From Oligoflexia bacterium (GTDB lineage: Bacteria; Bdellovibrionota; UBA1018): a stretch of 29,923 nucleotides of DNA. The notes under the pieces are model-generated. The model was not told the DNA's origin, did not search any database, and was given only the letters and a program-made list of their open reading frames with translations. Location: assembly GCA_043757905.1 (NCBI GenBank), contig JAYVOO010000152.1:1-29923 (forward strand), in the 5' to 3' direction. The position numbers were made by a program, and so were the translations under genes. This document shows positions 1-29,923 of the stretch, piece by piece. How positions within the stretch are numbered: position 1 is the first letter of the stretch; the number at the start of each line of letters is the position of its first letter.

Positions 1-2
1 GC

Positions 3-977
3 GCCTCGAAGTGGGCAACCCAGTCCGGCTACATCAGCATCCTGCCGAACCACGCTCAGGCGCTCGTCCGACCTGATCTCAAGGCGGCGCGGATGATCCA
101 GGATGCCCAAGGTCGTCCGGCCTTTTCATCGGGAGCTTCAAGTACGGTCGCCCGGCTCTCGAACCCGGAATGGACGGAGGACAAGGCGGTTCGGTTCTAC
201 CATCCGGCCCTGAACCTCAAGGATCGCTCGGACCCAGCCCTCCTCAGCGCGCGCTACGCGCTGATGGCTGCCGATCTTACGAGGCTTAAGGCTGAAGGCA
301 AGCTCCCACCCCAGCTCGTGCCCTTCGACTTCATCGAGCAAGGCGTGACCGTGAAAGGCCAGATCTACCCGATCATGACGATGCCGTTCATCGAAGGTCA
401 GCGCCTGGACGAATGGGTCGGGAGCTTGGTCGAGACCGGCAACGCGCAGGCCTTGCTCTTCACAGCCCGTGCCTTCTACGACCTGATGAAACGCAACCGG
501 ATCGCCGGCATCGCGCATGGCGATCTCCAGCACGCGAACATCCGCTTGGACAACGATGGCGGCTTCCAGCTGATCGACCCGGACACTCGCTTCACCCCGA
601 GCCTCGCCGGCCAGCCCGCGCCCGAGAACGGCCACCCGAACTACCACCACCCGGCCTATCTCGACGATGCCCGCCCATTCGACGCGACGATGGACCATTT
701 CTCGTCGATCGTGATCTACACCTCGCTCCTGGCTCTAGCCGAACGCCCCGAGCTCTGGGAGAAATTCCATCTCAAGCGCGAAAACCTGATCTTCGAGGCG
801 GACCGCGACTTCGTGGACCCGACCGCTCCGAGCTCGATCTTCCCGACGCTCCTCGAGTCCAAGCTCGCTCGCACTCGAAAGCTCGCCTTCCTGCTCGCGA
901 AATGGGCGATCGGCGATCCGGCCGCCGTCCCTTCGCTCGAAGACGCCATCAAGCTCACCAAAACTCAAACTGAATAG
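3..977 (+). CDS. Bacterial Ser/Thr-kinase-like protein, 5'-truncated by the window edge
   Basis: Frame is open from nt 3 (ASKWATQSGY...), so the ORF-track start at 93 is internal. Kinase-fold motifs: SSGASSTV (Gly-loop-like), KAVRFY (beta3), IMTMPFIEG (hinge), HGDLQHANI (catalytic loop), LIDPD (DFG-equivalent), ENGHPNYHHP. Confidence 0.75.
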   Translation, partial: ASKWATQSGYISILPNHAQALVRPDLKAARMIQDAQGRPAFSSGASSTVARLSNPEWTEDKAVRFYHPALNLKDRSDPALLSARYALMAADLTRLKAEGKLPPQLVPFDFIEQGVTVKGQIYPIMTMPFIEGQRLDEWVGSLVETGNAQALLFTARAFYDLMKRNRIAGIAHGDLQHANIRLDNDGGFQLIDPDTRFTPSLAGQPAPENGHPNYHHPAYLDDARPFDATMDHFSSIVIYTSLLALAERPELWEKFHLKRENLIFEADRDFVDPTAPSSIFPTLLESKLARTRKLAFLLAKWAIGDPAAVPSLEDAIKLTKTQTE

Positions 978-985
978 GGAAAACC

Positions 986-3859
986 ATGAACTCGCGAATC
1001 GCTTTACTAGCCTGCGCACTCACCGCGCTCTTTTCCGTCATTCACGTCCGGCCCGCCCTGGCGGCGCTGACGGCCAAGGAGCGGGACGCCCGCTCCCTGC
1101 TAGCCCGTCAGGCCCGGTCCAAGGAGCTCGATCAGCTCAAGAGAATCCGCAAGCACCTACTTCTGAGCGGGCTGCCGCAGGCGACTGAGATCGCGGATAC
1201 TCTCCGCGATCGGAAGGAAGCGCTCTTCAACCAGAAGACCCGAAGCCTCCGTCCCGACGTGCGCGATTCGCGCCTGGTGGTCGCTCCGCTCATGAAGGAC
1301 GAGGACGTTCGCCACCTGACGACCGACTGGATCCAGGAGAGGCTCCGCACGAAGAGCCGCGAGCTCGAGAAGATCATGCTCAATTCCGCCATGCCGCTCA
1401 ATTTCGACGTTGTCGTAGTGGGCGCTGGGCCTGAAGCCGCCGCTTACGTCCAGGAGCTGACGTCGGTCAACCCGGCGCTAAAGGCGCTGATCATCGACGA
1501 GCGCTCGCAGGTTGGCGGGGTCTTCTCGATCGCGGACGCTTTCTTTCGACTTAACTCCACTACCCGCGCCAACACAGGCGCGCGTGCTGCGCCCGGCGAT
1601 GGCGACCTGAATTTCGTGCATTCGATCCTGGGCCTGCCCGATATGAGCGCCAACAAATGGACCGAAGCCGGTATGCTCGAGGACGTCTCGGCGACGGGCG
1701 TCCTGCTCTCGAGTGCCGAGCCGCTTCTCGGAACCGAAGTCACAGGCCTGAGTCTGCAGAAATACTACGTCGAGATCCCCGTGCGCTTTCTAGAATCACG
1801 CGCCTCCGCGCGTATACGGGCCCAAAAGGTCGTGTTCGCCACGGGCCTGGGCAAAAGCGGGGTGAACCTCACCACGGACCTTCGCGTGCTCCGTCTGAAG
1901 CGCGACGGCTCGCCCATTGTCGAAGCTTTCGAGCCTTTCGTGGAGTCACGCGCCACTTCCCGCAATAAAACTCCTTTCCGCGATCTGGTCGGCAAGACGA
2001 TCGGCGTGATCGGCTTGGGCGACTCGGCCCGCGTGCTCAACGAGTTTTTGCTGAGGCTCGCGCCTGAGAACGCTTACGGCGCCGACAAGGCCCAGATCGG
2101 GGAAGTCGAGAAGATCTATTGGTTCCTCGGCTACGCGACCGGCGACAAGGAAGATCCGACCTTCGCAACCTGTAAAGAGTATCTGGACAAGTCCCGTGCG
2201 CGTTATGCGTGGCTCTCGGCCGGCATCAACAGCGGCAAGATCATCCCGGTGATTGGCCGAGTGACGGGCGCCGAGATCGTTGGACAAGAGAACTCAGCCG
2301 GCCAGGAACAAATCTCGCTCAACTTCCAGACCGCCAAGTCCGGCGCCGCCGCACGGAACTCCGCACGCGATGGCATCCCCTATATTCAGGAGGACGACGC
2401 CCGCCGTGGAAAGACCCAAGGGCCCGCCACCGATCGAGTGGCTTTCGACAAGGTCATCGACTGCACAGGCTTCCGCGACGCACGACTCGGCGCGATTCTT
2501 GGGCAGGCGCTCGGGCGCTCGAGCTCCACTCTCAGGGATCTTGTCGAAAACGGGATGTTGACCAAAAAAACGATCGTCTCGCAGGAATTCGGAGGCAAGG
2601 AGGTCGCGATCGCCAACCAGCTCACGTCCGATCGGCGCATCGAGCTCATCGGCCCCGCCAACGAATCCATCGGGGGACTCCCAGACAAAACGGAGCTGAG
2701 CAAAGTGAACGCCAACACGGTCTCGCTCTTTGCCAATGTCTACCGGACGATCGAGGCCGCGCGTCAGCTCGAGGAGGCCAAACCTTGGGCCGCTGCCCAG
2801 CAGACCGCGGTCGCCACCGGCGCCGTCTCGATCCCCAAAGCCGGCAAGAACACCCAGGTCCTTGCCATGGTTCCCGCCGAAGCCTCGCTCGAACTTCTGG
2901 ATCGGATGCGGCTCAGTTATCTGGGTGAAGTCGCCTTGAAAACAGGCCTTGAAGAGGCAATGTTCGGTGCGCGCATCACGGGCCCAGCCCAGATCGAAGC
3001 GATCCTGACTCCCGACGGCATCGGGCTCCGGGCCATCGGCCTCGGCATGAGCTCGGCCGAGTTCAGCAGCCGAATCGAGAACTCCCATCTGCTCGTGGCC
3101 GCGCTCGCGAAAAAACTCCAGGACCCCGCGACGAAAGTCCGAAGTGTTTTGATCCAGGTGCCCATGCGCTCCACCGGCGGGCTCGAATTCAGGAACACCC
3201 AAATCATCGAACAAAAAGGGCAGCCCGTCGGCACTTACATCGACCCCAAGCGCGGGAAGGCAAAGTTACGCGCACCCCGCGATCCGAACCGAGAAGTGCG
3301 GCTCTTTGACCGCGCTGCACTGGATGCCGACCTCATCCCGGGCGGAAACCTCGCGCGAGTCGAGATCGCCCGACCCCGCGACGACTACGAGCTGGCGCAG
3401 CGAACCCTGGGCGTCGGCACCCGCGTGGACGCGGTGCTACTCACGGAAGCACTCCAACTCTATTTCGCTCGCGAAGGCAAACCCGCGCTGGCCAAGCTGA
3501 AGAACCTCACCGGCGCCGACCAGCTCGTGCTCTGCCTGGGTGCGGCCGAGTCGCCGGCCGACGAGCCTCTGCTCTATCTCTCCGCGCTCGCCCTCAAGGA
3601 CGGCCGCCCGATCTCCGTCGACGCGAGCGTGTACCGAGAATTCCTCGGTGCGCTTTCTCTGTCATCGTTGCCGGAGAGCGCGATCGAGTTCTTCCCATCC
3701 CGTACCTGGGGTCGCGAAGGCAGCCTGATCGCCTCCGAAGACTCGTCCGCGATCGTTTCCCTGACGCTCAATCCTCGGTCGGGCGAATCCTCCGTGGGCG
3801 AAACGCTGACTGGTTTGGATACCCGTCCCTTCCGACAAGGGATCGATCGGGCTCTCTGA
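986..3859 (+). CDS. Large (957 aa) secreted FAD/NAD(P)-dependent oxidoreductase (class B flavin monooxygenase-like) with unknown C-terminal region
   Basis: SD-like AGGGA before ATG; signal peptide MNSRIALLACALTALFSVIHVRPALA; FAD Rossmann DVVVVGAGPEA (~nt 1421); VFATG; second Rossmann TIGVIGLGDSA (~nt 2012); IDCTGF; late LIGP motif. Confidence 0.65.
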   Translation: MNSRIALLACALTALFSVIHVRPALAALTAKERDARSLLARQARSKELDQLKRIRKHLLLSGLPQATEIADTLRDRKEALFNQKTRSLRPDVRDSRLVVAPLMKDEDVRHLTTDWIQERLRTKSRELEKIMLNSAMPLNFDVVVVGAGPEAAAYVQELTSVNPALKALIIDERSQVGGVFSIADAFFRLNSTTRANTGARAAPGDGDLNFVHSILGLPDMSANKWTEAGMLEDVSATGVLLSSAEPLLGTEVTGLSLQKYYVEIPVRFLESRASARIRAQKVVFATGLGKSGVNLTTDLRVLRLKRDGSPIVEAFEPFVESRATSRNKTPFRDLVGKTIGVIGLGDSARVLNEFLLRLAPENAYGADKAQIGEVEKIYWFLGYATGDKEDPTFATCKEYLDKSRARYAWLSAGINSGKIIPVIGRVTGAEIVGQENSAGQEQISLNFQTAKSGAAARNSARDGIPYIQEDDARRGKTQGPATDRVAFDKVIDCTGFRDARLGAILGQALGRSSSTLRDLVENGMLTKKTIVSQEFGGKEVAIANQLTSDRRIELIGPANESIGGLPDKTELSKVNANTVSLFANVYRTIEAARQLEEAKPWAAAQQTAVATGAVSIPKAGKNTQVLAMVPAEASLELLDRMRLSYLGEVALKTGLEEAMFGARITGPAQIEAILTPDGIGLRAIGLGMSSAEFSSRIENSHLLVAALAKKLQDPATKVRSVLIQVPMRSTGGLEFRNTQIIEQKGQPVGTYIDPKRGKAKLRAPRDPNREVRLFDRAALDADLIPGGNLARVEIARPRDDYELAQRTLGVGTRVDAVLLTEALQLYFAREGKPALAKLKNLTGADQLVLCLGAAESPADEPLLYLSALALKDGRPISVDASVYREFLGALSLSSLPESAIEFFPSRTWGREGSLIASEDSSAIVSLTLNPRSGESSVGETLTGLDTRPFRQGIDRAL

Positions 3860-3870
3860 CCCGGGCGGTG

Positions 3871-3879
3871 TGGTAGACT
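3871..3879 (+). promoter_or_regulatory. Extended -10 element (TGg-TAGACT) 7 nt before GTG 3887; candidate leaderless promoter
   Basis: TGGTAGACT at 3871-3879, N7, GTG; no Shine-Dalgarno (SD) sequence. Confidence 0.5.
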
Positions 3880-3886
3880 CGAAGAC

Positions 3887-4219
3887 GTGCGCACTCTGAC
3901 TCGGAACCGACTGCTTGCGATCGTGGCCTGCGCCTGGCTCCTTGGCCTCTTCGGGCTGGCGGAGACTTCCGAGTACTCGCCTTTCCCGCCTGCAGGAGGC
4001 TACACCGACCTGCGCGTGGCATCGATGCTCACTCCGGTCGGGATGGTGAAGAACCTTTGGCTTCATGACGTACCCGCGGGACAACCTGATCTGACGCCCT
4101 GGTACGACAAGCCCGCGAACCGGGTAGGCGTCTTGGAGCACCCCTGGATCCTCGCTCTCGTCGCCTGGGTGGCCGGTGCGGCGATCGCCTTCCTCAGGCT
4201 CTGGCGGCCGTTCTCATGA
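3887..4219 (+). CDS. Small exported protein with C-terminal membrane anchor
   Basis: N-terminal R-rich plus hydrophobic signal/TM segment; C-terminal TM segment HPWILALVAWVAGAAIAFLRLWR; ATGA overlap with the next gene. Confidence 0.7.
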   Translation: MRTLTRNRLLAIVACAWLLGLFGLAETSEYSPFPPAGGYTDLRVASMLTPVGMVKNLWLHDVPAGQPDLTPWYDKPANRVGVLEHPWILALVAWVAGAAIAFLRLWRPFS

Positions 4220-4581
4220 GCGGGGCCTTCACCTCACCCTGGTATCTGCTGATTTTCCTCCAATCCAACTGCCTGGAACTCCCGGTCTACTGCTGGGGGC
4301 TCCGAAAGCACGGCAAGGGGCGCGTGGCGGCCGTTGTAACGCTCGCGAACTCGATCACCCACCCTGTGGTTTTCTTCGTCATCATGGCGCTTGGGCACTC
4401 GCGGCTCGCGTCGATTGCGATCGCGGAGACCTGGGCCGTCGCTGGCGAGACGCTGATTCTCTGGACGCTCCTAAAAAACAAAGAGGGAGCGGGCCGTATC
4501 CTGGCCTGCTCCCTCTTCGCGAATCTTGTGTCGTGGGAGCTAGCCCCGCGACTGACTTACTGGCTACTTCTCAGCCACTAA
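4216..4581 (+). CDS. Small multi-pass membrane protein of unknown function
   Basis: About four hydrophobic segments carrying embedded polar residues (LELP, ANSITHP, AETWAVAGE, FANLVS); ATGA translational coupling. Confidence 0.75.
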   Translation: MSGAFTSPWYLLIFLQSNCLELPVYCWGLRKHGKGRVAAVVTLANSITHPVVFFVIMALGHSRLASIAIAETWAVAGETLILWTLLKNKEGAGRILACSLFANLVSWELAPRLTYWLLLSH

Positions 4582-4587
4582 TCTCAG

Positions 4588-4983
4588 TTACTTCGTGCAA
4601 ACCTGCGCCTTGTCGTAAGGGAAGCCATCGCCCAGGCCGTCGTACTTGTAGGCCACGTCCTCGACCTTCGAGGCCACGATGGCGCAATCCACTTCAGCGC
4701 CCTTGCCTTCGTTATTGCAGTTGATGAAGAGGTTCCAACCGTCGCTGACGAGCGCGAGGCTATGATGCTTTTTTGACTGGCCCGGCATGGCGCTCGAAGC
4801 AGGGGGCAGGAGGTCGAACAGCTTAACTGCGTCGCCGCCGTGGATCTTGACGCCTTCGCCGTGCTGGAGGCCGGCCGGATCGATGCCCTTCACGTCGATG
4901 AAAGCGACGCCGCCATCGTTGGCGAACGCGCTGGTCGCGGAGACGGCAATCAGGAAACCGAGAACAATTCCGAACTTCTTCAT
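4588..4983 (-). CDS. Secreted hypothetical protein (131 aa, 3 Cys)
   Basis: SD AGGAG; signal peptide MKKFGIVLGFLIAVSATSAFA; own sigma70-like promoter. Confidence 0.85.
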   Translation of the reverse strand: MKKFGIVLGFLIAVSATSAFANDGGVAFIDVKGIDPAGLQHGEGVKIHGGDAVKLFDLLPPASSAMPGQSKKHHSLALVSDGWNLFINCNNEGKGAEVDCAIVASKVEDVAYKYDGLGDGFPYDKAQVCTK

Positions 4984-5025
4984 GGGAGCTCCTAGGGGGT
5001 AAGGATCATATTTTCAACCGCTAGG

Positions 5026-5054
5026 TTTATACCTTGAATTATAACGCAGTGCAA
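5026..5054 (-). promoter_or_regulatory. Sigma70-type promoter TTGCAC-N17-TATAAA for the 4588..4983 gene
   Basis: Minus-strand hexamers at 5054-5049 and 5031-5026 with 17-nt spacer in an AT-rich intergenic region. Confidence 0.65.
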
Positions 5055-5115
5055 CATAACTTTATCCTCTCCCCGAGGTCGGATCTAAAGAGGCGAGATT
5101 AATTAAACAATTTAG

Positions 5116-5628
5116 CTATATCAGTGCGACGACAGCCCGGAGCACGTCCTGCCCGGAGTACCAGACAGTCGCGAGCACGGGCCGCCCCGCCAGGACGTGA
5201 CCGATGAAATGCGAGTCCCCTGCCCAGAGATTGAGCCCGGGCACGTCAGCTTCGGGCACCCAGTGCAGTTCGCCTTCATCCGAGGCGACCAGGGGCCGCG
5301 CCGCCTCCTCGTCGCTGAGCTCAGCCGAGAAAACAAAGGCGATCCAGTCCTCATTCTTGTGGGCCTTGAAATTAGGAAACTGCACGACCCCGAGCGAACG
5401 GAAGCGTTCCGCCGGAAGCCCGATGCCCGACTCCTCCGCCGTCTCGCGCGCCGCCGCGTTGCCCGGGGCTTCATCAAGCTCGAGCTTTCCGCCCAGGCCG
5501 TTCCATTTGCCGCAATGGTAGTCCCCGGGTCGTCCATTGCGATGGGTCATCAATATGCGACCGCGATGCCTGAGATAAACCAGCACGGCCGGAACGACCT
5601 TGCGCGCTCCCGACTCGAAGGGATTCAA
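5116..5628 (-). CDS. Nudix hydrolase, MutT/8-oxo-dGTPase-like
   Basis: Nudix box GGKLELDEAPGNAAARETAEESG preceded by GKWNG; ends EGELHW...LWAGD; TTG start overlaps upstream TGA (TTGA). Confidence 0.85.
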   Translation of the reverse strand: MNPFESGARKVVPAVLVYLRHRGRILMTHRNGRPGDYHCGKWNGLGGKLELDEAPGNAAARETAEESGIGLPAERFRSLGVVQFPNFKAHKNEDWIAFVFSAELSDEEAARPLVASDEGELHWVPEADVPGLNLWAGDSHFIGHVLAGRPVLATVWYSGQDVLRAVVALI

Positions 5629-7421
5629 GTGTACATCGAGTCGATGACGCTCATGAAGCGCTTCTCGATCACGTTGCGCTTCATCTTGAGCGTCGGGGTC
5701 ATCTCCCCATCGACGATCGAGAACTCGCGCGAGAGCACGGAGAACTTCTTGATCTGCTCGAAGCTCGCGAGCTCGCGGTTCAGCTCATCCACGTGGGTGC
5801 GAACTTTTGCGACGACCTTGGGATCCTGAATCGTCTCCTGGTCGAGGTTCACATTCGCGGTCTTCGCGTCGGCGAGCGCGGTCTCAGAGAGCGTGATCAG
5901 GGCGGAAAGGAACTTGCGTCCGTCGCCGACAACGCATACCTGGCTGATCACCGGCGCGGCCTTGAGCTTCTCCTCGATCGGAAGCGGCGCGATCATCTTG
6001 CCGCCCGAGGTCTTGAGCACTTCTTTCTTCCGGCCGCGGATCTTGATGAGGCCCGTGTCCGTCAGCTCGGCCAGGTCGCCTGTCGAGAGCCAACCATCGG
6101 CAGTGAACGCGGCCTTCGTGTTGGCCTCGTCTTTATAATATCCGAGAAACACGTTGCGGCCCTTACAAAGGACTTCGCCGTCCTCGGCGATCTTCACCTC
6201 GATGCCGGAAACAGGTTTTCCCACGGTGCCCGCGCTTTCGACGCCCGCCTCGGTCATGCAGATCACGCCGGTGGTCTCGGTCTGGCCGAAATCCTCGAGG
6301 ATCTCCAGCCCGATCGAGCGGAACCACTTGGTGACGTGAGGTGCAAGCGCCGCGGCGCCGGACGCGAGAGTCTTCGCGTTGGCCAAGCCGAGAGCGTGAC
6401 GGATCTTGGAAAGGACGAGCTTATCGGCGAGCTGGAACTGCAGGAGATCTTTCAAGGGTGGAAATTTCCCAGCGTAGCGGGCCGCGGCGACACGGGCGCC
6501 CGTCGCCAGCGCCCACTCGGTCAACTTCTTCTTCACGCCCTCAGTCTTAGCGACTTTGCCTTCCACGCCTTCCATCATCTTTTCCCAAAGCCGGGGGACG
6601 CAGAGCAGGAGCGAGGGCTGTACCTCGACGAGCTCCTTGGAGACGTTGTCGAACTTCGTGCAAAAGTTCACGAGGTAGCGCTGCGAGATGCCGACGCCGA
6701 TGTTCTGCAACGTCTCGGCCACGTGGCAGAGAGGGAGAAAGGAGAAGAGGTTGCCATCTGCGCGGGGCAGCTCCCAGAACTTGGAGACGCAATCCGATGT
6801 GTAGATCAGGTTGTCGTGCGAGAGCAGCGCGCCCTTCGGGTTGCCAGTCGTTCCGGAAGTGAAGATCATGAAGGAAGGGCCGACGGGATCGACCTTCTGC
6901 AGGAGGTCCTCGATCTTCTTGGCGCCTGGCTTACCGGAGAGGAGCTTCCCTTCGTCGATGGCTGCCTGGTAGGTCACCGCGATGGGCGAAACCGTGGCCG
7001 GATCGCCCTCGAAAAGGATGACGAGCTCGACCGAGGAGGGAAGGGCCGGATGACCCTGTTCATCGGTGATCTTGTCGAAAAACTCCTTGTTCTTGACCGA
7101 GAGGACCCTCGCCCCGGTGTGGTTGAGGATATAGAGGATGTCCTTGGAGGTGGAGTTCGGATAGAGGCCCGTGCTCATCGCGCCCGCGAGCATTGTGCCC
7201 AGGTGAGCGTGCACCCACTCGGGAGCGTTCGGCCCGAGAATCGCTCCTGTATCGCCAGCCCCGATGCCGCGGGACTGAAGGAAAAGCGCCAAATAGTACA
7301 TGCGCCGCTTGAACTCGCGTGCGGAAATGGTTTTCCAGACCCCGCTTTCCTTGAAACCTTGAGCGGGAGCGTCGGGCGTCTCATCGGACCAGCGGGCCAG
7401 GCGGTGCAGTACGGTTGGCAT
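5625..7421 (-). CDS. fadD: Long-chain fatty-acid--CoA ligase (AMP-dependent synthetase), 598 aa
   Basis: AMP-binding motif IFTSGTTGNPKG; FGQTET; GWLSTGD; GRKKEVLKTSGGK; TPTLKMKR. Start moved to ATG 7421 because a promoter occupies 7429-7457. Confidence 0.92.
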   Translation of the reverse strand: MPTVLHRLARWSDETPDAPAQGFKESGVWKTISAREFKRRMYYLALFLQSRGIGAGDTGAILGPNAPEWVHAHLGTMLAGAMSTGLYPNSTSKDILYILNHTGARVLSVKNKEFFDKITDEQGHPALPSSVELVILFEGDPATVSPIAVTYQAAIDEGKLLSGKPGAKKIEDLLQKVDPVGPSFMIFTSGTTGNPKGALLSHDNLIYTSDCVSKFWELPRADGNLFSFLPLCHVAETLQNIGVGISQRYLVNFCTKFDNVSKELVEVQPSLLLCVPRLWEKMMEGVEGKVAKTEGVKKKLTEWALATGARVAAARYAGKFPPLKDLLQFQLADKLVLSKIRHALGLANAKTLASGAAALAPHVTKWFRSIGLEILEDFGQTETTGVICMTEAGVESAGTVGKPVSGIEVKIAEDGEVLCKGRNVFLGYYKDEANTKAAFTADGWLSTGDLAELTDTGLIKIRGRKKEVLKTSGGKMIAPLPIEEKLKAAPVISQVCVVGDGRKFLSALITLSETALADAKTANVNLDQETIQDPKVVAKVRTHVDELNRELASFEQIKKFSVLSREFSIVDGEMTPTLKMKRNVIEKRFMSVIDSMYT

Positions 7422-7428
7422 GTTCTCC

Positions 7429-7457
7429 AGGCTAGGGTCAGCCCCCCCCGGTGTCAA
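7429..7457 (-). promoter_or_regulatory. Sigma70 promoter TTGACA-N17-TAGCCT, 7 nt before fadD ATG (leaderless-type)
   Basis: Consensus -35, TANNNT -10, exact 17-nt spacer. Confidence 0.75.
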
Positions 7458-7480
7458 TAGTTCTCGGGCATTTCAAGCGG

Positions 7481-7509
7481 TTGAAGCCCGCTATCGGGCG
7501 TGCTAAGGC
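7481..7509 (+). promoter_or_regulatory. Sigma70-like promoter TTGAAG-N17-TAAGGC (extended TGc) for the small basic ORF and ppx
   Basis: Hexamers at 7481-7486 and 7504-7509; divergent from the fadD promoter. Confidence 0.5.
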
Positions 7510-7549
7510 TTGGAATCACTTTTCATTAACTAGACGTGAGGGAGTTATC

Positions 7550-7696
7550 ATGGCCAAGAGATTGAGCATCAAGCACCGCAAGACCGCCCGCAAGAAGGCC
7601 ACCGACTACCGCCAGGGCACGACCCCAGCGAAGCATAAGGTCGCAGTTGAACGTAGCGTGAAGGCGAAGCTGAAGAAGGCATATCCCGCACCTTAA
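7550..7696 (+). CDS. 48-aa very basic small protein (MAKRLSIKHRKTARKK...AYPAP)
   Basis: Strong SD GAGGGAG before ATG 7550; 16 K/R versus 2 D/E; fills the space between the promoter and ppx (13-nt gap). Confidence 0.75.
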   Translation: MAKRLSIKHRKTARKKATDYRQGTTPAKHKVAVERSVKAKLKKAYPAP

Positions 7697-7709
7697 GCGC
7701 GGATCACTC

Positions 7710-9239
7710 GTGCGGATCGGCATCATCGACCTCGGGACGAACTCCGTTCGTTTCGACGTGCATCAGCTCGGACCCGGCAACCGGGTCCGCACCCTTCATC
7801 GCGAGAAGCTGATGGTCCGTCTGGGCCAAGGCGTTTTTCTCGACGGTAAGCTCGATCCCACCGCCATTCGCCGCACCCTAGAAGCTTTCACGAGCTTCGC
7901 CCGCACCGCCCGCGAGCTGCAGACCGAAAAGATCGTGGCTTTCGGGACGAGTGCGCTTCGCGAGGCCTCAGACTCCGAGAAGCTCTTGACCCGGATCAAG
8001 GCGCATACCGGGATCGAGATCCGGGTGATCTCCGGCCAGGAGGAAGCCAAGCTCATCGCCGAGGGTATTCTCGCGCACGTGAAGCCCCCCAAGGGCTGTT
8101 TCGGCCTGATCGACATCGGCGGAGGCTCGGTCGAGATTAGCATCTGCCGGAACAAGACCGTGCTCCACGCCGAGAGCTTCCCCCTCGGCACCGCCCGCCT
8201 CCAGCAGGTATTTCTGAAAAGCAGCCCGCCGCCCTCCCCGTTCAAGGGCCAGGCCGCGCCGATCGATCAGCTCCGGCGTTATATCAAGAGCATCCTCCTG
8301 CCCAAGATGCTCTCCGAGGGCTGGCCCAAGGTCACGCGCATCTACGGCTCGAGCGGCACCATCAAGGCGATCGCGAAGCTCTGCAAATGGAAGGCGGGCG
8401 GGAGCGCGAAATCCATCGATCTCGGCGAGTTGAAGAAGCTCTCCAAACTGATGGCCACGCACTCGACGACCCAGCTGCTCGGGATGCCCGGAATGGAAGC
8501 CCGTCGCGTGGACATGATCCTGGCCGGCGCGATCCTGCTCGAAGAATCTCTCGAAGCCGTGCGCGCGAAGAAAGTCATCACGACGGATTACTCGCTCCGG
8601 GACGGGATCCTCGAGGAAGAGCTGAAAGTCTTCCGCAAGCATGAGAAGACTCATCTCGCTTTCCATTTCGACGACTTTTACGCCAAAGCGCGACGCATGG
8701 GCGTGACCGATACCCACCTCAAGCAGGTGACCGCGCTCACCGACACGCTCTACGACCGGTTCCGCCCGCTGCACAAGCTCAAGCCCGAGTGGAAGAACTA
8801 CCTGAAGGCCGCGGCCATTCTCCACGACACGGGCGAGGCGATCACGCCCACCCGCCATGCGGAGCATTCCTACTACATCGTCAAGAACGCCGACTTCCCC
8901 GCGCTCGAAAAGTGGGAGACCGACTTCATCGCCGAGCTCTGCCTGCGCCACCAAGGCGGCAAGTTCGAGCTCAAGGACCTGCCGTTCAAAGGCAAGAGCG
9001 AAAAAGACAAGGAGAGGCGCCATGCCTTTCCCAGGCTGCTCGCCCTACTTCGCCTCGCTGATGCGCTGGACCGTGGCCACAAGAGCAATGTCCGCATCAA
9101 GCGGGTCCGGCTTACCAGGCGTGAAGTCCATCTGCATCTCTCCGGCACCGCTGTCGATCTCGAGCTGCTCCGAGTGGAGCAGAAAAAGGGCCTTTTCGAG
9201 CAAGTATTCGACCGCAAGCTCGTGGTCGTTAAGTCCTAG
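7710..9239 (+). CDS. ppx: Ppx/GppA exopolyphosphatase / pppGpp phosphohydrolase with C-terminal HD domain
   Basis: IIDLGTNSVR, GTSALREA, ISGQEEA, IDIGGGSVE, GSSGT, LRDGI; HD motif AAILHDTG. Confidence 0.93.
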   Translation: MRIGIIDLGTNSVRFDVHQLGPGNRVRTLHREKLMVRLGQGVFLDGKLDPTAIRRTLEAFTSFARTARELQTEKIVAFGTSALREASDSEKLLTRIKAHTGIEIRVISGQEEAKLIAEGILAHVKPPKGCFGLIDIGGGSVEISICRNKTVLHAESFPLGTARLQQVFLKSSPPPSPFKGQAAPIDQLRRYIKSILLPKMLSEGWPKVTRIYGSSGTIKAIAKLCKWKAGGSAKSIDLGELKKLSKLMATHSTTQLLGMPGMEARRVDMILAGAILLEESLEAVRAKKVITTDYSLRDGILEEELKVFRKHEKTHLAFHFDDFYAKARRMGVTDTHLKQVTALTDTLYDRFRPLHKLKPEWKNYLKAAAILHDTGEAITPTRHAEHSYYIVKNADFPALEKWETDFIAELCLRHQGGKFELKDLPFKGKSEKDKERRHAFPRLLALLRLADALDRGHKSNVRIKRVRLTRREVHLHLSGTAVDLELLRVEQKKGLFEQVFDRKLVVVKS

Positions 9240-9243
9240 GTCC

Positions 9244-10065
9244 TTAGAGTGCGCTGATGCCTTGCAGAACTGTGGTAGTAGGCTGCGTGACAGTCGCGCC
9301 GGTCGGAGTAGCGTTAGGAGTGACGGTCACAGGCGTGGCCGTGGCGGTCGGCGTGGCCGTGGCGGTCGGCGTGGCCTGGCAGGAGGCCAGCGCGGTCGTC
9401 TTCGTGGCAAGCGCGGTCTTGGCGGTGGCGAGCTCGGCCGAGTCGGAGTTACGATGGGCATAGAGAAGGTCCGTCAACGCGTCGGCGGTCTGGGCGCGGT
9501 AGCGCTCAAACTCGGGCTTCGTCGAGGCCATGATCGCGAGCTGGTCCTTCTCGTACTTCATCGCGGCGATGTAGTCGACGTTACCCGAGGCATCGCGGTT
9601 GACGTCTCGGGACATCATCTCAATCTGACGAAGATCCGACATCATCGTCGGATGGTAGGCGTAGTCGTATGGGGCCTTGGTGTGGTCATTGAACATAGCC
9701 TGCCCTTTGTTCGCGTTCGCGGTCCAAGTCGCGAGGTCAGAGACAGAGGAGGTGGGCGTGGTGCTTGGAGTCGAAGTGTTAGTCGAGATGTTTTCCAGGT
9801 AGTTGTTCCAAACGCGGTTCATGCCAGTCGGCTCTTCCTGGGATGTCTCCGGGGAGGCTATTGAAGCACTTGCAGTGGCCGTTTGGGCAGCAGGAGCCGA
9901 AGCAGCAGGACTCCGATGATGCGACGAGTGATGTCCACCATGCGAACTGTGTGAACTATGCGAGCTATGGGAAGATCTGCTCCTTGCCAGCGCAACGCTT
10001 TGCAAGCCCATCAGCATGACTACAGAAATGGAAATAGAAAACAGGCCAAGATATTTCACGCGCAT
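9244..10065 (-). CDS. Secreted low-complexity protein (His/Ser-rich N-terminus, Thr/Pro/Ala-rich C-terminus), 273 aa
   Basis: SD GGGGGA before ATG 10065; signal peptide MRVKYLGLFSISISVVMLMGLQSVALA; helical-looking core between low-complexity ends. Confidence 0.75.
   Translation of the reverse strand: MRVKYLGLFSISISVVMLMGLQSVALARSRSSHSSHSSHSSHGGHHSSHHRSPAASAPAAQTATASASIASPETSQEEPTGMNRVWNNYLENISTNTSTPSTTPTSSVSDLATWTANANKGQAMFNDHTKAPYDYAYHPTMMSDLRQIEMMSRDVNRDASGNVDYIAAMKYEKDQLAIMASTKPEFERYRAQTADALTDLLYAHRNSDSAELATAKTALATKTTALASCQATPTATATPTATATPVTVTPNATPTGATVTQPTTTVLQGISAL
9332..9376. repeat. 18-bp tandem repeat x2.5 (GGCGTGGCCGTGGCGGTC), coding ATPTAT repeats
   Basis: Exact copies at 9332-9349 and 9350-9367, half copy at 9368-9376. 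Confidence 0.9.
9916..9975 (-). repeat. Protein-level (SSH)4-GGHH-SSHH repeat with synonymous codon variation
   Basis: Codons tct tcc cat agc tcg cat agt tca cac agt tcg cat ggt gga cat cac tcg tcg cat cat; 8 His in 20 residues. Confidence 0.85.
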
Positions 10066-10236
10066 AGAACGTCCCCCGAAAAGTGTGAAATTAGGTTGTT
10101 GTCTAAAGATTAACGCAACGAGTCGCATGTCGCTAGTGCGTCTTTTTTTACACGGATAAAATTTAACAATTTCGGCAAGTTGCGCGCGGTTAGATGGCTG
10201 TCTACCTACTGCGGTCTACGAGGAAGTCTGCCAGAT

Positions 10237-10962
10237 TCAGCGCTTTTTCCAGAGATCCGACGCCTTCTGGAACTCCTGGCGGGCGATCAGGAGACGGTTC
10301 TTGCCATTCACGGTCGCGCGCCCTCGAACAGTATTCTGCACTTTCTCGGCGGCCTGAAGCAGATGCTCCCACTCGTTGAGCTGGGACTGCGCGTAAGTCT
10401 TGGCGGAAACGGCGTCGCCTTTTTTCAGCGAAGCGAGCTCGGCTTTATTGGGAAGCTTGAGCTGGTCGGGTGTCGAACGGTGGTCGATCAGCCGGAGATT
10501 CACCCAGTGCAGACGCATATTCTGGAGAATCGATTCCATCGCGTTAGCCGCGATCTCCTGGTCCTGAAGAAAATAGCCTAGCGGCGCAGAGGCGAGGAAC
10601 TTCAAGCTGCTCAGATCTAGCATTCCCGCCGAGGCCATTCCGAGGGCAGACTGCTCGTAACAAAGAAGGTAATCTTTAGGTTTCATTCCCGGACAGAGCT
10701 TCGCGGGCTCCTTCTCGAGTGCGACGCGAAGACTATTGGTACGACAGGCCTGCTCGCGGATGAACGCCTGGTATTCCTTGCTAAGCTTCAAGGCATCCGC
10801 GTTCGCGTCAGCAGGCATGTTGGCCGGGCAATTACCTGCGGGCTTCTGGTAAGCCTGGATTCCTTTGGGCCATCCGCGGGTCAGGTCCTCGTCGGCGGCA
10901 CGCGCTTGAAAGCCCAACCCAAACACCACGATCGCAAGTAGAGGAAATGTGAAAAGTCGCAT
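10237..10962 (-). CDS. Secreted hypothetical protein (241 aa, 4 Cys, helical-looking)
   Basis: Signal peptide MRLFTFPLLAIVVFGLGFQARA; typical codon usage. Confidence 0.8.
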   Translation of the reverse strand: MRLFTFPLLAIVVFGLGFQARAADEDLTRGWPKGIQAYQKPAGNCPANMPADANADALKLSKEYQAFIREQACRTNSLRVALEKEPAKLCPGMKPKDYLLCYEQSALGMASAGMLDLSSLKFLASAPLGYFLQDQEIAANAMESILQNMRLHWVNLRLIDHRSTPDQLKLPNKAELASLKKGDAVSAKTYAQSQLNEWEHLLQAAEKVQNTVRGRATVNGKNRLLIARQEFQKASDLWKKR

Positions 10963-10968
10963 GCCTCT

Positions 10969-10997
10969 AGGATCAGGGATCGGGTCGAAAATTTCAA
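10969..10997 (-). promoter_or_regulatory. Sigma70-like promoter TTGAAA-N17-GATCCT, 6 nt before ATG 10962
   Basis: The -35 overlaps the grxD stop; the -10 keeps A2 and T6. Confidence 0.45.
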
Positions 10998-11308
10998 GAC
11001 TTGATCAGGGCCTGCAGCTCACCGCGTTCGTGCATCTCGCTGACGATATCGCAGCCGCCGATGAACTTGCCGTTGATAAAGACCTGGGGGACGGTGGGCC
11101 ACTGCGTGAACTCTTCAAGTGCTTCCCACATCGGCTCGTCCGAGAGGACATCGAAATGGGCGACGCTTGGGGCACCGGCGGCCTTCAAGACCTGCACCGC
11201 GCGGGCGGAGAACCCGCACTGGGGGAACTGGGGGTTGCCCTTCATAAAGATGACGACCGGGCTTTCCTTGACCTTCTCTTCGATTTTGGACTGTAAGGGA
11301 TGTGACAT
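10994..11308 (-). CDS. grxD: Monothiol glutaredoxin (Grx4 family)
   Basis: IFMKG..QFPQCGFS active site; WPTVPQVFINGKFIGGCD. Confidence 0.95.
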   Translation of the reverse strand: MSHPLQSKIEEKVKESPVVIFMKGNPQFPQCGFSARAVQVLKAAGAPSVAHFDVLSDEPMWEALEEFTQWPTVPQVFINGKFIGGCDIVSEMHERGELQALIKS

Positions 11309-11331
11309 TTAAACCACTTCTTTCTTTTGAA

Positions 11332-11577
11332 TTAGAGCTTTTTCCATTGTTCGGGAGTGTAGGTCTTGAGCGTCAGCGCATGAAGCTCACCCGAGTCGAC
11401 CTCGGCCTTCACGAGCCCAAAGACCAGCCGATGCTGCTCGATCATCATCTTGCCTTCGAAAGCGGGAGAAATGACCAGGGCCTGGTAATGGTCCTCGGTC
11501 CCGGTCAGGTCGACGATCTCAGCCTGAGTTCCGGACGACAAGGTTTCGAGCTTCTTCTTGAGTGCATCGGGTTTCAT
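11332..11577 (-). CDS. bolA: BolA/IbaG family protein (81 aa)
   Basis: DHYQALVISPAFEGK..IEQHRLV...ELHALTLKT; canonical adjacency to grxD. Start at ATG 11577. Confidence 0.92.
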   Translation of the reverse strand: MKPDALKKKLETLSSGTQAEIVDLTGTEDHYQALVISPAFEGKMMIEQHRLVFGLVKAEVDSGELHALTLKTYTPEQWKKL

Positions 11578-11648
11578 TGAAGCGTGACTTAACACACCTT
11601 TCCAAGATTCTCCAACTGGTTCGGCCAAGCCGCAGGTGCGGGAGCCGT

Positions 11649-12263
11649 TCAGACCGCGATCGCGTCTTCCGGGTCATCCACCGCGGTGATCACGTCCGGA
11701 TCTCCGGCCGTGCCGCTGTCACCCGGCTCCGAAAGCCGCATACGGACCCGCCCGCTTCGCACTGGCCCGTAAAACGCGCCCATCGCCGCTCCGTAGAGAA
11801 GGTGGCCCACCAGAAGTACCACCACGGTGTCGGCGCCCATCCCCGAGCCGAAGAACCCGAAGCCGCGATACGTATCGATTTGCATCTGCTCGTGGATCAC
11901 CTGGAAGAAGGGGAAGATCGCTACCGCCGCCAGCACCGTATGGGCGAACCCGAGCAGGATGCCAAGACGCACGCTCGACCTGCGGAACACGAACTCGAAA
12001 CAATAGGCGTAAAAGATCCCGAAGGTTCCACCGACGAAGAAATTCGAGAGGAACCCCGCGGTCCAAGAGTGCGTTCCGTACGGCGTGCCTTTCACCAGCG
12101 AGCCCAGATAAACGAAGAGAGAGAAGGGCGTCGCGCCTACCGCCGCGAAGATGTCGACGAAAAGACCCATAAAGGTCGCGCCGAACGCGCCGGCGAGGAT
12201 CGCCCTCCACCAGTTCATCGGCTGCTCGTTCCGCTCCAGCAAACTGATTTTTCGTCGTGCCAT
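11649..12263 (-). CDS. Multi-pass membrane protein (DUF6789/DUF2938-like pattern); alternative start ATG 12218
   Basis: TM segments AILAGAFGATFM, GGTFGIFYAY, GILLGFAHTV, LLVGHLLYGAAMGAFY. ATG 12263 sits symmetrically relative to the 12274-12302 palindrome. Confidence 0.75.
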   Translation of the reverse strand: MARRKISLLERNEQPMNWWRAILAGAFGATFMGLFVDIFAAVGATPFSLFVYLGSLVKGTPYGTHSWTAGFLSNFFVGGTFGIFYAYCFEFVFRRSSVRLGILLGFAHTVLAAVAIFPFFQVIHEQMQIDTYRGFGFFGSGMGADTVVVLLVGHLLYGAAMGAFYGPVRSGRVRMRLSEPGDSGTAGDPDVITAVDDPEDAIAV

Positions 12264-12273
12264 GTGGACAGGA

Positions 12274-12302
12274 TGTGCAAACGATGGTCCATCGATTGCA
12301 CA
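12274..12302. promoter_or_regulatory. 29-bp imperfect palindrome containing two overlapping divergent sigma54-like promoters
   Basis: TGTGCAA-A-CGATGG-T-CCATCG-A-TTGCACA. Plus strand TGGTCC-N5-TTGCA (12285-12300); minus strand TGGACC-N5-TTGCA (12291-12276). Confidence 0.65.
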
Positions 12303-12312
12303 ACCCTCCTCC

Positions 12313-12795
12313 ATGAAGCGCACCATCAATTGGTTGGACCATGCGACCCGTACCCTTCACTCTAACCACCGGCAAGCCGCGGGATGCGCGGATTACATCT
12401 CCCAGCGCTTGGCGAACCTACTGCTCGAACGCCTCCCCTCGCCGACCGCTCTCGAGCTGATCGAGATCCTCCCGGATTCCGCGCGCGAGATGGTCGACTC
12501 GCTTCGCGCGGCGGCGGACTCGCCCAGCGAGGCAAGCATCGGCTACCAGGACTTTCTCAATCGAACGGCGTTCGCCATCGGCTGCTCCGGCTGTATCTCC
12601 TCGCCCGCGGACAGCCAAAACTTCGAGCCGGAGCTCAATGAGCTTGCGAAGAAGGTGACTGATACCTTCCTGTGGGCGTGCGCACGTGAACTCCCGAACG
12701 AACTCAAATTCCGAATGGCCGAAGGGCTACCACTCGAACTCAAGTCGCGGATGGATCTCTTCGAAGACCCGGGCGAGCGCACGCAAGTCGCCTGA
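12313..12795 (+). CDS. DUF2267-like protein (160 aa)
   Basis: Duplicated helical pattern L.ERL...ALEL...LP / ..EL.......LP.ELK and central YQDFLNRTA, as in DUF2267; start ATG 12313. Confidence 0.6.
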   Translation: MKRTINWLDHATRTLHSNHRQAAGCADYISQRLANLLLERLPSPTALELIEILPDSAREMVDSLRAAADSPSEASIGYQDFLNRTAFAIGCSGCISSPADSQNFEPELNELAKKVTDTFLWACARELPNELKFRMAEGLPLELKSRMDLFEDPGERTQVA

Positions 12796-12810
12796 GTCGC
12801 GAACCCGCCA

Positions 12811-12838
12811 TTGACATCCGGGGCGGCGCGGGCAAATT
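12811..12838 (+). promoter_or_regulatory. Sigma70-like promoter TTGACA-N16-CAAATT, 8 nt before ATG 12847
   Basis: Consensus -35; -10 keeps A2 and T6; no SD. Confidence 0.55.
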
Positions 12839-12846
12839 GAAAAGTT

Positions 12847-14295
12847 ATGCCCGCAGGCCCTCATCCAAACGAGCCGGTTCCGAGCTCGACTCGACTTCTC
12901 GCGCAAGCGAGGTGGCTCATGTATGCAAGCGCCCCCGCCCTGGCAGTCATGGCCCTTTACTCGGGCTGGCGGAACGTCGCGCTCTATGGTGATTGCGCCT
13001 TGGCTTCGCTTGGGTTGCTCGGTCAGGGGTTGATCCCGCTTTACAATCCAGCTCGCGTGACCGGAATCTACATGTTGCAAGCACTGCCCTATAACCTCGT
13101 CAGGCTCGGAATGACCGATTCCGCGGCGATCGTCCACTGGTTCGGAGCGTGGCCGGGACTGATCTCCGCGTTGAGCCTTGCAGTGTATCTCTATTTGGCG
13201 CGCCGGGACTTCCGCTTGCAATGCCTGGGCACGGTGCTGCAACTCACACTCACCCTGATGACCTCCCTGGTGCCGACGGAATCCCAGATGGCGACCGCCA
13301 TCTGGCTGGTCCTCGTCTCGGTGATCTTCGCGCGAGACACGCTGTTTTCGTTTCCGCGCGCGGCGATTCTCCTGCTCGGATCGATCGCCTTCATCAACGT
13401 CTACGAAACCGCCGCAGCATTGGCACCGCTTCTCGCCGTGGGGATCGTTCTTCGTTTAGGACGCGAACCCGATTGGTGCCGATATCGGTTTGCGCCGCTA
13501 GCCGCGCTAATTCCCCTAACTTTTGCTGCAGTCACCGCCGCCCGGGCCATCCACCATCCGGAATCGCCAGCCAACCTGCTCCAGTTCCAGGAGTCGATGT
13601 TCCTAGTTCTGCTTCAGCCCGCGCTCTGGATCAGCCTGGCGCTCTCCGCCGCCGTGCTTTTCGGCGGCAAGCTCCAGGCGAAGTGGCAACCCGATCTGCC
13701 AATATCCACCTGCCTCTTCCTGGCGTGGGCGGTGTTCTGGTTGCTCTCGAGCTCGCTCGGCGTGGAGATCATCCCTCCCCGCGGCCAATACTCGGCGCGC
13801 GTGCTCCAGCTCATTCTTCCCGCCGCGGTGACAAGCGCGCTGATCCTCAGCGGCTCCCGTCGCCTTGCGCCCTTCGCTCGACGTCTTTCTGCGACGCCCT
13901 CTCGCGCGTCCGTCCTCGCTCTGTTGATGCTCCTGTCCCTGAATATCGAGTGGCGAGTGGACGCGCTCCGCATGTGGACGCGGTACCTCGAGCTCATGGC
14001 GGGCTTCATCGGGTCAGGGAGGGGAATCGTCGCCGCCGAAGATACGCCGTTCCCGGACGATAAGATGGCATGGGGCTGGTCGCTACCTACCGAGATGGTC
14101 GTGTTAGCCACCATCAAACGCATACCACTCACCAGCATTGCCCACTTCTCGCACAACGGTGACTACGAGCCGATCTGCGCGCTTCGGCCCGAATCGCTCC
14201 CGCGCTTTGAGAACGGGCCGGAATACCGCCTGATGCCGATCAAGGAACGCCCAATTCGCAAGCGGACCCCGCCGCCGTCGCGCCCTTCGACGTGA
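12847..14295 (+). CDS. Polytopic membrane protein (about 10 TM segments), possibly GT-C glycosyltransferase-like
   Basis: Many hydrophobic segments, loop motifs YGD and NVYET, soluble C-terminal tail. Confidence 0.7.
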   Translation: MPAGPHPNEPVPSSTRLLAQARWLMYASAPALAVMALYSGWRNVALYGDCALASLGLLGQGLIPLYNPARVTGIYMLQALPYNLVRLGMTDSAAIVHWFGAWPGLISALSLAVYLYLARRDFRLQCLGTVLQLTLTLMTSLVPTESQMATAIWLVLVSVIFARDTLFSFPRAAILLLGSIAFINVYETAAALAPLLAVGIVLRLGREPDWCRYRFAPLAALIPLTFAAVTAARAIHHPESPANLLQFQESMFLVLLQPALWISLALSAAVLFGGKLQAKWQPDLPISTCLFLAWAVFWLLSSSLGVEIIPPRGQYSARVLQLILPAAVTSALILSGSRRLAPFARRLSATPSRASVLALLMLLSLNIEWRVDALRMWTRYLELMAGFIGSGRGIVAAEDTPFPDDKMAWGWSLPTEMVVLATIKRIPLTSIAHFSHNGDYEPICALRPESLPRFENGPEYRLMPIKERPIRKRTPPPSRPST

Positions 14296-14304
14296 GAAGT
14301 TGGA

Positions 14305-14979
14305 TCAGGGCCGCGCCACGCTGACCTTCGGGCAGAAGCGCGAGATCTCGCACCTCTCGCAGAACGCGGAGCGCGCCGTGCAGACCGCCCGTCCGTGGTA
14401 AATCAGCAGATGGGACATGATCGTCCAGTCCTCTTTCGGCGCGAGTGCCATCAGCTCGAATTCGATTTTCACCGGGTCATTGTTCTTCGTGAAGCCAAGA
14501 CGGCGCGATAGCCGCCCCACGTGCGTGTCCACGGGAATGCCGGGAATGCCGAAAACATTGCCCAGGACCACGTTCGCCGTTTTTCGGCCCACGCCTCTGA
14601 GCTCGACCAGGTCCTCCATCGCCTGCGGCACTTCGCCCCTATGGCGTTCGACGATCCTCTCCGCGCAGGTCTTGAGCGAGAGCGACTTCGCGCGGAAGAA
14701 ACCCGTGGTCTTGACGAGCTTCTCGATGTCGGCAAGCTTCCCGAGCGCGAGCGCCTGGACGGTCGGGTACTTCTTGAAAAGCGCGGGCGTAACCTTGTTT
14801 ACCCGTTCATCCGTGCACTGAGCGGAAAGAATGGTCGCGCAGATCAGCTCGTAGCCGTCGCGGAAATCCAGACTGCATTTCGCTTCCGGGTACTCGCGCT
14901 TGAGAATCTTCAGAATCTCGCGCACGCGAGCCTGCTCGCGTCCAAGAATTTCCGCGGAGCTTAGGCCCTTTGCAGCCAT
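14305..14979 (-). CDS. nth: Endonuclease III (DNA glycosylase/AP lyase)
   Basis: ILSAQCTDERVN; HhH LRGVGRKTAN; PVDTHV; [4Fe-4S] motif CTARSAFCERCEISRFC; SD GAGGT. Confidence 0.96.
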   Translation of the reverse strand: MAAKGLSSAEILGREQARVREILKILKREYPEAKCSLDFRDGYELICATILSAQCTDERVNKVTPALFKKYPTVQALALGKLADIEKLVKTTGFFRAKSLSLKTCAERIVERHRGEVPQAMEDLVELRGVGRKTANVVLGNVFGIPGIPVDTHVGRLSRRLGFTKNNDPVKIEFELMALAPKEDWTIMSHLLIYHGRAVCTARSAFCERCEISRFCPKVSVARP

Positions 14980-16604
14980 TTCTCGACCTCAATCGCGCTG
15001 CGCGAATTCACTACCAGCGCGGTGGGCATCAGCGCCTTGCGGGCCATCGCGATCCCGTAGACCGTGTCTTTCAACCCTTCCGTGGCGTGGGCATCGGGAT
15101 TGACCGAGACGAGCGTGCCGCGCTTCCGTAGCTCCGGTCCCCAGCGCCAGTCAATGTCGAGGCGCGCGGGATTCGCGTTGATCTCGATGGCGACATCGTG
15201 GCGCGCGGCCTCGGCGATGATCTTCTCCATGTCCACGTCGTAACCATTTCGCCCGAGAAGAAGCCTGCCCGTCGCGTGGCCGAGAAAGCGGGTGCATGGA
15301 TTCCTGACTGCCTCCAGGATCCGCTCGGTCATTGTAGTACGATCCATCTGGAACCGCGAGTGGACCGAGGCAATCACGAAATCAAAGCGCTTCAAGATCT
15401 TGGCGTCGTAGTCGAGCGAACCGTCTGCAAGGATATCGCTCTCGATCCCCCAGAAGACGCGGATTCCGGGATGCTTGTTTTGGACCGCGCGAATCTCGCG
15501 CTCCTGCTCCAAAAGTCGGTCAGGCTTCAATCCTTGGGCGTAGAACGCGGACTGGCTGTGATCAGATATGCCGATGTACTCGTATCCCAGGCGCTCGGCC
15601 TCGGCTACCATCTGCTCGAGCGTCGCCACGCCGTCCGAGAGCGTCGTGTGGTTATGGAAGACGCCGCGAATGCCGTCCCATTGCAGGAGATCGCCGAGCC
15701 TACCTTCGCGCGCGATCTGCACCTCTTCGCCCGTCTCGCGGGTCTCTGGCGGAATCCACTCGAGCCCAAGTCCATTGAAAAGCTCCGCTTCGTCGCGGGC
15801 CCGGGTTTTCTCCGGCGATCCCAGCGCGATCCAGCTCGCCTCGGTCGCAGTCGTGCGCGCTAGCTCGGTACCGTAAGAGGCGCCTTCGGCGAAAGCGATC
15901 CCGACCGGCAACGCGCCCCCGTGATCCGCCGTGAAGCATTGGGCCGCTTTCTCGATCTTTTTCCGGAACGCAGGCTCGCCCGTCTCGGGCAGCTCCACCA
16001 GAAATTCCATCCGCGAGAGCGTCTCCATGCGACGCCGGAGCTCGCCGGTCTCGCTGACCCGGAGCGGCCGGGCCGCTTCGATCAGTTTCGCAAGCACTTT
16101 CTCCGCGTATGGGAATGCTTCGTCGATCCGCGAGCGTCCTTGGTTGGCCTTCTGAAACAGGATTCCCTGCCGGATCTTCTCCTGCACCTTGATGCCGAAG
16201 CCTGATAGCTTCGAGAGCCGGTTCTCTCCGATCGCGTACTCAAGCTCGGCAACCGAATGAATGCCCAGCTCGTCGATCACTTGCCGCGCCTTCTTCGGTC
16301 CGAGACCGGGAATAGCGGTCAGCTCGATCAGACCTTCGGGCAGAGCCTTCGAAAGCTCGTCGCGCGCTGTGGTTCGTCCGTGAACGATGAATTCGGTCAG
16401 CACTTCCGAGATGCCTTTTCCGATTCCGGCGATTTCGGTGAGCGTCCCCGCGTTCGCGCGTTCCACGATGTCGTCTCGCTCCGCGAGCGTCGCCGCGGCC
16501 TTCTCGAAGGCCCGCACCTTGAACGGGTTCTCGCCATTGAGCTCCATCAGTCCGTGGATTTCCTCGAGCAATTCAACCGCTTCAGCATTTGTAGGCGCAC
16601 GCAT
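14961..16604 (-). CDS. polX: PolX-PHP family protein, non-canonical (polymerase catalytic aspartates lost, PHP intact)
   Basis: NPFKVRAF, three HhH motifs; GELRRRMETLSRMEF in place of GS.RR..ET.GD.D; PHP motifs HNHTTLSDG, ISDHS, GIESD, ASVH, GHATG, EIN, PDAH. Confidence 0.9.
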   Translation of the reverse strand: MRAPTNAEAVELLEEIHGLMELNGENPFKVRAFEKAAATLAERDDIVERANAGTLTEIAGIGKGISEVLTEFIVHGRTTARDELSKALPEGLIELTAIPGLGPKKARQVIDELGIHSVAELEYAIGENRLSKLSGFGIKVQEKIRQGILFQKANQGRSRIDEAFPYAEKVLAKLIEAARPLRVSETGELRRRMETLSRMEFLVELPETGEPAFRKKIEKAAQCFTADHGGALPVGIAFAEGASYGTELARTTATEASWIALGSPEKTRARDEAELFNGLGLEWIPPETRETGEEVQIAREGRLGDLLQWDGIRGVFHNHTTLSDGVATLEQMVAEAERLGYEYIGISDHSQSAFYAQGLKPDRLLEQEREIRAVQNKHPGIRVFWGIESDILADGSLDYDAKILKRFDFVIASVHSRFQMDRTTMTERILEAVRNPCTRFLGHATGRLLLGRNGYDVDMEKIIAEAARHDVAIEINANPARLDIDWRWGPELRKRGTLVSVNPDAHATEGLKDTVYGIAMARKALMPTALVVNSRSAIEVEKWLQRA

Positions 16605-16748
16605 GCATCTTGTTTAACGTCTAACGCGGTGCAAATCGAAACCGATTCTTACATCCGCATGGGGCCAAACTGCGGCTAAGGCGCCAAATGCCTGTCGCCG
16701 CACGGCATTAAACACTTGTCATTCCGCGGACGAAATCGCCCCGCTACG

Positions 16749-16764
16749 CGGCACATGGCTTGTA
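16749..16764 (+). promoter_or_regulatory. Sigma54-like promoter CGGCAC-N5-TTGTA upstream of 16826
   Basis: Good -24 box; -12 dinucleotide is GT rather than GC. Confidence 0.35.
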
Positions 16765-16825
16765 ACGACTTAAGCCATGACCTCACGAGGAGGTCGGAGT
16801 CAGTCATAACCAGGAGGGCTTAATT

Positions 16826-17413
16826 ATGAACGCGAAGAAACTTACCCCGGTCCAGCTCACGATTCTGTCGATGGTCTCCGCTCTGGCGATCGTGTTGATC
16901 CCTGCGCAAGCGGGCGCGGCCGAGCTACGGCTGCGCAATGTGGGCTGCGGCGGCGAGGACCTTCGCCAGTCGGCACCTCTCCTTTACTCTGCGCGTTTCC
17001 AGCTCGGAGGAATCAATCAGCCTGTGAAGAAGATGCAGGTCGTGGTGGCCATGTCCCAGATGAAGCAAGGCGGATTCAACAAGCCCTTCCCGGTCGCGCA
17101 GATTTGGTCGGGTAGCCAATGCCAGGCCGTATGCAAGGTCGCGAGCATCGAAAAAGAAAACTCGCTGACTCCGGTCGCGGTCGAGATGAGCTGCGAAAGC
17201 GTGGGCTTCAGCCCGCTCGCGGTCAAAGCCTCCATTCTCTGGGGCGGCGAGAAGAGCATGTATATGGCCAAGCAGCCCACCATTCGCTTCGGCACCTGGC
17301 TCGAAGGCTACCGCGACAGCGCTCTCAAGGTAGAACTCGATCGCTACTCGATGTCGAACGACACGAACCGCGGCCTAGCGAAAGTGGGCGGCCAGGAAAT
17401 GGCTCACCGTTAA
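16826..17413 (+). CDS. Secreted hypothetical protein (195 aa, 4 Cys, beta-rich-looking)
   Basis: Strong SD AGGAGGG; signal peptide ending AQAGA. Confidence 0.85.
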   Translation: MNAKKLTPVQLTILSMVSALAIVLIPAQAGAAELRLRNVGCGGEDLRQSAPLLYSARFQLGGINQPVKKMQVVVAMSQMKQGGFNKPFPVAQIWSGSQCQAVCKVASIEKENSLTPVAVEMSCESVGFSPLAVKASILWGGEKSMYMAKQPTIRFGTWLEGYRDSALKVELDRYSMSNDTNRGLAKVGGQEMAHR

Positions 17414-17436
17414 TATCTGCGTGAACCTCTGGGCAC

Positions 17437-17464
17437 GCGCGCGTGTCACTGACGACACGCGCGC
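17437..17464. terminator. 11-bp perfect GC-rich hairpin without U-tract
   Basis: GCGCGCGTGTC-actgac-GACACGCGCGC, 23 nt after the 17413 stop. Confidence 0.5.
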
Positions 17465-17513
17465 CCGTCTGATCCTCCAAAATTCCTACACACTTTCTCG
17501 TTATTCTAAGTTC

Positions 17514-18155
17514 ATGAAACACACTAATTCTAAGTTTGGCGAAGTCGGAGTCTCGATCGGAATCCTTGTTCTCTTGATTGGTCTCGGTGCCGCACCTGAA
17601 TCCAGCGCCGCAACCCTTAAGCCTCAACTGCGGGCCATGCATACCAGTCTCTTGGCACTCGACACGCTGAATGCGCAAACCACCGGCCTGGGCGGCACCT
17701 CTCACGCGGCCGAGATCCAAAACCTGAAGACATGGATGCAACTAGGTATCAATGGAGCCAGTGAAACGATCTTGGCCCAAGTGAGAGCGCAGACGGCGAC
17801 ACTGACATCGACCGTGCAGTCCGAGCATAACACCGCACAATCACAGGCTGATGCCGCTGCCGAAATGGCTGCCAAGAAGCAGGCAAAGAAGGACGCAAAG
17901 ATTTCAGCCGCCGCTCGAGAGGTGGCCCAGGCCGCCAAGGCAGCGAAAACCGCGGCATTGATTAAGGAAGCCGTCGACAAAGCTCTCGCCGACAGGGATC
18001 GCGCTGAAAGCGCAGTCAACGCGATCGCGCAGGCGGCTGGCCCGACTACCGACGCAACTGGGGCACCCAACTCACAAGTGGGTGGAGTGAACAGCGTAAA
18101 GACCGAGACTTTGAATCCTGCACCTACTATCCTGGTCGGCGCAGCCGCTATCTAA
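17514..18155 (+). CDS. Secreted Ala/Lys-rich helical (coiled-coil-like) protein, 213 aa
   Basis: ATG 17514 preceded by TATTCT-N6; hydrophobic signal GVSIGILVLLIGLGA; AAKKQAKK helical region; more A/T-ending codons than neighbouring genes. Confidence 0.7.
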   Translation: MKHTNSKFGEVGVSIGILVLLIGLGAAPESSAATLKPQLRAMHTSLLALDTLNAQTTGLGGTSHAAEIQNLKTWMQLGINGASETILAQVRAQTATLTSTVQSEHNTAQSQADAAAEMAAKKQAKKDAKISAAAREVAQAAKAAKTAALIKEAVDKALADRDRAESAVNAIAQAAGPTTDATGAPNSQVGGVNSVKTETLNPAPTILVGAAAI

Positions 18156-18164
18156 GATCATTCG

Positions 18165-18173
18165 TGATAGGCT
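18165..18173 (+). promoter_or_regulatory. Extended -10 (TGa-TAGGCT) 6 nt before ATG 18180
   Basis: TGATAGGCT at 18165-18173; no SD. Confidence 0.5.
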
Positions 18174-18179
18174 ATTTCA

Positions 18180-18809
18180 ATGTTCTCCCGACTTTTGATC
18201 TGGTTCTATCTGATGCACGCGGCATTCTCTCCCTCCGTGCATGCCGAAGAGAACTCACCGACTCCGACTCGTGTGCGCGCCTGGGGAGGCGCAGGACCGG
18301 TGGCGAACGCCAACGGGCAGTCGGAAGTCGGCGTGAGATTCTCGATCGGCGGCGACATGTTTCTAAGTGAAGGCAGAGACTGGATTCTCGGCGCGCAACT
18401 GGCTCTCCCTTACTCGGGTGAACGAAGCGTGGGCAGAGGTTCCGGCCGAGTCACCCGCTTAAGCTATCTGGTGGGTCCAGGACACGCGATCATTCCGGAT
18501 CTGCTTTACGTGCAAGGGCTCCTGGGCATTTCTGTAATCTCGGGAGAAACCCCCGCATTCTACTACAAGCTGAAGCCGACGATCGGCGCTAGCCTCACCT
18601 ACCTTCAAGATACTTCCGGCCGTCTCCAGTGGGGAGCCAGCCTGACCTACGAACATACCGGGGAAGCGCGCGACGCGGTCGCCAACGCGGGCGCGACTCT
18701 TGGCTGCGGAGTTTTTGGCGGCGGCCCCGATACCGACTGCACATCGACCGGAGTCGCGCCTGCGCGGGACATGCTCGCGCTGAATCTCCTGATCGGCTTC
18801 GGCAACTGA
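18180..18809 (+). CDS. Outer-membrane beta-barrel-like protein
   Basis: Signal peptide ending SVHA; alternating amphipathic strands (VGVRFSIGGD, IGASLTY, WGASLTYE, LNLLIGF); Cys pair in a late loop. Confidence 0.7.
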   Translation: MFSRLLIWFYLMHAAFSPSVHAEENSPTPTRVRAWGGAGPVANANGQSEVGVRFSIGGDMFLSEGRDWILGAQLALPYSGERSVGRGSGRVTRLSYLVGPGHAIIPDLLYVQGLLGISVISGETPAFYYKLKPTIGASLTYLQDTSGRLQWGASLTYEHTGEARDAVANAGATLGCGVFGGGPDTDCTSTGVAPARDMLALNLLIGFGN

Positions 18810-18842
18810 GATGTGTATCGGAGCGCAAGTCGGCTGGTTGCT

Positions 18843-19181
18843 CTAAATCTCGGCTGATACTTTCGGATTTTTCTCGGTCCGCGCAACCAGGATCGTAAGC
18901 TGCTCTCCGGTCAGCATCTCACAGGGAAGCACGAGGCCCTTGCGCTCGCGGCTTCCCGGGATCACGTCGGTGATGAGCGATTCGAACGCGCAGTTCTCAT
19001 GCACGAAGAGCTCGGCGTATTTCGCGCCCAAGAGCGGATAATCCTGATCGAGATAAGACGACACGCGGATGGTGGGAGCGTTCGAAGACATCAGGTAATC
19101 GAAAGTCTTGTCCTGAACGGTGACCACGATGTCATCAGGACCGCGAGTTCCGGCAACGGTGCGGAGTTCAATTTGAGGCAT
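18843..19181 (-). CDS. Cytoplasmic hypothetical protein (112 aa)
   Basis: Fills the gap between the barrel gene and gap; preceded by a strong promoter-like element. Confidence 0.7.
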   Translation of the reverse strand: MPQIELRTVAGTRGPDDIVVTVQDKTFDYLMSSNAPTIRVSSYLDQDYPLLGAKYAELFVHENCAFESLITDVIPGSRERKGLVLPCEMLTGEQLTILVARTEKNPKVSAEI

Positions 19182-19186
19182 GCCCT

Positions 19187-19215
19187 GTTCTAGCTATTTT
19201 AGCGATGTGCGTCAA
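19187..19215 (-). promoter_or_regulatory. Sigma70-like promoter TTGACG-N17-TAGAAC, 5 nt before ATG 19181
   Basis: Hexamers at 19215-19210 and 19192-19187. Confidence 0.6.
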
Positions 19216-19250
19216 CAGCAGAAGTCGCGCGCGCCTCCGGGCGCCCGCTC

Positions 19251-19279
19251 TTGCGTGGCCTGGCGGAAATGGGTATACC
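19251..19279 (+). promoter_or_regulatory. Sigma70-like promoter TTGCGT-N17-TATACC, 7 nt before gap ATG
   Basis: Hexamers at 19251-19256 and 19274-19279; no SD before gap. Confidence 0.55.
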
Positions 19280-19286
19280 CCACTGC

Positions 19287-20300
19287 ATGCAAACCCTCAA
19301 AATCGCTATCAATGGTTTCGGTCGTATTGGTCGTAAAGTCGCGCGTTTGGCGCTCGAGAATGACAATATCGAGATCGTCGGCATCAACGACCTCTCGCGC
19401 CCCGAAGTGGCCGCCCACCTTCTCAAGTACGACTCCGTCCACGGCACTCTTAACCAGGACGTGCGCTTGGAAGGCAGCACCCTGATAGTCGGCCGCCACA
19501 AGATCAAGCTGACCGCCGAGAAAGATCCCGCCGCACTTCCCTGGACCGCGGTCGGCGCCGAGTACGTGCATGAGTGCACCGGCGCTTTCACCGACAAGGA
19601 AAAGGCCTCGCTCCACCTGAAGGCCGGTGCGAAGAAAGTTCTCATCTCCGCTCCTTCCGCGAACCCGGACATCACGCTTTGCATGGGCGTGAACGAGAAC
19701 TCGTACGACCCAGCCAATCACCATGTCGTCTCGAACGCATCGTGCACGACCAACTGCCTCGCTCCGCTCGTCAAGGTCCTGGATAATTCGTTCGGCGTCG
19801 TTCGCGGCACAATGATGACGATCCACAGCTATACCAACGACCAGCAGCTTCTGGATCTCTCGCACAAGGATCTCCGGCGCGCGCGCGCTGCCGCGATGTC
19901 GATGATTCCGACGACGACTGGTGCGGCCAAGGCCGTGGGCCTCGTGCTTCCGCACTTGAAGGGCAAGCTCGACGGCCTGTCGGTCCGCGTGCCGACTCCG
20001 AACGTCTCCCTCGTCGACTTCACGGGCGAGCTGAAGAAGCACACCACGAAAGACGAAGTGAACGCCGCCTTTCGCAAGGCCGCCGCTGACGGACCGCTCA
20101 AGGGCTTTCTCGCGATCTCGGACGCGCCGCTCGTTTCCCATGACTTCAACGGCAACGTCGCCAGCTCCGTCATTGACACCGATTGCACGACGGTGCTCGA
20201 AGGCAACATGGTGAAAGTGCTTTCCTGGTACGACAATGAGTCCGGTTTTTCGGCTCGCATGATCGACCTCACGCTCTTCATGGCACGCAAGGCTCGGTAA
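19287..20300 (+). CDS. gap: Glyceraldehyde-3-phosphate dehydrogenase (type I)
   Basis: INGFGRIGR; SNASCTTNCLAP; SWYDNE. Start ATG 19287. Confidence 0.97.
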   Translation: MQTLKIAINGFGRIGRKVARLALENDNIEIVGINDLSRPEVAAHLLKYDSVHGTLNQDVRLEGSTLIVGRHKIKLTAEKDPAALPWTAVGAEYVHECTGAFTDKEKASLHLKAGAKKVLISAPSANPDITLCMGVNENSYDPANHHVVSNASCTTNCLAPLVKVLDNSFGVVRGTMMTIHSYTNDQQLLDLSHKDLRRARAAAMSMIPTTTGAAKAVGLVLPHLKGKLDGLSVRVPTPNVSLVDFTGELKKHTTKDEVNAAFRKAAADGPLKGFLAISDAPLVSHDFNGNVASSVIDTDCTTVLEGNMVKVLSWYDNESGFSARMIDLTLFMARKAR

Positions 20301-20305
20301 GGGAG

Positions 20306-21493
20306 ATGAGTAACACCAACATCAAGTCAATCCGCGATCTCGAAATCGCGGGCAAGACCGTATTCATGCGCTTGGACTTCAACGTCCCGCTCTCGGCGCC
20401 CGACCCCCTGACTGGCGAACGCACGGTGGAGGAGGACGCGCGCATCTCCGAAGCGCTTCCGACGATCCAGTACGCAATCGAGAAGGGTGCCAAGCTCGTC
20501 ATTGCTTCCCATCTCGGACGCCCCGATGGCCACCGCAAGCCCGAGTTCTCGCTGGAACCGGTCGCGCACCGCCTCGCGATCCTCCTCGGCCAGGAAGTCA
20601 CGCTCGCCGATGACTGCGTCGGCGAAGGCATCGAGCTCATGACCCAGTCGCTGAAGAACGGCCAGATCCTCTTGCTAGAGAACCTGCGCTTCCACAAAGG
20701 CGAGGAGGCGAACGACCTCGACTTCGCCCAACGCTTGGCGAAGCTCGGCCAGGTCTTCGTGACCGATGCTTACGGAACCGCGCATCGCAAGCACGCGTCG
20801 ACCTACGGCGTGCCCGCTCTCATGCAGTACAAGGGGATGGGCCTCCTCATCGAGAAGGAGCTCAAATTCCTGGATCCCCTGCTGAATGCCCCGAAAAAGC
20901 CGTTTTTCACCGTCCTCGGCGGCTCCAAGGTCTCCGATAAGATCAAGACCATCGAGTCGCTCATGCGCCGCGTGGACGGTATCCTGATCGGCGGAGCGAT
21001 GGCTCACGCCTTCTGGAAGGCCCAGGGCATCGAACTCCCGGCCCAAGCCAAGCAGCCCAAAGCCGATGACGTCGAAGCCGCTCGACTCGTACTCAAGGAA
21101 GCGTCCAAGCGCGAGCTTCCGATCATCACTCCGGTGGACACGAACGACGGCTTCGACATTGGTCCCAAGACAGTGCGCCAGTTCATCGAGTTCCTGAAGC
21201 CCGCGAAGACGATCTTCTGGAACGGCCCACTCGGCTGGTTCGAAAAACCTGAGTACGCAGTGGGCACTTTCGATGTGGCCCGCGCAGTCGGCAGCCTCGA
21301 GGCGCTCAAAGTCATCGGCGGCGGCGACACCGTATCGGCGATCAAGAAGTCGGGAGTAGCCGAGCAGTTTGACCATCTTTCGACGGGCGGCGGCGCGGTG
21401 CTCGAGTACCTGGAAGGCAACGGCCTGCCCGGCATTGACATCCTTCGCACGACGGCCCGGCAGCAGGCCATCCAGTCCTCGCAAGCGCTCTGA
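20306..21493 (+). CDS. pgk: Phosphoglycerate kinase
   Basis: RLDFNVP, SHLGRP, LENLRF, GGSKVSDKI, STGGGA.LEYLEG. Confidence 0.97.
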   Translation: MSNTNIKSIRDLEIAGKTVFMRLDFNVPLSAPDPLTGERTVEEDARISEALPTIQYAIEKGAKLVIASHLGRPDGHRKPEFSLEPVAHRLAILLGQEVTLADDCVGEGIELMTQSLKNGQILLLENLRFHKGEEANDLDFAQRLAKLGQVFVTDAYGTAHRKHASTYGVPALMQYKGMGLLIEKELKFLDPLLNAPKKPFFTVLGGSKVSDKIKTIESLMRRVDGILIGGAMAHAFWKAQGIELPAQAKQPKADDVEAARLVLKEASKRELPIITPVDTNDGFDIGPKTVRQFIEFLKPAKTIFWNGPLGWFEKPEYAVGTFDVARAVGSLEALKVIGGGDTVSAIKKSGVAEQFDHLSTGGGAVLEYLEGNGLPGIDILRTTARQQAIQSSQAL

Positions 21494-21519
21494 TCATCGA
21501 AACTAGTTAGGCAAAAAAA

Positions 21520-22362
21520 ATGGCAACACATGCGCGCACCAAGGCTCGCGGCGTCCTGATCGCCGGCAACTGGAAGATGAATCACGGGAAAGCCGAGACG
21601 GCGGGGTTTTTCGAGAAGCTGCCCAGGCTGCCGCTCGAAGACAAGCCCGGCGCCGCAAGCGGTCTGCGCGTCTGTCTCTTTCCGCCGGCGCTCAGCCTGG
21701 GCACAGCGATCGAGTCGGCGCGGGCGCGTGCATTCAATGCCTTCGAGTTCGGTGCGCAGAACGTGCACTGGGAAGCGAAGGGCGCGTACACGGGCGAGCT
21801 TTCCGCGCCGATGATCCTCGAAGCCGGTGGAACCTGGGCGCTGGTCGGCCATTCCGAGCGACGCCAGCACTTCGCTGAAACAGACGAGAACGTGGGCCGC
21901 CGAGCCCAAGGCGCGCTCTCGCAGGGTTTAAACGTCATGCTTTGCATCGGCGAGACTCGGGCGGAGCGCGAAGGTGCCGCAACCGCCGCCGTGATCGCGC
22001 GGCAGCTCCTAGGTGCGCTTGTTCCGTTCGCCAACTATCCCTACAAACAAGGCTTCTCGGATATGCTCAAGGCCCGGAAGCTCGTCATTGCCTATGAGCC
22101 CGTCTGGGCGATCGGAACCGGACTGACGGCAACCCCGGAACAAGCGGAAGAAGCACATGTCTTCGTTCGCAATGAACTCGCCCAGCACTTCGGCGCGGAG
22201 ATCGCCGCCCAGTCGCAGATCCTCTATGGTGGAAGCGTCACGCCGGACAATATAGCGACGCTCCTCACCTGCGAGAACATCGACGGCGCCCTCGTGGGCG
22301 GAGCCAGCCTGAAACCCGAGGGGTTCGCGGCGCTCATCCTTGCCGGAAAATCGGCTCTTTGA
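21520..22362 (+). CDS. tpiA: Triosephosphate isomerase
   Basis: AGNWKMN, VGHSERR, AYEPVWAIGTG, YGGSV, LVGGASL. Confidence 0.97.
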   Translation: MATHARTKARGVLIAGNWKMNHGKAETAGFFEKLPRLPLEDKPGAASGLRVCLFPPALSLGTAIESARARAFNAFEFGAQNVHWEAKGAYTGELSAPMILEAGGTWALVGHSERRQHFAETDENVGRRAQGALSQGLNVMLCIGETRAEREGAATAAVIARQLLGALVPFANYPYKQGFSDMLKARKLVIAYEPVWAIGTGLTATPEQAEEAHVFVRNELAQHFGAEIAAQSQILYGGSVTPDNIATLLTCENIDGALVGGASLKPEGFAALILAGKSAL

Positions 22363-22366
22363 TGCA

Positions 22367-23137
22367 CTAGAAGCTCAAGCCGAACTTGAGCCCCAAGGCA
22401 TGCGCGCCATAACTGCTGTATCCGCCTTCCACGCTCGCCTGCAGCCCCGACTCGGGCAGGCGGATGGAAAGGCCGAGAAACGCCCGCGCCACGACGCTCG
22501 ATTGGTGGATTGGAAGGCCGGGAACGCCGTCATAGGAGATCGCCCCAGAGATGAACTGGCCACCGGCGCCGATATAGGGCTCCGCAAACTCGAGCCTCCT
22601 CGAGACGATGAACTCGGGCGCGTAAGTCTTGGTCGAGACGATTCCCAGCTCGCCCACTCCGTAACCGAAGCGAAACGCGACCCCCGGGCCCTCTTCGGGC
22701 ACGAGGAGCGCTATTTTTACATCGCCTCCATAGAATTTGTAGCCCTGGAAAGTGAAGTAAAAGAGCCCGAGGTCGAGCCGCGGCCCCAGGCCCTTGTGGA
22801 TCTGAGCGACTGGCACTGGGACGATCGAGTTCTTGAGTGAGGCCGTGCTCGCGCCCAAGGTATCCAGTGCTTCCAGGAAAGCGTCAGGCAGCTTCAGCGT
22901 CGTGATGCTGATTCCGACATCCAGGCCCACGCTCGTGCCGAGCGGTGAGGCGCCACCGTAGGGATAAGGCGCCGCGATCACACCGACGGTCGTAATAACC
23001 GACTTGGAAACGCTCGACTCCAGAATCGCCGCGAAATTAGAGAGGCCGGCAGGATCTAGGCCGATCGCATCGGCGCGCGCGTCGATGGTCGCGCAGAGAA
23101 GCGAGAGCCCGAAGCCGAGAGTGCGCAACGCGCCCAC
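22367..23137 (-). CDS. Outer-membrane beta-barrel protein (DUF6588-like pattern)
   Basis: Signal peptide; GGASPLG, VPVPVAQIHKGL; C-terminal BAM-type signal GLKFGLSF; GTG abuts the upstream TGA. Confidence 0.75.
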   Translation of the reverse strand: MGALRTLGFGLSLLCATIDARADAIGLDPAGLSNFAAILESSVSKSVITTVGVIAAPYPYGGASPLGTSVGLDVGISITTLKLPDAFLEALDTLGASTASLKNSIVPVPVAQIHKGLGPRLDLGLFYFTFQGYKFYGGDVKIALLVPEEGPGVAFRFGYGVGELGIVSTKTYAPEFIVSRRLEFAEPYIGAGGQFISGAISYDGVPGLPIHQSSVVARAFLGLSIRLPESGLQASVEGGYSSYGAHALGLKFGLSF

Positions 23138-24493
23138 TCAGCCCGATGCCGAGGCTCGGGGCGCCGCGATCAGGCCTTCGAAGAAGCTCTGCTCTTCCGG
23201 AAAGGTTCGGCTGGCTTCGACGACCAGGTCGTCGATCACTTGCTGGCGTCGCTTGAGAGTCAGAGAAGTCGTGATCAGAATCTCAAAGATCCTCTTGCTC
23301 TTCAGGCCTTCCCGGATCAGGGCGATGCCCATCTCGATCACCCGCGATGGCGAGGAACCGACGCTGAGGATCTCGAATTCGGCGATGCGAACCTCGACCG
23401 AGTTCTTCACTGGCTCGGGAGCGCTGGAAATGAGCGCGCCAACCTCGCCGGCCGGGCCGACGGAAAGCATCGCGACTAGGATCTCCTTGAGCATTGCGTG
23501 GCGGTTCTTCGCGGCGGCATGAGCCTTCCTGAGATAGACCATGGCATCCGCTTTCTTATCCTGCTTCATCATCTGCTTGCCGCAGAAAAGCAGGCCGGCG
23601 GTAATCGAGTTGATCACCTGGTCGTCCATCCCCTCGAGTGTCTGATAGAAGTCGTAGAGCTTGAGGATCTCCGGATAGTGGCCCAGCATCACGGCGACCC
23701 GGACTAGGGACGGGATCTTGCTTGGGCGGATCGGATGATCGCGGACCATACGGATCGCCACTTCATGAGCCATTTGGAGATTCTGCGTCTCCATGAAAAC
23801 CTCGAAGAGCGAAACGAGCGCGCGGTAATTCTTGGGATCAAGCCGGAGCGCTTCCATGAAGCAGGCTTTGGCGTCGTCGAGCTGATTCAGCTTCTTGCGG
23901 CAGACTCCTTCCAAGATCCAGGCTTGGACCGAAAGCACCGCCACGTTCTCGAGCTTGGTCTTGATAAAGACCCTGATGGCCTCCTCGAACTGACTCTCAT
24001 CCATCAGGACTTTCCCTAGCTCGAGATTCCGCCAGGCCTGGCTCGGCATCACCTTCGGGCGAAGCGTGGCGAGGAACTGGGTGCTCAAGGTAGCGTAGGT
24101 GAAAGGCCGCGTGATGAAGAGATCGATTATGGGCTCATCCTCGATCCGGTTCGAGATCACGGGGCTAATCCGGTCGGAGGTCACGACGAAGATGGCCTCG
24201 GTCCGGATGAGATACAGGTTGCGGTGGATCTTCAGGAGGTCGAAGGCGCCCTTGGCTCCGAAAGTGTAATCGCAGAAAACGATCTTAGGCTTGAAGTCCT
24301 GGAGCTTCTGTTCAGCTTCCTGGTAATTTTCTGCCGTCTCGATGTTCTTGCCCTTCATCCCCATCGTGACCAGCAACTTGCGGATGGTCATGCGGCTGGG
24401 CGAGAACGCGTCGGCGATCAGAGCCTGCTGCGAAGCCAGGTACTGGACGATTTGTCGGTTCTTCGGTGACTTTGGGTCAAATTCATCAGCCAT
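23138..24493 (-). CDS. Atypical receiver (REC) domain plus TPR-repeat protein
   Basis: IVFCDY (phosphoacceptor Asp), VVTS, ITRPF (K to R); TPR-like helices A..CF..AL.LDP.NY.A. Confidence 0.85.
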   Translation of the reverse strand: MADEFDPKSPKNRQIVQYLASQQALIADAFSPSRMTIRKLLVTMGMKGKNIETAENYQEAEQKLQDFKPKIVFCDYTFGAKGAFDLLKIHRNLYLIRTEAIFVVTSDRISPVISNRIEDEPIIDLFITRPFTYATLSTQFLATLRPKVMPSQAWRNLELGKVLMDESQFEEAIRVFIKTKLENVAVLSVQAWILEGVCRKKLNQLDDAKACFMEALRLDPKNYRALVSLFEVFMETQNLQMAHEVAIRMVRDHPIRPSKIPSLVRVAVMLGHYPEILKLYDFYQTLEGMDDQVINSITAGLLFCGKQMMKQDKKADAMVYLRKAHAAAKNRHAMLKEILVAMLSVGPAGEVGALISSAPEPVKNSVEVRIAEFEILSVGSSPSRVIEMGIALIREGLKSKRIFEILITTSLTLKRRQQVIDDLVVEASRTFPEEQSFFEGLIAAPRASASG

Positions 24494-24499
24494 GCTTGA

Positions 24500-24505
24500 A
24501 TATTA
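24500..24505 (-). promoter_or_regulatory. -10 element TAATAT 6 nt before ATG 24493
   Basis: TANNNT match; no SD. Confidence 0.5.
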
Positions 24506-24553
24506 TCGGAAGAAATCGACAAGCAAACAAGGCTTTAAACGAGATGGACGGGA

Positions 24554-26839
24554 TCATTTCACCGTCAAAACCCGCACGCTTCCCTGCCTCCGCGTGATGT
24601 CGACCATCGTTCCGACAGTCGAGCGCCGCAGCATCAAGTCCATGTCCCAGTCGCGGCCCTGCAGGTTCTTGATCTCAAGCCAGTTGAGCTTGTTCGTGAG
24701 CAGCGGGGAGTTGAAGACCAGGTAATTTTGATCGGTATCCATGGTCATACCCAACATCGACTTGAGCATGAGGAAAATGGAACCCGCAGCCCATGCCTGA
24801 GGCTTGCAAGCAACTTCGTAGGGGACGGGCGCCGCGTTGTCCCGGCGGCGGAAGCCGCAGAAAAGCTCTGGCAACCGGAAGTCCTCACTGGCCTCGAGAA
24901 CCCCGAGCAGTCCGAGCGTCATCCGCTCAAGCTCGTCCGTGAGATGGTAGTTTCTCAACCCTTCCATGATCAGGGAGTTGTCGTGCGGCCAGACGCTGCC
25001 GTTATGATAGCTGAGCGGATTGAAGGCGAGCTCCGAGTCCGCCAAAGTCCTGACGCCGTGGCCGCTGAAGAGAGAGTCGGACAGCAGGTGCGAAGCCACT
25101 TGCCGCGCCTGATGGCTCGAAAGCACCTCGCCCCAAAGGCAGTGGCCCATGTTCGAGGAGAGCACCTCGCAGGGCTCGCCCGCCCCGTCGAGCGCGAGGT
25201 TCACGAAACCTCTGCGGCTGTTCCAGAAACGCTCGTTGAACCTCGCCCGCAGTTGAAACGCCTCCTGCCGGAGCGTTCCCGAAAGCTCGTTGTCCCCCAT
25301 CAGCCCTGCGAGCGCCGACATCCCCATGCGCGCGCGGAAAGAATACGCTTGGACCTCGCAGAGGCGAATCGGAGACGTCGCAAGCTGGCCGTTCGCATGC
25401 ATCACCGAATCGTGCGAGTCCTTCCAGCCTTGGTTGACCAGGCCGGTGGGCGACTGTTTCGCGTACTCAAGGAATCCATCGGGGCTCACGCTCTTGCCGT
25501 GCCGGATCCACTCGAGCGCGCGAAGCGCGTCGGGCCACCATTTGCGCAAACTCTCGAGGTCCATCGTCCAACGCACGTACTCGTGGAGCAGAATAAGGGA
25601 GAGCGGCGTGGAGTCGACCGACCCGTAGTAAGGGATGAACGGCACTTCCCGCGTGCGCGCCATCTCGCCCCGCCTCATCTCATGGAAGACCTTGCCGGGC
25701 TCCTCGTCAGTGAAGGGATCGTACTTGGAACCCAGCAGGCTGAAGGCGTAGTTGATCACGCCCTTTGCGAGCTTCGGGCACCAAGGAAGCATCTGATAGG
25801 CCGTGATCAAACCATCGCGCCCGAATGGAGCCGAGAACCACGGAATTCCCGCATAAGGATACAGGTCCCCGCTCGGCTCTTCCGTGAGAAGCATGAATAC
25901 GTCGGTGAACGCGTTCTGAATCGCGCGGTTCAAGATCGCATTATCCGACTCGATCTTGAGCGGCGCGAAGTGGCTGGCCGCGTCCGTCCCACGATTGAGC
26001 AGATTCATCATGTCGGCGACGTTGAGATTCTCGAAGGGCTGGCCCCAGAAGTCCGTTCCGACCTCCTTGTCGAAGGAGACGATCGTCTTAAGCAGCACCG
26101 TGCTCTTCGCGCCCACTTCGATCTGCGAGAAATACCCGACGAGCGACGGCGAGACACGGATTTTCTCTGCGCCAAAGAGGCGCTGGATGAAAGTGCGGCG
26201 AGTCTGCCCGTCGAGGCCCTCGTACTGGAGGACAGAGCTACGCCACGGGCTGCCCTCGCTCGGGTTCGACTCATGCGTCGGCAGCATCCGCCCGCGTCGC
26301 TCCCGAGGGAAGCCGCGGACTTCGAAGACATCGTCGAAACGCCCGCCGGCCCACTGCTCGACCTGCAGCAGATGCTTTTCGTTGCTGAAGTTCTTGATCT
26401 CGACCGTCTCGAAGAGCGTGTCCTTCCAGAAAGTCAGGATCCGCCGGATCAGAAAAGTGTCGCGCGGGATGCGACCCTCCTGCCCAATCCGCTCGAAATC
26501 CCGATTCGTCATCGACAGGACAACCGTGTTTCCGCCGAACCGAAGTTCCTTCGCGAGCGAGACTGGCGCCATGCCGTTAAAGGTCATCTCCCAGACGCCC
26601 AGGAATCGCGTGTCGTTGAAATAGAAGCCGAGCTCGGAGGCCGAAGAATAAATGCGAGGCGACTCCCCCTGGGAGTCGACCACCGCGAAAGCCCGATTGT
26701 CTTTGAAGCTGATTTTAGGAATGCCTGTGAGCAACACGCTCGAAGGGATATAGGAGATCCCGTCGACTACGATGGGATTGGAGCCTTTGCCGGGTGTGCG
26801 TTCTGGCGGTTGAGGACTCGACAAGGTTTCGATAGACAT
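24554..26839 (-). CDS. Amylo-alpha-1,6-glucosidase / glycogen debranching enzyme (N-terminal domain plus (alpha/alpha)6 domain)
   Basis: SD GGAGGA; AGIPWFSAPFGRD, YYGSVDSTPL, NQGWKDSHD, YHNGSVWPHDN, PQAWAAG. Confidence 0.92.
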   Translation of the reverse strand: MSIETLSSPQPPERTPGKGSNPIVVDGISYIPSSVLLTGIPKISFKDNRAFAVVDSQGESPRIYSSASELGFYFNDTRFLGVWEMTFNGMAPVSLAKELRFGGNTVVLSMTNRDFERIGQEGRIPRDTFLIRRILTFWKDTLFETVEIKNFSNEKHLLQVEQWAGGRFDDVFEVRGFPRERRGRMLPTHESNPSEGSPWRSSVLQYEGLDGQTRRTFIQRLFGAEKIRVSPSLVGYFSQIEVGAKSTVLLKTIVSFDKEVGTDFWGQPFENLNVADMMNLLNRGTDAASHFAPLKIESDNAILNRAIQNAFTDVFMLLTEEPSGDLYPYAGIPWFSAPFGRDGLITAYQMLPWCPKLAKGVINYAFSLLGSKYDPFTDEEPGKVFHEMRRGEMARTREVPFIPYYGSVDSTPLSLILLHEYVRWTMDLESLRKWWPDALRALEWIRHGKSVSPDGFLEYAKQSPTGLVNQGWKDSHDSVMHANGQLATSPIRLCEVQAYSFRARMGMSALAGLMGDNELSGTLRQEAFQLRARFNERFWNSRRGFVNLALDGAGEPCEVLSSNMGHCLWGEVLSSHQARQVASHLLSDSLFSGHGVRTLADSELAFNPLSYHNGSVWPHDNSLIMEGLRNYHLTDELERMTLGLLGVLEASEDFRLPELFCGFRRRDNAAPVPYEVACKPQAWAAGSIFLMLKSMLGMTMDTDQNYLVFNSPLLTNKLNWLEIKNLQGRDWDMDLMLRRSTVGTMVDITRRQGSVRVLTVK

Positions 26840-27845
26840 GGATATAGTCCTCCGTCATTCGCTTGAGCGAGAAATTCTCCTCGACCCATTTTCGGCATCC
26901 GGCCCGATCGATCTTCGGAATGTCCTGAACGCGCGCCGAAAGCCGCTTGATATTCAGCTCGCTGAATCCCGTCACTCCGTCGCGCGTGATCTCGGGCAGA
27001 GATCCGCAGGGACGTGTGAGCACCGGAGTGCCGCACGCCAGTGATTCAATCACTACCAGTCCGAAAGGCTCCGGCCAGTCGATGGGAAACGCGAGCGCGA
27101 GCGCGTTACCCAGAAACTCCGACTTCTCCCCCTCGGAGATCTCGCCCACGTACTCGATGAACTTGCCGTCGACATGGGGCTTCACCCAGGTGTCGTAATA
27201 ATCCTGCCCTTCGCGCCCTTCGATCTTCGCCGCGATCTTCAGCGGCACGCCGGACTCCTTGGCGAGCTGGATCGCCCACTCGGGCCGCTTCTCGTCGCCG
27301 ATGCGTCCCAGGAATGCCAGGTAGCCGCCCGCTTTGCGCTGGAACGCGAGGCCCGAGATGTCGATGCCATGGTAGATCGTGCGCAACCAGTTCAGGTCCG
27401 GCAGCGGCTCGCGCTGGGCGTCGCTGATCGAGATGTATCCCGAGTCCGCATAGGCCGGAAAGACGGTCCGCTGGGACTGGAGATCCATCCGGCCATGGAT
27501 GGTCGAAAGAAACGGCACGTCGACCATCCGACTGAGAGGAAGCATCCAGTAGTCATGGTGGTTGTGAATCACATCGAAGTCGGAGGCGCGGCGCGCGACG
27601 TCGGAAAGCATCTTGAAGTTCAGCGCATACGGATCCACGACAGGCGTCTTGCGTAGCCTGAGCGGCCGATCAATTGTCGGAACCAGCTCGACACCTTCGC
27701 AGCTCGAGTCAGCCGAAGCATAGAGGGTCACCTCGATCCCGGCTTCGGTCAAGCCGCGCGCGAGATAATGCACCATCCGCTCGGTGCCGCCATAATACTG
27801 AGGAGGAACGCTTTCAAACAAAGGGCAAAGAAGTGCAACGCGCAT
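26715..27845 (-). CDS. Glycosyltransferase family 4 (GT-B fold); alternative start GTG 27860
   Basis: VPP..YGGTER, FLGRI..EK, FPIDWPEPFGLV.IESLACGTPV; 3' end overlaps the debranching gene by 125 nt. Confidence 0.92.
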   Translation of the reverse strand: MRVALLCPLFESVPPQYYGGTERMVHYLARGLTEAGIEVTLYASADSSCEGVELVPTIDRPLRLRKTPVVDPYALNFKMLSDVARRASDFDVIHNHHDYWMLPLSRMVDVPFLSTIHGRMDLQSQRTVFPAYADSGYISISDAQREPLPDLNWLRTIYHGIDISGLAFQRKAGGYLAFLGRIGDEKRPEWAIQLAKESGVPLKIAAKIEGREGQDYYDTWVKPHVDGKFIEYVGEISEGEKSEFLGNALALAFPIDWPEPFGLVVIESLACGTPVLTRPCGSLPEITRDGVTGFSELNIKRLSARVQDIPKIDRAGCRKWVEENFSLKRMTEDYIHVYRNLVESSTARTHTRQRLQSHRSRRDLLYPFERVAHRHS

Positions 27846-27871
27846 GGCGGCTAACCCCACGCGGTAGCTTA

Positions 27872-27887
27872 ATCAAGTTCCATGCCG
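27872..27887 (-). promoter_or_regulatory. Sigma54-like promoter CGGCAT-N5-TTGAT for the GT4-debranching operon
   Basis: -24 box good; -12 dinucleotide is GA; predicted TSS falls at about GTG 27860. Confidence 0.4.
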
Positions 27888-28694
27888 TTACTGCGCCGCG
27901 AGATTCGCGTTCAATGCCTTCGCGCCGGCGGTTGGTTTGGCGCCGGCAAGGAACAACGTATCACTTGGGTGCTGCGCCGCTTCGCCCAGATTGCCGGTCT
28001 TGGCGCCGACTCTGGAGAAGGTGGAAGCGAGATTCCCCGCCGCCAAGCTGGAATCGTACGCCCCGGAGTCTTTGGGTTGGATCTGCTTGAGAGCGAAGTC
28101 GATTTTATTGCGCACATCTTCCTGCATCGCATAAGCGAGAACAGGTCCGTTCGGCGCTCCAGCCGTGGCTAGCAGGACGGAGGCCTTCGCGAGAAGCGCT
28201 CTTCCTGTGACTTCCAGGTACTCATCTGGAAGCTTGGTCGTATTCATCCAGTTGCTCAGCTCCTGCAGACGGTCCGTGAGCTGCACCGTGAGCTCGCGGC
28301 TCTTGGGGAACTCGGACATCAGTTTGCGGATGGTGAGAATGGAGTCGGCGATCTTGTAATTTTCCGGCGTGCTTCCCGCGGAAGTCGCGGACTTGGCCTT
28401 GAGGCCGCCCTTCGTGCGCTCCGCGACCACCGTGAAGACTCCAGGCGCCATCTCGAGCTGGCGGAACACCACCCAGAGAGCGCAAGGCCGAAGCAAAGTC
28501 TTGTTGAACGGATCGTAAGGAGAAGCTTCCGGGCGCTCACACTTGCGGGAGTCGATCAACACGACCGGCGCCTTCGAGCCCGGCTGCGCAGCGGGAAGCG
28601 CACGATCCCCGAAGCTCGCCCACGCGGATCCGCCAGTCGAAGCGAGTAGCAGGACTGCGGCGGCGATGAGGGTGGAGGCAAAACGGGAACGCAT
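27888..28694 (-). CDS. Secreted hypothetical protein (268 aa)
   Basis: Signal peptide MRSRFASTLIAAAVLLLASTGGSAWA; one Cys pair; Ala/Gly-rich tail. Confidence 0.8.
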   Translation of the reverse strand: MRSRFASTLIAAAVLLLASTGGSAWASFGDRALPAAQPGSKAPVVLIDSRKCERPEASPYDPFNKTLLRPCALWVVFRQLEMAPGVFTVVAERTKGGLKAKSATSAGSTPENYKIADSILTIRKLMSEFPKSRELTVQLTDRLQELSNWMNTTKLPDEYLEVTGRALLAKASVLLATAGAPNGPVLAYAMQEDVRNKIDFALKQIQPKDSGAYDSSLAAGNLASTFSRVGAKTGNLGEAAQHPSDTLFLAGAKPTAGAKALNANLAAQ

Positions 28695-28705
28695 ACAGCT
28701 GTTAA

Positions 28706-28721
28706 AGCAAACCCAGTGCCA
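28706..28721 (-). promoter_or_regulatory. Consensus sigma54 promoter TGGCAC-N5-TTGCT
   Basis: Perfect -24/-12 match; 12 nt between the -12 C and ATG 28694. Confidence 0.8.
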
Positions 28722-28843
28722 CGGTGACACGCCCCACTTTCTCCGAGATAACAGGGATTTTTCGTTCGAGTGTCAAGCCGCAGACCCGGTCAGCCGTGAC
28801 AGGTGGCAAGCGCTTTTTCATGCGTCGATTCGGACACATGCGA

Positions 28844-28849
28844 TACCGT
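28844..28849 (+). promoter_or_regulatory. -10 element TACCGT 6 nt before ATG 28856
   Basis: TANNNT match, weak ATGCGT -35 at 18-nt spacing, no SD. Confidence 0.45.
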
Positions 28850-28855
28850 GAGCCC

Positions 28856-29923
28856 ATGACTTCCGAAAATAAAACGCCCTCATCCGCGAAGCGCGGTTTT
28901 GCCAGCGACAACAACGCCACGATCCTTCCCGAGATCTTGCAAGCCATCGCCGACGCGAACACAGGTCATGCGATCGCTTACGGCGCGGATGCCTGGACAG
29001 ACCGGGCGGTCGCCAGGTTCCGCGAGCATTTCGGGCAGAAAACCGAAGTCTATTTCGTGTTCAACGGCACGGCCGCGAACGTCCTCTGCCTGGGCTCCCT
29101 GGCCCGTCCCTTTCAGGCGGTCATCTGCTCCGAAACTTCACACATTCAGAATGACGAGTGTGGCGCGCCCGAAGCAAACCTGGGCACGAAGCTTCTCGTT
29201 TGCCCGACTCTCGACGGCAAACTGACTCCCGAGCTCGTCCGCCCTTGGCTCAAGGGATTCGGGGACCAACATCACGTGCAGCCGGGCGTGATCTCGATCA
29301 CCCAGTCGACCGAAATGGGCACCGTCTACCAGGCCGCGGAAGTCCGCGCGCTCGCAGAGCTCGCTCACTCCCACAAGATGTACCTGCATATGGACGGCGC
29401 GCGGATCGCAAACGCGGCAGCGACGCTCGGCCTTTCGCTGCAAGCGATCACCGCCGATTGCGGCGTCGATGCGCTCTCGTTCGGCGGCACCAAGAACGGA
29501 CTGCTCCTCGGCGAAGCAGTCGTCTTCTTCCGGCCCGAGCTAGCGCAAGATTTCCTCTACCGCAGGAAACAGGCCATGCAGCTCTCCTCCAAGATGCGCT
29601 TCGTCGCGGCCCAGTTCGAACGTCTTCTCACCGATGACCTTTGGCTCAGGACGGCGACCCATTCGAACCGCATGGCGCAGCTCCTGGCTTCCAGTATCCG
29701 CGGCTTGCCCGGTGTCGAGATCACTCAGAAGGTCGAGTCCAACGCCGTATTCGTGCAAATCCCCCGGGCGCTCATTCCCAAGCTCCAGGAGAGAAATTTC
29801 TTCTATGTCTGGAACGAGGAGCACTCAGAGGTGCGGTGGATGGCCTCGCACGATACGCGGCCCGAGGACATCACGGGGTTCGTGGAGGCGCTTAAAAGCC
29901 TGCTCCCAACCTCTTCACTTTAA
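28856..29923 (+). CDS. ltaE: Low-specificity L-threonine aldolase (PLP-dependent)
   Basis: FASDN, FVFNGTAAN, HIQNDECGA, LHMDGARIANA, SFGGTKNG (PLP Lys). Start ATG 28856. Confidence 0.93.
   Translation: MTSENKTPSSAKRGFASDNNATILPEILQAIADANTGHAIAYGADAWTDRAVARFREHFGQKTEVYFVFNGTAANVLCLGSLARPFQAVICSETSHIQNDECGAPEANLGTKLLVCPTLDGKLTPELVRPWLKGFGDQHHVQPGVISITQSTEMGTVYQAAEVRALAELAHSHKMYLHMDGARIANAAATLGLSLQAITADCGVDALSFGGTKNGLLLGEAVVFFRPELAQDFLYRRKQAMQLSSKMRFVAAQFERLLTDDLWLRTATHSNRMAQLLASSIRGLPGVEITQKVESNAVFVQIPRALIPKLQERNFFYVWNEEHSEVRWMASHDTRPEDITGFVEALKSLLPTSSL

Follow-up and report, generated by a model that had tools for sequence, protein, structure and literature searches.

Organization of the Locus

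The window, a stretch of 29,923 nucleotides from the metagenome-assembled genome (MAG) of an uncultured Oligoflexia bacterium of the predatory type, contains two divergently oriented genes, one for a DUF2267-like protein and one for a membrane protein, which are separated by a gap of 49 bp (Table 1). The source MAG is 78% complete and the locus lies on its contig C152; the DNA is present in the sediment metagenomes of one study, and the palindrome between the two genes is identical in four DNA runs of that study, which may themselves be the source of the MAG and hence are not independent. RNA runs covering 11600–13000 were looked for, and none was listed. Together with nth, the gene for endonuclease III, the two genes form a conserved block in relatives. 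Within this block the orientation of the DUF2267-like gene flips among lineages, each gene keeping its own predicted promoter in every arrangement, including the tandem arrangement of the pair in two genomes (G016 and G081). The genes bolA and grx, located downstream of the membrane-protein gene in the window, occur in none of the compared loci of relatives, which reach about 1–1.5 kb to each side. A comparison of six neighboring gene products with Pfam and NCBIfam identified three of them as BolA, glutaredoxin, and DUF2267 and gave no match for the other three; a DNA-binding regulator domain was found in none of the six.

Table 1. Genes and sequence elements of the divergent locus, numbered from the first letter of the window
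Feature	Position	Strand	Description
DUF2267-like gene, 160 aa	12313..12795	+	Pfam DUF2267, E 2.6e-6, just below the cut-off
Multi-pass membrane protein, 204 aa, uncharacterized family	11649..12263	−	Faint likeness to DUF6789 and DUF1440 (Pfam/NCBIfam)
Palindrome, probably a back-to-back fusion of two sigma-54 promoters	12274..12302	none	13 of 14 pairs complementary, centre 12288
Predicted sigma-54 promoter of the DUF2267-like gene	12285..12300	+	TGGTCC (12285–12290), spacer ATCGA, TTGCA (12296–12300); GG 12286–12287, GC 12298–12299, −12 C at 12299
Predicted sigma-54 promoter of the membrane-protein gene	12276..12291	−	TGGACC (12291–12286), spacer ATCGT, TTGCA (12280–12276); GG 12290–12289, GC 12278–12277, −12 C at 12277
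CT-rich 12-nt stretch caaccctcctcc between −12 element and ATG	12301..12312	+	No Shine–Dalgarno (SD) sequence
12-nt stretch catcctgtccac between −12 element and ATG	12264..12275	−	No SD sequence

Both start codons are supported by alignment. The first methionine of the membrane protein, at 12263, is invariant in all eight aligned orthologues, and the N-terminal 15 residues align; the orthologues of the DUF2267-like protein likewise align from residue 1, which supports the start at 12313. A start of the membrane protein at 12218, named as an alternative in the preliminary description, is rejected on the same alignment, as the methionine at that position is replaced by isoleucine in most orthologues.

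The palindrome between the genes reads TGTGCAAACGATGGTCCATCGATTGCACA. A sequence check found a single mismatched pair, 12281/12295, and a repeat search extended the arms to 12271–12305 at 88% with two further mismatches. On each strand the palindrome presents a sequence like a sigma-54 promoter, in which TGG and TTGCA are intact and the spacing from GG to GC is exactly the canonical 10 nt. Each −24 hexamer has two mismatches to TGGCAC, at positions 4 and 5, as the preliminary description had cautioned in noting that both boxes deviate from the consensus. The two −24 boxes have 7 bp in common (TGGTCCA/TGGACCA), so that the GG dinucleotides of the two promoters stand on opposite strands with 1 bp between them. 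On either side the ATG lies 14 nt past the −12 C, with 12 nt between TTGCA and the ATG, and both ATGs are 25 nt from the centre of the palindrome; a purine-rich SD sequence is absent from the 12 nt that precede each of them. The two predicted promoters occupy the whole of the 49-bp gap. A base-by-base check confirmed at every position what had been read from the letters beforehand, namely the coordinates, the 29-bp palindrome, the overlapping −24 boxes, the mirror-placed ATGs, and the lack of an SD sequence.

Within the 2.9-Mb genome this arrangement stands alone. Odd palindromes in which 13 or more of 14 pairs are complementary are rare: eleven were counted, against 0.75 in shuffled sequences. 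The sequences of the remaining ten are unrelated to it, and several resemble hairpins. The motif TGTGCAA-N15-TTGCACA occurs once, in the palindrome itself, which also holds the sole back-to-back overlapping pair of sigma-54-like sites on opposite strands when up to two mismatches are allowed in each.

Conservation of the Predicted Promoters in Relatives

The comparison comprised 18 orthologous loci of the membrane-protein gene, including that of the window genome, from MAGs of the family Bacteriovoracaceae and from metagenomes. Among the contigs of relatives, a query with the single protein retrieved 0 loci and a query with the alignment 9; metagenome contigs contributed only 3. No locus of the same genus was among those retrieved, so that the comparison is one with other lineages.

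The sequence xGGxxx-N5-TTGC(A) is found directly upstream of the membrane-protein gene, on the strand of the gene, at 16 of the 18 loci. TTGCA is separated from the ATG by 12–14 nt at ten of these and by 16–17 nt at two (Table 2). At the remaining two loci, L032 and G078, AG replaces GG and the gene has an SD leader; given these two cases, the predicted sigma-54 control of the membrane-protein gene is not universal. The DUF2267-like gene has a predicted sigma-54 promoter in eight lineages counting the window genome, and in four of the other seven it lies 12–14 nt from the ATG.

Table 2. Predicted sigma-54 promoters of the two genes in the window genome and in orthologous loci
Locus	Membrane-protein gene, TTGCA to ATG	DUF2267-like gene, promoter	Offset, TGG to TGG
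Window genome (G000)	12 nt		−6
G021	12 nt	TGGCGC-N5-TTGCA-N13-ATG	+10
G003	12 nt		
G016, G081	13 nt	present, with SD leader	
G080	14 nt	present, with SD leader	+16
G009, G066, G067, G065	14 nt		
L033, G032	16–17 nt		
G082	23–40 nt	TGGCTC-N5-TTGCT-N12-ATG	+5
G013	23–40 nt	present, N11 to a GTG start	+19
G096	23–40 nt		
G024	23–40 nt	ambiguous	
L032 (metagenome)		TGGCTT-N5-TTGCA-N12-ATG	
G005		CGGCCC-N5-TTGCT-N14-ATG	
G012		sigma-54 site upstream not seen	

Wherever the two genes diverge, their predicted promoters stand close to each other, at the five offsets given in Table 2. The two hexamers overlap in the window genome only; the offsets between the back-to-back promoters are positive in the other four. 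The window genome is therefore the compact end of a series of predicted back-to-back pairs. Conservation of the palindrome and of its 25-nt symmetry in relatives had been proposed earlier as a check on the two-way promoter, and the outcome is divided: relatives share GG-N10-GC and its distance from the ATG, but they do not share the palindrome outside the promoter elements.

Distance between Promoter and Start Codon

The preliminary description had suggested that both transcripts are near-leaderless, and the spacing of sigma-54-like sites elsewhere supports this. In the window genome itself, the start codons of long ORFs downstream of such sites peak at a distance of 14 nt from the −12 C, with 15 cases in the class with two mismatches, where the background is about 3, and a total of 17 over all classes. 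Many of the genes at this distance open signal-peptide proteins. One example with the consensus box lies within the window, where TGGCAC is found at 28721 on the − strand and the ATG follows 13 nt past the C.

Forty relatives were searched for TGGCAC-N5-TTGCW-N6..30-ATG, and 150 listed matches were counted by hand. Among the matches listed, N12 is the commonest distance with 17 cases, followed by N16 (11), N13 and N20 (10 each), and N15 and N17 (7), most other distances below 24 having 1–5; a second mode, also among the matches listed, falls at N24–29 and consists of SD-led starts. The N12 and N13 cases were fetched, and 19 of their 27 ATGs begin reading frames of 66 codons or more. Many of these have the N-termini of lipoproteins or signal peptides, and a family of about 100 aa is represented in three genomes. 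By hand sums, 151 genomes of the phylum gave 164 matches at N12–13 against 84 at N21–22, and the window's own order gave 28 against 6.

The nucleotide just before the ATG is a pyrimidine in 11 of 14 own-genome cases at 14 nt and a C in 11 of the 17 N12 cases of the relatives, as would be expected if transcription started with the A of the ATG. Sigma-54 promoters with CT-rich segments close to the start site have been described (10.1101/086108). Transcription on the + strand is predicted to start at 12311–12313, the A of the ATG being the likeliest position, and on the − strand at 12265–12263. The leaderless sigma-54 architecture, as predicted from these distances, is routine in this family, and the mirror placement of the two ATGs, each 25 nt from the centre, is accounted for by the family's usual promoter-to-ATG distance applied twice.

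Leaderless starts of the sigma-70 type are also common, as judged from TANNNT, which peaks 6–9 nt before the ATG.

Sigma-54 Machinery and Strength of the Sites

The genome encodes rpoN, whose product scores 218 bits in the RpoN DNA-binding domain, and 13 full genes for sigma-54 activators (Sigma54_activat), of which 10 or more also encode the DNA-binding domain HTH_8; none of the 13 is on contig C152. When scored with a matrix that was derived from 93 sigma-54-like sites of the same genome, a procedure that is partly circular, the + site reaches 11.5 bits (rank 190 in the genome) and the − site 9.35 bits (rank 393), which places both within the bottom 5–10% of the matrix sites. The low scores are explained by the overlap, because positions 5 and 6 of each −24 box (CC) are at the same time the GG of its partner and position 4 is the central T/A; this forces the departure from TGGCAC, and both promoters would consequently be weak.

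Despite these scores, both halves of the palindrome were judged to be sigma-54 promoters on account of the comparative evidence in orthologues. The reading of TGGTCC/TGGACC-N5-TTGCA as sigma-54 promoters in both directions, put forward in the preliminary description, thus gains support from comparative genomics (16 of 18 loci for the membrane-protein gene and eight lineages for the DUF2267-like gene), with the qualification that both are weak by motif score. No sigma-70-type promoter was found in 12100–12480 on either strand.

An alternative that the weak scores would suit is that only the promoter of the membrane-protein gene, on the − strand, works, the + match being a by-product of the symmetry and the DUF2267-like gene being transcribed by other means. 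The broader conservation of the − promoter would agree with this, as would the DUF2267-like gene of G012, upstream of which no sigma-54 site was seen, and that of G024, which is ambiguous. However, the orthologues of the DUF2267-like gene in seven other lineages have a sigma-54 promoter of their own, four of them at N12–14; the gene is without a detectable sigma-70-type promoter in the interval searched; and of the two sites it is the + site that scores higher. Furthermore, a TGGTCC box followed by N12 and an ATG heads another gene of the same genome, on contig C261. A one-sided promoter is therefore quite unlikely.

Origin and Role of the Symmetry

The symmetry of the element exceeds what two promoters need. 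Seven of the nine palindrome positions that are not fixed by the sigma-54 core are also symmetric (p about 1e-3 by a binomial estimate made for this analysis), and since two independent promoters would not require this, it hints at an origin by inverted duplication, at homogenization between the arms, or at a further ligand that is itself symmetric. The preliminary description had allowed that the palindrome could be the operator of a homodimeric regulator. In such a case a regulator of both genes would be the main or an additional ligand and the likeness to sigma-54 promoters would be secondary, which the perfect type of the dyad and its symmetry beyond the core would suit. Moreover, in five orthologous lineages the spacer/−12 region has an upstream inverted-repeat partner (shuffle p ≤0.03).

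These repeats were considered as a conserved element and rejected. Their gaps range from 1 to 38 nt and their arms differ, which fits a single dimeric protein poorly; 10 loci lack them, and even within genus g10 they are not conserved. They look more like the result of recurrent inverted duplication or arm homogenization than like a conserved protein site. The operator is further opposed by the relatives, in which the palindrome is not conserved, unlike GG-N10-GC and the distance to the ATG, and by the genome itself, which has no second copy or pair of half-sites and in which 41 other sigma-54-like sites are without such repeats. None of the six neighboring products scanned, three of which are without any match, offers a candidate regulator. 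Thus, the operator is disfavored and appears distinctly improbable.

Quasi-palindromes can arise by template switching, and the pattern TGCAA-N4-TGGNCCA-N4-TTGCA occurs in a chance-like manner at no fewer than 119 sites in public genomes of unrelated taxa; nevertheless, it is highly improbable that the element is a chance or mutational by-product, such as a templated inverted duplication, with no regulatory role, because it is exactly centred between two alignment-supported start codons at the usual promoter-to-ATG distance, both genes have sigma-54 promoters in relatives, and among the matches listed (at least 119) no public-genome site is flanked in both directions by an ATG at N12.

Proposed Mechanism

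The palindrome is probably a pair of back-to-back sigma-54 promoters that share their −24 boxes and each drive a leaderless gene, as its anatomy and its counterparts in relatives suggest. The + promoter would drive the DUF2267-like gene rightwards and the − promoter the membrane-protein gene leftwards. Each transcript would start with the A of the ATG, or 1–2 nt earlier, yielding leaderless mRNAs whose translation would be independent of an SD sequence. The closed complex of sigma-54 holoenzyme covers roughly −35 to −5, and because the two GG dinucleotides are 1 bp apart, the geometry suggests that only one holoenzyme at a time would be accommodated on the element.

Activation would presumably be exerted by one of the enhancer-binding ATPases of the genome. 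Since the 49-bp gap is filled by the promoters, any activator sites would have to be inside one or both coding regions, and activators of the NtrC type work from either side and at a distance. Within 250 bp to each side of the element (12040–12540), no convincing dyads or repeats for the binding of an activator were found. Both activator sites within the coding sequence and an activator that acts independently of DNA are compatible with the absence of dyads.

The preliminary description had pictured the element as a directional switch for mutually exclusive transcripts, set by whichever activator fires. The spacing makes the exclusion plausible, but the switch itself finds no support, as neither an activator site nor an activator gene on the contig was found, and a conserved syntenic pair that is in tandem or separately promoted elsewhere fits co-regulation better than alternative expression. 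One shared activator is favored over a switch with two activators because the two genes form a conserved pair. The same activator would most likely serve both directions, so that the genes would be co-regulated while each activation would fire in one of the two directions; joint regulation of the conserved pair is thus likelier than a directional switch.

A more far-reaching version of the shared-promoter reading may be offered tentatively, as one possibility among others. The element could be a minimal two-way sigma-54 promoter on which the holoenzyme loads in either orientation at the shared −24 site, giving one of the two leaderless mRNAs per activation and never both, with activation from sites inside the coding sequences. 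It could at the same time be the extreme member of an as yet undescribed class of sigma-54 promoters, widespread in the Bdellovibrionota, at which transcription starts at the A of the start codon.

Implications

The usual picture of a sigma-54 promoter includes an enhancer upstream, a loop in the DNA, and a long leader. In the window, by contrast, two predicted promoters of this kind lie within 49 bp, with a common −24 site and no leader. This raises the question of whether closed complexes can coexist on overlapping −24 boxes or whether direction is chosen stochastically or in a regulated manner. It also raises the questions of where an activator works when there is no upstream non-coding DNA and how sigma-54 transcripts that begin at AUG are translated. 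The practical consequences extend beyond this locus, as many genes of the Bdellovibrionota, often those for secreted proteins or lipoproteins, have a consensus sigma-54 promoter 12–13 nt before the ATG. The starts of such genes may be misplaced by gene callers that rely on an SD sequence, and regulon predictions that look for a leader may miss them.

Comparison with Known Systems

An enhancer region shared by two divergent sigma-54 promoters is a known design, of which zraP-zraSR of E. coli and Salmonella is an example. The element of the window resembles this pair in having two outward-facing −24/−12 promoters, neighboring genes that are functionally linked, and probably one activator. In the zraP-zraSR type, however, the promoters are 100–700 bp apart, the activator sites are located between them, and the mRNAs have leaders, whereas in the window the −24 boxes overlap and leave no DNA between the promoters, the genes are separated by 49 bp in all, and the prediction for either mRNA is that it has no leader.

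Another point of reference is provided by Warman et al., who reported that bidirectional sigma-70 promoters arise from symmetry of the −10 element (10.1101/2020.01.31.928960). As in that type, a core element coincides on opposite strands in the window, and a short symmetric sequence is combined with divergent transcription, here predicted, at a fixed distance from start to start. In the promoters of Warman et al. it is the sigma-70 −10 element that is shared, the starts are 7–25 bp apart (18 bp), and the two directions stimulate each other (10.1101/2020.01.31.928960). In the window it is the sigma-54 −24 element that would be shared, and about 50 bp would separate the two starts; the element is an analogue of that type rather than a member of it. 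Furthermore, the stable closed complex of sigma-54 needs an ATPase, and the overlap should accordingly give competition, unlike the reciprocal stimulation of the sigma-70 pairs.

Leaderless mRNAs are found in actinobacteria and archaea. They have also been described in Deinococcus-Thermus, where the promoter lies directly against the ORF (PMC12340547). The two genes of the window are similar to those of Deinococcus-Thermus in that the start codon is at the transcription start (here predicted), an SD sequence is lacking, and the distance between promoter and ATG is fixed; the leaderless promoters described there are of the sigma-70/−10 type, whereas here a predicted sigma-54 −12 box stands 14 nt before the ATG.

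In a search of open-access papers with incomplete coverage, none was found that describes overlapping −24 boxes or treats leaderless sigma-54 genes as a class. The element is very probably a fusion of two sigma-54 promoters at their upstream boxes, and as such a particularly compact form of designs already known.

Predicted Leaderless Sigma-54 Genes

A class of genes in the Oligoflexia genome (G000) and its relatives has a sigma-54 promoter only 12-13 nt ahead of the ATG, a spacing that leaves no room for an SD sequence; examples include a gene on contig C98 (see table) and loci L172, L177, L185, L191 and L193. Many of these genes encode lipoproteins or secreted proteins. The spacing occurs throughout the Bacteriovoracaceae and is weaker phylum-wide, where 151 genomes gave 164 matches with 12-13 nt between the -12 element (TTGCW) and the ATG versus 84 with 21-22 nt. 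No description of this class was found in the open literature.

In one member the conserved product is about 100 aa long (consensus MSNVV..L.....K.E.ED..Y.A.ILGMDK.ELLEEM..FQ). Its gene follows TGGCAC-N5-TTGCT-N12/13-ATG at loci L174 (G014), L182 (G006) and L194 (G035), and three different genera keep both this gene and its predicted leaderless sigma-54 promoter. The window itself has a consensus sigma-54 promoter 11 nt ahead of an ATG on the minus strand. The protein that starts there has 268 aa, its N-terminus (MRSRFASTLIAAAVLLLAS) resembles a signal peptide, and its gene is a second predicted leaderless-type sigma-54 gene of the window.

Coordinates of the features discussed in this part
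Feature	Location	Strand	Remark
Example of the leaderless class	G000:C98:233-263
482-aa membrane protein	window 12847-14295	+	between the DUF2267-like gene and nth
Consensus sigma-54 promoter, TGGCACTGGGTTTGCT	window 28692-28721	-	11 nt to ATG
Near-perfect 29-bp palindrome, CTTTGATATCGCAATTTGCGATATCAAAG	G000:C83:4788-4816
Near-perfect 29-bp palindrome, CTTTGACATTCCAATTTGGAATTTCAAAG	G000:C340:4689-4717
Two facing sigma-54-like sites, GGCAT-N5-TTGCAA-N5-ATGCC	G000:C215:921-948

Gene Neighborhood

At L012 (G003), L016 (G032) and L033, the DUF2267-like gene is replaced by a Fur-family regulator gene, which ends 25-70 nt upstream of the sigma-54 promoter of the membrane-protein gene and lies on the same strand. 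The 482-aa membrane protein of the window matched no family; because nth directly follows the DUF gene in G021, G082 and G005, where the 482-aa gene is absent from this position, the latter is probably a lineage-specific insertion.

Inverted Repeats and Other Palindromes

Promoter regions of the membrane-gene orthologues at L013, L014, L015, L016 and L033 contain lineage-specific inverted repeats: one arm is formed by the promoter spacer and -12 region, and its partner lies upstream, 1-38 nt from the -24 box. These repeats reach a shuffle p ≤ 0.03 in five lineages and are not conserved inside a genus; recurrent inverted duplication is one possible origin.

The facing sites on contig C215 share a palindromic TTGCAA as their -12 element, and an ATG lies 15 nt after the -12 C of the minus-strand site. 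At relaxed stringency, nine such face-to-face pairs were found, a number mostly explained by the self-complementarity of TTGCAA. The palindromes on C83 and C340 have the ends CTTTGA...TCAAAG in common, and the two may be operators of one regulator.
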